The notes below the pieces were generated by a model that was not told where the DNA came from, made no database searches, and worked only from the letters and a program-made list of their open reading frames with translations. A stretch of DNA of 64,000 nt, taken from the NCBI GenBank assembly GCA_026770705.1, contig JANJGN010000301.1, forward strand, positions 248,001 through 312,000, in the 5' to 3' direction. This DNA comes from Isurus oxyrinchus. Taxonomy: Eukaryota. Shown here piece after piece: positions 1 through 64,000 of this stretch. How positions within the stretch are numbered: position 1 is the stretch's first letter; every line of letters begins with the position of its first letter. A program made the position numbers and the translations under genes.

Positions 1-270
1 AGGGTCGAGATTAATAGAAACTGAGACAGGGCCTAGTGCAGTGGTTACTGATGCAGGGTGTAGATTAACATAAACTCAGACAATGTCCAGTGCAGAGATG
101 ACTGACACAGGGTCTAGATTAATGTAAACTGAGACAGGGTCCACTGCAGCAATTAATGATACAGGGTCTAAATTAATATAAACTGAGACAGTGTCTAGTG
201 CAGTGATTCCTGATATATGGTCTGGACTAGAATAAACTGAGACAGGGCCAAGTGCAAGAATTAATTCATC
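1..270. repeat. Degenerate ~30-bp minisatellite (ACTGAGACAGGGTCTAGTGCA.. unit)
   Basis: Recurrent GACAGGG(T/C)CTAG(T/A) core about every 30 bp; the same family recurs at 2450-3480 and 6330-6530. Confidence 0.7.
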
Positions 271-1509
271 ATTGATGCCCATATCCCAAGAACGAATTAA
301 AACACTGCAAAATACTGCGGGTTCCGGAAATCTAAAGCAGGGCAAAATATAACCACTCAGCAGGTCAGTGGGCATCAATAGAGAGAAAAACAGGTCAAAC
401 GTTCAGGCTGATGACAGGTGCAAAATCTCCCTTGGTACCAATCTATAGAGCAGGACTGTTCTCCCCACCATGCTAGTCCAGTATTCATTCTTCAACTAAA
501 ATCACATATTATCTCATCATTTTTTGCAGCTCTATTCGTGGGAGCTTGCTGTGCACAAATCACCGGATGGATTTCCAATATTACAGCAGTGACTAAACTT
601 CAACAAATGTACATCAGCGAATTTCAAGGGCTTTAGGATTTCATGGGGTTGTAAGCAGCGTTCTATAAATGTAAATTCTTCCTAAATGTTAACATTTAAA
701 AATGCTGGTTGTGATATGTTGAAAACTTTGAGATTAATATGAATAGGTCGCTCCTGTGGCTGCTATTTTAAATTGTCCATTTTTAATCAGTTAAATCTTC
801 CAACAAATTGACATTGAGTGTAATCCCAGCCTGTTCAAATATTCATCATTGATTGTGACAATAGAACTTTCAGAATTGAATTATTAATTTAAATGTATTT
901 TTAATTATTTGAAATAAATAACATCTGTTCTAATGGATGTTGAAAATGTTTCTATTAATTTTATACCAACTGTCAATATTCTTAAAATAAACTCTTGTTT
1001 TGAGTTGAAACCAATCAATAAGTGTCTGTGTTTATCTGGTTTTGCTGCCATGAACACTTCATTGAAATCAGTGAGGCGTTTATGTAAATAAACACAGAAA
1101 TAGAAGTCCCAGATTAGATTCCGGAGACACAAAAGCACAGTAAATATTTCCCCATCAACATAGCACAAAAATAGAGTCAAACATGCAAATACATCAACCG
1201 ATTTCAGTAGCAATTGTTTTTTGGGCATTTTTAAAATCAGTTAAATGAGAATTATGTCACGATGATATCTCTGTTCAGAATTAAGTAAGATTCCCACTTA
1301 TCATGAAATATAATGTCATGGCAAATGTGTTTGTAGGGATGTCCTGTATCCTCTCTCTCTGTCTCTTTCTCCTCTCTGGTACTTTGTCTTGTCTCTCCAC
1401 CATGGGTCACTGTCTTTACTCCACAACATGAAGTCAATGTCTAGCCAATATATTTTCTCAGCCCGGTTCATACACTTCAAACTAAATTGATCTAATGAAA
1501 TGGATTATA

Positions 1510-2450
1510 ATCCATAGAGGGAACTTTATTCTAAATCTGTTTTGAGCGTTCACTGACTTGAGAGTGCTTGGTGGGAAACTGCAGATGAAACTACTCTGTA
1601 TCTAACCTGTGTTGCAGCCAGTAGCGTAGATTTGATGTGACCGTGCCGAAGGATCTTTCCCTGTATCTAACCCGTGCTGTTCCTGCCTTTGGAGTGTCTG
1701 ATGGAGTGTAGAGGGAGCTTTACTTTGCACCTAACCTGCACTGTGACTGCCCTGGGAGTGTTTGATACGACTGTGTAGAGGGAGATTTACTCTGTATCTA
1801 AACTGTGCTATACCTGGCCTGGGAGCAATTGATTGGGTAGTTTAGAGGGAGTGTTACTCTGCATCTAAACCATGCTATATTTGACATGGCTGTAGACACT
1901 GTAGAGGGGGATTTGCCCCTATCTAAGCCCTGGAAATATCTGATGTGATGGTGCAGAGGCAGCTTTCCTCTTTACCTGCCCCTAGTGCCGAGCTTCCTGG
2001 GAAATGTCTGATGAAGAGTGCAGAGGAAACCTTACACTGCATAGAATCCTTACCCTTACATGCCTCAACTGTGTTTGAGCGAACAATGTAGAGGAAGTTT
2101 TACCCTGTTTCTGAACTGTGCTGCACCTGCCCTGGAATGTTTGATGGTGACAGTGTCGAGGGAGATTCACTCTGAATCTAACCCATGCTATACCTGCATT
2201 GGGAGATTTTCATGTGGCAATGCAGAGGGAACTTTACATCATTAATGTAGCCCCATGCTACACCTGCCCTGGGGCTGTTTGGTGGAGCCGTGGGCCTTGT
2301 CTATGCATTACACTAGACCGTGTCCAACCGTATCTAACCCGTGCTGTACCTGCCCTGGGAGTGTTCAATGTGACAATGTAGAGGTAGCTTTAATTTCTGT
2401 GACTAGACCCATGCTGCATCTGTCCTGGGAGTGTTTGATGGGAAAGTAGA
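1510..2450. repeat. Degenerate ~60-bp tandem repeat (GTAGAGGGAGCTTTACTCTGTATCTAACCCGTGCTGTACCTGCCCTGGGAGTGTTTGATG)
   Basis: Unit visibly reiterated many times; remnants also occur near 17860-17960 and 18570-18790. Confidence 0.8.
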
Positions 2451-3480
2451 CCCTGTCTTGATATTGCATTCGACCGTGACCCTGTCTCTGTTTATATTGC
2501 AGTCGACCCTGCCTCTGTTTGTATTACACTAGGCCCTGTTCCTGTTCATGTTGCACCCAACATGTCTCTGTTTATATTGCACTAGACAGTGTCTCTGTTT
2601 ACATTGAACTAGGCCCTGCCCCTGTTTATATGACACTCAACATGTCTCTTTATATTATATTCGACCTGCCTCTGTTTATATTGCATGAGACGCTGTCTCT
2701 GTTTATATTGCACTAGGCCCTGCCCCGGTTTATATTACACTAGACCCTGTTTCTGTTTATGTTACACTAGACCCTGTCTCTATTTATTTTACACTGGACG
2801 CCGTTTCTGTTTATATTACTCTAGATCCTGTCCTTGCTTCTATTAAACAAGCCCTGTCTCTGTTTATATTATAATTGACCTGTCTCTGTATATATTAATC
2901 TAGAACTGTCTCTGTATTTCAGTAGCCACTGTCTCAGTTCTGTGCTAGATCATATCTGTATTTAAATTACATTAGACCCTGCCTCTGTTATTACTGCACT
3001 GCACACGTGCAATAATATGGAAATTGGCTGGGGTGGAAATAGTGAAGATAAGGCAGCAAGATGGTGGGAACAATTAACATGGGTGCCTATTTAGATGTTA
3101 TAACTTGTCCTACCTGCATCCCAGATTTGTGTTCATGATCTGCAGACCTCTCTTTTTTGCAGCTGTTTAAATTAAACAATTTAACTCCTATTTTCAGGGT
3201 CTAGTGCAATAAAGTAAGGGAATATACTAATGTAATATAAACTGAGGACAATTACATAAATAACTGAGACAGGACCTAATGTTACAGAAACAGAAACATG
3301 GACTAGAACAGTAACAAAGAGGCAGGCCCATTAAAATATGAACAGAGACATGGTGGAGAGCAGCAATAACTGAGACAGAGTCCAGTGTTACAGAAACAGA
3401 ATCATGGACTAGAGAAGTAACAATGAGACAGGCTGAGTGTAATATTAACAGAAACACGGTGGAATGCAGCAATATTGACA
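2450..3480. repeat. ~30-bp minisatellite (CTAGACCCTGTCTCTGTTTATATTGCA), in both orientations
   Basis: 2450-3000 is the reverse complement of the units at 1-270 and 3195-3480. Confidence 0.75.
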
Positions 3481-4024
3481 CCATATTGAAGTCCCACAGA
3501 ACCAGATAAGATCTGGGTGGAGATACCTCCTGGTGATTACCACCTATTGCCCTCCCTCAGCTGACGAATCTGTACTCCTTCATCTTTAGCACTGCGTGGA
3601 AGAAACACTGAGGGTAGCAAGGGCAAAGAATATGCTGTGAATTTGCAAAATCATTTACCATTTGACAAGACCAAGAATGCCGGAGCTGGATGAGTCCTGA
3701 ACGACGTATCTGCCAGGATGGACCTGCCACAGATGGTTAGAGAGCCAACACGAGGGAAACCCTTACCTGATCTCCGTCCCACCACACTATTGATATAAAT
3801 GTGATTGACCCCTGCTCTGTCCTTGTGGAAACCCAGGCCGGTATTCACACTGAGCACATTCTCCATTGTGTTGTGTGGCACTGCTGCTGTGCTAAACGGG
3901 ATACATTCAGAACAGATCTAGCAGCTCAAAACTTAGCATCAACGAGATACTGTTGGTCATTAACAGCAGGACAGTTGCATTCAATCACACCCTGTAATCT
4001 CATGGACCAGAATATCCCTCACTC

Positions 4025-4700
4025 AAACCTTAGTGTGCATATCCACAGATTCCTGAAGGTAGCAGAGCAGGTAGATGAGGTGGTTAAGAAGGCATATGGG
4101 TTACTTGCCTTTATTATCTGAGGCATAAAACACAAGAGCAGGCAGGTTATGCTGGAACTTTATAAAACGTTGGTTAGGCCACAACTGGAGCACTACTGCA
4201 GTTCTGGTCACCACATTTCTAGGAAGTATGTGACTGCATTGGAGAGAGTGCAGAGGAGATTTACCAAGATGCTATCTGGGCTGGAGCATCTGAACTATGA
4301 GGAAAGATTGGATATGCTGGGCTGTTTTCCTTGGAGCAACGATGGTTGAGGGGGTGCTGAGGGGCATAGGCAGAATGGATAGGAAGGCACCTTTTCCATT
4401 AGTACAGGGGTCATAAACCAGAGAGCAGAGATTTTAGATAAGAGGTAGAAGGCTAAGAGGGGAGTTGAGGAGAATCTTTTTCACCCAGGGGGTGGTAGGA
4501 ATTTGGAACTCACTGCCCGAAAGGATGGTTGAGTCAGAAACTCTAGTAACATTTAAGAAGGATTTAAATGTTCACTTAAGCTGCCATAGCCTCCAGGGCT
4601 ATGAGCCAAGTGCGGGAAAATGGGATTAGTGTAATCAGATCTTTGTTTACCGGGGCGGGTAACGATGAGCCGAATGGCCTCCATCTGTGCTGTAAACGTC
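4025..4700 (+). mobile_element. CR1-clade LINE 3' fragment
   Basis: Translations VVKKAYGLLAFI and MLELYKTLVRPQLE..LERVQRRFTKM match the CR1 ORF2 C-terminus; frameshifted. Confidence 0.85.
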
Positions 4701-4849
4701 TCTGAGTCTTTGAGTCTAACATCCAGCCTGGGAATAATGAGGAATGTAGGCCAGCAGGTCAGAAGCAAGACCAGGCATACCTGAAATTGATGAACCATAG
4801 CGCGAAGATAGAATAATGTACATAATGGACAACAGATTAGGTCCGCCCG

Positions 4850-5950
4850 CTCGCAGCTCAATCAGTCTACTCTCAATCATCAGTAAAGTGACTGAAGGTG
4901 TCGCCAAAATGCCCACCAAAGCTCAGACTGAATCCACCAGGATCAACCAGCATCAAAGCTCATTGTAAACTTGGTCTGAACATGGACAAGAGAGCGAACT
5001 TCCAGACATGATGTATGAGTGCTTCAGTACTTGATTTCAAAGTAGCTATTAACTGAGTCTGGTATCAGGAAGCCTTGGAAAGTGTCAGGTCAATGGGAAT
5101 CAGGGGCAAGTCTCTCCACTGGCTGGAGTCACACCTAGCAAATATGAAGATGTTGTGTTGTTGAAGACCAATCATCTCGGCACCAGGACATCATTCCAGG
5201 AGTCTCTCAGAGAAGTGTCCTTGGTCCAACCATCTTCAGCAGCTTGATCAATGACCCTCCTTTCATCGCTGGGTCAGGAGTGGGGATGTTCACTCATATT
5301 TGCACAGTGTTCAGTTCCATTTATGACCTCTCAGATGATGAAACCGTCCTTACTTATTGCATCTCGAACTGGGCAAGTTTGAGCTGATAAGTTGCAAGTG
5401 ATATAAGCAGCACTCAAGTGCCAGGCAATGACCAACTCCAACAATAAAGGAACCAAATATCTCCCCTTGACGTTCAAAAGACATTACCATCACTGAAACC
5501 CACAATCAACGTTGTGCAGGTGGCATTGAACAGAAACTGAACTGGATCAGCCATATAAATACTATGGCTACAAGAGTAGGTCAGAGGCTGGGAATCATGT
5601 GGCGAATAACTCACCTCCAGATTCCACAAAGCCTTTCCACTATCTGCAAATCTGGAAGTCAAATGCCTGTTGGAAATTGTTTACTTTCCTTGACAAATGT
5701 AACTGCAGCAACACTCAAGAACCTCCACACCAACCAGGGGAAATCAACCCCTTGATAGGCTCCTCATTCAGGAATTAAACATTCACTCTTTTTGCCACTG
5801 ATACACAGTGGCTGCAGTATGTAACATCCACAGAATTCACTGCAGCAACTCGCCAAGGCCTCTTCAACAACACCTTCCATACCTGTGACCTCCACCTCCC
5901 AGAATACTAAGGGCAACAAGCACATGGGAACACAATGCCCTGCATCCTCC
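4850..5950 (+). mobile_element. Degenerate LINE reverse-transcriptase fragment (CR1-like)
   Basis: Decayed RT-like stretches (GVSQRSVLGPTIFS..INDP); a related antisense copy lies near 18000-18560. Confidence 0.6.
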
Positions 5951-6589
5951 TACACGTACCACTCCATAGATGGGAAATTGGCCTTTGGCACCGGAAAAGA
6001 AGGTATATCTGAAATCTAATTCTGCTGACTGCACTGAAAATGAATATCAAGTGCTGCGTAGCATATGCTGCCGATCCGATACCGTCCTTTCAGATACCGA
6101 TTCCTAGCCTAATGTAGTTATTATAATATTATCTCTCCATCTCACAGAAACATGGAGTAATGCAGCTCTAATTTAAACAGAGGCATAGATAAAAGCAAAA
6201 TTCTGCAAATGCTGGAAATCTGAAATTAAGACAGAAAATGCTGGACAAACTCAGCAGGTTGGACGGCATCTGTGGAGAGAGAAACAGAGTTAAATGTTTC
6301 GATTCCATATGATTCTTCCTCAGAAACATAGCCTAGTGTCATAGTTACAATGACCACTATAATGTAGACATAGTCAAGATTTAATATAACATAAACAGAG
6401 ACAGGGCCTAGTGTAATATAAACAGAGAAAGAATCCGGTGCAATACAAACTGAGATGGCTTCCAGTGGAACATTAATGAGATAGGGTCTATTTTCATACA
6501 AACAGAGGCCTGATCCAGCACAACAGAAATAAAGTAGTTCCCAGGGAATTAATAATCGAACTAGGATCCTGTATAATATGGGAGGGACG

Positions 6590-7070
6590 ATCGTGCCGTG
6601 GGAACTTCACTGGATCAGTAACCCAGAGATCCAGGCCTTTTCCCTGGGGGTAGAGGTTTGAATCCCATTATGGCAGCATGTGGAATCCAAATTCAATTAA
6701 TAAATCTGGAATTGAAAGCTCATCTCAATAATGGTGACCATGAAACTATAATCGGTTATATTAAACATCCGTCTGGTTCACCGATGCCCTTTAGGGAAGG
6801 AAATCTGCCGTCCTGACCCAGTCTGACCTACGTTTGTTTTTTTGTTCGTTCATGAGAATGGGGGCGGCGCTGGCTAGGCCAGCATTTATTGCCCATCCCT
6901 AATTGCCCCTTTAAGAACAGTGCGGCTTGTTAGGATGGGTTTTTACGACAATGCTTTCATAGTCACCATTTGATTTTTCAATTCAAATTTCATCATCTGG
7001 CGTGGTGGGATTCAAACCCAGACCCCCAGCGATTTACTAGCCCAGTGAGAAAACCAGCACATCACCACCT
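6590..7070. mobile_element. Nested tRNA-derived shark SINE fragments
   Basis: B-box-like GTTTGAATCCC and the shared core CTGGTTCAC..ATG.CCTTTAGGGAAGGAAATCTGCC, also seen at 10560, 32340, 55260 and 59120. Confidence 0.65.
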
Positions 7071-7899
7071 CCCATACATATAACTCCAGACCCACAGCTT
7101 TGTGGAGCCCCATTCTCCAGTTACTTGTTTACTTGTCCACCACCATTTACAATTGAATGTGACAGGACTGCAGAGGTAAATCCGATCGGTTTGAATTGGG
7201 AACCTCCAGACTGTGTGATATAAATATTGGTGTTGATTGTTGCAGTATTAATTGAAACAGGGTACTTTGAAACATAAAGAGAGACAGTGTTTGGTCTAAC
7301 ACAAAAATAGATGGAGTTCAATTTAAATAGACAGAGAGTGGGTCCAATGCAGTGTTAATTGAGAGAATGCCTGCTTCATAGAATGTGTCCATCAAGATTT
7401 CACATCCATCTGCTGGCCAAACTTTGCAATTGCAGCTACTGTGAAAATGTTGCTGTCAGGTTAGGTCTTTGACATTATTGTATCAAGAATCCACTTCCCC
7501 AGGTGTCACACCACATCGCCTTCTGTGGGAGGTGGTGTCAAAATTTAACAAAATTCAACTAATTGCAGGTGGACATGGCTGATTAGCGCACGTTAAAGTC
7601 AGCACCAGAGTAAAGCGGCCCAATTCCTGGTGATGTAACTTTGTTCATCTTGATCAAAGGGAGGGATGTTGATCAGGGAGCTGTATAGAGACCATTGGAG
7701 CATTAATATCCACCTCAACGAACATAGTGTTGGGAAGAGTTTATTGGTTCATGATACCACCTGAAAGACAGTTAGAGTCATTTTCTTCAATAGTTAAAGG
7801 CTATGGAGCCTCCCAGGAAGTCAAAGTGCGATCTTAAGTTGAAGCACAAGATGCCATCTTGGTCTGTGTTTGTGTGTGTGTGTTTCTGTGTGTGTGTGT

Positions 7900-9520
7900 G
7901 TGTGAAGGAGATTGGGAGGGAGCGAAAGAGAGGGATAAGCAAATCACATTGTTTGCAACTGAATTTCACGAAGATCCTGGACAACCTTACATCTATGAAA
8001 GGTCACAGACACACAATGGAAACAAAGCCATTTCCGATGTGCTGATTGCTAAGGAGGCCAATTGTTGTGAGGCAGTATCTGCCACAAGTGCTGCACATGA
8101 ACCTAGAAAATGTCGTTGTGGCTTCTTTTTTTCCCCGGTGTTAGCCTGGATTACCAAGCCACTGTAGCCACTGGTCAACGTGGTGGTTCACGCCAAACCA
8201 CAGGAGGTGTCACCATTTTCCTCACTCGTCAGTTAGGGACACTCAGTTGTGATAATCGATATTTAGGGCCTTCACTTCTAGCATCCTTGAAGCGGAGCTT
8301 TGGGCATCCCACTGGTTGTATGGTGACTCCCTCACCATACAGAAAGTCCTTGTGTATGTGACCATCTTCCATCCTGCGAACGTTCCCAAGACACAAAAAC
8401 CGCTTCTGTTTGATGCGTTCTGCAGTTTTGGGAGCTCTGCCTTTGACAGTACCACTGCATTTGTGACTTTATCCTGCCAGTACATACTCAAGCTGCGCAG
8501 CAGGCAGTGAAGGTGGAAATTGTGGGGCTTCTTTTCTTGATAACTGTAATTCATTTATGTTTCACAGCCATAGAGAAAGGTGCTGAGAACGCAGGCCTTA
8601 TAAACCATCAGCTTGGTCCTAAGGGCCAGTTTGATGTTATTCCAGGGGTGTTTCACGAGTCAGCCAAAGGTGGAAGCTGCTTTCCCCATATGGGTATCAA
8701 GTTCTGCAGCAAGGAACAGGCTGCCTGTCACCTTGGAACCCAGGCAGCAGAATTTACTTCCATCGGTTTTTTATTTAGTGTGATCAATGACGGAAATACA
8801 ATACCTTATCCCATGACCACGGTTTTCTCCATGTTTATAGTCAGGGAGAGCAAGTTACAGGCATGGGAGAGTCAGCTCAACAGTCTTTGTGGATGAGTTT
8901 CCGTTTTGATGACACAGTTATCAGCGTGGAGGAGTTCTCTGATCAAGATTCAATGTGTTTATGTCTTCACTTTCGACTTATAGATTGTGGAGCTTGTGGT
9001 CTGATCGAGTGTGTAAGTCAACTCCTTCCATATTTACAGGGAAGACAAAGATCAGCAGCATGTAGAAGGTGCCCAACAGAGTGGGGATTGGACACTGGTA
9101 TTTTTCACTCCAGTCTTCACTCCGAATCTGTCGGATGTGGAATCATCAATCTGTACAGTGCAGTGCATGTTTTTATGCAACGAGTGAATGAGACTGAGGC
9201 GCTTTGGTGAACAGCCAGTTTTCCCAAATGCCTTGTAGAGTCCTGTTCTGCTGATGGTGTCCAGCGTGTGGAGCAAATCATGTCCAGAGTATAGCTTCAG
9301 TTAAAAACATCAAATTGTGCTTCAGCCTGCAACCAGATGAAGTCTTTAAAGCATGACCTGAGCAAAGGCCTTCCCCGTTACTCTATGAATGAGATGTCCC
9401 TGTAGTTGTTGCAGTCTCACCTGTCGGCTTTGTTTTCAGATAGTGTGGTGATTTTTGCATCATTCACCTCCTGTGGAACGGATCTTATCTTTCAGCAGAG
9501 TAGAAGAAGATTGTAAAGGC
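7900..9520 (-). mobile_element. Decayed RTE-like LINE fragment
   Basis: Minus-strand translations LDTISRTGLYKAFGKTGC..RFGVKTGV and a GDCNNYRDIS-like motif; related to 53650-54700. Confidence 0.7.
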
Positions 9521-9527
9521 TGAGAAA

Positions 9528-9775
9528 GATAAATAATTATCAACACCAATTATTATCAACTCACGAAGGTAAATAATTATCTTCAAGAATTATCATCAAT
9601 TCACAAAGATAAATAAGTATATTCACCAAATGGCATCCATTCACAAAGATAAATAATAATATTCACCAACTATCATCAATCCACAAAGATAAATTATATT
9701 CACCAATTACCATCAATTCACAAGACAAATAATTATATTCAGCAATTATCATCCATTCACAAATATTAACAATTG
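9528..9775. repeat. AT-rich ~36-bp tandem repeat (CAATTCACAAAGATAAATAATTATATTCACCAATTATCAT)
   Basis: About 6-7 imperfect copies are visible. Confidence 0.8.
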
Positions 9776-10554
9776 CATGAACCAAGCATTTTCAGTATTT
9801 TATTCCATACAAAATGTAACTGCGATTCATTTAATATCGTTAACAGTTATTGAGATCACATTGACCATTCTGTCAGTGAGGAATCACATCTGTCCCAGAA
9901 TTCAGCGGGAAATGGAATTAAATCAGACCGAGGATAATGAGCAGCTACCCAGCAGCCTCTGCGCTTTATTGACAAGTAATCTCCTCATCATCACACAGAA
10001 ACTCCTGAAATGTAACTGGAGTGTGTGAGGATTTGTAAAGTAATGGTATAAATAAAACTACCTGGAGCTGACTGTAAGTTAATGCGGCTCTCCAGTGAGT
10101 AATGCCCGTTACCCTCCCTAATTTGGGTGAGGATATGTTGAATGCTTTGTTTTACATGAAAGGACCACATGTTCCAAATATTACAATCCTCCATCCTAAA
10201 CCGAATTATGTACCCGCTTTCTGTCTTAAAGATAATGATTCCCCATCAGCAGGGAAGAATCATCAGTACCACAGGGACATCTCCAGGCTTCTTGGTGACG
10301 TTCAGCTCGATACCCTGGGAATGGAATACATCCAGAAAATCCGGAGGGACTGAAGGTATTAGATTGACACAAATGAAAAGCTGGACCTGCTTCAAGGTAT
10401 GGAGTAGTCAAGCACCAAGATGAGAAGGTAAAACAGTATGTCCAGATGCGCCTTTCGATACATCGATCAATTCATTCACTGTTCCTTTCATAAAAATGTT
10501 CAGGCATCCAACCATCATTCATTCCCACATCTCTGCAACATCCCTCCATTCTTT

Positions 10555-10940
10555 GGCAGATGGTGGTGTTGTATTCATGTCACTGGACGAGTAATCCAGA
10601 GACCTAAGCTATTCTCCTGGGGACACGAATTCAAATCCCGCCATGGCAGCGAGTGGAATTTAAATTCAACAATAAACCTGGGATTGAAAACTGGTCTCAG
10701 TGAGCAGAACCATGAAGCTATCAACGATTGTGGAAAAAAACTCATCTGGTTCACTAATGTCCTTTTGGAAAGGAAATCTGTCACTGGACCTAGTCAGGCC
10801 TACATGTGACTCCAGATCCATAGAAATATGGTGGACTCTACCTGCCCTCTGAAATGGCCCAGCAAGGCACTCAGTTCAAAGGCAATTAGGGAGAAGCAAC
10901 AAATGCTGGCCTTGCCAGTGACTCCCACATCCCGTGAAAA
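10555..10940 (+). mobile_element. tRNA-derived SINE
   Basis: A-box/B-box-like head, shared SINE core and CCCACATCCCGTGAAAAA tail. Confidence 0.7.
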
Positions 10941-12730
10941 AGTAAAGGGGCAAAAAAAATCACACAGATTTATATGTTTGACTGTAACAAAATGTACCCT
11001 CTCTCTGAGTCCTCTCTGATAATCTGCCTGTAATTCTTTCCATCCATCCATTCACCACAATATTATGGTGTGTTGGAGAGATCCTCCAATGAGCCAGTGA
11101 TGATGAGAGAGTATCAGAGAAGCTGGATAACTTTTCTTTCCTGAGAGCTGGGCACAGTCCACATAAGTTCACAATTTAAAATAATAAAGCTGACTCCAGT
11201 GTCGTTGCTGGGTAGATTTGTTATAAATAGGCCTTGTTGCCAAGTGTCAAGAGTTAAGAGTTTGAAGTTGGCTTGCAGCCAAGCGGTCAGTACTGAGGAA
11301 ACAGATCTTTCATTTACTCCACAAACTCACAGATGCTTCCTGTAAACAACATTGCACATTCGAGCGTCCCTGACTGCAGCCGGCTGGCTTTCTGCCAAAT
11401 ACTGCGTGGGGCAGATTAGCCTGGATATGAATGAACAAAATGGGATTTAGCCATTCAAACAATAAATGTTTCAGTCGCACACGAAGGACACATTTTAAAT
11501 GGCATTTCATCTAAGGAAATATTTTAATGAATGCCGTGTTCACTGAGGTTAAACACGATCAGGAAATTGGCCGTATACTATTTAATTTATACTATTGCTA
11601 AGTAAAGGACATTCCAGTTATTAAAGCCTGTTTATTAAGAACTTCATGAAGTGCGAGAGAGCGATGTTGATGGTCCCAATCCCCCAGTCTAATGATTTGA
11701 GTAGAATGGCAAAAAAAAAAAAGAAATTAAATTAAAAGAAAACCATAGAATTGTCTTGAACCCGCAGGAATTCCTTGAATATTCCCCAAGTTGTGCACCT
11801 TAATTAACCTGAGGGATCACTTATACCCGATTAGCATCCTGTACTGTATTGTTTAATTTGTGCTGATTTCGAATATTTAACAGTCCCTCTCATTGCTGCC
11901 AATGAGTGGAGAAATAACCAGTTCATGACCCGCTTCAGTGGAAGATAAAACATTTATTCTTGTGATGTTGTGTAATATGCCGCAAAGTGCTGATATCCTG
12001 TGTTCCCAATACCAGTGAATGGTAGACAGCGGGAGGCCAATAAAATTAGCTGCAATGATTTGAATTCTGAAGGATAACTTTGCTGATCTCCGTGTCCGTT
12101 CTGATTCATTAACTTCTCCGTCAAAAATTGATTTAAATTTTACGTTTCTCTGTAAACTCACTGTTTAATTATCAGGCAGGTGGGCTTTTTTTGCTGCTAA
12201 TTTTCACAGGGCTGTCTTAGGGTCAGGGGCAGTTAGAGAAATGCGAGGAGGGACATTGTATAATGTGAGGAGATTCTTCTTATCTCCGGACCCAAATTGT
12301 ACAGCGATAGCCACCCTGGCTGTAAATAGAATCACCTTGTTCATCCCCCGCATTTAGTTACACAAATCAATAATAATTCCTGTGACTGATGACACTTTAT
12401 TGTGGTAATGAGATAGAGACCCGGAGTTGCTGCAAAACAGACTGACATTCCCTTTATTCCCTGATAATATAATTTATTTTTTTAGGTTCCATCCCTTGTG
12501 AGGTAGTGTAGAAATAAATTGACTTAATTATCAATGGAATTAGTTTTTTTTATTAACAGATGTTCAACTGGAATTTCACCATTGGAACCAATGGATGCAT
12601 TCCAATGAATCCATTCAGCCAAATATCCCGATATCCACTTTTAACAATAACCTACTGTAAATATCTGAGTCCATTCTGTTGGGGATGTGGGAGGTGGTGT
12701 GTGGATCCATTCACCGCCTCCACCAGGGAA

Positions 12731-12780
12731 TCAACAGGCGGCGCCTGGAAACCCGCCCCCTTCTGCCGGGTATTTAAATA
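12731..12780 (+). promoter_or_regulatory. VH promoter: GC box and TATA-like element
   Basis: CCGCCCC near 12753 and TATTTAAATA at 12771-12780, about 90-100 bp upstream of the leader ATG. I saw no ATGCAAAT octamer nearby, consistent with shark VH promoters. Confidence 0.55.
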
Positions 12781-12869
12781 TCGCTCACTGGAGCCGGAAT
12801 CCAACAGTCCGGGAGCTGGTTTGTTCACTGAGTTCTGGACAGAACCATTTTCCCCAAATGACCAGAAGG

Positions 12870-12915
12870 ATGAGGTCGGCGATTTCTCTCAGTTTCTTGC
12901 TGACTTTCTTATCCC
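12870..12915 (+). CDS. IGHV: IgM VH leader exon (MRSAISLSFLLTFLS)
   Basis: Hydrophobic signal peptide with phase-1 donor C|GTGAG at 12916; alternative in-frame ATG at 12858. Confidence 0.93.
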
Positions 12916-13041
12916 GTGAGTAGTTTTCATTCTCCAAGTCTCTCACTATTACTGTCTCAGAGTTAATCTCTCTGGAATGTGACAGAGTCAGGAATCATTT
13001 CACCAGGATTAATCCTCGGGGTTTTTGATATATTTCTACAG

Positions 13042-13347
13042 GTGTCCAGTCGGAGGTTGTGTTGACTCAGCCAGAGGCAGAGACCGGGCGTCCCGGAGGC
13101 TCCCTGAGACTGACCTGTAAAACCAGCGGCTTCGATCTTGGCAGCTACAGCATGTACTGGGTCCGACAGGTTCCCGGACAAGGGTTGGAGTGGCTGCTTT
13201 GGTACTATAGTTCATCCAGCAACAACTATGCCCCAGCAATTAAAAATCGATTTACTGCGTCCAAAGACACTTCAAGAAACATCTTCTCCTTGGACATGAC
13301 GAGCCTGAAGACTGAAGACACCGCCATCTATTACTGTGCAACAAAGT
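13042..13347 (+). CDS. IGHV: Immunoglobulin heavy-chain V exon, germline and intact
   Basis: Acceptor TTTCTACAG|; [50 protein letters not shown] with both Cys and the Trp present, no stops. Confidence 0.97.
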
Positions 13348-13386
13348 CACAGCGAGAGGAACCAGGGCTGGACCCGAACAAGAACA
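13348..13386 (+). other. VH 23-RSS
   Basis: CACAGCG, 23-nt spacer, ACAAGAACA. Confidence 0.93.
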
Positions 13387-13755
13387 GATCGAGAGAAACT
13401 CAGCAACTTCCATCATAACCTGACGGTCAGTACTTGTTTTAAATATAATATTAACTGTTATGATCAAAAGCCGACAACAAGTCGCTTCTGACAAAAGTAA
13501 AACAGCAAATTTTACAGTAAATCCTAACAAAACAATCGATATCATGGGCTGAACTTCGGCTGTGTTTATATTTACTGTTAACAGTTTCCGCAATTACAAA
13601 CCTGGATATAATGTTCATTTGAATATGTCTAATACCTGTAGGGGATCACTGTTCATTGAGTTTTGTAAATTGCCGCATAAATACTAAACTAGATCAGGAG
13701 TAAACGTCTATTTGAAGTGAATATTGAGAGGCAGCACTGAACAGAGAGTGGGTGC

Positions 13756-13835
13756 AGTTTTTGTGCGGGTGTATTTCACTGTGATACTACAGGGGATCAC
13801 AGTGCTGTGCACAGCGACATCCTCATACAAAAACC
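13756..13835 (+). other. DH1 segment ATACTACAGGGGAT (13784-13797) with 5' 12-RSS and 3' 22-RSS
   Basis: AGTTTTTGT-12-CACTGTG [D] CACAGTG-22-ACAAAAACC. Confidence 0.95.
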
Positions 13836-14145
13836 TCAGAAGGAGTTTGTTCAAATTGGTGATCACGATCACAACAGGAAAAGTCAAAGAAAATAGGAGC
13901 TAAATAAAATAATGGGTATAAGTAATATTGGCTTGCAAAAATATATAAACGTCTTCTGCTTTGTTTGTTTTTACGGACACGATAAATCTTCACAGAGGCT
14001 TTTAAAGAACTCCAATCATACTTATAAATATAATGACCAGCACAAGCTGAAATATCTCACTGATTCACTCTTAGGCGTGTCGGAATCAGGTTTTTGTGAG
14101 CGCAGTGAAATTAAATCTCTGCATTTACAGTGAACAGTCTGCCGC

Positions 14146-14214
14146 AGTATTTCACATGATGTGTCTCGCTGTGATATACTGGGTGGCACAGCAGTTACTA
14201 AGAATACAAAAACC
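14146..14214 (+). other. DH2 segment ATATACTGGGTGG (14174-14186) with 12/12 RSS
   Basis: AGTATTTCA (weak nonamer)-12-CGCTGTG [D] CACAGCA-12-ACAAAAACC. Confidence 0.9.
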
Positions 14215-14543
14215 CCTCAGCACTAATTGAGTCTGCCGGGTTCAGTGCTCGCTTTTACAATCCTGCTATATTTACAATGAAGTATTATTTCTACCCAGCA
14301 CTGCCCAAAAAACATGGTTTAAGATGGAAAAGCTGTGATAATTATGCATTCATCAGTTGGTGAATTCAATAAAATGTTTATGTGTTATTCTGTGAATTAT
14401 AAAACATGATGATCATTGTTAAATAGCTAAAGATATCCACATACGCAAATATAATTTCGTGAAGATTCATCGTGATATTACTTTGCCCCTGACTTATGAA
14501 TATTTAAAATAATGATGGATTTCTGTCTTTTTCGTGCAGGGAC

Positions 14544-14582
14544 AGTTATTGTATGGCACAGCCCAGGGAATGTAACACTGTG
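14544..14582 (+). other. JH 23-RSS
   Basis: AGTTATTGT-23-CACTGTG. Confidence 0.93.
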
Positions 14583-14630
14583 ACGCTATGGGCTACTGGG
14601 GGAAAGGGACCATGATGACAGTGACTGCCG
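14583..14630 (+). CDS. IGHJ: JH segment (AMGYWGKGTMMTVTA)
   Basis: WGxG motif and phase-1 donor G|GTAAG at 14631. Confidence 0.96.
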
Positions 14631-17600
14631 GTAAGAACCACACATTTATTTAGTAACTTTTATTTGATCTTTGCTTTACATTTTTGTCTATTTTAACAAT
14701 TCATTCAGCCAATGAGACCTGGGTTTGGTGGATTCTGTATGCAGAATTTTTACAATGTTTCATGTGATTCTGTGAAATTGAGTTATATAATTCCGCTGTG
14801 TCTTGATAACAAGTGCTGCTGATGGATTGAGACTTTGGTCGTTGTGATTTGGTGTTTACCTGCTGAGGATACTGTGTGGCCGGGCTACTTGAAATATCTA
14901 ACGTTTGTGAAAACAGTTTGACGTTTCTGCATTGTTTAATCTCGGTGACATCTAATGGCTGCGGGTTTTACCATCTGTTGCACAAGGGTTTAAATAGATT
15001 TGAAATCAAACCCAATTTTAGCAAATATGCTTAAGTTTTAATATTAATTTATTGAATATGTTCCGCCTACTCAGAATGCTGTTGACATTATTTCATATTT
15101 CTGTTTAGTTTAATTATTCATTCATTTGGTGACGAGCGGTTGTCTGGATTCGATATTGAGATTTTCTTGCAATGTTACAATGAATTCTGTTGGAAGTGTT
15201 TGTAGAATTGAGCTGCTTCTCCATGAAACGGGTTTCAGCCCCTCAGTGATGTGATTTTGGTGTATTTTCTGCTGAGGAGATTGTGTGTCTGGGTGACTTT
15301 GAACAAGTAGAATTTATGAAACGGTTTGGCGGTTCTGCATTGTTTCTGCTTTGTTTAAACTTGGTGACATTGAGCGGTTACACGTTTTGCGATTGAATTG
15401 AAGCAGCCTACGCGTTTGTATCTGCTTGAAGCGCGATTGTATGCAGAAAACAAACAGGTTTCAGAAATGGAAAAAAAGCGTTTAAAATGTGTTAGGACAT
15501 TTTGTCTTTATTTTAAGTGATAATTGCAGATTAAACTAAACCATGGATTATGACGCTCATTCAGAACATAATTCGTTACTGCATCAGAAACTATATAATT
15601 ACCAAGTTTTCAAATTGTAGAGTAAAATTAATACAATTCAAACAATTATAATGTGGTAATATTTCTCCATATTGACGGAACAGCTTTCATATTAACCTAA
15701 TTGATCATTAATCGCCTTTCACAACTCTGCTGTGCTCTGCGCGCAACTAACATGATCGGGAAAGTTTTTAGGCTGGAAACATTTTGTGATTATGGTTGAA
15801 AACATTTCAGTAAGAATATATTGACTACAAAATTGTTCGTTTCAAAAGAGATTTTGAATTACTTTTTTATATCCCTGATAACATTTGCATTGACTTAAAG
15901 AAGAGTTTGACATTGCTGTTTGGCAATATGTCTATCCGGTTATTACATTCTTTCTGTGCAGCCATAACCATATTATTCCTTCAATGTCATTGGGATTTGG
16001 ATAGCGAGATAATTGTCACTAATCTAATTTTAAACAGTTTAGGGGGGGGGGGGGGGGGGGGGTTGTAATTCGCTGGCAGTAAAGGAATTGTTCTTACATT
16101 TTTTGAACTGTAGGAAGGTGCAGACTGCATTTGAATAGAGATTGACAAGTAAAAGCTTGAAATTCGGACAGGTTAATTTAATTGCAAACATTAGTATTAG
16201 TTTTGAACTTAATAACAACATCCTGCCTCCTATTGCTGTGCTGTGCACAGAATAGAATTATAGGAGAAGAACAGATTATATCTGAGATTCATGCTTAATT
16301 CTTATTAAATATTAACTTGAAGGACAAAATCTGGAATCAATTTGCCAGTTATATTTCAGTGGTGCAGATGATCTGAATGAATTGTTCTCATCAAGTTTTA
16401 TACTGATCAATTTGGATCTTCGTTCAGTGAATAATATAATTAACAATTAAATTATAGGGATTGTTATCTAGGAAGCACTTTTATTGATAATAAGTAACTG
16501 CCAGGAAGATTTGTTTACATGTAGCTTGGAGTTAAGACAAGATTAATTCAGTAAACAGATGATATTACACCTCATCGACAGTTAATGCGATGTGACCCCG
16601 GTCAGATTTGAAAGTGTTTCAAATATTCAGCTTATAAATTCGTCATGTGAATTGCTTGATGAGAATAGATGGAACTTATGATTTCTCAATCTGTTCAGAA
16701 ATGCATAGTTTAAAATTTTGTCCGTTAAAACAGAGCAGGAGAAGTAAAAATACAATAATAAATATTGATCAGATTTAAGTAAAATTGATATACTTGCCTG
16801 AATGTTACCATCTAGTAATTTGAAGTTTATTGTTTAACATTGTTTCAGTGTAAGGTTGATTTAAATAAACCTCAATTATTTCACAAAGTACCAAGGAGAA
16901 ACAAATTTTCAATCATTGAAAATTATTTTTATTATAAAGTAGAAATCAGCTAACAAGAAAATGAATTGACAATAACAAGATAATTAACTTACAATATAAT
17001 ATTAGTGATAATTAATTCAACATAAATGAACTCCAACAATTAAATAGTGTACTGGACATTATAGTGAATGCAAAATCTCAAAGGGTGGAGAGAATTTTTA
17101 ATTGTATCCAAAATGAATTCAGAAAAGAATACTTTTCTTACTCAGCTGTGCTCAGCTCGATAATGTGTTTCGCCTTGATGTTTTTATTGGTTATATTTAT
17201 ACCTAAAATCAAAAGATATCAGTGTGTAATCGGTTTTCAATGTGAATGTTTCCTGATTTGTTTAATTCTTACCCTGTCATTGAGTCTTTATTACGGACAA
17301 CTAATTATCTTGAATCTGTAGTATTTGCTGTGCTCAATTTCAGGGTAAATTAAATCGTACATTGTTTGGAGATTTGAGTCAGACGGAGAATTAAATGGAC
17401 TTCAAAGGGAGTTTTGAAATGAAAATCAGTTTAATTTGAAAGAAGTTATAGAATAATTGTAACAAGTTGACTGTTGATCAATTGGAATCAAACAGCTTGA
17501 ATGAAATGGACAGATTGAACAGATCTATCTGCTGGGAACTCGATTGTTGCACCGTTTGTGTCTGTTCTGTTTCTGTGTGCATGGTCACTGTGCTGGGACC

Positions 17601-17974
17601 AGGAATCTTCCTGGCTGGTTGTTAACCTTCTGGTTCGCTCTCCTGTATTTCAGGAAGTGCAGTTCGATTTATTTCTTCACAAAACTTGTATTTGTGAGAA
17701 ATATGAAAGTTTGATTTTTGACCAGGCGCCTCAGAAATGAGATGCCCAACCCATTGTGACAGTCAGAAAGGACAGTTCAGAAATGACAGACAGACTGTCG
17801 AAGGAGATTTGGTCGATTTTAAGCCAGTGATGTTTCTGTCTTGGGAGTGATCGGTTAGGCAATGCAGAGAGAGTTTTATCCTATGTTAATCTGTGCTGTC
17901 GCAGTCCTTGACCTATTTGATTAGACAATGCAGAGGAAGAAATTACTCTGTATCTTATTTTTAATCCTATCATA

Positions 17975-18560
17975 GGATGTTGGGGTCGCTGGCAAGGCCA
18001 GCATTTGTTGCTCATCCTAATTGCCCATCCTTAGAAGTGTTGAACTGCCGCCTCCTTGAATAGCTGCATGTTCACTCACAGTGCTGTTAGGTCGGGAGTT
18101 CCAGGATTTTGACCCACTGACAGTGAAGGAACGGCGATATAGTTCCAAGTCAGGATGTTCAGTGTCTTGGAGGGGAACATACAGGTGGCAGTGTTTCAAG
18201 CACCTGCTGCCCTTGTCCTTCTAGTTAGGAGAGGTTGCGGGTTTTGAAGGAGTCTTGGCAAGTTGCTGCAGTGCATCTTGTATATGGCACACACTGCTGT
18301 CACTGTGCATTGGTGGGGGAAGGAGGGAATGTTTAAGGTAGTGGATGAGGTACCAATTCTGTGGGCTGCTTTGTCCTGGATAGTATGGAGTTTCTTGGGG
18401 TTTTTTGAAGTTTCACACATTGAAGCAAACGGAAACTATTCAATCCCAGTCCTGACTTGAGCCTTGTAGATGGCCAGTTTTCTTTGGGCGATAAGAGTTG
18501 AATTACTCACCACAGAATTCCCAGCCTCTGACCGGCTCCTGCAGCACAGCACTTATATCA
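17975..18560 (-). mobile_element. LINE 3' end with SINE-type tail, antisense
   Basis: KKLHTIQDKAAHRIGT..TVTAVCAIYKMHCSNLPRLL; homologous to 5700-5950. Confidence 0.65.
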
Positions 18561-19294
18561 AAACCGGATTGAACCCTCTCCTGGGCATATTTGATGGAAC
18601 AATGTAGAGAGAGTTTTATTTTATGTCAAACTAGTGCTGTACCTGACCCGGAGTGTTTGACAGTTTAGTGGAGAGTTGGCTTTCTGTTGAATCCCACCCT
18701 TGCAGCTGATGACAGGAGTGACTGGGGGAGGAGTGGGGAATTTAATTCATATCTTAACGTGTCCTGTTCTTGACCTGGGAGTCTTCTCCCTGCCGAGGTC
18801 AAACAAACTGAATCAGCACTGAACTAACTGGCAGTGGGTTTTCGAGCAAGATCTGTGAAAATAAATTGTTCCATTGCTCGGTTGAAATGACACACGTTAA
18901 CTGTTTTTAACAATATTTCTGCAGAGAACATGTAGAAAATTTTAATGAATTAATTATGTTTAAGCATTTTGAGTATCAGAAAATCATTGAATGTGAGTGA
19001 CCTGAACTTGAGCACAACTTCAGAACAAACAGAATCAGGGAGTGACAGTGAGGCTCCAGAGAGCAGTGCCTGTTCTGATCTGATCAGAGTTATTTAAACG
19101 ATTGAAATGGACAAATACCAGACTCCCGCTACAAATAACCAGCTGCGGGGGATTTGGGAAAAGGAGCCACCATCAAAAACTGAGCCACTGGATTGCCACC
19201 TGCCGGGAGAGGAATGAATTACAGAAATGAGAGCATGAGGAGGACATTCAACCCTTCGATCCTGCCCCCCATTCAGCAAGATCGTGGCTGATCT

Positions 19295-20034
19295 ACCTCA
19301 ACACACTCAGTCTCTTTACCACACACCCTCATTCGCTCACTCTCTCTGTCACACACGCTCTCTCTCACACAGTGCACATACATTCTCTCATGCACTCTCT
19401 CTGACAGACACACACTCTTTCTCTCTCTGTCACACACACACTCACATTCACTCTCTCCCACACAAACTCCCTTTAACACGTGCACACTATCTCCTACACA
19501 CATACATGCACTCTTTCTTTCTCACACCTGCACTCTCACACATGCATTCTCTCTCTCTCTCTCACACAAACACATGCACACACTCTCTCTCTTTTACACA
19601 CACCCACTCTATATCTCACATACATGCACCCTCTCTGCCACACGCACATAAATACTTTCAATTCTCCCCCTCTGTCACACACAGACACATAACACTGTCT
19701 CTCACACACACACACACACATCCTCATTCTCTCTCTCTGACGCACACAGAAACACATTCACATTCCCTCACACACACACACACACACACTGTTCCTCTCA
19801 CACACGCACTCGCTCTCATTCTTTCACTCTCTCACGCACACACACTCTCTCTCTGACACACACACTGGTTTTCTCTTTCACACACTCTTTCTCTCTCTCA
19901 CACAAACTCTCTCTCACGTACTTATACTACATATACTACATATCACTCACACCCCCACACACACTCTCACACATACACAAACACATTCACTTTCTCTCTC
20001 ACACACACGTGCTCTCTCTCAAACACTCTCACGC
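19295..20034. repeat. (CA)n/(CT)n compound microsatellite
   Basis: Low-complexity CA/CT runs ending at the N gap. Confidence 0.9.
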
Positions 20035-20211
20035 NNNNNNNNNNNNNNNNNNNNNNNNNNNNNNNNNNNNNNNNNNNNNNNNNNNNNNNNNNNNNNNNNN
20101 NNNNNNNNNNNNNNNNNNNNNNNNNNNNNNNNNNNNNNNNNNNNNNNNNNNNNNNNNNNNNNNNNNNNNNNNNNNNNNNNNNNNNNNNNNNNNNNNNNNN
20201 NNNNNNNNNNN
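20035..20211. other. Assembly gap (177 N)
   Basis: Run of N. Confidence 1.
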
Positions 20212-20613
20212 GGCTGAAAATGTTAATTTCAGAAAGAAGATCCTTTAAGCTGCAGGCATGTTCATTGTTCCATTTCTGATGCCTTTTTGGGTAAAATGAA
20301 ATTACACAGGTGACATCACTATATATGTGGAGAATTTCCAAGTGTTGAACCAAACACAAAGAAACAAGAAAAGTGGAGGGATGTGACTGAGACCACGGCC
20401 GCCTGGATCCCCAATACTGGTGCACACTTGGTGCAAGATGCCTGCACGGCCCTTCCTGGTTTTGCTGTACCCTTCCCCTCCAGCCCCCTCAGTCTGCCTA
20501 TTCGCGCACTGACACGGGTTTCTTAAAGAAAGGCATCGGCATTAAAGCAGCTGGCCAGTGATCTACACTGCTGCCTGACTTTACACAGCTGGTGTTACTG
20601 AAAGCTGGTCAAT

Positions 20614-20781
20614 ACGGAGAATCAGGACAGGATCGATGTAGAGGAAGAGGAGGAGGTGGAGGTGGTGGAGCCGAATGGAGGAGCCCCCAGCTCAGCTGTG
20701 GACAACAGGCAACGGAAAGCTGAGCCAGAGCAGAAAATCATCTGGAGAAACATCGCCTTGATGAGCCTACAGCACCTGGGC
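20614..20781 (+). pseudogene. SCD5: Stearoyl-CoA desaturase (SCD5-like) N-terminal fragment
   Basis: QKIIWRNIALMSLQHLG closely resembles the SCD5 motif QNIVWRNVVLMSLLHLG. The putative start is ACG in frame, and the match ends abruptly in TCAC repeats. Confidence 0.7.
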
Positions 20782-21435
20782 ACCCTCACTACCCACAATC
20801 ACTCACCTCACCTCACTCACTCACTCACCCTCACACACTCACTCACACTCACTCAATCACCCTCACTCACCCACCCTCACTCACTCACTCTCACTCACAC
20901 TCATCACTCACTCCCCTCACTCACACTCACTCAATCACCCTCACTCACCCACACTCATTCACTCACCGTCACTCAATCTCACTCCTTCACCCACCCTCAC
21001 TCACCCTCACCCACTCACCCAGCTTCACACACCCTCATTCACTCACCATCAATTACTTTTACCTTCACTCACTCACCCTCACTCACTCATCCTCACTCAC
21101 CCTCCCGTCCTCACTCACCTACCTTCACTGACACTCAATATCTCATCCACCCGCCCTCACACACCCACTCACCCTCACTCACATACCCACCCTCACATAC
21201 CCACCAACCCTCACTCAGCCACTCAGCTACTCTCATTCAATCACCCACCCTCACTCACTCACTCATCCACTCTCACTCACCGACATTCAGACACCGACCC
21301 ACGCCCACTCAGCACCACCCTCACTCACACCTTCACTCACCCACGCACCCTCACTCACTCAGACACCCACCCTTGCTCTGTCACTCAGCCACCCTCACTT
21401 TGTCAATCATGCACGCGCTCACTCACTCAATCACT
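20782..21435. repeat. (TCAC)n-like C-rich microsatellite
   Basis: Reiterated TCAC/CTCACC. Confidence 0.9.
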
Positions 21436-21449
21436 TTTCATAAATCGGT

Positions 21450-23120
21450 GTCTGGGAGGGTGGGAACTGCGGGGAAGAGAGACCTGGACGTGAGGCCTGA
21501 GGCCTTGTAGTGCCAGAAAGTGGAGCATGGCTGAAGGGAGTGACGAGCTTCGTTGGAAAGCACAGAGAGCCTGGGGGAAAGGGCAGGGAGGTGGGGGAAA
21601 TGGCAGAGAGCCGGGGAGGGTTGTGGGTGAAGGGTAGAGAGTCGGGGAAAAGGGCAGGGATCCAGCAGAAAATGCATTGGGATGGGGCAAAGGTCAGTGA
21701 GCAGGGGGAAAGGTCAGCGAGCCAGTGAAAGGGCAGAGAGGTGGGGGGGTGAGGAAGGGCAGAGAGGCAGAGGGATGACCGGGCAGAGAAGCGGGGGATG
21801 GTACAGGCAGAGATGCGAGGGGAAATGGCAGAGTGGTGGCAGGTGGAACGGGCAGGAAAGTGGGTGGTGGAAAGGGCAGAGAGGCGGGGGAAAGGGTAGA
21901 GAGATGGGAGGGGGAAAAGGCAGAGAAGAGGGAGGGGGAAAGGGCAGAGAGGCGGGTGAGGGACAGGGCAGAGAGGCGGGAGAGGGACAGGGTAGAGAGG
22001 AGGGAGGGCAGAAAGGCGGTAGGGGGAAAGGACCAAAAGGTGAGTGGGGAAAAGGGCAGAGAGGCGGGGGGGAAGGGCAGAGAGGTGGGGGGTAAGGGCA
22101 GAGAGGCAGGTGGGGGAAAGGGCAGACAGGCAGCAGGGGGAAAGGGCATAGAGGACGCAGGGCAGAGAGGCAGAGGGGGGAAGGACAGAGAGGAGGGTGG
22201 ACAGAGAGTCGGAGGGGGAAAGGGCATAGAGGCGGGGGGTAAGAGCGGAGCGGCAGAGGGGGAAGGGCAGAGAGGTGACGGAAAGGGCAGAGAGTCGATG
22301 GAAAGGGCAGTGAGCTGGGGAAAGGGCAGAGAGGCGGGGGATAAGGGCAGAGAGGCAGGGGGTAAGGGCAGAGATGCAGTAGGGGGAAAGGGCAGAGAGG
22401 CAGGAGGGGGAAAGGGCACAGAGGCGGGAGGGGGAAAGGCCAGAGAGGGAAAGAGCAGAGAGGCAGAGGATGGAAAGGGCAGCGAGCCATGGGAATGGGC
22501 AAAGAACCAGTGGAAAAGGTCAGAGAGCTGGGCAAAAGTGCAGAGAGTAGTGGAGTGTGCACAGAGAGCTGGGGGAGAAAGGGCAGAGAGATGATGGAGA
22601 AAGGGCAGAGAGGCAGGAGGGGGAAGGGCAGAGATGAGGGAGGGGGAATGGGCAGAGAGGCGGGAGGGGAAAAGGGCAGAAAGGTGGGGGTGAAGGGCAG
22701 AGCAGTGGGTGGGGAAGGGCAGAGCGGCAGGGTGGAGAAGCAGGGGGTGGGGCGTGCAGAGAGGCAGGAGGTGGAAAGGGCAGAGAGATGGGTGGCGGAA
22801 AGGGCAGGGAGGAGGGAGAGCGGAGAGGCAGAGGGTGGAGCGGACAGAGAGGTGGAAGGCGGGAAAGGGCTGAGGGAGAAAGGTCAGTGAGCCAGGGGAC
22901 AGGTCAGTGAGCCAATGGAATGGGTCAGAAAGCTGGGCAAAAGCGAATAGAGCCGTGGAGTAAGTGCAGAGAGCTGAGGACAAAGGGCAGAGAGCTTGGG
23001 GAGAAAGGGCAGAGAGGCGGGGGAGAAAGGGCAGAGAGGTGGAGGGGAAAGAGCAGAGAGGCAGAGGGTGGGGGAAGGGCTGAGAGCCAGTCTATAGTGG
23101 GGAGAACTGGGCAAAAGCAG
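21450..23120 (+). repeat. G-rich tandem repeat (GGGGGAAAGGGCAGAGAGG units)
   Basis: Dozens of ~20-bp purine-rich units with strong G skew on the + strand. Confidence 0.92.
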
Positions 23121-23229
23121 TTGCGAGTGGACGCACCAGATAACCTGGGCTCCACTCTCTCTAACTCTCTCTCTATCTCTCCCTCATTGTCTCTCCCCCT
23201 CCTGAAATCCTTTCCATTCCCGGGGAAAG

Positions 23230-24620
23230 GCTCTCATCTGCAGGCCAGTTAGTTTAACATCTGTCCGAGCGAAAATGCTGGAATCGATTATTCAGGAATC
23301 TATCACGGGTCACTTAGAAAATTCAAATGCAATTATGCAAACCCATCATGATTTTGTGAAAGGGAAATCATGTTTGGCTGACGAGGAAGCAACAAGGAAC
23401 ATGAATAAAGGAGAACCTGTGGGTGTGCTGCCCTTGGGCTACCAGAAGGCATTCGACAAAGTGGCACATCAAAGGTTACTGCACAAAATAATGGTGTCAG
23501 CAGTAACATTTCAGCATGGGTAGAAGTTTGGTTAGCTAACAGGAAACAGAGAGCAGGGAGAAATTGGTTATTTTAGGTTGGCAAGATGTGACAAATGGAG
23601 TTCCACAGGGATCATTGCCGCAGCCTCAACTATTTACAGTTTATCTCAATGACTTGAATGAAAGGACTGAATGAATTTGCCAAATTTGCTGATGACACAA
23701 AGACAGATAGGAAAGTAAATGGTGAAGAGGGGATAAAGGGTCAGCAAAGGGATATCAAAAGGTTAAGTGAGTGGGCAAAAAATGACAGATGGAGTATAAT
23801 GTGGGAAAATATAAACTTGTCCACTTTGGCAGGAAGAATATAAAAGCAGCATATTATTGAAAGGGAGAGAGATTGCAGAATCCTGAGGTACAGAGGAATG
23901 TGGATCCCTTGGTGTATGAATCACAAAAAGTTATAATACAGGAATAGCTAGTGATGAGGAAGGCAAAGGAAGTGTTGGCATTTATTATAAGGGGAATAGA
24001 ATATAAATGGAAGGATATTTTGTTACAGTTTAACAGGGTGTCGATGAGACCTCTTCTGAATTACTGTGTACAGATTTGGTCTCATTTAAGAAAGGGTGTA
24101 AAAGCATTAGAAGTTGTTCAGAGAATGTTAATTCAAATGATACTGGGAGGTGTCGTCGGTTATCTTATGTGGAAATTTGGATAGGCTGGGCCTGTATCCA
24201 TTGGAGTTTAGAAGAATAAGAGCTGATTTTATTGAAACATGTAAGATCCTGAGGGAAATTGACAGGGTGGATGCTGAAAGGATGTTTCCCCTTGTGAGAG
24301 AGACTAACGATAGGGAACACGGTTTAAAAATAAGAGGTCTCTCATTTCAGACGGAAATGAAGGGATTTTATTTTTATCTCAAAGGGTCGTGAAACTTTGG
24401 AACTCTCTTCCCCAGAGATCGATGGAGGAGGAGTCATTAAAATTTCAAGGCAGAGGTAGAGAGATTCTTCATTAACAAGGGAGTCAAAGGTTAGCGGAGA
24501 TTAGGCGGGAACGTGGAGTTAACGTCACAATCATATCAGCTATGACAGGAGTGAATGGTGGAGGAGGCCCCAGAGGCCAAATGGCCTACTCCTGCTACTG
24601 ATCCGCATGTTCACATGCAC
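23230..24620 (+). mobile_element. CR1-clade LINE (RT to 3' UTR), degenerate
   Basis: HDFVKGKSCL, YQKAFDKVAH, KFADDTK and LGLYPLEFRR motifs across frameshifts. Confidence 0.9.
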
Positions 24621-25173
24621 ATACGATTGGAAACTGGTCGTACTTACTGTAACTGGCATTCAGTTTAGAGTTCTATGGTCATTATATAGTTACCATTACA
24701 AAGGTACTTTCGAAGGGCCGTTGATATTCTTTGTTTTGGGAGGACGTGGAGAGGGGAGGGGGCATCAGTCAATTTGAACAAAGCTAATTTCCAAAACTGC
24801 AATGATATAAATGACGAGAGAATTTCTCTCTCACTACGTGCTGTTGATTGAGAAATAAATGGTGGTGAAATAATGGGGAAGATGCTCTGCTCTTCCGTTT
24901 TAATCCAATGAAAGGTACGTCATTCAGATGACCCAAAATGTTCTCTTTTAGTAATGGGATAGAGGCGGGAAAAGAGGTGTGGGTTTCTAAAGAGGGAACC
25001 GATAAGTGACGGTCACCAAATGATGGAAATAATAAATGATCAAATGTGGATGTGGGTTTTAGTTGGAATATATTAGGATATATTTATAGTTATTGTCAAT
25101 TTTTGAGTTGTATGGTTACTTAATGATCACAAATCACAGAATCTAACTTGTTCAATCGGTCATTCTTTCCCAG

Positions 25174-25473
25174 CAACACCGTCTTCGCCCACTCTCTACA
25201 GCCTGGTCTCCTCCTGTCAGCAACACAACACCGATGGCTCCGTCACCTACGGCTGTTTGGCGATGGATTACTCCCCAGAAATCACCAGCCTGACCTGGAA
25301 GAAAGATGGGCAGCAGATTCCCACTGGATATAAGACTTACCCGTCAGTGAGAAACCAGAAGGGAACCTACACCCTGAGCAGCCAGTTAACCATCACCGAG
25401 TCAGAGGGGGAATGCAGCAAAATCAAGTGTGAGGTTCGACACAGCGGCTCAGACAAGAGCATTGAAATGCAAT
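25174..25473 (+). CDS. IGHM: IgM constant exon CH1
   Basis: TTTCCCAG| [40 protein letters not shown].. |GTAAG; 300 nt, phase 1/1. Confidence 0.96.
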
Positions 25474-25685
25474 GTAAGTGTTGGGGAACCTGTGAGAAAC
25501 AGAGGCTGGGAATGACCTGTATAGGGCCTTGGTTATAACACATTTATAGTGCTTTGCATAGATTTGCTCCCTGCAAATTCTCGGTTAGTGTCTATTAACG
25601 GAAAAGAACCTATAAAAATGTAGGAATTAATTGTATCTGTTATCAATTTATTCTGCAAGAAATGTTTAACCTGTATTTTTTGAAG

Positions 25686-26000
25686 GTCCTCCTGACATCT
25701 TCTCTCCAACTGTTCTCCTCACCGTGAGTTCCCGGGAAGAAATCACAACCAACAAATTTGCAATCGCCGTCTGTTCAATCATCGATTTCCGACCAAATCC
25801 AATCACCGTGAAGTGGCTGAAGAATGGACAACCCATGGATTCAGGAATTGTCACCTCTCCCGCCTTTGAAGTGAATGGGAACTTCTCGGCCACCAGTCGG
25901 CTGAAAGTCTCCGCTGGGGAATGGTTCACCGACGCGGTATATACCTGTCAGGTCACTCACCAAGGGGTCACCCAAAGTCGAAACGCCACCAAGTGTGAGG
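25686..26000 (+). CDS. IGHM: IgM constant exon CH2
   Basis: C1-set domain [20 protein letters not shown]; AG/GTAAG flanks; 315 nt. Confidence 0.96.
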
Positions 26001-26624
26001 GTAAGAAATACAAACCGAGGAAGCAATAGATCATTCTGCTCTCCGATGTTAATCAAATGAGGAATTTATTGGTGTTAGTAGAAAGCATGGAACAACTTCC
26101 AATTTACTATCATGTAGTCAGTATTTAATTCCGATGTAATGGCTGCATTCGGTTTGTTCACCATTCAGGATTTTATCACATCACGTCTCTGCATTGACGT
26201 CACAGAGTGAGTGAGGTGGACTTGACATCAGCTTTACCCTGAGTCAGCTGATCATGTTTGGAGAGGCAGAAGATGTCTGGAACCCTTCACTGGTAACAGC
26301 TTCGAGATAGAGTGTTGGAAAGTGCATCCACCCTATTTATAAAACAGCTTTCAGTCCTGCATTCCAGGGCCCAGGAATGATACATTTGTATTGGGACTGG
26401 GGCAACGCAGATTCATCAGAATGTTACCGGGGCTGAATGACTTAAATTATGAGAATGATTTACACAGACCAAGCTGGTTTTCCATTGTGTAAAGAAGATT
26501 TAAGACGATAGTTAGAGGTTGATATGTCCGAGGTGATTTATTCTCCTTTAGAGAATGAAGACTGAACACTGCTGTCCTCATTCTGAAGGTGAAACTTTGG
26601 TTGATATTAATTTCTGTCTCACAG

Positions 26625-26936
26625 GTGATCACCACTGCCACAACGATCCCACAATTACTCTATTGCCACCGCCAATTGAACAGGTCTTACTGGAGGCGAC
26701 CGTGACCTTAACCTGCATCGTTTCTAATGCTCCTTATGGAGTCCTCGTGTCCTGGACACAAGAGAAGAAGCCTTTGAAATCAGAGATCGCCGTCCAACCG
26801 GGAGAAGATCCCGACAGCGTGGTCAGCAACGTAAACATCTCGACACAAGCCTGGCTGAGTGGGGCTGAGTTCTACTGCGTGGTGAGCCATCAGGATCTGC
26901 CGACTCCTTTAAGGAGTTCCATCCACAAGGAACAAG
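26625..26936 (+). CDS. IGHM: IgM constant exon CH3
   Basis: [35 protein letters not shown]; CAG|/|GTGAG; 312 nt. Confidence 0.96.
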
Positions 26937-27650
26937 GTGAGCGGTGAGATTGAAGCAATAAGTGGTTCAATGAATCTATTTCCAGTGTAAGTGTAAGGAT
27001 CAATATTTACTATTCAGTGTACTCATGGTCTACTCTGATGAGCAATTTCGCCAACTAAACGCCCTGGGCATGTGGACTTTCAAGGGGAAATTGATAAGTA
27101 GATGAATGAACGATGAATTGAAGGTTGTGCCATTGGGTTTAGATGAAGCAAGATGGGAGGATCCTGGTGCGAAGCTGTAACACCAACATAGACCAGCTGG
27201 GCAGAATGGCCTGTTTCTGTGCTGTAAACTTTGAGAAACTTTCTCGTCCAACCCCATAAGTTCTCCATGAAAAGGATTGTGCCACCTCTGCTCCGAGCTG
27301 GAAAGCCGGACAGATCCCAAAGTATTTTATTTATTAATTCATGGGATGTGGGCGTCGCTGGCTGGGCCAGAGTTATTGCCCATCCCTAATAGCCCTTGAC
27401 AAGGTGGTGGTGAGCTGCCTTCTTGAACCGCTGCAGTCCATGTGGTGTAGATACACCCACAGTGCTGTTAGGAAGGGAGTCCCAGGATTTTGACTCAGTT
27501 ATAGTGAAGGATCGGTGATATATTTCCAAGAAGTGGATAATGAAAAACCTTAATATTCATCACAAAACACGTTTCTCTCACATCTAACCAGCAGTTTCAT
27601 TATCTACGAAAGTATCCAGTTTGTTGACATTTATTGTACATTTTCTGCAG

Positions 27651-28042
27651 TTAAAGACCCGCGGGAACCGTCCGTGTCTGTCCTCCTGCCCTCGGCAGAA
27701 GATGTCTCCGCTCAGAGATTTGTCTCCCTCAGCTGCTTAGTGAGAGGTTTCTCCCCGCGAGAGATTTTCGTCAAGTGGACCGTCAATGACAAGCCGGTGG
27801 ATCCCGGAAACTACAAGAACACTGAGGTAGTGGCGGAGAACGGCAATCGCTCCTTCTTCATGTACAGCCTGTTATCCATTGCAGCAGAGGAGTGGGCCAG
27901 CGGAGCTTCTTACTCCTGTGTGGTGGGACATGAAGCGATCCCCTTGAAGATCATCAACAGAACTGTTGATAAATCCAGCGGTAAACCGAGTTTTGTGAAC
28001 ATTTCCCTTGCACTGATGGACACCGTTAATTCATGTCAATGA
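27651..28042 (+). CDS. IGHM: IgM constant exon CH4 plus secretory tailpiece
   Basis: [25 protein letters not shown]; tail [20 protein letters not shown] with an NIS glycosylation site and penultimate Cys; internal donor G|GTAAAC after 27980 for the membrane form. Confidence 0.97.
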
Positions 28043-28069
28043 GAATTTCTCGGTTAAATTTCAAACCTC

Positions 28070-28086
28070 AATAAACAAATAATAAA
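28070..28086 (+). terminator. Secretory-form polyadenylation signals
   Basis: AATAAA at 28070 and 28081, just after the tailpiece stop. Confidence 0.8.
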
Positions 28087-28494
28087 GTCCTTTTCTCCAA
28101 TCGTGATTTAAATACACAATTGTATAATCAATGTTGTTTTCCACTTTTGCTGATGTTAGACCTGTTTAGTTAAAATCGAATATTTACAGGGCTCATACCC
28201 AAGTCTTGTACACCCAGTGCTCGCAGCTCAGATACACCCAGGGTTAGAGACAGAGTAAAGCTCATTCATTAAGGGATTCTGCAAAATAACTTCACCAGCT
28301 CTCCTCCCACTGAGGAGAAATCTGACAATTCCCATTTCAGACAAACAAACACAGCACATTTAGATCTCAGTGTTCCTGCTTCTCTTATTGTCCATCCTTT
28401 TAAAATGGACGTCAGCTTTAAACTGCTGCACCACACCCACTGGGAACTGAAGTGGAGTCACACAGAAACATGTCCCAACAATCCCCCATCAGGG

Positions 28495-28935
28495 AGGGGG
28501 GAGGGTAATTGTTAACCCACTGTACTCGCTCTTGCCCAACAGAGAGATGGGGGAGGGAAGTTGTTAACCCACTGTACCCCACTTCCCCAACAGAGGGAGG
28601 GGAAGGGAAATTGTTAACCTACTTTACCCCCACTTCCCCAACAGAGAGAGAGGAAGGGGACATTGTTAACCTACTTCACCTCCACTTCCACAACAGTGGG
28701 TGGGGGGGGGGGGGGGGATTGTTTAGCCACTGTACCCCACTTTCCCAACGGAGAGAGGGGAAGGGAAATTGATAATCCGCTGTACCTCCACTTCCCCAAC
28801 AGAGAAAACTGAAAGGAAAATTTTAAGCCAATCTTACCTCCACTTGCTAAACAAAAAGAAGAGGAAGGTCATTGGTTAACCCGGTGTGTCTCCACCTTCT
28901 CAGCAGAGAGAACTGAAAGGGAAATTGTTTAGACA
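28495..28935. repeat. ~49-bp tandem repeat (AATTGTTAACCCACTGTACCCCACTTCCCCAACAGAGAGAGGGGAAGGG)
   Basis: About 8 imperfect copies. Confidence 0.8.
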
Positions 28936-29404
28936 ACCAGACAGAACAAAACTATTAGCTCACTGGACCCTCACTCACCGAGCAGAGAATCTGGAAGGAA
29001 ACGGGTCTCTACTGTCAGGACTCAGTTACCAACAGTCCACGTTGGCTTCCAGCTTACTGGCCACAGATTTGAAACTCTCATCATGCTTAGGATGTTGTAA
29101 AAACATATATTTATGCAACATAATTTGAAGATGTTTTAATACTCTTGTTCCTGTTAAGCTTATGCTAAGATTAATTTCCCATAATCCGAATCTATACTGG
29201 TGATTGAATCCTCCCTGGGTTGTTCAAGGTTCTGTCCCTGAATTTTATGAGGCACATGATTGATTGTTTGCATTCGTTCACCTGATATCACCTTGCATCT
29301 CACAGAAAACATGTTTATGCACAGAACATTGAAAATATTCACCAAAATTTTCAACATCAAGGTCAGACTCGATCATTGGTACTGGTAAAATTCGGGAAAA
29401 TAGT

Positions 29405-30535
29405 AAAAACACACACAGCTGACAAAAATGGACAGACACAAACATGCGTACACACACACATAGGCACAGACACACAGACAAACACACACAGGTACAGGCA
29501 GACACATTTACACCCACACATGCGCAGCCACACAAACACAGGCAGACACAGGCAGACACACATAGACAAATACAGACACACGTGCATACACACGCGCACA
29601 CATGTGCGCACAATCACAAACACATGGGTGCAGACGCACAAACATACACAGACACACACGTACACACAATCACACACATGCAGAAATACACACGCACACA
29701 ATCACACACATGCAGAAATACACACACAGACACACTCACTCACACACATATACACAATCACACACACACAAACAGATAAAACCAGACAGGCAGACTCATA
29801 CAAGGACACAAAGAACAAATGTAAGTTTTAGCATATGCAGTATTACATGTTCACAATGACATAAATACAGACATAAAGACACACACTATCGTACAAATTA
29901 AAACAAATGCATGGACACACATTAACACATGCACACATATGAGCAGATGACACCCAGACACAAAAACACAGAAGAACAGACTAACACATTCACAAACACA
30001 CATGTAGACACAAATATGAATATACTCATACACACTAGAAAACAAAAAACACACGTTAGTACATATGAAAACATAAAAACACATTGATACATAGTTCTAA
30101 ATATCGATCAACACACAAATGCACATATTAAAAACTCTCTCTCTCGCTGTGTCACACACACATGCACATACACACACACACACAGACGATGTGACACAGA
30201 CATTAATATGCTGACATACACGTGGAACACAAAAAGAAACATTAACACTCATATTAGCAGGCACACATTAAACAGGTAAATACACATTTACACAGATAGT
30301 AATAAGTAAATTTGGAAATCAAGACATAAACACACACAATAACACATGCATACACCCACATTAGCAGAAAAACAAAATATACGTAAAGATGCAGACACAA
30401 AAATACACAAATCAGCACTCATTGGCACATGAACACACACATTAACACACATGTACACCTATGGACACACAAACAAACAGTAATGCAAAGCGCGAGATAC
30501 TGATGCACACACATACAAAAGCTAAAGCACAACGC
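29405..30535. repeat. Degenerate (CA)n-rich tract
   Basis: Low-complexity CA runs. Confidence 0.85.
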
Positions 30536-31078
30536 AAACGCCAGACTATTGAAGAAAGTATAATTCAAATGGACTTTTTTAATGACATATCCTCCGGCAA
30601 TTGTCTCTTTTACATAATAACCCGATAAACACACTGAAACAATGTTCTTACTGAGAAACTGATTTAAGTTAATGATGCACCAAATATTCCCATCACAAAT
30701 AGATAAACAAGATGGGAAATCACATCCGAGCTTTTAAAAAGCAACATTCACAGTTTCCAAATAAGTAGCTCAGTGAATCTCTCCCGATATCCATCATAAT
30801 ATTCTCCAATAATAGATCGTACGAAATTGTTCGAAAATAAACTGATACTGGAGAAAAGTTGCCATATTTTCCGACACGGGCTGTACAAAGATTGTAAAGG
30901 GAGAACAGCTGTGGAGATAGTTACAGAGATGGGTTACTGAGTGTCACGAACTTAATAGGAGATATACATTGAACATGGAATACATTAATAACTTAGGAAA
31001 GAGTAAAGGAAATGTTTAAAAATGATATCCTAGATTAATAATCAATCTAGTTATATCTCCTCGGTTATATCCCCGTAG

Positions 31079-31206
31079 ATTCCACAGACCGTATCTGGAT
31101 TGAAGACTCTGAGGATGATAACAGCAACATCTGGACAACCGCTTCCACATTCATCATCCTGTTCTTCCTGAGCATTTTCTACAGCACTGCCGTCACTCTG
31201 GCGAAG
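31079..31206 (+). CDS. IGHM: IgM transmembrane exon TM1
   Basis: CCCCGTAG| DSTDRIWIEDSEDDNSNIWTTASTFIILFFLSIFYSTAVTLAK |GTGAG; acidic spacer and conserved antigen-receptor TM motif; in frame with the CH4 internal donor. Confidence 0.95.
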
Positions 31207-31345
31207 GTGAGAAGATTCAATCCACTCACACTTCAAACTGACAGAAGCGGTTTGAAAAAATCTCTCAATGTTTCATTGATTAAAACTCTAACATAAATGT
31301 CCTAGATCAAAACAACCTGCTTCATTATTTCATCTTCTTTTACAG

Positions 31346-31354
31346 ATCAAGTGA
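31346..31354 (+). CDS. IGHM: IgM TM2 exon (IK-stop; cytoplasmic tail KIK)
   Basis: CTTCTTTTACAG|ATC AAG TGA. Confidence 0.9.
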   Translation: MK

Positions 31355-31770
31355 CCGGTTGAATTTTGGACACCGTAGATTTTCCTCAGCTGTTTATTGA
31401 GATTTCTGTATTCCGAATTTAAAATATGTTCTCTCGGTGACTGTAAAAATGAAATACCTTCAGTTCATGTTTCCGAATTTGTAACTGAGACAATCATGGA
31501 CGGTATTTCCGTTTCTCTGTTTCAAATGTGCGAGATAATTATGATTGCATTGCAGTAGCAGCTTATAATTTCCCAGTAGTTTGAATTCCCTGTGTAAATA
31601 AGTAACGTTTCTAATCCCTCATTCACAATTAATCCCATCCCTTTACGTTGAGTTCCTGTTTTCTCTTTCAGGTCTCTGTTACAGTTGTACACACAGTTGG
31701 CAGCTCAGAGCGAATATGCTCTGTTCTCAATGTGACTCTCAGTCATTATATTCACTTCAGTTAACTTTAA

Positions 31771-31812
31771 AATAAACTTTTCTGTAAAATGTTCCCTGAA
31801 ATTGTTAATAAA
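31771..31812 (+). terminator. Membrane-form polyadenylation signals
   Basis: AATAAA at 31771 and 31807. Confidence 0.65.
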
Positions 31813-32364
31813 TCATGAATGTGAAACGAACTGACTTTGCCGAACTCCTTTCTCTCAGGCCCATCGACACCGCTCCATTTTCCCTATTACACTGTTTTCC
31901 CCCCGTTCCCAGGCAGGCATTTTTAACCAGTCTTGTCTGGGATGTGAAACAAAAACAGAAAATGCTGGAAAAACTCAGCAGGTCTCACAGCATCTCTGGA
32001 GCCAAAAAAACAGAACGTTTCGAGTCCTCATGACTTCTTCAGAGCCCAAGGTCCTTCAGTGAAAGAGTCATCGCGCCACCCAGCGACCCGTCGGTGTTAA
32101 TACATCTTTACCGCTGCCTTTTTATGCCAAACCCCAGAGGCAGAATGATAGCAGAGCGAGGAGAGCCTCGGTGATTTCACTCATACTCAGGCCTGTCACA
32201 GTCACATGTCAGGTAATAGTGAACAGCAGGGGTCTGCTCCATCAGGTGCCCCTACAGGACAGCATATGGAGGACTAAAGTTTCCTTTACACTGTCCCGTT
32301 AAACATTCCCAGGGTCCGTTTAGCAGGGGTAAGGTAGGGAGTAAAAGTTTTTTTCCTCTTTATC

Positions 32365-32800
32365 CTTTCATGAGATGTGGGTGTCGCTGGCAAGGCCGCC
32401 CCGAACAGCCCGGCTTCCGAGGTCAGTTCAGAGGGCAGTTCAGTCACATTGCTGTGGACCTGGAATCTCATATCGGCCAGGCCGGATAAAGATGGCAGAT
32501 TTCCTTCACTAAAGGATATTAGTGCAGCAGGTGGGTTTTTACGACAATCGGTGATAGTTGCCATGGTCACCAATACCGAGGTCAGTTTTCAATCCCAGAT
32601 TTTATGAACTGAATTCAAATCCCAGCAGCTGCCATGTTGGGATTTGAACCCGTACCGCCAGAGCATTCGCCTGGACTCTCTCTACCTTGTCCAATTAAAC
32701 ACTCTCAAGGCAGAGACGTCACAGTCCATCTTCTCAAGGCAATTAGGGATGTGTAATAAATGCTGGCCCAGACAGCCACGCCCACATCGCATAAATGAAT
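32365..32800 (-). mobile_element. tRNA-derived SINE, antisense, plus tail fragment
   Basis: Reverse complement of the shared SINE core. Confidence 0.65.
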
Positions 32801-33029
32801 AACAAAAAGTACACATTTAAGACAGAAGGAACAACTGACACAAACCCAAGACTGACTCCCAGAAGCTGGGGCCGATCTGACAAAGACACGTTATCAAGGA
32901 GTAATCCTGCAAATTATTACCACAGTTTGGGGTTTATCAGGATCACCAGTGAGTACAAATCGTGGAAATTCTCAGAACCTGCGGCCTGCCTGACGCAACA
33001 AACAACTGATCTCACTCAACATTACCACA

Positions 33030-33200
33030 GAGATCCTCTCTCGCTGCTCCATTCTCTCATATCATCCTCCTGAACTCACTGAACATCACCCCAGGGATCC
33101 TCTCTCCCTGCTCCATTCCTGCTGATACCATCCTCCTGAACTCACTGAAGAGCACCCTGGGGATCTTCTCTCCCTGCTCCATTCCCTCTGATACCAGCTC
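33030..33200. repeat. ~60-bp tandem repeat, 3 copies
   Basis: GATCCTCTCTCCCTGCTCCATTC..ATCCTCCTGAACTCACTGAA repeated. Confidence 0.8.
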
Positions 33201-33385
33201 TGATGTGAAGCTTCAACTCTCACTCCACTGATTCGCCACTGCGTTTTCAGTTTTTAACCAATAATATAAACTCTCTGTTTAAGCAGTGTGGACATGAGCA
33301 AAGAACCCTCATTCCCACACAAGGCCGCGGCGGTCAATGTGCTGAATCCTGTCCACTCGGACACCAGGGGCGTTATCACTGTGCT

Positions 33386-33457
33386 TTAATCAACCAGAAA
33401 TTGAACGCGAGCCGTGGCAGTAGAAGTTCCGAACCCTAGCCATGAGGCCGGCAGGGG
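33386..33457 (-). pseudogene. tRNA-Glu pseudogene
   Basis: Reverse complement CCCCTGCCGGCCTCATGGCTAGGGTTCGGAACTTCTACTGCCACGGCTCGCGTTCAATTTCTGG aligns without gaps to vertebrate tRNA-Glu recalled from memory; stems are broken. Confidence 0.7.
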
Positions 33458-33889
33458 GGTTACCCCTGCAGTTTGATAAACAATACCTTTGCCTTTTTTT
33501 TTTCATTTTAAACCACTTTATCCAGAGGAAAAATGACCTATTCAACCAATTAAGACAACCATCGCCATTGGCTAGAACATGAAATTGACAGGTTGGTGAA
33601 ATAGTACCAAAAGCTGTGAAATGCAAAATTCAATTTCCAAAACCCACCAATCAAATCACTGCGGTTCCTGCAAACCTTTTAAGGCAGGACACGGCAGATA
33701 TTCATGATGGAAAATAATTGAGCAACGTAAAATTCTTCCACTTTCATGTCATATTTTTTAATTCTTAATCTCCAACTCGGACATTTCCAGTTCTATTTAA
33801 TGCCCACGTGGAGCTTTAACTCTGTTTCCAGACAATATGACTTCTTCAGAACTGAAGGGAAGTAGAAATGTGATGGGTTTTATGCTACT

Positions 33890-34580
33890 GCCGAGGGTGG
33901 GTGGAGCAGATGGAGCAAAATAGAAGGTCAGGGATAGGTTGGAGGTCAGGAGGGATTCAATGACAAAGATGTCATGGAACACAAGTCAAGGGAAATGTTT
34001 ATGATATCATCAAAGACTAAAGCATGTGTTAATATCTAAACAAAGGTCAGCAGTGACTGGAAGCAAAATAGTAGGATGTGTTAATAGCAGAAAAAGGGTC
34101 AGCGCTGTCTGAAATCAAAACATGAGAACAAGATGTAGACTGGCACTTGGGGGGTTGGGGGCTGCAGGGAAATTAAAATGGAGGACAGAGTTCATAATGT
34201 GAACTTGTTGACCTCAATGTTGAGTCCAGAAGGCTGTAGAGTGCCTTATGAGAAGATGAGGTGCTGTTCCTCCAGTTTGCGTTGAGCTTCACTGGAACAT
34301 TGTAGAAGGCCCAGGACAGAAATGTGAACATGAGAGCAAAATGGTGAATTGAAATGGCAAGCGACAGGCAGGCCTGAGTCATGCTTATCGACAAGTTTGA
34401 CAAAACGGGCAGTCGGTCTGTGTTTAGTCTCCCCAGTGTGGAGGAAACCACATTGTGAGCGGTGAATACAACAGCCTGAATTGCAAGAAGTGTAAATAAA
34501 TCTCTGCTTCACCTGGAAGGAGTGTTTGGGGCCTTGGAAGGTGAGAAGGGAGGAGGTAAAAGGGCAGGTTTTGCCTCTTA
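33890..34580 (-). mobile_element. Penelope-like element fragment (GIY-YIG endonuclease C-terminus)
   Basis: GFLHTGETKHR..LPVACHFNS..EAQRKLEEQHLIF; a related copy lies at 42850-43170. Confidence 0.7.
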
Positions 34581-34850
34581 GCCTTCTAAATTCCAGCGGA
34601 TACAAGCCTAGCCTGTCCAGCCTTTCCTCATAAGACAACCTGACCATTCTTGGTATTAGTCCACTAAACCTTCTCTGAACTACTTCTAACGCATTTACAC
34701 CTTTCCTTAAATAAGGAGGCCAATAATTTACACAATACTCCAGATATGGTCTTACCAGAATCCTGTACAGCTGCAGCATAATCTTCTTACCTCAATTCCC
34801 CTCACATTAAATTATAACATTCTATTAGCTTTCCTAATTACTTGCTGTAC
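34580..34850 (-). mobile_element. CR1 LINE fragment
   Basis: MLQLYRILVRPYLEYC..LGLYPLEFRRLRG. Confidence 0.85.
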
Positions 34851-35029
34851 CTAATAGTTAAAAAATTTCTTTCAGACCTTCTGAAGCGCTTCGCACATCC
34901 CGAACCTATACTCCATGTTCCATCCTTGTTGCCCTGATCTGTCCTAAATCTCTTTTCAGCCTACATACTCCCCTGTATCTTCCCCACAACTTACATTTTC
35001 ACCACTTTCATCAGCTAAACTTTAACTAC

Positions 35030-35102
35030 AGGCACCAGCCATGACCGAACTCACAGCACCTGGTTTCCGAGATCAGTATTTTAACCACTGGGCTTTGCCA
35101 AT
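35030..35102 (-). pseudogene. tRNA-Thr pseudogene (anticodon position now CGG)
   Basis: Reverse complement ..AGCCCAGTGGTTAAAATACTGATCTCGGAAACCAGGTGCTGTGAGTTCGGTCATGGCTGGTGCCT parallels tRNA-Thr(CGT/TGT); the 5' acceptor strand is decayed. Confidence 0.7.
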
Positions 35103-35489
35103 GGGTCTAATATGTACAAAAAGGTCAATCCCGTTGTGCAACTTTTAAGCCGACTGTTTTTCTCTGTACCATTTACCATGAAAATACATAACGAAAGTGA
35201 ATAAAGTTTGCGATGGTAAAAATGCGTTTACCCGCTCAGGGAACTGAACCACACTGACACACGGCGAGGAACACACACAGACATAAACACCAATAGTGAC
35301 AGAGGCCGAAGGAGAGACAAACATTTAAAAATCAAGGATGCCGCCAAATTGGCTCCATTTTTGTTCCATTTGCAACTGCAAGTTTGGCAAATGCCTACGG
35401 ATGAACGAAAATGAAAAACACACGGGGTCATTTGAAAGATTCTTTAGTCAATTTCATAGATAATTAATTTTCTAACTTAAGCAAATTGA

Positions 35490-37100
35490 TATAGGGAGTA
35501 ACAAGGTATTGGAGGTACTGGCAGGCTTAAAAGTGGACATATCTCCAGGTCCAGGTGATTTATGTCCCAGACTGCTGAGGGAGGCAAGAGAGGAGATCAC
35601 ACGGGCTCTCGCCCAAATTTTTAATTCCTCCCTGGCCACGGGGGAGGTGCCAGAGGACTGGAGAACAGCTAATGTGGTTGTAGAGATTAAGCAAGGTAGC
35701 TACAGGCCCGTGAGTCTCACGTCAGTGCTAAAGAAACTATTGGAGAAAATTCTGAAGGAGAGTATCTACCTCCACTTGGTTTGATCAGGGATAGTCAGCA
35801 TGGCTTTGTCAGAGGGAGATCATGCTTAACAAATTTGATTGAATTTTTAGAGGAGGTGACCAGGTGTGCAGATGAGGGGAGTGCAGTTGATGTAGTTTAT
35901 ATGGATTTCAGCAAAGCCTTTGACAAGGCCCCACATGGGAGACTAAGAAAAAAGGCAAATGCACATGGGATACAGGGTAATTTGATAATGTGGATTCAAA
36001 ATTGGCTTAGATGTAGGAGGCAGAGGGCGATAACAGAAGGATGCTTTTGTGACTGGAAGCCAATGTCCAGTGGCATGCCACAGGGATCTGTGCTCGGTCC
36101 CCTATTATTTATCATTTATATAAACGACATAAATGATATGTTGGCGGGGGGGTGGGGTGGGGTGGTAGGATTAGTAAGTTTGCAGATGGCACAAACATTG
36201 GCTGGGTGGTTAACAGTGAGGTTGAATGTCTTGAGCTACCAGAAGATATAGATGGGATGGTCAAATGGACAAATAAGTGGCAAATGGAATTTAACCCTGA
36301 AAAGCGTGAGGGGATACATTTTGCAATGAGTAATTTGACAAAGAAGTATTCAATGAACGGCATGACACTAGGAAGTTCTGAGGAACAAAGGAACATTGGC
36401 GTGGGTGTCCATAGATTTCTGTAGGCGGAAGGGCATGTTAGTGGGGTGGTGAAAAAGGCATATGGGACACTTGCCTTTATCAATCGATGCACAGATTACA
36501 AAAGTAGGGAGGTCATGTTGGAATTGTATAGAACCTTTGTGAGGCCACAGCTGGAGTACTGTGTGCAGTTCTGGTCGCCACATTACAGGAAGGATGTGAT
36601 TGCACTGGAGGGGGTGCAGACGAGATTCACCAGGATGTTGCCTGGGATGAAACATTTAAGTTATGAAGAGAGGTTGCATAGACTTGGGTTGTTTTCATTG
36701 GAGCAGAGAAGACTGTGGAGTGACCTGATCGAGGTGTACAAGATTATGAGGGGCATGAACAGGATGGATAGGGAGCAGCTGTTCCCCTCAGTTGAAATGT
36801 CAGTGACAAGGGGGCATAAGTTCAAGGTGAGGGTCAGGAGTTTTAGGGGGGATGTGAGGAAAAGCTTTTTTACCCAGAGGGTGGTAAAGGTCTGGAATGC
36901 ACTGCCTGGGAGGATGGTGGAGGCGGGTTCCCTCACATCCTTTAAAAAGTACCTGGATGGGTACTTGGCTCTTCATAACATTCAAGGCTATGGGCCAAGT
37001 GCTGATAAATGGGATTAGGTAGGTAGGTACGGTGTTTCTCACGTGTCGGTACAGACTTGATGGGCTGAAGGTCCTCTTCTGCACTGTGTGATTCTGTGAA
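35490..37100 (+). mobile_element. CR1-clade LINE, 5'-truncated, relatively young
   Basis: SPGPGDLCPRLL, QHGFVRGRSCLTNL, DFSKAFD, MPQGSVLGPLLF, KFADG and the C-terminal domain; ends CTGTGTGATTCTGTGA. Confidence 0.95.
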
Positions 37101-37408
37101 CTCATTCCTAAAACAGGAACAGTGAGAAATGTAGTTTGGAGGATTTAAACCGACATCAGGAAAATCCAAACGATTTCCAACCCATTTCCTGAGCAACTCA
37201 GCTCTGTACTCAGGTGCCATGTGCCTCTTAATGTTCTCTACATAAAATCAGAGAATGGCTATAGCAGAGAATGAAGACGTGGCCCCAGCTATTCCTGGCT
37301 GCCCTGCAATTCCTCCTGCCTCTTTTCGATCTTTCCTCCAGAATGGAGCACTATACTTGTCCCGAGCACACACTGAAGGATTTGGCTAAATTGACTGAAA
37401 ATATTAAC

Positions 37409-37490
37409 CGTCTGAAACTCTCTCAAACCCCGCACCTCCATAGAAACTGGAGCTTAAATCCAGCGCCTTCAGCCGCTCGGCTTCGCCACC
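37409..37490 (-). pseudogene. tRNA-Leu pseudogene (TAG/AAG-type body, anticodon position TAA, 3' end lost)
   Basis: Reverse complement GGTGGCGAAGCCGAGCGGCTGAAGGCGCTGGATTTAAGCTCCAGTTTCTATGGAGGTGCGGGGTTTGA parallels tRNA-Leu GGTAGCGTGGCCGAGCGGTCTAAGGCGCTGGATT. Confidence 0.8.
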
Positions 37491-38925
37491 ACGATCAATT
37501 CTGAAATTGTTGTTACCTTGACAGAAAATTTCAATCATCCTCCACTTTGTAGCATATGGGGACTCGGTAACGGAACAGTCTCCACTGAAAAAGAAACATC
37601 CAGAAAGAAACAATTTCCTCTTGCATCTTTCCAACCTGCTTTTTCTCTCTGAACCTTTTTAATATGAAGCTACACAACTAATGTGAATGAAGTTTGTGGT
37701 GGTAAAACTGTGTCCACCCCCTCGTGGAGCTGAACCGAGTTGATTCATTCCTGATCCGAACCACTCGCTATGCAACAAAGAAGCCCCTTTAAAACTGTAA
37801 CTATTATTTTCAGTTTCCTCTTCTCTCCGACCAAAATGAATCACTTCACACTCCCTCCCATCAAATTCCAGCTGCCACTTGTCCATCCAAATGGATTTGT
37901 TGAAGAGGCCGAAAGGAGAACCGACTCAAACTGGGAATGAACGAGTGAGAATGAAAGATGAAGAGAAGTGACGGGCTTTGTGGATCTCGGGGGAAAGAGA
38001 CTCCGGGATCAGTTCATTGTGACACTTCACACAGCAACAAGGAAACAACGTTCCCTGATGAGGGCCAAACCCAGGCAGCAGGAGTGGGAGCGCCGAATAA
38101 CAGCGATTTTAGTTAAAACACAGATTTGTTCAGCCAATAACAGCATCGAGTGTGTTCGACATGAACATGAAGTTAACAGTGAGGGGAAATTGTGCCACAA
38201 GCTGCGGATGTACAACTTTCAATTTCCAAAACCCACCAACAGAATCAATGCGGCTCCTCTGAAACTTTCAAGGCAAATATTGATCCTCTATCAGGTGCTT
38301 TTACCAAAACTATCCACAGTCCTCCTGGTGTGACCTAACCAGGGCTTTGTATAGCTGCAGCAAACCTTTCCCTCTTTTCTATAACAGTCTCTGTAACAGG
38401 TTGTACAGCAAGGGGAATTAGATTGTACAGAGCGACTGAGAAAAATGATGACATGCTTGATCTTAATAAACCTCTTTTGAAAGTTCGGTGTGAAATCAGC
38501 TGCATCAATACATTTTTTGGTTCAAAAATTATATGAGAATCTCGAGTCCAACTCTTGATGTCATTGGATCAGGGAAACTTTGTTAATGATCACACAGTGC
38601 ACATGGGCACTGCAGAAACTCCTGCACCTCTTTCAATATTGTTTCTCTTCATTCAGTTTACAAAAGGGAGCTGGACAATGACTAGAAAGCGAGAAAAAAC
38701 AAGGTTATAGAAAGCTCTTTGTGAAATGCTGTCATAGACACGATGGCCAAATTGTCTCCTAATGTGCTGTGTAATTTTATGATCACATTGTTGGATCAGT
38801 CTGACTCCAGCATTCCTATTTATAGCAACTGAATCCATTTCTTCAAAACAAAGACCCAAAGTGCTGCTGCATGGCGGCACAGGTTAACATTGTGGACAGG
38901 TCCATTGTGATCCCAGCAGTGTGTC

Positions 38926-38998
38926 GTTTCTGTGGTGTAGTGATTATCATGTGCACCTAACATACAGAAAGTCCCTCATTCGAAGCTCGGCAAAAAAG
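38926..38998 (+). pseudogene. tRNA-Val(AAC) pseudogene
   Basis: GTTTCTGTGGTGTAGTGATTATCATGTGCACCTAACATACAGAAAGTCCCTCATTCGAAGCTCGG aligns without gaps to tRNA-Val-AAC; several CpG-type transitions. Confidence 0.8.
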
Positions 38999-39709
38999 AA
39001 GCTTTGCCAAAAGCCGTTTGTTCAGTGTGAAGGGAAGTTCGCTAATTTACTTGTGTTATCAAAAACAGCATCATACAGCCACGTGTCACCTCTTGTCAAG
39101 GTGAATAACATCCAACAAATTAAAAACAGCCGCCATTCCACCACACACTAACCACTGGAAGTTATTAACCATTTTTCCCATTTAACCCGTCACTGGGCAG
39201 GCCGATTAGCAGTTTGTGCAGTCAACGAAAGGGATTATTGATGCAGATTAACATACTTACTCCCCGTCTCAAATATTGGCTAACAGCACCTGAAGACAGG
39301 TGCAAGGATACTGTAAATGAAACTGAGGAAATGGCAGACCTGCTGCAGAACCACCTTGCGTCGGTCTTCAGAATAGAGGAAGAGGAAAAACTACGATGGA
39401 GGCGAGGAAATCGAGACTCAGTATAGGTCTGGTGACACCCCTCCTTTCCTATTCAGTTGGGAAAGAAGAGACATGACGGGATTTAGGCACCAGAATGTAA
39501 AAGATGCCATGAGCCTATTTGAAAGAAGAGCAGGGGAGTTCTCCCTGCTTCCTGATCAATGTTTATCCCTCAATCAACTGTTTCCATGTATCGATAATGA
39601 ATGTTCCTACCTTTTGTTTGGAAGAAGGAAACCTTTGAGAACAATTGCTAATGTGGCAGTAATGATCTGAAGTTTTAAGCGGGTACCTTGACAGATTGCG
39701 TTGCCATCA

Positions 39710-39763
39710 GTTTCTAAAGCGCAATTGGCTATTTGGTTGGTGACTCAAGTCCATCCACGGGTG
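39710..39763 (+). pseudogene. tRNA-Asn pseudogene with the anticodon arm deleted
   Basis: GTTTCTAAAGCGCAATTGGCTA and GGTTGGTGACTCAAGTCCATCCACGGGTG match the 5' and 3' parts of tRNA-Asn. Confidence 0.6.
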
Positions 39764-40697
39764 GAGTTTTCACTTTATCAGCGTTCATTCCCCCACAGCT
39801 CTGGGTTGTCAGGGTCCACATTACTTGCAAGAAAATATTTCACAATCGAAGCAAGTATTTCTGTTATTTAGTGAATTCCCATGCAAGCAATTTTTTGTCA
39901 TGTATATTCACGTCAAGTTTAATGAGTAAACGATTAGACCAACCATGTACCTATGTCTGACCCATTGGAAATCAATGAAGTCATTGTATTCAAGCAAACC
40001 CACTCGCTCCTCCTCCAGCACCACAGTGACTGGGACAGGGAAAAGCAGAAAAGCAGCAATATTCTGGCCCCACACTCTCCAATCACCTGCTGCCAGCAGA
40101 AGGCGGCGACTGCAGCTTCAATCAGCAGGTTACTGCCCATCCCTGGGACACAAGATATTCCAACCCGGGCTAAACCTCCCAATGCACCGAGCACAGGTTC
40201 AGGGAAACACAGGTGGATTATATCCCAGTCACTAAACCCCCGAGCATCATTAACAGAATACCCGAGTGAGTGAGTCACAAATAAAAATGACAACTTTCAA
40301 AATATTTTCACTACAAAACTCTTTCCTTTGATTTAAAAGCTGACTGTGGTGGATCTGGAAATGTGAACCAAGTGATTTGTGTTACGGACTGACTGGTTTT
40401 CCATTGTTTGTCCTTCAGGTTTGCAATTCAACTTGTGTTGGAGCTTGAAGCGAATCTGATTTCAAAATGTGGCCACAATGCAGGTAAGTATTAAATCCAG
40501 GAACAAATCCTGAGGAAAATGGATCACAATGTTTGAAAGGAGGTGCAGCTGAGAAGCAGACGCTGTGAATGATGTTATTGATGATTGATGGGAAAGCATT
40601 GGACCCTTGGGCTTCTGGTGGTCAATTCCCTTCTCTCCCATTGCATTCAGACAGTTATCTCACTGTGACCAGGGATATGGACATGTCATCACTACAT

Positions 40698-40753
40698 GTC
40701 CCGCTAGCTCAATTGGTGGAGTTTGAGACCTTGAAACATCCTCGATTTGAGCC
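40698..40753 (+). pseudogene. tRNA-Lys(CTT)-like 5' remnant
   Basis: GTCCCGCTAGCTCAATTGGTGGAGTTTGAGAC versus GCCCGGCTAGCTCAGTCGGTAGAGCATGAGAC. Confidence 0.55.
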
Positions 40754-41079
40754 ATTCCTCCAAGATATCACGGGGCTCAAAGTAAATCATTCTCCAGCAC
40801 GCTATTATTCACATCACAGTTGCTGGTTTATGAGTTAAAACAGTCCCCAGCTACACCGGAAGCACGGCAGGTATGTGGCCTAGTGTACAATGAATAATGG
40901 TATTCAAAGTGGCAATTTCCAGTCAAACCACTGTACCAGCAACACTGCTCAGAGTCAAAGGGTTAGAATGGACACTTACTGAGGAACTGAGAGAAGTGGG
41001 TGCAGTTCAAACACAATCCAGATGAGAAAGTTCAGATTTATATGATTAGGGGAGAGTATTGGAGAACTCCTGCTGAACC

Positions 41080-42720
41080 TTATTCACATCAAAATGAGTG
41101 AGGAGGAAATATTGGATAGGATGGGTCTGTTTTCTTTGAACAGGGAAAGCAAAGGAGATTTAACTGAGGAATATAAAATTATAAGGATCGAGATGGAGAA
41201 ATAGGAAGGACCTATTTCTGTGAGCAGATTGATCAATAACCAGGGACATGAATTGAGAAAGAAACAAATCCTCATATTTACAAAGTGCCTTTCACCACCA
41301 CCGGAATCTCAAAGGGTTTTAAAGGCAATTATGTACTTTTGAATTATATTCGCTGTTGCAATGTAGGAAATGGCACAAACCCCTACCAACCGCAGCGCGT
41401 TAATGACCAGATAATCTGTTCTTGTGGTGTTGATTGAGAGATAAATGTTGGACAAGACATGGGACCCGGTTACAGAGTCATAGAGTCATAGAGGTCTACA
41501 GTACAGAAGAAGGCCCTTCGGCCCATCGAGTCCGCACCAGCCAAACAAGTACATAACTATTCTAATCCAATTTTCCAGCACGAGGACCGTCGCCTTGTAT
41601 GCCTTGGCATCTCAAGTGCACATTCAAATACTTCTTAACTGTTATGAGGGTTTCTGCCCCTACCGCCCTTTCAGGCAGGGGGTTCCAGGTTCCCACAGCA
41701 TTCTGGGTGAAAAAATTCTTCTTCACATCCCCTCTAAACATTCTGCCCTTACCATAAATCTATGCTCCCTTGTTATTGATCCCTCAACCAAGGTTCCTTC
41801 CTGTATATCATCAGCATCTGAATGTGGAATGAAGAAGGTTTGTCTGTTCTGTCTGTGGAAAAGCACCAAGATGCACAAACCCTGGTTAGACCACACCTAG
41901 ATAATATGTTCACTTTTGTGCAACAAACCTTAGGAAGGATAGAATGGTCATGGTGAGAGTGTAGCACAGATTTACCTGAGTGATACCTGAACTCGATGGG
42001 TTTAATTACAAAATGAGATGCCAGGGAAGACCCATTGTGGCACAGAGGAGGCCATTTGGCCCATTAAGCCCATGCCAGCTCTCCAGAGCAATCCAGTGAG
42101 ACCTATTCCTCTGCTCGCCATCCCTGTATCTTTGCAAGTTTATTTCCCTCAAGTGCCTATTCTCCCTCACATCCCCCTGCATCTCTAACCCAAAAACTTA
42201 AACCTGTGCCCCCTAGTCCTTGTACAATCAACTGATGGGAATAGATTTTCTTTGTCAATTTTATCTAAAGCTTATCTATCAATCTGCCCTCAGCTCTTTG
42301 CTAGAACCTTTCGGTTAAATCTCCTCTGCAGCTTCTCAAGGACCTTTGCATCTTTCCTGAAGTGTGGTGATCAGAACTGGACACAAATACTTGGGTTGTG
42401 GCCTAACCAGAGCCTAACAAAGATTAGGCATAACTTCCTTGCTTTTGTACTCAGTAGCTCTATTTAAGAAGCCCAAGATTACAAATCCCTTACTAACTGC
42501 TCTCCTAATCTATCCTGTCACCCTTAAAAAATCTCTGCACATAAAGGGCCAGATCCCTCTGACTCTGTACACAGTTTTGACCTGTGCCATTAGGCTGCTA
42601 TTGTCTTTCTCTCTCTACCCTTCCTGTCAAAATCCACCACCTCGCTGTGAAAGTTGTAATCCCTGAAATTTAGAAGATTAGCAGGTGATTTGGTTCAAGT
42701 TTTCGGTATATTAATTGGAG
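41080..42720. mobile_element. Nested short CR1 3' fragments, both orientations
   Basis: Multiple CR1 3'-end motifs, for example AGAGTCATAGAGTCATAG..GGCCCTTCGGCCCATCGAGT in antisense. Confidence 0.7.
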
Positions 42721-42849
42721 CTGACAGGGAAGACAGAGGAACTATTTCCACTGGTTGGGGAATCTAGGATCAGTGAGCGGAGTCCAAACATAGACTCAGG
42801 TTCCAGCACCTTTTCAGGTAGAGTTCCAGATCCTGACAACTCTCTGTTG

Positions 42850-43170
42850 GTGCAGAAAGTGCTGAACTCGATGTTGAGTTCTGAAGGTTGTAAAGTGCAG
42901 AATTGAAGAATGAGCTGCTGTTCCTTGAGCTCCCATTGAGCTTCATTGGAACAGTTCAAGAGGCTGAGGACAGAGAGGGTCAGAGTGGGAGTGGGGTGGA
43001 GAATTAAAATGACAAGTGACCGGAAGTTCAGGGTCAAGCTGACAGACTGAACAGAGGTTGTTCCACAGAGTGACCACCTAATTTGTTTTTCATCTTCTCA
43101 GTGTAGAGCAGACCAGATCGTCAGCAGTTAATACAGTAACTCAGCTGCAAGAAGTACAAGTAAATCACTG
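42850..43170 (-). mobile_element. Penelope-like fragment
   Basis: EAQWELKEQQLILQFCTLQPSELNIEF; homologous to 34190-34510. Confidence 0.65.
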
Positions 43171-43307
43171 TTTGTTTCATCACACAAAACCTCAAACATA
43201 ACCTGAAGTAATATAATTCATTTGGTGACGAAAGGATACAAGGTAAAGCAAACCGACAGCCAGAATATTAAATTTCACCCGATTAAGATTAAATATTATT
43301 CAGAAGT

Positions 43308-44240
43308 AGGATTCGTAGGTTTGTGGATAACACAAAGATCGACCAGGTGGTTAACAGTGTGGTTGAGTGTCTTGGGCTACAGGAAGATATAGGTGGGATG
43401 GTCAAATGGGCAGATAAGTGGGAGATGGAATTTAACCCTGAAAAGTATGAGGTGATACACTTTGGAAGGAGTAATTTGACAAGGAAGTATTCAATGAACG
43501 GCATGACACTAGGAAGTTCTGAGGAACAAAGGAACCTTGGCATGTGTATCCATAGATTTCTGAAGGCGGAGGGGCATGTTAGTGGGGTGGTGCAAAAGGC
43601 ATATGGGACACTTGCCTTTATCAATCGATGCATAGATTACAAAATTAGGGAGGTCATGTTGGAGTTGTGTAGAACCTCGGTGAGGCCACAGCTGGAGTAC
43701 TGTGTGCAGTTCTGGTCGCCACATTATAGGAAGGATGTGATTGCACTGGAGGGGTGCAGACGAGATTCACCAGGATGTTGCCTGGGATGAAACATTTAAG
43801 TTATGAAGAGTGGTTAAATAGACTTGGGTTATTTTCATTGGAGAAGAGAAGACTGAGGGGCGACCTGATTGAGGTGTACAAGATTACGCGGGGCATGGAC
43901 AGGGTGGATAGGGAGAAGCTGTTCCCCCGGTTGAAAGGTCAGTCATGAGGGGATACAAATTCAAGGTGAGGGGCAGGAGGTTTAAGAGGGATGAGAGGAA
44001 AAACCTTTTTACCCAGAGGGTGGTGATGGTCTGGAATGCACTGCCTGGGAAGATAGTGGAGGCGGGATGCCTCATATCCTTTAAAAAGTACCTGGATGAG
44101 CACTTGGCACGTCACAACATTCAAGGCGATGGGCCAAGTGCTGGTAAATGGAATTAGGTAGGTAGGTAGGTCACGTGTTTCTCACTTGTGCAGACTCAAT
44201 GGGCCGAAGGGCTTCTTCTGCATTGTGTGATTCTGTGATC
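43308..44240 (+). mobile_element. CR1 LINE 3' fragment, same subfamily as 35490-37100
   Basis: Near-identical to about 36170-37100. Confidence 0.95.
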
Positions 44241-44329
44241 AGCAGAAATAAACCTCAGTGTCACAGTCAGTGTTCACTCCTCGATGTGATTAACAGCAGC
44301 AATAACAGCAGAATCCAACCCCAGTTGTC

Positions 44330-44760
44330 ACTTGTCAACTCATCAGTCTGTCTGCAGGTTGGATTAACGAGTGAAACTCTTTTCACACACAGAGCAGGTG
44401 AACAGCACCTCCTCAGTGTGAACTCACTGGTGTTTCAGGAGATCCCTTCTGCTTTTCAATCTCTTCTTGCAGTCAGAACATTTAAACAGTCTCTTGTAAG
44501 TGTGCAGTCCCTGGTGTGACTGAAAGTGTGACATAAATCATTTCCTACATTCAGTGCAGGAGAACAGCCTCTACCCTGTGTGACTGGCATTGAGTTTCCA
44601 GATCTGACAGATCATTGAATTGCCTTCAAGATCCCCACATTGACACAGTTTCTCCCCAGTGTGATTGCACTTGTGTTTTAACAAGAGAGATGATCAGTGA
44701 AGCCTTGACTACACAGAAAACATGTGCATGGTTTCTCTCTGCTGTAAATGGTGCTGTTTG
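44330..44760 (-). pseudogene. C2H2 zinc-finger pseudogene remnant
   Basis: Minus strand reads HQ*VHTEEVLFTCSVCEKSFT, with further decayed fingers. Confidence 0.65.
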
Positions 44761-45074
44761 TGGGGCTGAAGCGAGTCACAGTCCCTGTGACCAGGAGAGA
44801 AAATGATTGACTCATTTATTTTATTCTCACTCTGCTGGAGAACTGATCCCAGGCAGAGGAGAGGGAGGGAGAAAACTGGGATTGGAGGAAAGAAATGCTG
44901 GAGATGGTGAAATGGGTTTGGATTTCAGCCCAGGGAGGAGGGAGAGTGTGTGGGACGGGGATTTACAGCTTTGGGGCAACTAGAGAGGAAAAAATATTCC
45001 ATAGAAACTAGAATTGTCTGCTCTGAATTTCTGTCCTGGATTGACAAGGTTGACTTTGTAAACTCCTTTTCCAG

Positions 45075-46184
45075 GACATAAGACAGGGAAAATTTACATT
45101 CATGAAACTCAAATCAAACATCACGTCAAGATCTGACGGTCACTTGATTCATCAGGACCTGAATATCATCAGCCTTTGAATGCAGCACAAGAAATTTTTG
45201 CCTCTAGGAAATGATTTCAAACATCAGTGTGGCTGGAAAAGCAACGAGACACACACACACCCAAGTGAGAGTGATCCAGTGAACTGACTGGAAAGAGCTT
45301 TAACCAGTTACAGAGCCTGAAAAATATCACATCATTCTCAGCGGAGAGAAAAGTTCCCCTTTTTCTGTGTGTGGACGAGGCTTCAACTGATCATCCAACT
45401 TGGAGAAGCACAAGGACACCCACACCACGTAGAAAGCATGGAAATGTGGGGACTGTGGGAAGGGATTCAATTATCCATCCAAGCTGGAAACTGATCACTG
45501 CAGTCACACCGGGGAGAGACCGTTCATCTGTTCTGATTGCGGGAAAGGATTCACTCAGTTATCTACCTTGTTAACACACCAGCGAGTTCACACTGGGGAG
45601 AGACCATTCACCTGCTCCATGTGTGGGAAGGACTTTACTAAATCATCTACCCTGACTAAACACAAGCGAGTTCACACTGGGGAGAGACCATTCAGTTGCT
45701 CTTACTGTGGGAAGAGATTTGGACTGTCATCCAATCTCACTGAACATCTCCGTGTTCACACTGGGGAGAGACCGTTCACCTGCCCCGTGTGTGGGAAGGG
45801 ATTCACTTGTTTAACCAACCTCACATCACACCAACTTGTTCACACTGTTCAGAGACCTTTTCAATGTTCTGACTGTGATTCTGGCTTTAAAAGCACAAGG
45901 GATCTGCTGATACACCAACGCAGTCACACTGGGGAGAGGCCGTTCATCTGCTCCGAGTGTGGTAAGGCATTCACTCACGCATCCAACCTGCTGGCACACC
46001 AGGCAGTCCACACCGGGGAGAGGCCATTCACCTACTACAGGTGTGGGAAGAGATTTCGTCGCTCATCCAATGTTCAGAGTCACCACCGAGTTCACATGGG
46101 GAGGATCCGTTCAGCTGTTCTGTTTGTGGGAAGGGATTCACTCACTCATCCACCCTGCTGAGACACCGGCGAGTCCACAAGTGA
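45075..46184 (+). pseudogene. Krueppel-type C2H2 zinc-finger gene, frameshifted
   Basis: ORF 45568-46161 has tandem HTGERPF.C..C fingers; upstream fingers and the last finger are in other frames; acceptor TTTTCCAG at 45074. Confidence 0.85.
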
Positions 46185-47229
46185 CTCCAGGGGTTGGATT
46201 CTGCTGTTAATGACGTCCAGAAATGAACCATGTTCATTCTGATAGTTGGGCTTTGTTTCTGCTGATGTTAATCACCCCATATAATGGTGAGCATTTAATA
46301 TTGTGAATAGTGTCATTATTAAAAACATTCAGTGTGTTATGCCCTTGATCTCTCTAACAATGTCTATAGTCCTACAGCATCTCTCCCACCTTCGATGTGT
46401 GAATAGACCATCACACCTACAAACTTGGTTTAAATGTAAACCTGAATCCACTCAGCAAATTGATTTAACAAAAAGTGAGGAGTAAACAGACCACGTCAAA
46501 TAATTGGCAAAAAGCCTGAGGGAAGATGAGGAAAGACGTTTTACTGAGTGAGTTATGATCTGGAACACACTCCCTGAAAGGTGGAAGTAGATTCAATTGT
46601 AACTTCCCAAAGTGAATTGAATCTCTACTTGAAAGGTACATTCTGCAGACCTCTGGGAGAGGGCAGGGGAGTGTGACTAATCAGTTTAATCAGTCTGACA
46701 GTTTAATACAGGAGCTGGATGATTTACTGTTGCTGAATCTGGGCATTGAGAGTCATGTGAGATTTCTGAGAGAATTGTAACAAGGATTGGCCAGGGAAGG
46801 TTCAAGATTCATCTCAATAAATCGGTGCAGGAGAAGGTAAGTGTTTCAGGAATGAATATGAGTTATGTGCGGGTTAACATTGATAACATTTAAAAAAATC
46901 TGGACAGGAGTTGCCCCCACCAACTACTATGAAGGTGGTCTGGTCATTCTCGGGATTGATGGTGTTTTTGTCAAGGGTTTTGCCCCATTAAGGGTTCCCC
47001 TCTTTGCTTTGTTGAGAAGGATTGCTGAGTGGGAATGGACACCAGCCTGGACAGAGTTGGTCAAACTGTTAAACGAAGCTTCACAGAAAGTACCTGTCCC
47101 AGTCCCAGTTCAGACCACAACATGCTGATTGGGATCACTGTGAAATTACCTGGCCCATTATTGGCCTGAATGGGTTTATAAAACCAGGACAGATCAACTT
47201 ACAAATGCACAATAAGCAGAAAACAGGAC

Positions 47230-48030
47230 TCATGGAGTCACCGAGTGATTCCAGGTCAGGGGTCTACACCAGCTCTCTGTCGAGGAATCCAGTTAGTCCC
47301 ATTCCCCCACTCTAACCCTGTTGCTCTGCAAGTTTATTTCCCTTGAGTGTACATCCAGTTTCTGTTTGAAATAATTCATCTCCACTTCCAGCACTCCCAT
47401 TGGCAGCGAGTTCCAGGACAATGCCACTCACTGTGTAAACGTGTTCACCCTCACATCCGCCATGCAGAGTACATGCAGAGCCATCCTGACCCAGGAAGCA
47501 GACAATAAGAAATAGGAGAAGGAGTAGGCCATTTGACCCATTGAGCCTGCTCCACCATTCAGTAAGATCATGGCTGATCTGACTGTACCCTTAACACCAC
47601 TTTCTTGTTTCTCCCCCATAAACCTTGACTCTCTTGTGGATCAAAAATCTCTTCAACTCCGCCTTGACTTTATTCAATGACCCAGCCACCACAATTCACT
47701 GGGGAAGAGAATTCCAAAGACTGACAAACCCTCTGAGAGAAGAAATACCTCTCATCTCAGTCTTAAATGGGAGGCCCCTTAAGTGTTAAATACGCCCTAT
47801 CTCTAGGTTCTCCCACAAGAGGAAACATCCTCTCAGTATCTACACTGTAAAGCCCCTTCATAATCTTACATGCTTCAGTAAGATCACTTCTCATTGTCAA
47901 ATCCCAATGAGTATAGACCCAACCTGCTCAACCTTTCCTCTTAAGACAAACCCCTTTATACCAGGAATTAGACTACCGAACTTTCTCTGAACTGCCTCCA
48001 ATGCAAATATGTCCCTCCTTAACCTGAATC
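47230..48030 (-). mobile_element. CR1 3' fragments, antisense
   Basis: ATAAGAAATAGGAGAAGGAGTAGGCCATT.. antisense CR1 tail and ORF2 end. Confidence 0.75.
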
Positions 48031-48754
48031 AGTAACCAACTAACACAATGAGTTTTAGGATCCTGGTCAAAGACAGGATTGGTATGAATCTGAGAGAATG
48101 GGGAGAGATATGGTAGAGGGTAGATAAGAATGAGTTTTCTACAGCTACTGTAGTTCCGTGCTCTCACAAGCTGCAAAAGTAAAATTAAGACTTCGTTTGG
48201 ACAATGATGAAGGTAAAAAGGAGTAGATTCCAGTTTGATGGCTCTTGCATGTTTTGGGGTTATTAATAAGAAATAACTGTTAACATTCCTGCCCCTGAGT
48301 CAGAAACACCACTGTGGACACTCCTGCTGAGTGGAGATGACTCCAGTTCATTCTGGGTTGCTATCAGGCAGGATAGGTGTGTCCAGCGGGTCTGGCTGTC
48401 CACTCCAATTGTGTGAGTTGTGGGAACTCATCAAACTCTCCCAGTTGAAGCCGGACCAACAGATCGGCTGGAATTAAATGGTTCCAGTCATGGAAGGAGC
48501 ATTAAACAACCTGTGAATTCTTCCACTAATTCACACTGTTCTCCAAGGGATGAGTTCAAAGAGAAATAATCGCTACACTGTGTAATTTCCTGAAATAATC
48601 CCTGCTGTCTGTCCTGAATGAATCCATTTCACAAACAAATGTTGAAATGTTTGCTCCACACCCACAGGGTTTCATCTGGTTAAAGTCACAAACAGAAAGG
48701 TCCAGTTTTCTCCTGGAGTTTGAGACAAATCAGCTTCCAAAATGATGCAGAGCT

Positions 48755-49090
48755 TTAGCCAATGAGAGAGATTCGGGCTCAGCCCCGCCCCCTCTTCCTA
48801 TTGGTACGGAGCTGCTGTCAATCACCCTTCGGGCAGTGTGATCTGGAGCATGCGTAGTGCGGGTGATGTCCAGGGACAGACGCTTGTTTGTCTCATCTTC
48901 AGGCGGGAAGGAGGCGGATAAGCGGATGCAGCGTTAGGGGCAGTGGGTGGGAGCGGAGGCTTCACCAACACCCAGTGGAGGCCTCAACACCCCCAATAAG
49001 AAAGTACCGAGCTCGCCTTTGCACCGAACGGAACGGCAGCTGCCGGCTTTCTCCCGGTGCCAGGCCCGAGTGGCCAAATGTGCGTTAATG
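48755..49090 (+). promoter_or_regulatory. CpG-rich promoter-like region, probably of a zinc-finger gene
   Basis: AGCCAATG, CCCCGCCCCC, ATTGG and GCATGCG motifs with locally high CpG. Confidence 0.55.
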
Positions 49091-49225
49091 AAGGAAATGC
49101 AGCAATGGGTTTGTTAATGAGAAATCATCTTTAACTCACTCTACTGATCCTGGAGCAGGAGGAGAGAATGGTGTGAATTCCTATCCTGGACTGACAGGGA
49201 TGGATTTTGGAAACACCTTTTACAG

Positions 49226-49332
49226 AGGGTGAGGAGGGGAGGATTTACAGACAGGAAAGTCAAACCAAGCATCACATTCAGAGCAGACCCGATTCATCAG
49301 GGCCTGGATCTTATCGGCCTTTGAGTGTAAAC
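49226..49332 (+). pseudogene. 5' remnant of another zinc-finger coding exon, cut by a CR1 insertion
   Basis: Paralogous to 45075-45185 and 52600-52710 (AAACCAA.CATCAC..GATTCATCAGG.CCTG.AT.T.ATC.GCCTTTGA); antisense CR1 follows at about 49335-49660. Confidence 0.55.
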
Positions 49333-50389
49333 ATTGAGTTCCAGGTCATTACCACTCACTGTATAAAAAAAAGTTATTCCTCACATTCCTTCTTTATCTC
49401 TTCGCAAAATCGTAAATCCGTGTCCATAATTTTTTACGATCAAATAATGGGAAAAGCTTTTCTTTATCTACCTTATCTAAACCTATTATTAACTTGTACA
49501 CCTCTATCAAATCTCCCCTCAATCTACTTTGCTCCAAGGAGAACAACCCCAGTTTCTCCAACCTAACATTGCAACTAAAATCCCTCATCCCTGGAACTAT
49601 TCTGATAAATCTCTGCCCCCTCCCAAAGGCTCTCACATCCTTCATAATGTGTGGTGATCACTGGTTTGCACAGACCCAGATGTTCTGTGTTCGTGTCTGT
49701 GATGTCATCACGCACTGACAATTGGTCAGTGACATCACCCCGCTCCCCGGGTATTTCCTCAACTGGGAGATTTTTCTCTGCCTCCAGTGCTTCTGATATC
49801 TTTCTAGCTGCAGGCTCCAGCAGGAGATTTTAATGTTGAAAACTGAAATTGTTTCAGATGTGAGTATTTTTGACTATTGCTTTGGGGCTGGTCTGATTCC
49901 TCTGCTGTGGATCTGAATCCATGTCCATCCATTGCTCTGTTTCAACTCTCTCTTCCCTGATCACCTCTCTGCCATTGTCTAACTTCCTCTGTCTCTAATA
50001 ATGAATGTATTTCAGTTATGTTTAGCATTTTACTGTTCCTTCTGCCGATCATGTCTAAATGAGGTTTCCACTGCTGCCCATCCCCTGAACATGTGCTGCA
50101 GGCTTACCAGCCCTTTCACTTTTGAACTTATATTGATCATCAAATTCTGCACCATTTTTAATGCCTGTAATTCATTCTACTGACATGACTCATTAACTCT
50201 GTTTCCCTCTCCACCAATATCAGAATATATTGCCAGTCACCTGTTGCTAGTGGAGAAGATGATGTTTGAGCTTCTTGAACCACTGCAGTCCGTGTGGTGA
50301 AGGTGCTCCTACAATGCTGTTAGGTAAGGAATTACAGATTATTCACCCAGTGATGATGCAGGAAAGGTGTATGTCCAAATCAACGGGAA

Positions 50390-51840
50390 CAATTTGTGTT
50401 TATCTGGCGCCTTTAACAAGGCATTTCACAAAAATTTTACAAAGCAACATTTAATATTGAGCCACACAATGAGATATTCGGATATAGATTTGGTGAAAGA
50501 GGTTGGTTTAAGGTGTGTCTTAAAAGAGGAAAGCAAGTTAGAGAGATTTGGGAGCAATTTCCAAGCTTGAGCCACCAATGGTGGAGCAAATAAAATCAGG
50601 AATGCTAAAGAGGGTGGAATTAGATGAGTGCAGATATTTTGGAGGGTTGTGTGGCTGGAGGAGATTACAGAGAAAGGGATGATTGTAACCATGGAGGAAA
50701 ACAGGGCTGAGAATTTTAAAATGTTGCTGCCTCTGAATTGGGAGCCTTTGTAGATCAGTGATCACAGGGGTGCTGGGTGAACAAGACTTGGTCCGAGTAA
50801 GCACAAGAGTTTTGGATGGTGGAGGTTAAATCTGGAAGGATGGCTGGGAGTGCATTCGGGTTGTTAAGTCCAGAGGTGATAAAGGATTGGATGATGGTTT
50901 CAGCAGTAGATGAGTTGAGACTGGGATGCAGTCAAGCGATGTTACTGAGGTGGAAATAGGCAGTCTTGGTGATGATGCGGATATGTGAATGGAAACCCAT
51001 CTTGGGGTGAAATATTTTGCCATGATTGCTTTTCATTCAGCCTCAGACAGTTCCCAGGGAGAGGGATGGAGTCAGTGAAAAGGGAGTGGAGTTTGTAACA
51101 GGGACTGAAGACAATGGTTTCAGTCTTCCCAGTATTTACTGAGGAAAGCTTATTTACTGATCGATGCTTATTGAGGAAAGGGGTGATATGGCAGATTTAG
51201 AGGAGAGAGGAACAACATCTGGAGAGATCTGTTAACAATATCTGTTAACATGGGGACCAAGAGATGAAGTTGAATAGTTAACAGTTTAGTTGACATTAAT
51301 ATTGAGAAAGCAAGAGCTGGGTGTCATGGACAAGATAAGTTCGGAGAAGGAGTTAGGAGAGAAACGAGAGAAAGATGTTCGGGGCTGGGGCAGGGGGAAG
51401 CTTCAGAGGAAATTTGGCCAGTTGGGCTAGTGGAAGGGAAGGAAGCAGCAGAGGCAGCTGAATGGATGATGTTGATTTTAGTGACAAAAGTCTGTGAGCT
51501 CCTATCTCTTATTGTTGGAAGTGAGGGTGGAGGAGACCGTGGAAGAAGGGTTAAGAAAGATGATTTGCATTAGAGAAAAAGCCTGGGGTTATATTTGTAT
51601 TTGAGAATGATCCTAGACTAGAGAGCTTTATAGGTGAGAAGAGAACCCTATAGTGAGTTATGTGCTTCAGCAAGATCTGGGGGTGGATGCTTAGACCAAT
51701 TGTCCGCTGTATCTTTTCAAGTCTGCATCCCTTGGACTTAAGGGAGCGGAGATGAGGGCTGTACTAGGGGCTGCAGCCAGAGAGAGAGAGAGTAAAGGCT
51801 TTACTGGGAACTAGAGCGTCAAGGGTGGTGGTGAGGATAT
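50390..51840 (-). mobile_element. L2-like LINE fragment, decayed
   Basis: LTRTKSCSPSTPVITDLQRLPIQR..FKIL and SSFKTHLKPTSF resemble the L2 ORF2 C-terminus. Confidence 0.6.
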
Positions 51841-52706
51841 GGGTCACAGTGTAAAAATAAGGGGTCACTCATTTAACACAGAGATGATGAGTTTTTTTTA
51901 TCTCAGAGATTAATGAGCCTTTGCAATTCCCTTCCTCAAAAGGCAGTGGAAGCAGAGTCTTTGAATATTTTTAAGGGAGAGGTAGATAGATTCTTGCTAA
52001 ACAAGGGGGTGAAAGGTTATCAGGAGTAGGCGTGAGGTAACAGTCAGATCAGCCATGATCATATTGAATGACGGAGCAGCCTCCAGGGTCCAAGTGGCCT
52101 ACTCCTGCTCCTAATTTATATGTTCATATGTTAATTGGAGGAAATTTGCCTTCGTGTAGTGCTGGATGTCAGACAAGTTAGGACAATGTGGAGTCGGAGA
52201 GGAACTTGTAGGTGATGGCGTTCGTATATACCTGCTACTCTGGTGCTTCTAGAATGTGGAGGCTGAGAGTTCGGGAGATCCTGTCAAAGTTCTGGTCGAG
52301 TTGTAGAAATACAAAATCTCTCTCTCCGCACTTTGCCTATCCCACCTCTTTCTCTTGCTCTCCTCCCATGAAGGACAGAGTCTTGTGTAGCCCAGACCGG
52401 GTGGCAGGTTCCCTTCCCTGAAGGATATTAGTGAACCAGTTGTGTTTTTAACGACAATCCACCAACTTTCATGGTCACTTCTTCCTAGTGCTGGCCCCAC
52501 AAATGATCAGATTAATTCAACTCAGTTTCACAACCTGGCTTTGTGTGTTTTTTGTGGGTTCTCTCTCACTCCCTTTTTTCTATTTTAAATCAATTTCAGG
52601 GTATTAGAAGAGGAGGATTTGCAGTCAGGAAACAAACCAAACATCACATCAGGATCTGGCAAAGTTGTCCAATTAATTGTAACCTGAATATTACCGGATT
52701 TTGAGC

Positions 52707-53378
52707 ATGGAAGGAAAAAGCACCGTTCACGTTGGAGAGAAACCATAAACTTGTTCTGTCCTGTCGAGACACAAGCACAGTCAAACTGTGGAGAAACTGT
52801 GGAAATGTGGTGATTGTGGGAAGGGATTCAATTATCCAGTTAGGCTGGAAATTCATCAGCGCATTCACACCGGAGAGAGGCCGTTTACCTGCCCCAAGTG
52901 TGGGAAGGGATTCACTACCTCATCCCATCTGCTGGCACATCAGCTCATTCACACTGGGGAGAGACCATTCATCTGCTCTGAGTGTGGGAAGGGATTCACT
53001 CAGTCATCCAACTTGCTGAGACACCAGCGAGTTCACACTGATGAAAGACCTTTTCAATGCCAAGACTGTGGGAAGTGCTATAAAAGTTCTGGGGAACTGA
53101 TGTCCCATCAGCGAGTTCACACTGACGAGAGACCGTTCAGATACTGTCACTGTGGGATTGGGTTCAAGCAATCATCTGACCTCACTGTACACCAGCGCAC
53201 TCACACTGGGGAGAAACCATTCTCATGCTCCGTGTGTGGGAAGAGATTCAGTCAGACATGCACCCTTCTGCGACACCAGCAAGTTCACACTGGGGAGAGG
53301 CCATTCACCTGTTCCATGTGTGGGAAAAGATTTGGTCGGTCATCCACACTGCTGAGACACCAGCAAGTTTACAAGTGA
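52707..53378 (+). pseudogene. C2H2 zinc-finger gene, 7 fingers, with an early in-frame stop
   Basis: ATG 52707 MEGKSTVHVGEKP, TAA at 52746, then the same frame continues through seven TGE(R/K)PF-linked fingers (fifth lacks its first Cys) to TGA 53378. Confidence 0.85.
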
Positions 53379-53649
53379 CTATAGTGATTGGATTTTTCTG
53401 TTCATCACATCCAGGACTGAATAGGGGAACAGCAAGATCAGGAGAGACAGAATCTGACTGGAGAAGCTGTTTCTCACAGATTGTGTCTCTCCCACATTCA
53501 GAGGCAGCTTTTCTTTCAATGGTCACCCCATTGAATATTCAGGGGTATTTTGGGGGCTTTTGTGGGGAGAGTTTTCCTGCCGCCTCTGAGTATTTTGCAG
53601 TTCCTCTGATTAACATCGACAATTAGAAAGTGCTGATTAATCCTTGCTG

Positions 53650-54700
53650 ACAATTCTTACTGACTTCCACATTCTTCACAGTGACACCTCCCTCATGAAA
53701 TTAAATTATCAAGGAGCATGAAACAAAACAGTAAAATATTTTACAGGCACATCAATAAAAGCTTCATCGATCAACATTGATATTGATGAATCTTGGAAGT
53801 CGCTGATTCAATCATTTGTGACACAGCAGCAGCAACATTTGGTAAAGGTGGAACCCACAACAAAGACTGGTTTCAGACCCACTCAGCAGAGATGAATCTG
53901 TCATTGAAGCAAAAAGCACAGCCCACCTGATGCACAACATAAACCCAACAGCTAGACCACTGCATCACTAGAAAGTCTCCAAGATAGTTGTGCAAAAGAC
54001 AGGGAGGAGCTGTGTAAATTAACACTGGATCAGCCTACAGCAAGAAATCCAAACTGCCTGTCACACCGGGAACTATGTGCCATGTATGATGGGATCAAGA
54101 GGGCGCTTGGTCCAACCATCACCAAAGTTGCCCCTCCCATGAAATGGACAGATGGTAAAGTGCTGACTGACAGAAGTGAGCAGGTTGTCACTGGGTTTAA
54201 CACTGGGAGCTGTGCTCCCTGTGAGACGGACATCTCCCAGACTCTGTTTGACTCTCCCCAGCAGCTTCCTGTCAGGGCTGAGTTGGACCAGGAAACCTAA
54301 TCACTTGCGTTGAAAAAGGCTATTGATTGTTCAGCAAGCAGAAAGGCACCCGGCAAGGATGGAATTCCAGCTGAACTGCTCAAGCACGGAAAGTCCCATC
54401 TACTGCTACATCTTCATCATCTCCTCCTCTGTTGGATGGTCGGATCCGTTCCACAAGACATGTGTGACACAAAAATCATCACAATAAACAAAAATAAAGC
54501 TGACAGAGGAGATTGCAACAACTACAGAGGCATCTCACTCCCTAACGTCACTGGGAAGACCTTCACTAGGGTCATGCTTAAAAGGCTTCATCTGCTTGCA
54601 GACTGAGAGTATCCAGAAGCGGAGTGCAGTTCCTGTGCTGGCAGATCTGCAGAGGTCATGATCTTCTCCAAACACTAGCTCCAAGAGAAGTGTACAATTG
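53650..54700 (+). mobile_element. RTE-like LINE fragment
   Basis: KAPGKDGIPAELLK..KADRGDCNNYRGISL. Confidence 0.8.
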
Positions 54701-55259
54701 GTATTTAATCTAAAATGCTGCCAGTTCCTGTGCTGAGAAATGTGAAACCTTAAAATTACTGATTGAAAGTAAACCTTTAAGTATGAATTACATTTGACTT
54801 GTACAATTGGAAAAGACACCAAAAAGTTTGATTCCCTGAAGATAAGCTTCACCCTTGAAGCTCTGTTTCGGAGCTCACAAGTTGTGGGAAGCCCCATCCT
54901 CTTTAACACTTTTTGGGTCTAAGATGGTTGAAGCTCGATTTACCTGTGAAAGCTCACTTCTTTAGTTTTAGTTTTCTTAAGCTTTATTACAGTCATTTGG
55001 GAAGGCACCTGAAGAAACAACAAAAAAAAACACTAACATTTGGGCAAAGCTGAGAAAAATACCAGAGGAATGAGGAAAACAAAGTTGACAATGGTGGTCG
55101 GTTCGTCTTTAATCTGAAAAATAAAGTTGTCTAAAGTTAACACAATTGTGCATATTTGTGAATGTTTGCTCTGCCCTTCTGCAAACAAACAGTGACGTTA
55201 ACCTTTTCCACTGACTGCATGGTGACGATTTGAACAAAAGGTTTTCCTTTTAAATGATT

Positions 55260-55620
55260 TGGGGAGACGGTGGCATAGCGGTAATGTTGCTGGATTAGTA
55301 ATCCAAGAACCAAGGTTAATGTTGTGGGGACATGGGTTTAAATCCCACCATGGCAGCTGATAGAATTTGATTTCAGTTAATAAATCTGCAATATAAAACC
55401 AGTCTCAGTGATAATGACCATTGATTGTTGCAAAAACCCACCTGGTTCATTAATGCCCTTTAGGGAAGGAAATCTGCCATCCTTATGTGGCCTACATGTG
55501 ACTCTAGACCCACAGTGATGTGATTACTCTTAACTGCCCTCTGAAATGACCTAGCAAGGGCAATTAGGGATGAGCAACAAATGCTGCAGTTGCCAGCGAT
55601 ATCCACATGCCATGAAAAAA
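55260..55620 (+). mobile_element. tRNA-derived SINE
   Basis: GGTGGCATAGCGGTAA A-box, GGTTTAAATCCC B-box, shared core and A tail. Confidence 0.75.
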
Positions 55621-56217
55621 AATTGGCTTTGTTATTTGTTATCTTCAAGACAAAGTTCTTGAGAACGGGAGATATGGGAGTTATCTCCAAATTGATCGCA
55701 AACACTTCTGTCTCTGATCTACAGACACCACATTCTGAGAAGATTGAATTGAACAATAAGTTCCCCCAGGGCTCATGAGTGAGATGGAATGGCAATTATT
55801 GGAATTCTCCGCTTAGGAAAAAAGAGCAAAATCACACCACCAACTGGTAATTGCAATGACTCGTGCTGGGTATAGTTAATGGAATTTGTCAATCCATCAG
55901 GGTGAGATGTAATCCAGATGTTCAGGCTAATGCTTGGAGACACGGGTTCAAATCCCACCATGACTGCTAGTGGAATTTAAAGTCATTTAATTGAATCTTG
56001 GGTTCAGTACTGACTCTGCTGGCCTACGTGTGACTCCACAGCAATGTGGTTAACTCTTAACTGTGTTCCGACATGGTCTGAGTGCAATTAGGAATGGCCA
56101 TATTCCATGAAAGAATATTTTTTTAAAAATTGTCATAGTGAAAGTGTCCATGAAACTAATAAACTGTCTTGGGACTTACTTGTATTTTTTAATAGAAAAT
56201 TGAATTTATAACCTGGC

Positions 56218-56267
56218 CACTTTCAGAGGGAGTAAACTTAAACACTTTCAGAGGGAGTAAACTTAAA
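56218..56267. repeat. Perfect 25-bp tandem duplication
   Basis: CACTTTCAGAGGGAGTAAACTTAAA x2. Confidence 0.9.
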
Positions 56268-58500
56268 GTGAATAAACCCTGTCAAACAGGCCACGGTCAA
56301 AGTCCACAGCAAACTGACAGGAGAGATGGGGCACCATTGTTCAATAATACATGAAGGCACGGAAACTGCATCAAAAGCCAAAAATTAAATAAAAGTGATC
56401 AAATAGATTTTTGAAGGTCGATTTTAGTAAAAATGCGAGTTAAAATTCATTAATATAACTCCGCAAGTGATTCTCACCTCTTTTAGTTGAGTGTTGTGTT
56501 TTGTTATGATGTTTCAGGAAGGTCCCTATGACTCTCATCGTGGAGGCTTTCTCTGATTGGTTCTCTTTCTCTGATTGTTTCTCTTTCTGTCTCTGAGTTT
56601 CTCAGTGTCTCTTTTCTACCTATCTCTACCTCTCTGGTCAGTCAATCAAGCTTGATATAAGATTCTTTAGCGCTGTAAAACACATGGAAATTAGTGCAAG
56701 TAACTCAGGGAGTGAATAGAGAGTTTGAAAAATTCGACAAACACAGGGTTGCACTTTCAGGCAAATTAATGAACATCTTTCATAATGGTGATCAGGCTGA
56801 TGACTGACTTAGGCGCCTTGATCACTGGTCCTCCCTGAACAGGAAGCCAGTTTCCGTCAGGGTCTCCTCAATAAATTCCCAATTCTTGTTTCCAACAAGT
56901 TACGGGTGTCCCGCTGAGCGGACAGAATCTGTGTGTATAGCGGAGACAGGATTCTGTTAATCTCAAGAGGTGGTGTCCCCTCATCAACCCAATCCAGGAA
57001 AAAGGATTGAAATAAAGAGAAGGAAGTTTAAATAAATAAACTTCACCGGCCCCCCTGTAAAGAAGGGGCCATCTAAATTTTACACCTGAAATCAAATCTC
57101 ACTCGGAAAGAGAAATCGCCTTTTAGAGACTCAGGGTGTCAGTAAGCACGTTCCACCCTAAGGAAACATCTTTCCAGTGCAGTCGCTGCTGTGATGTGAG
57201 AAACATGATTTACACAGAGGGTAATGGGAATGTTTAACTCTCTGCCAGAAAGGGTTGTCACTCTGATCCTTGTTGCGGAGTGATGGGATTTGAATGTCCA
57301 GGTATTTCCCAGATACTTTGAAGTTGTGACTAATAGTAACCAAAATATTAGCTCAAGAAAAGATGGACTGATCTCTTCCTGTCTCTCTCTCTCTCTCTCT
57401 CTCTGTCTATCTCTCTCTCTCATTGTGATAACCTTATACTTCAGACTACACAGTGACATTGGACCATGAAATACAATGTGTTACAGGGACCTTTCTCTAA
57501 GTCTCTTTTGTAAGTCATCTATCAATTCTTGCCCTATATATACTCTTATTTGCAGTACGTGTCGTGGCGCCAAAATATTTCCTGTAATCCCCAGCTGTCA
57601 CCTGTCACAGCAATGAACTGTTGGCTTCTTAAATTTTTTCCAAAGAACGCCATCCAGTGGAATCTCGTCTGCAAAACAACGACTCTCAATTTATTCTCGA
57701 ATATTGCTGCGTGACATTGCTGCATTATCATGGTTTTTATGGCTTTGGTTATATTATTACTGTAACTTTTCTCTTTTCATTGTTATGCTTCTGCTACATT
57801 TACTGATTAGCTTTCCTTCCCAGATTATTTGCCTGTTTTCTGATGTGCATAAATAGATTAATTTCTTGTTCATAAATTCATAAATCCGCCTTAGATGATG
57901 CTGTGATTGTTTATTTCGGAAGGATGGAAAGCATGCGATCACCCTTATCATCAAAGAAGGCTGTCAACCAAATTTCAGGATGCCAAGTAGGGACCAACAT
58001 GGGAAACGGTAGCTGTAGTCGGCCTGTTGGGCCTTCAGGTCTGGTCCTCCATTCAATAAGGTCATGTTTGATCTGACTGTAACTTCCCACCTACCCCGGG
58101 TTACATTTCACTCCCTTGTTTATCAAAAGTCGATCTACCTCTACCTGAAAACATTCGGAGACTTCGCTTCACCTGCCCTTTGAGGAAGGGACTTCCAAAG
58201 ACTCATTAATTTCTGAGAGAAAAAAAATCTTCTCATCTCTGCCTTAAATGGGAGACACTTTCTTTTCAAACAGTGACCCCTGGATCTAGATTCTCCCACA
58301 CGAAGGAAGATCCTTTCCATGTGTGATTTATTTTTTGTGCAGAGGATTAATCAGTATGTTATGTTATTGTAAATCATAAAAATACTTTTATTCCATTAAA
58401 TGACTCGGATGATGAATTGCATTTTTTGCATAATTGACTTGTATCACTCTCGCTTCTAAAGCCAATGTCCTAATTTTCTCACCAGTCACATTGGTGAGTG

Positions 58501-58820
58501 AGGTCTAGTACAATCTCGTCACCTCCTTGCCTCCCCGTGCTTTACCACACTGCACTACACAGCAGCATCTGAGAACTGAACAGAGTGAACGGTGAGAGTT
58601 CCAGGGTCTTTCTCACGGTCCACAGATACTTTAAATCTTCCCTGAGCTCTTTCATCACTGAATATGGTGACGAATGCTCGGGAGCTCGATTGGAGAATTG
58701 CCGGTACAAGAATATAAGTTCATTTGCAGCGAAAGTAGAGTTATGCTGAAGCAAAATGATTGACCTTGCGTTCCTGATAAACCAACATCTGATTTTTTTT
58801 CAGCTAGCGACAAAGAGTAG
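58501..58820 (-). pseudogene. TCR alpha/delta-type V pseudogene with decayed 23-RSS
   Basis: Across frameshifts: GTQGQS..LLQHNST..IFLYRQFSNRAPE..GRFKVSVDREKDPGTLTVHSVQFSDAAV*CSVVK; then CACGGGG-23-ACTAGACCT; acceptor TTTTGACAG. Confidence 0.8.
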
Positions 58821-59119
58821 CTGTCAAAACAAGAATCCAATTAACATAATGATATATACAAGGAAAATTAAACAACGTTGCTTGTGGAAATAGGTAGAAA
58901 AAACCGATCAATCCACCCATTCACCATTCCGCCCTGGGTCCACCTGAGTTAACGGTTCTGTAAGAACAACCCTAATTATCAACTATAGGAGCTGCACTTC
59001 TGAGAGCTTTCATTACATCTGTTGACAAATCGATATTCCGGTTCAGTTTGGAGCTATTTATCGTATAAATGGCGGTATGGAGATAAACGCACCGCTTTGG
59101 TGGTATTTTGCTAGGTTGG

Positions 59120-59450
59120 TGATGTTGAGAACCCAGGTTAATTCTTTGGGAAACCGAGTTCGAATCTCCACCACGGCAGATGGCGGAATTTGAATTCAAT
59201 TGAAAGTCTAATGATGACCATGTCCAACCACGCCACCATGAAACCATTTTCGGTTGTTGCAAAAACTCATCTGGTTCACTAATGTCGTTTAGGGAAGGGA
59301 ATCTGCCGCCTTTGCCTGGCCTACATGTGATTCTAGACCCAGCAATGTGGTTGACTCTTAAATACCCTCTGAACAAAGGGCAGTTAAGGAATGGGAGCCA
59401 ATGCTGTCCTAGCCAGTAATGCCCACATCCCACATCCCACGGTTTAAAAA
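59120..59450 (+). mobile_element. tRNA-derived SINE
   Basis: GTTCGAATC B-box, shared core and tail. Confidence 0.7.
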
Positions 59451-59591
59451 AAAAATCCCAATACTGCTTTTCGGTGGATTTGAGCAAGGATAAGTGCGAT
59501 AAATAAACCTGTCTCTTGTGCTTCTGTGCAACCCGGGATCAAACCGTTCCAGCTGGCCAAGGCACAAACGAAAGCTCTAAATGCTCGTTGA

Positions 59592-59630
59592 GGTTTTTGT
59601 ACGGGGTTCTAGCTGTGATCTAACGCTGTG
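59592..59630 (-). other. 23-RSS of TCR V #1
   Basis: CACAGCG-23-ACAAAAACC on the minus strand. Confidence 0.95.
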
Positions 59631-59923
59631 CTTAACTGCACAGTAATACACCGCCTCGTCCTCCACACTCAATTCGCTTATGTTGAGGTAACCGTTCTTT
59701 TGAGACTTGTCAGCAACCGCCAGATATCCTCCTGAAACTACCTCTTTCTTCAGTGCTATGATATTGGTAATAATCCATCTTGGTGGCTGTGCCGTCTGCT
59801 GCCGATACCATTGCATGTACTCCATATTCCGATCTGTATATTCGCAGCCTAACTGCACTGAACCACCTTCTAACACCGTCATTGAAACCGGGGCCTGAGT
59901 TATTGGATCTGCGCATAGTCCGC
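59631..59923 (-). CDS. T-cell receptor alpha/delta-type V exon #1, intact
   Basis: DPITQAPVSMTVLEGGSVQLGCEY..MQWYRQ..GYLNISELSVEDEAVYYCAVK; phase-1 acceptor; perfect nonamer. Assignment to alpha/delta is inferred from motifs and the 23-RSS. Confidence 0.88.
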
Positions 59924-60124
59924 CTGTGTGTGGAGAAATGAAATATCAATCGGTTAAACAGTGTTGATCTAAATTTGTTTGTAGCTCCGTGAGTTTGTGG
60001 AACCTCCTATCTACCCAGCTGTCCATCATATGGATATTTATGATCGTTAATTGTATTACTTACTAGCGCAATCTTTGTACAATAATCTTCTATTCTGCCT
60101 TGATTAACTAATTCCAGTACTTAC

Positions 60125-60158
60125 TGTCCAACAGCACCGCCAGTATTATCAGAAACAT
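60125..60158 (-). CDS. Leader exon of TCR V #1 (MFLIILAVLLD)
   Basis: ATG at 60158, donor A|GTAAG, splices in frame to the V exon. Confidence 0.88.
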
Positions 60159-60247
60159 GTCTGAATGAATCCCTCCCGATGAATGTGAATGGAATGAGCC
60201 AGAGATTGAGAACGAGAGACGGAACCCGGGGGCTGTTCAGCTCATTC

Positions 60248-60338
60248 TGACCTCACTCAGGAAACCATCCCTATTGGCTTTGGCGTTTCCACCACCTGAC
60301 TTAGTGACGCTCTGCTTGAGCTTGTCGCCCTCCGCTGG
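60248..60338 (-). promoter_or_regulatory. TCR V #1 promoter: CRE-like decamer, CCAAT and CTCF-like motif
   Basis: Minus strand AGTGAGGTCA (60248-60257), CCAAT (60273-60277) and CCAGCGGAGGGCGA (60325-60338). Confidence 0.55.
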
Positions 60339-61274
60339 TGAATTCAGTTCAAACCGTGTTCGGATGGGGCTGTTGAGAGGATTCGGGGCTCATTAAAATG
60401 CGTTTCAAGACATGAATGTTCCCCAGTAATCTTAATTGCAGCTGTTTGGACACAGCCTTTGTTGCGGCTGATGTTTATGTTGCGGCGTGATGTTATATTT
60501 GTAAAAATCATTGCTGGGTTTGGAGAAAGTGCGGACGCTGCACATTAGATTGATACCACAGATGGGGAACATTTTTGCGAACTGAATAGGGGAACATGTC
60601 CTCGTAACAAAGAAGGCAGAAGAGAGACTCGATTGATGTGCCAAAAATTGTCCTTTATTGAGAGTAGGTCGCAATTTCCTCCAGCACAAGAATATACAAT
60701 AACCCATTCATTTCTATTTTCATGAAAACAATAGAGATGAAAAGATCTGTTTTATTTATTACATTGTATGTGTTGCCATCTGGAATACAGTGACTGAAAT
60801 GATGGGGGAAGAAGGTTCAGTCGCAAATTTCAGTACGGAATTATTATAAGTTGAAAAGTGAAAACAACGTGGAAATTGTGAGGTATGAAAAGCGATTGGG
60901 ATGGGTCTTTCAAATAGACACAGATACAGTAGGCGGAGTCCTCATTCAGTCCCCTAACTTTCTATGATTCTGCTCCCTTCCTGCGCCTCACGCACTCTTT
61001 GCTCTCAATCATTTGATGTGTGAACAGGTGCAGGATGCTCACAGGTTTCTGGAGCTTCAACCGTCGCGATTTCCGCTCCAACAGTTCCGGCTGCAGCTTA
61101 TCACCGCCGCGCACTTTTATCAGTTTTCAATCTGCTGCATCCCCCGCCACAGCTTCCGTTTGTTCCTCTCCTCTGACCCGATTTTGCTGTTGGAGGTGTT
61201 GCTTCCGTTGGTCTGTTCTTGCCATTGGATGTATCAGCAGTACAGTGAACCAGGGACCTGATCTGAAACAGAAA

Positions 61275-61530
61275 TGAGGGGAATTTGTTTTTTCACTCAG
61301 AGGTTTGTGAGTCTTTGGAATTCTCTTCCTGAAAAGGCGGTGGAAGCAGAATAACTGAATATTTTTAAGGCAAAGGTGGATATATTTTTCGAAAGAAAGG
61401 GGGTGATAGGTTATCGGGGGTAAGTGGGATGCAGATTTCAGCTTATAATCAGATCAACCATGATCTTTTTAAATTGAGGAGCAGGCTCGAGGAGCTGAAT
61501 GGCCTACTCCTGCTCTTGTTCGTGTGCTTG
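61275..61530 (+). mobile_element. CR1 3' fragment
   Basis: Same tail as 24350-24610 and 51860-52130. Confidence 0.75.
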
Positions 61531-61927
61531 TATGACCTGACAGATACGTTCCCGCACGGAAGATCGACAGACTCAAGAATTATCACTGTTAAAAGTTCGG
61601 TCCGTCGTCACACAGCAGATTCACATGTACACATATTCGGTAAAATATCCGAATCAGCTCAACTGATTATAAGCCTACAATTATAATCAATACTGAAGGT
61701 TTTCTCACAACAAAGGCCGCGTTCAGCGAGTGACTGTTTCTCCTATTGGATACTTAATGCGGCGACTGTTACAATCTTTGATCAAAGCCACAATATGAAG
61801 GGTTTTATAAAGCCCACGGAAGACCAGCCCACAGCTTCCATTTGCTGCACTGGCTCTGAACCGTCGTGCCTCCTCTGTGTTATTGGACAGGTCGCTGCAG
61901 CTGTTCAGGGGCTATAAACAGGAGCGA

Positions 61928-61966
61928 GGTTTTTGTACAGTGACTGCCGCGTTTCCCTTCAGTGTG
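61928..61966 (-). other. 23-RSS of TCR V #2
   Basis: CACACTG-23-ACAAAAACC on the minus strand. Confidence 0.93.
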
Positions 61967-62256
61967 AGGCTTTATCGCACAGTAATACACAGCGGTATCG
62001 GCGTTCTCCGTCTTCTCAATAACCAATTGGCCCCGTTTGTCCGCAGTGGAAAGTTCCAATTCGAATCGGTCTTTTCTCTCTTTGCCAGATGAGAAGCTGC
62101 TTATAATAAACTCCAGTCCCTGACCAGATTTCTGTTTGTACCAGTACATTCCGTAAGTATTGGACATGTCATAGCTGCAGTTTAACTGCAGTGAATCCCC
62201 GCTCTGTACGTTTCCCGCAGTGGGAAATTGGGACACTTGTTCCGAGCGACATCGAC
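61967..62256 (-). CDS. T-cell receptor alpha/delta-type V exon #2, intact
   Basis: EQVSQFPTAGNVQSGDSLQLNCSY..MYWYKQKSGQGLEFI..RFELEL..GQLVIEKTENADTAVYYCAIK; acceptor TTTTTACAG. Confidence 0.88.
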
Positions 62257-62347
62257 CTGTAAAAACATTCAGACTTTGAGTCATTGGAGAAACGTCTGCA
62301 TAAATAGACACTCTCTACAGGTTACAGAATAAATCCCCTATACTTAC

Positions 62348-62384
62348 AAGTTAGCAGCACTAGAATGACAGAGAGTAGATTCAT
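62348..62384 (-). CDS. Leader exon of TCR V #2 (MNLLSVILVLLT)
   Basis: ATG at 62384, donor T|GTAAG, in frame with the V exon. Confidence 0.88.
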
Positions 62385-62517
62385 TTGTGTCGCGTAGTGT
62401 ATCCTTACAATGAAAGTGTCAGTAAAAAAAGGAATCCCAGCTCACATCAGCAGAGGACGGAGCGTCTGAACGAAGTCAATACTCGGTTAATGTGACAGGC
62501 AGGGATAATGTTCCAGT

Positions 62518-62685
62518 CACGTGGTTTTTCTGCTCTTAGATTGGTTGGAAATAGACTTGTTCTCGTGACGTAAGGATGTCGTTTTTGACCCCCTGCTCCT
62601 TTCTCCATCGGTTCCCATCGGAACATGCCAAATGTCGAATCACCAGGAATTTCCTTTACTCCCTGTGGCGGGAAGTGAGCGGAAC
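62518..62685 (-). promoter_or_regulatory. TCR V #2 promoter motifs
   Basis: CACGTG at 62518, CCAAT (ATTGG) at 62540, CRE-like TGACGTAA at 62566 and ETS-like GGAA sites near 62670-62685. Confidence 0.45.
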
Positions 62686-64000
62686 ATAATAACTTTGAGA
62701 CACTGATTCTGCAAAGGGACAAACATAGGCTCCGGGTGTTGGTAAATATTTGAATTTCTACAACGTTTGTCTAAAGGAATGAAGGCAGCCCGTTATTAAA
62801 ATCCCATCTTATCAGTTCTGGTGCTGGAATTGCACATTCGAACTCCAATAGCTGCAAGTTTTCTGAATCTGGATCGGGAAAGAATTGAAGGAGAAACGCA
62901 CTGGCGCTTCTCAATAATTAATCATGCACCTGTGTACAGCTCCTGGGAGCATTGACGGTGCAGCTGGTTCAAAGCCCCCTAGGGCCAGGAAAAGGGTGTG
63001 GTCCAGATAACAGGAAGGGAGCGAAAGCTGGGTGTGAAAGTCTGCCCTAGCAGCTTTTACACAAATTAACACAGGATGTGATGCGGGGAAAGAAGCCAAA
63101 TGCAGGATGGGGTCGGTTTATCATTTTCAATTTCCGCTCACTTTCCCAAGGAACACTTCTCATAATTTATGACAACGGTTCTGGCCCTTCTGCACATAAA
63201 TCCTCTTGATCTGTTGCCCCTCGTGGTTTGCTCTCAGAAACTCCTGTGAGTGAACTTCACTCGATAAGTGGACGTGGTTGCATAAAGAATTCTCGAATCA
63301 TCTTCGATAAATTCCGGGGCCAGTAGAAGAAAGTCTTCGTCAGCAGGTGGCGACAGTGATCTATTGACATCAGAATGATAGAGAAACCAATTTTGTTGAA
63401 CACATAGCAGAAAGCAACATTACATTGTTACCAATATTGGTATCACATAGATTACTGCTCAGCCTAATTTTAGGAGAACATTTATCGCTAGAAATTATCT
63501 GAAGGAGAAGTAATTAATGTGTTTATTTGAATCCACACCTTCAGAAGGATGTCATCGTCTTGGGGTGGGTCGAGAATAGATTTATGAGAATTACACCAGA
63601 GATGAGGGACCTCGGTTATGTGAAGAGATTAGAGAAACTGGGATTGGCCTGCTTAGAGCAGAGATTGTGAAAGGGTGTAATTGATGTGTTTACATTTATG
63701 AAGGCTTTTGACAGAGTTGTTCATGAGATATTGATACTTCTGGAAGGAGGATCAGTAGCCACTGCACCCAGAATTCAGACAATTCGTAAAGAACAAAGGC
63801 AAAAATTAGATTTTTTTTTATGCAGCGAGTTGTTATGAGCTGAAGTATCTTTCCCAGTATGGAAAATGAAGCATAATTAGCTTCACTTTCAAAAGGAAAC
63901 TCCGGTATATAAATCAGTAATATTGACCACGGCCACTATCACCAATTGTTGTAAAAACCTATCTGGTTGACTACAATGCTTGAGGAAAAGTAATCTGCCG

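What the first reader, a model, noticed from the sequence alone, without database searches (positions are those of the whole stretch)
21450..23120. Switch-region-like G-rich repeat in the JH-Cmu intron
Seen: 1.6 kb of AAGGGCAGAGAGG/GGGGG units, G-rich on the non-template strand, about 2 kb upstream of CH1. The core unit contains GGCA (an RGYW AID hotspot), and a few GAGCTGGG motifs occur (e.g. 22312, 22526, 22567). Established: mammalian S regions occupy this position with this strand bias and form R-loops and G-quadruplexes, while sharks are described as switching between clusters without canonical S regions. Inference: this may be a proto- or convergent switch target.
Basis: partly seen in the sequence, partly recalled or inferred. 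Interest (0 to 1): 0.7.

Follow-up and report, generated by a model that had tools for sequence, protein, structure and literature searches.

The report
Transposon minisatellite in shark IgM intron
The G-rich repeat upstream of this shark antibody (IgM) constant region is an expanded piece of an old DNA transposon that landed once in the intron and was copied with one family of antibody genes; it looks like a class-switch region but lacks the usual break motifs, so it is likely a passenger.

Summary
The 1.6-kb G-rich array is real, 2 kb upstream of CH1 in a shark IgM cluster. It is the expanded internal minisatellite of a non-autonomous DNA transposon (13-bp terminal inverted repeats, 8-bp target duplications, hAT-type). 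Its subfamily carries a captured SCD5 exon-1 piece. Dispersed non-Ig copies show the same parts in the same order, with shorter G-tracts.

One insertion was copied with one IgM family: 33 of 37 clusters on contig C26 carry it, always on the sense strand. It is absent from 20 of 20 sampled clusters of the second IgM family and 5 of 5 IgW introns.

Switch-region tests: G density and G4 potential are high, but AGCT is at background (4.2/kb against 3.7). WGCW and sense-strand WRC are depleted, and the GGCA hotspot's target C lies on the template strand. A non-Ig copy has far more AGCT (18 in 1.0 kb).

Against a pure-passenger reading, the G-tract is about ten times longer in IgM copies. No junction data could be tested.

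The scan noted a paralogous array before (e1-9544836) as an ordinary minisatellite; its short listing does not mention a transposon origin.

The parts
21546..23110 (+). G-rich minisatellite (about 20-24-bp units, AAAGGGCAGAGAGG plus a G-run); the expanded internal VNTR of the transposon. Ancestral-type GAGAGC(C/T) units are denser at the ends, derived CAGAGAGG units in the middle.
21441..21545 (+). Element 'head' (GAAGAGAGACCTGGA...GAGGCCTGAG) between the TCAC tract and the G-tract, shared with non-Ig copies
   Evidence: blastn 74-86% to L065, L067, L075, L079; also read in the TIR-bounded L088
20787..21434 (+). TCAC/CACCCT tandem tract of the element (C-rich on the sense strand)
20421..20786 (+). 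Captured piece of the SCD5 (stearoyl-CoA desaturase 5) 5' UTR and most of exon 1; start codon lost, ends before the splice donor
   Evidence: 83-87% DNA identity to the parent exon at G000:C1:37.78 Mb (L064); profile hit to shark SCD5, E 1.6e-21
19300..23235 (+). Remnant of the non-autonomous TIR (hAT-type) element: CA/CT tract, unique segment, SCD5 piece, TCAC, head, G-tract, CT tail. The 5' TIR region was found in no IgM copy examined; the 3' TIR was removed here by a deletion of about 510 bp. Left boundary approximate.
23140..23235 (+). CT tail and CCTCCTGAAATCC motif of the element; homology to TIR-bearing paralogs breaks at 23235/23240
23238..24620 (+). Degraded CR1-like LINE fragment (name recalled from its reverse-transcriptase-like translation) after the element
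13042..13347 (+). VH exon with 23-spacer RSS, open frame
13784..13797 (+). D1 between 12- and 22-spacer RSSs
14174..14186 (+). D2 (read by eye between degenerate RSSs)
14583..14631 (+). JH (AMGYWGKGTMMTVTA), 6.9 kb upstream of the array
25176..28042 (+). C-mu exons CH1-CH4 with secretory tail, open frames
31080..31207 (+). Membrane exon TM1

Best explanation
The array is the expanded internal G-rich minisatellite of a dead, non-autonomous DNA transposon with terminal inverted repeats (likely hAT) that inserted once into the J-C intron of an ancestral IgM cluster, was copied with that cluster family, and is likely a passenger rather than a switch region. Shown: (1) the element family exists genome-wide with TIRs and 8-bp target duplications; (2) one subfamily captured the SCD5 5' UTR and exon 1; (3) the IgM copy has the same parts in the same order, and many paralogs keep the 3' TIR; (4) the two clusters that branch outside all carriers lack it. 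Inferred: after insertion the 5' end was lost, the G-tract grew from a few hundred bases to 0.5-3.6 kb by slippage or unequal exchange of a derived unit, and it still turns over among paralogs. When the cluster is transcribed the tract would form R-loops or G4 by composition alone, but with few AID hotspots it would yield few staggered breaks.
For: Dispersed SCD-piece matches on many large contigs outside the Ig clusters. Of 18 such loci fetched, one is the parent gene and one an IgM-intron relic; the others share element parts with the window. The head motif is matched in 4 and the CT tail follows the G-tract in 3. L079 is complete, about 3.7 kb from TIR to TIR, flanked by AACTAGTG/AACTAATG. 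L088, a 1.8-kb TIR-bounded copy without SCD5, still has TCAC, head and G-rich units. The TIR 13-mer has 1723 exact hits against 16 for the reversed control. Flanking 8-mers of 10 two-ended copies agree at 56 of 80 letters against 38.7 permuted, p 1e-4. A 3'-end match is seen in 26 of the 33 C26 carriers, and the same flank follows the TIR in the 14 printed. In the tree, array-less L042 and L121 group with the outgroup family (95/100) and L040 is a nested deletion. The array is absent from 20 of 20 group-B IgM and 5 of 5 IgW stretches. AGCT 4.2/kb against 3.7; WGCW z -3.8; sense WRC 28.7/kb against 52.7. AGCT density falls as arrays lengthen (rho -0.40, n 31, related copies), and non-Ig L074 has 18 AGCT in 1.0 kb. 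Three array-less clusters keep open V and CH1 frames; clusters with stops keep arrays (L035 2.7 kb, L125 1.1 kb).
Against: The G-tract is much longer in IgM copies (median 1781, range 850-3544, n 31) than in non-Ig copies (median 181, range 0-1001, n 11), while the TCAC tract differs less (704 against 313). This could be one founder expansion or selection. The array is kept in 33 of 37 clusters, including ones that lost neighbouring element parts (L028, L031, L039). Its orientation and G density (51.6%) match what supports R-loops in mouse S regions (PMC4245955). No autonomous transposase partner was found (30 of 34 hAT-domain loci, 1.5-kb flanks), so 'hAT' rests on TIR and TSD form. No B-cell mutation or junction data were available.
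Confidence: 0.85

Rival explanations
1. The transposon-derived tract has been co-opted as a G4/R-loop focus that recruits AID and channels inter-cluster switching among group-A IgM clusters, a convergent proto-switch region.
For: Same place and strand in 33 of 37 clusters. About tenfold longer than in non-Ig copies. G 51.6%, and 55% of 25-nt windows reach G4Hunter 1.2 against 2.3% for the window. The sense RNA is nearly unstructured (centroid -6.4 kcal/mol over 401 nt). Contigs of two differently labelled organisms bridge the TIR-flank junction.
Against: AGCT is at background, WGCW and sense-strand WRC are depleted, and 80 of 177 sense Cs lie in GGC. Expansion dilutes AGCT. It is absent from group-B IgM, IgW and IgNAR-like introns, although shark switching is reported in both directions between IgM and IgW without S regions (PMC4279169, PMC4588147, passages). 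It lies 6.9 kb from JH, whereas the nurse-shark junctions are, as I recall, in the intron flanking JH (Zhu et al. 2012; not held, not read). It comes from a single insertion, so conservation is not independent.
Confidence: 0.08
2. The array has no immune role in B cells but acts in the germline as a recombination- or deletion-prone tract that helps reshape the IgM cluster family.
For: Lengths range from 0.5 to 3.6 kb. It diverges faster than its flanks (L025: 79% by local alignment against 96-99% for nearby unique flanks; 93% of aligned letters plus 214 gap positions). Several deletions end in or beside the element's tandem tracts (L028, L031, L034, L039, the window's own).
Against: The second IgM family expanded to about 50 listed CH1 copies without it. 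Length turnover is expected of any VNTR. Cluster duplication breakpoints were not mapped.
Confidence: 0.05
3. The array is an ordinary satellite that arose in place or is dispersed on its own, unrelated to the SCD5-bearing element.
For: The exact core A(A/G)GGGCAGAG is absent from the G-tracts of the non-Ig copies. An unrelated GA-rich array with a similar word lies on C5.
Against: The array lies between the element's head and CT tail exactly where non-Ig copies have G-rich units of the same build, and its ends keep those ancestral units.
Confidence: 0.02

Closest known systems
Mammalian IgH switch regions (S-mu, S-gamma, S-alpha)
   Same: [quoted passage not shown]
   Different: AGCT is not enriched and WGCW is depleted; present in only one IgH family; transposon-derived; no I-promoter or junction evidence; the locus is a one-C cluster, not a translocon.
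Xenopus S-mu
   Same: Tandem repeat in the J-C intron of a non-mammalian vertebrate.
   Different: [quoted passage not shown]
Multicopy Pack-TIRs of animals, e.g. Pack-hAT-N8_XT of Xenopus tropicalis (Tan et al. 2021, PMC8277862)
   Same: Non-autonomous TIR element carrying a 5' gene piece from an unlinked parent, spread to several chromosomes; hAT is the commonest carrier in that survey.
   Different: Older (83-87% identity to the parent, below that survey's 90% cut-off), more copies, carries three tandem-repeat tracts, and one copy was amplified passively with Ig clusters. The word 'shark' does not occur in that paper's main text; its supplements were not read.
Non-autonomous hAT (Charlie-type) elements; name recalled, no TE library was available
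   Same: Short TIR starting CAGG, 8-bp TSD resembling nTCTAGAn.
   Different: No matching transposase-coding partner was found.

Membership tests
Ig switch (S) region | Long repetitive tract upstream of the first C exon | tested here: met
   1.6 kb, 2.06 kb before CH1
Ig switch (S) region | G-rich non-template strand with G clusters (R-loop/G4 capable) | tested here: met
   G 51.6%; 16 G4 motifs with loops up to 12 (13.1 in shuffles, so compositional); G4Hunter mean 1.16. Prediction only.
Ig switch (S) region | AGCT/WGCW overlapping AID hotspots enriched over neighbouring DNA | tested here: not met
   AGCT 4.2/kb against 3.7; WGCW 13.8/kb against 18.2, z -3.8; paralogs 0.5-7.4 AGCT/kb
Ig switch (S) region | Present before the C genes that take part in switching (donor and acceptor isotypes) | tested here: not met
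   0 of 20 group-B IgM (20 of 50 listed were fetched), 0 of 5 IgW, absent from the IgNAR-like intron read whole
Ig switch (S) region | Own germline (I) promoter and sterile transcript | not testable with these tools
   No RNA holder listed
Ig switch (S) region | AID-dependent junctions and mutations map to it | not testable with these tools
   No B-cell data available
Non-autonomous hAT DNA transposon | Short terminal inverted repeats | tested here: met
   CAGGCTTGTCCAA at both ends of family members; 1723 against 16 control hits. The window's own copy has lost both TIRs; paralogs keep the 3' one.
Non-autonomous hAT DNA transposon | 8-bp target-site duplication | tested here: met
   56 of 80 letters agree over 10 two-ended copies against 38.7 permuted; 2 of the 10 match poorly. 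Not testable for the IgM copy, whose 5' end is lost.
Non-autonomous hAT DNA transposon | Ends shared with a hAT-transposase-coding element | tested here: inconclusive
   No match of the element ends in 30 of 34 PF05699 loci, 1.5-kb flanks only
Pack-TIR | Host gene fragment between TIR ends, with an identifiable parent not flanked by the element | tested here: met
   SCD5 5' UTR and exon 1 inside L079; parent L064 has an intact exon and GT donor and no match to the element ends
Pack-TIR | Several insertions with distinct TSDs (multicopy) | tested here: inconclusive
   SCD-bearing copies lie on many contigs with different flanks, but only L079 showed both ends
Pack-TIR | Young copy, 90% or more identical to the parent (survey cut-off in PMC8277862) | tested here: not met
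   83-87%; an operational cut-off of that survey, not a defining trait of the kind

The most novel reading that the evidence does not exclude
A G-rich minisatellite delivered by a gene-capturing DNA transposon expanded about tenfold after landing in the sense orientation in a shark IgM intron. It now serves as an R-loop/G4 platform that focuses AID breaks and switching among some 35 linked IgM clusters: a switch region evolving de novo from a transposon, independently of tetrapods.
Probability: 0.08. Interest if true: 0.85.

Novelty: new member of a known kind. Interest (0 to 1): 0.25.

Why it matters
As a passenger it explains away a tempting 'shark switch region' and leaves the published view intact that shark Ig loci lack S regions. 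It also gives a dating marker for one IgM expansion and an example of a multicopy gene-capturing DNA transposon in a shark, a kind reported as rare in animals (4 cases, 1.4%, in PMC8277862). The family offers a natural experiment: near-identical IgM clusters with arrays of 0 to 3.6 kb, where one can ask whether G-richness without AGCT attracts AID. If junctions did map there, it would show how switch regions can arise from a transposon.

Tried and rejected
1. The array as SCD5 intron 1 carried along with the exon: rejected. The capture stops before the splice donor and the parent intron does not match; the SCD-less copy L088 has the G-tract.
2. L040 as a pre-insertion site: rejected. It lacks 6.3 kb including non-element flanks and nests among carriers.
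3. The C5:140.05 Mb array as a relative: a GA-rich satellite with no match to the element.
4. G-rich stretches in two group-B introns (L053, L054) and in L100: non-tandem, unrelated to the array.
5. C16 clusters as IgW: they have one C exon with nearby RSSs and look like light chains. IgW was found on C88 instead.
6. PF00487 search for the SCD parent returned three other loci, not examined. A single-sequence homologue search found nothing; the alignment search worked. Pfam gave no family for the 63-aa piece.
7. Autonomous partner: none found.
8. Expression: no RNA holder listed.
9. The primary shark switching papers (Zhu 2012, Zhang 2013) are not held; junction positions are recalled only.
10. 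Paper searches listed nothing that describes this array or element by title or abstract start; subscription journals and TE libraries were not searchable.
11. L124 is a partial relic and misplaced in the tree (long branch); it counts among the 4 array-less loci.

Full report
OBSERVATION. The window holds one shark IgH cluster: VH 13042-13347, two D segments, JH 14583-14631, four C exons from 25176, a secretory tail and TM exons (Pfam V-set E 1.3e-18 and C1-set E 3e-15). I call it IgM from this layout and the recalled tail sequence. The interval 21450-23120 is 51.6% G on the sense strand, with 22 AAGGGCAGAG copies against 0.2 in shuffles. It ends 2.06 kb before CH1 and starts 6.9 kb after JH.

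SURROUNDINGS. Upstream lie a CA/CT tract, a unique segment, a stretch that translates like a desaturase N-terminus (weak PDB hits to SCD), a TCAC tract and a 100-bp head. Downstream lie a CT tail and a CR1-like fragment. A profile of nine copies of the desaturase-like piece hit shark SCD5 (E 1.6e-21). The parent exon is at G000:C1:37.78 Mb, with ATG, full exon 1 and GT donor. The window's piece (20421-20786) is 83-87% identical to it and stops before the donor.

THE ELEMENT. The SCD5 piece gave 87 matches in the genome, most in IgM clusters but others on many large contigs. I fetched 18 of the non-cluster matches: one is the parent, one an IgM-intron relic, and the rest share element parts with the window. 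The head matches in 4 of 18 by blastn and is followed by G-rich units of the type G-run, AAA..., GAGAGC(C/T). L079 runs TIR to TIR over about 3.7 kb with flanks AACTAGTG/AACTAATG. The TIR 13-mer has 1723 exact matches against 16 for the reversed control. Nine further two-ended copies were picked from the first 100 listed hits; with L079 their flanking 8-mers agree at 56 of 80 letters against 38.7 permuted (p 1e-4). One of them, L088, lacks SCD5 yet has TCAC, head and G-rich units, so the G-tract is native to the element. Short TIRs with 8-bp duplications point to hAT (established knowledge; the Charlie-type label is recalled). No transposase partner was found in 30 of 34 hAT-domain loci. With a captured host exon it is a multicopy Pack-TIR in the sense of PMC8277862 (passages read), though older than that survey's cut-off.

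DISTRIBUTION IN IG CLUSTERS. CH1 finds two IgM families: 61 hits at 82-100% and 50 at 65-73%; some small scaffolds may duplicate C26 loci. All 37 first-family loci on C26 were read. 33 carry the array (0.5-3.6 kb), with 275 sense and 0 antisense pattern matches, and 26 of the 33 keep a match to the element's 3' end. The TIR is followed by one and the same flank in the 14 printed. The five first-family loci read on other scaffolds also carry it. The window's copy lost the 3' TIR through a deletion of about 510 bp, and no IgM copy matched the unique 5' end. The array is absent from 20 of 20 second-family stretches (J seen in 15), from 5 of 5 IgW stretches on C88 (one whole intron, four about 9 kb; IgW named) and from the IgNAR-like intron read whole. 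In a tree of CH1 plus flank, array-less L042 and L121 fall with the outgroup family (95/100, bootstrap rough), L040 is a nested deletion and L124 a relic. One insertion followed by cluster duplication explains the pattern. Contigs from runs of two differently labelled organisms bridge the TIR-flank junction by at least 36 bases, so the insertion is not private to this assembly. Genome-wide the derived double unit has 509 matches; of the first 100 listed, 95 are in these clusters and 5 in an unrelated C5 satellite; the other 409 were not listed.

SWITCH-REGION TESTS. [quoted passage not shown] Tandem WGCW pentamers mark off-target AID breaks (PMC4532491, abstract). The array meets the G criterion: 51.6% G, and 55% of windows at G4Hunter 1.2 or more, by composition. 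It fails the hotspot criterion: AGCT 4.2/kb against 3.7 for the window, WGCW z -3.8, sense-strand WRC 28.7/kb against 52.7, and 80 of 177 sense Cs in GGC. Across 31 paralogs AGCT is 0.5-7.4/kb and falls with array length (rho -0.40; copies are related, so the p-value is not independent), while non-Ig copy L074 has 18 AGCT in 1.0 kb. Three array-less clusters keep open V and CH1 frames, and damaged clusters keep arrays; CH2-CH4 were not checked. Reviews state that sharks switch between clusters, including IgM and IgW in both directions, without S regions (PMC4279169; PMC4588147; passages). The primary papers are not held; that junctions lie near JH is recalled. PMC2435157 and PMC12227049, passages only, added locus context and nothing on this repeat. 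No supplements were read; junction maps in those of Zhu et al. 2012 could bear on the claim.

AGAINST MY READING. The G-tract is about ten times longer in IgM copies than in non-Ig copies (medians 1781 and 181), while the TCAC tract differs about twofold. It survives deletions that removed neighbouring element parts. Its orientation is the one that favours R-loops. All of this traces to one insertion, so it cannot separate a founder expansion from selection. I give co-option 0.08.

VERDICT. A real feature with an ordinary origin: an expanded transposon minisatellite riding in one IgM family. It resembles an S region in shape but is not a member by the hotspot and distribution tests. An earlier unreviewed note on a paralog (e1-9544836) reached the minisatellite reading; a word search of the scan's notes found no transposon or desaturase account. 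Interest 0.25.

Noticed in passing
L126-L129 (G000:C88), last 1-2 kb of the stretches read; directly before IgW C1 in L126: A 66-68-bp tandem repeat with AGCT in each unit (10-19 AGCT per kb, C-rich on the sense strand) in 4 of 5 IgW introns. A similar 67-bp family lies at window 1661-1879 on the other strand and looks like a common shark repeat, but it is far richer in AGCT than the IgM array.
   Followed up: partly
L074 (G000:C4:103.9 Mb): A non-Ig copy of the SCD5-bearing element with a 1.0-kb G-rich tract holding 18 AGCT, the most switch-like sequence seen; its 3' end differs from the other copies.
   Followed up: partly
L084-L092 (G000:C1): Members of the TIR family share ends but differ inside (0.7-5.5 kb). 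L090 holds a broken frame resembling a Harbinger-type protein (recalled); other captured fragments are possible.
   Followed up: no
window about 59590-60300 and 61930-62600, minus strand: Two T-cell-receptor-like V segments with 23-spacer RSSs downstream of the IgM cluster, opposite in orientation; fits the published IgH-TCR linkage (PMC12227049).
   Followed up: partly
window 45433-46158 and 52749-53375: Two C2H2 zinc-finger arrays with 84-bp periodicity.
   Followed up: no
L137-L140 (G000:C26:34.57, 37.55, 32.31 Mb): V segments 80-81% identical to the window's VH with no J or C exon detected in the 10-20 kb read downstream; possibly orphan or TCR-associated VH.
   Followed up: partly
L071 (G000:C26:23.04 Mb): Relic of a group-A IgM intron with a truncated element copy (91% to the window) at the edge of the cluster region.
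   Followed up: no
window 14680-14951 and 15091-15345: An old internal duplication (about 68% identity) just downstream of JH, seen in cross-alignments with paralogs; lies in the region where hypermutation would extend.
   Followed up: no
L093 (G000:C5:140.05 Mb): A GA-rich satellite spanning the 10 kb read, with GGGCAGAG words, unrelated to the element.
   Followed up: partly
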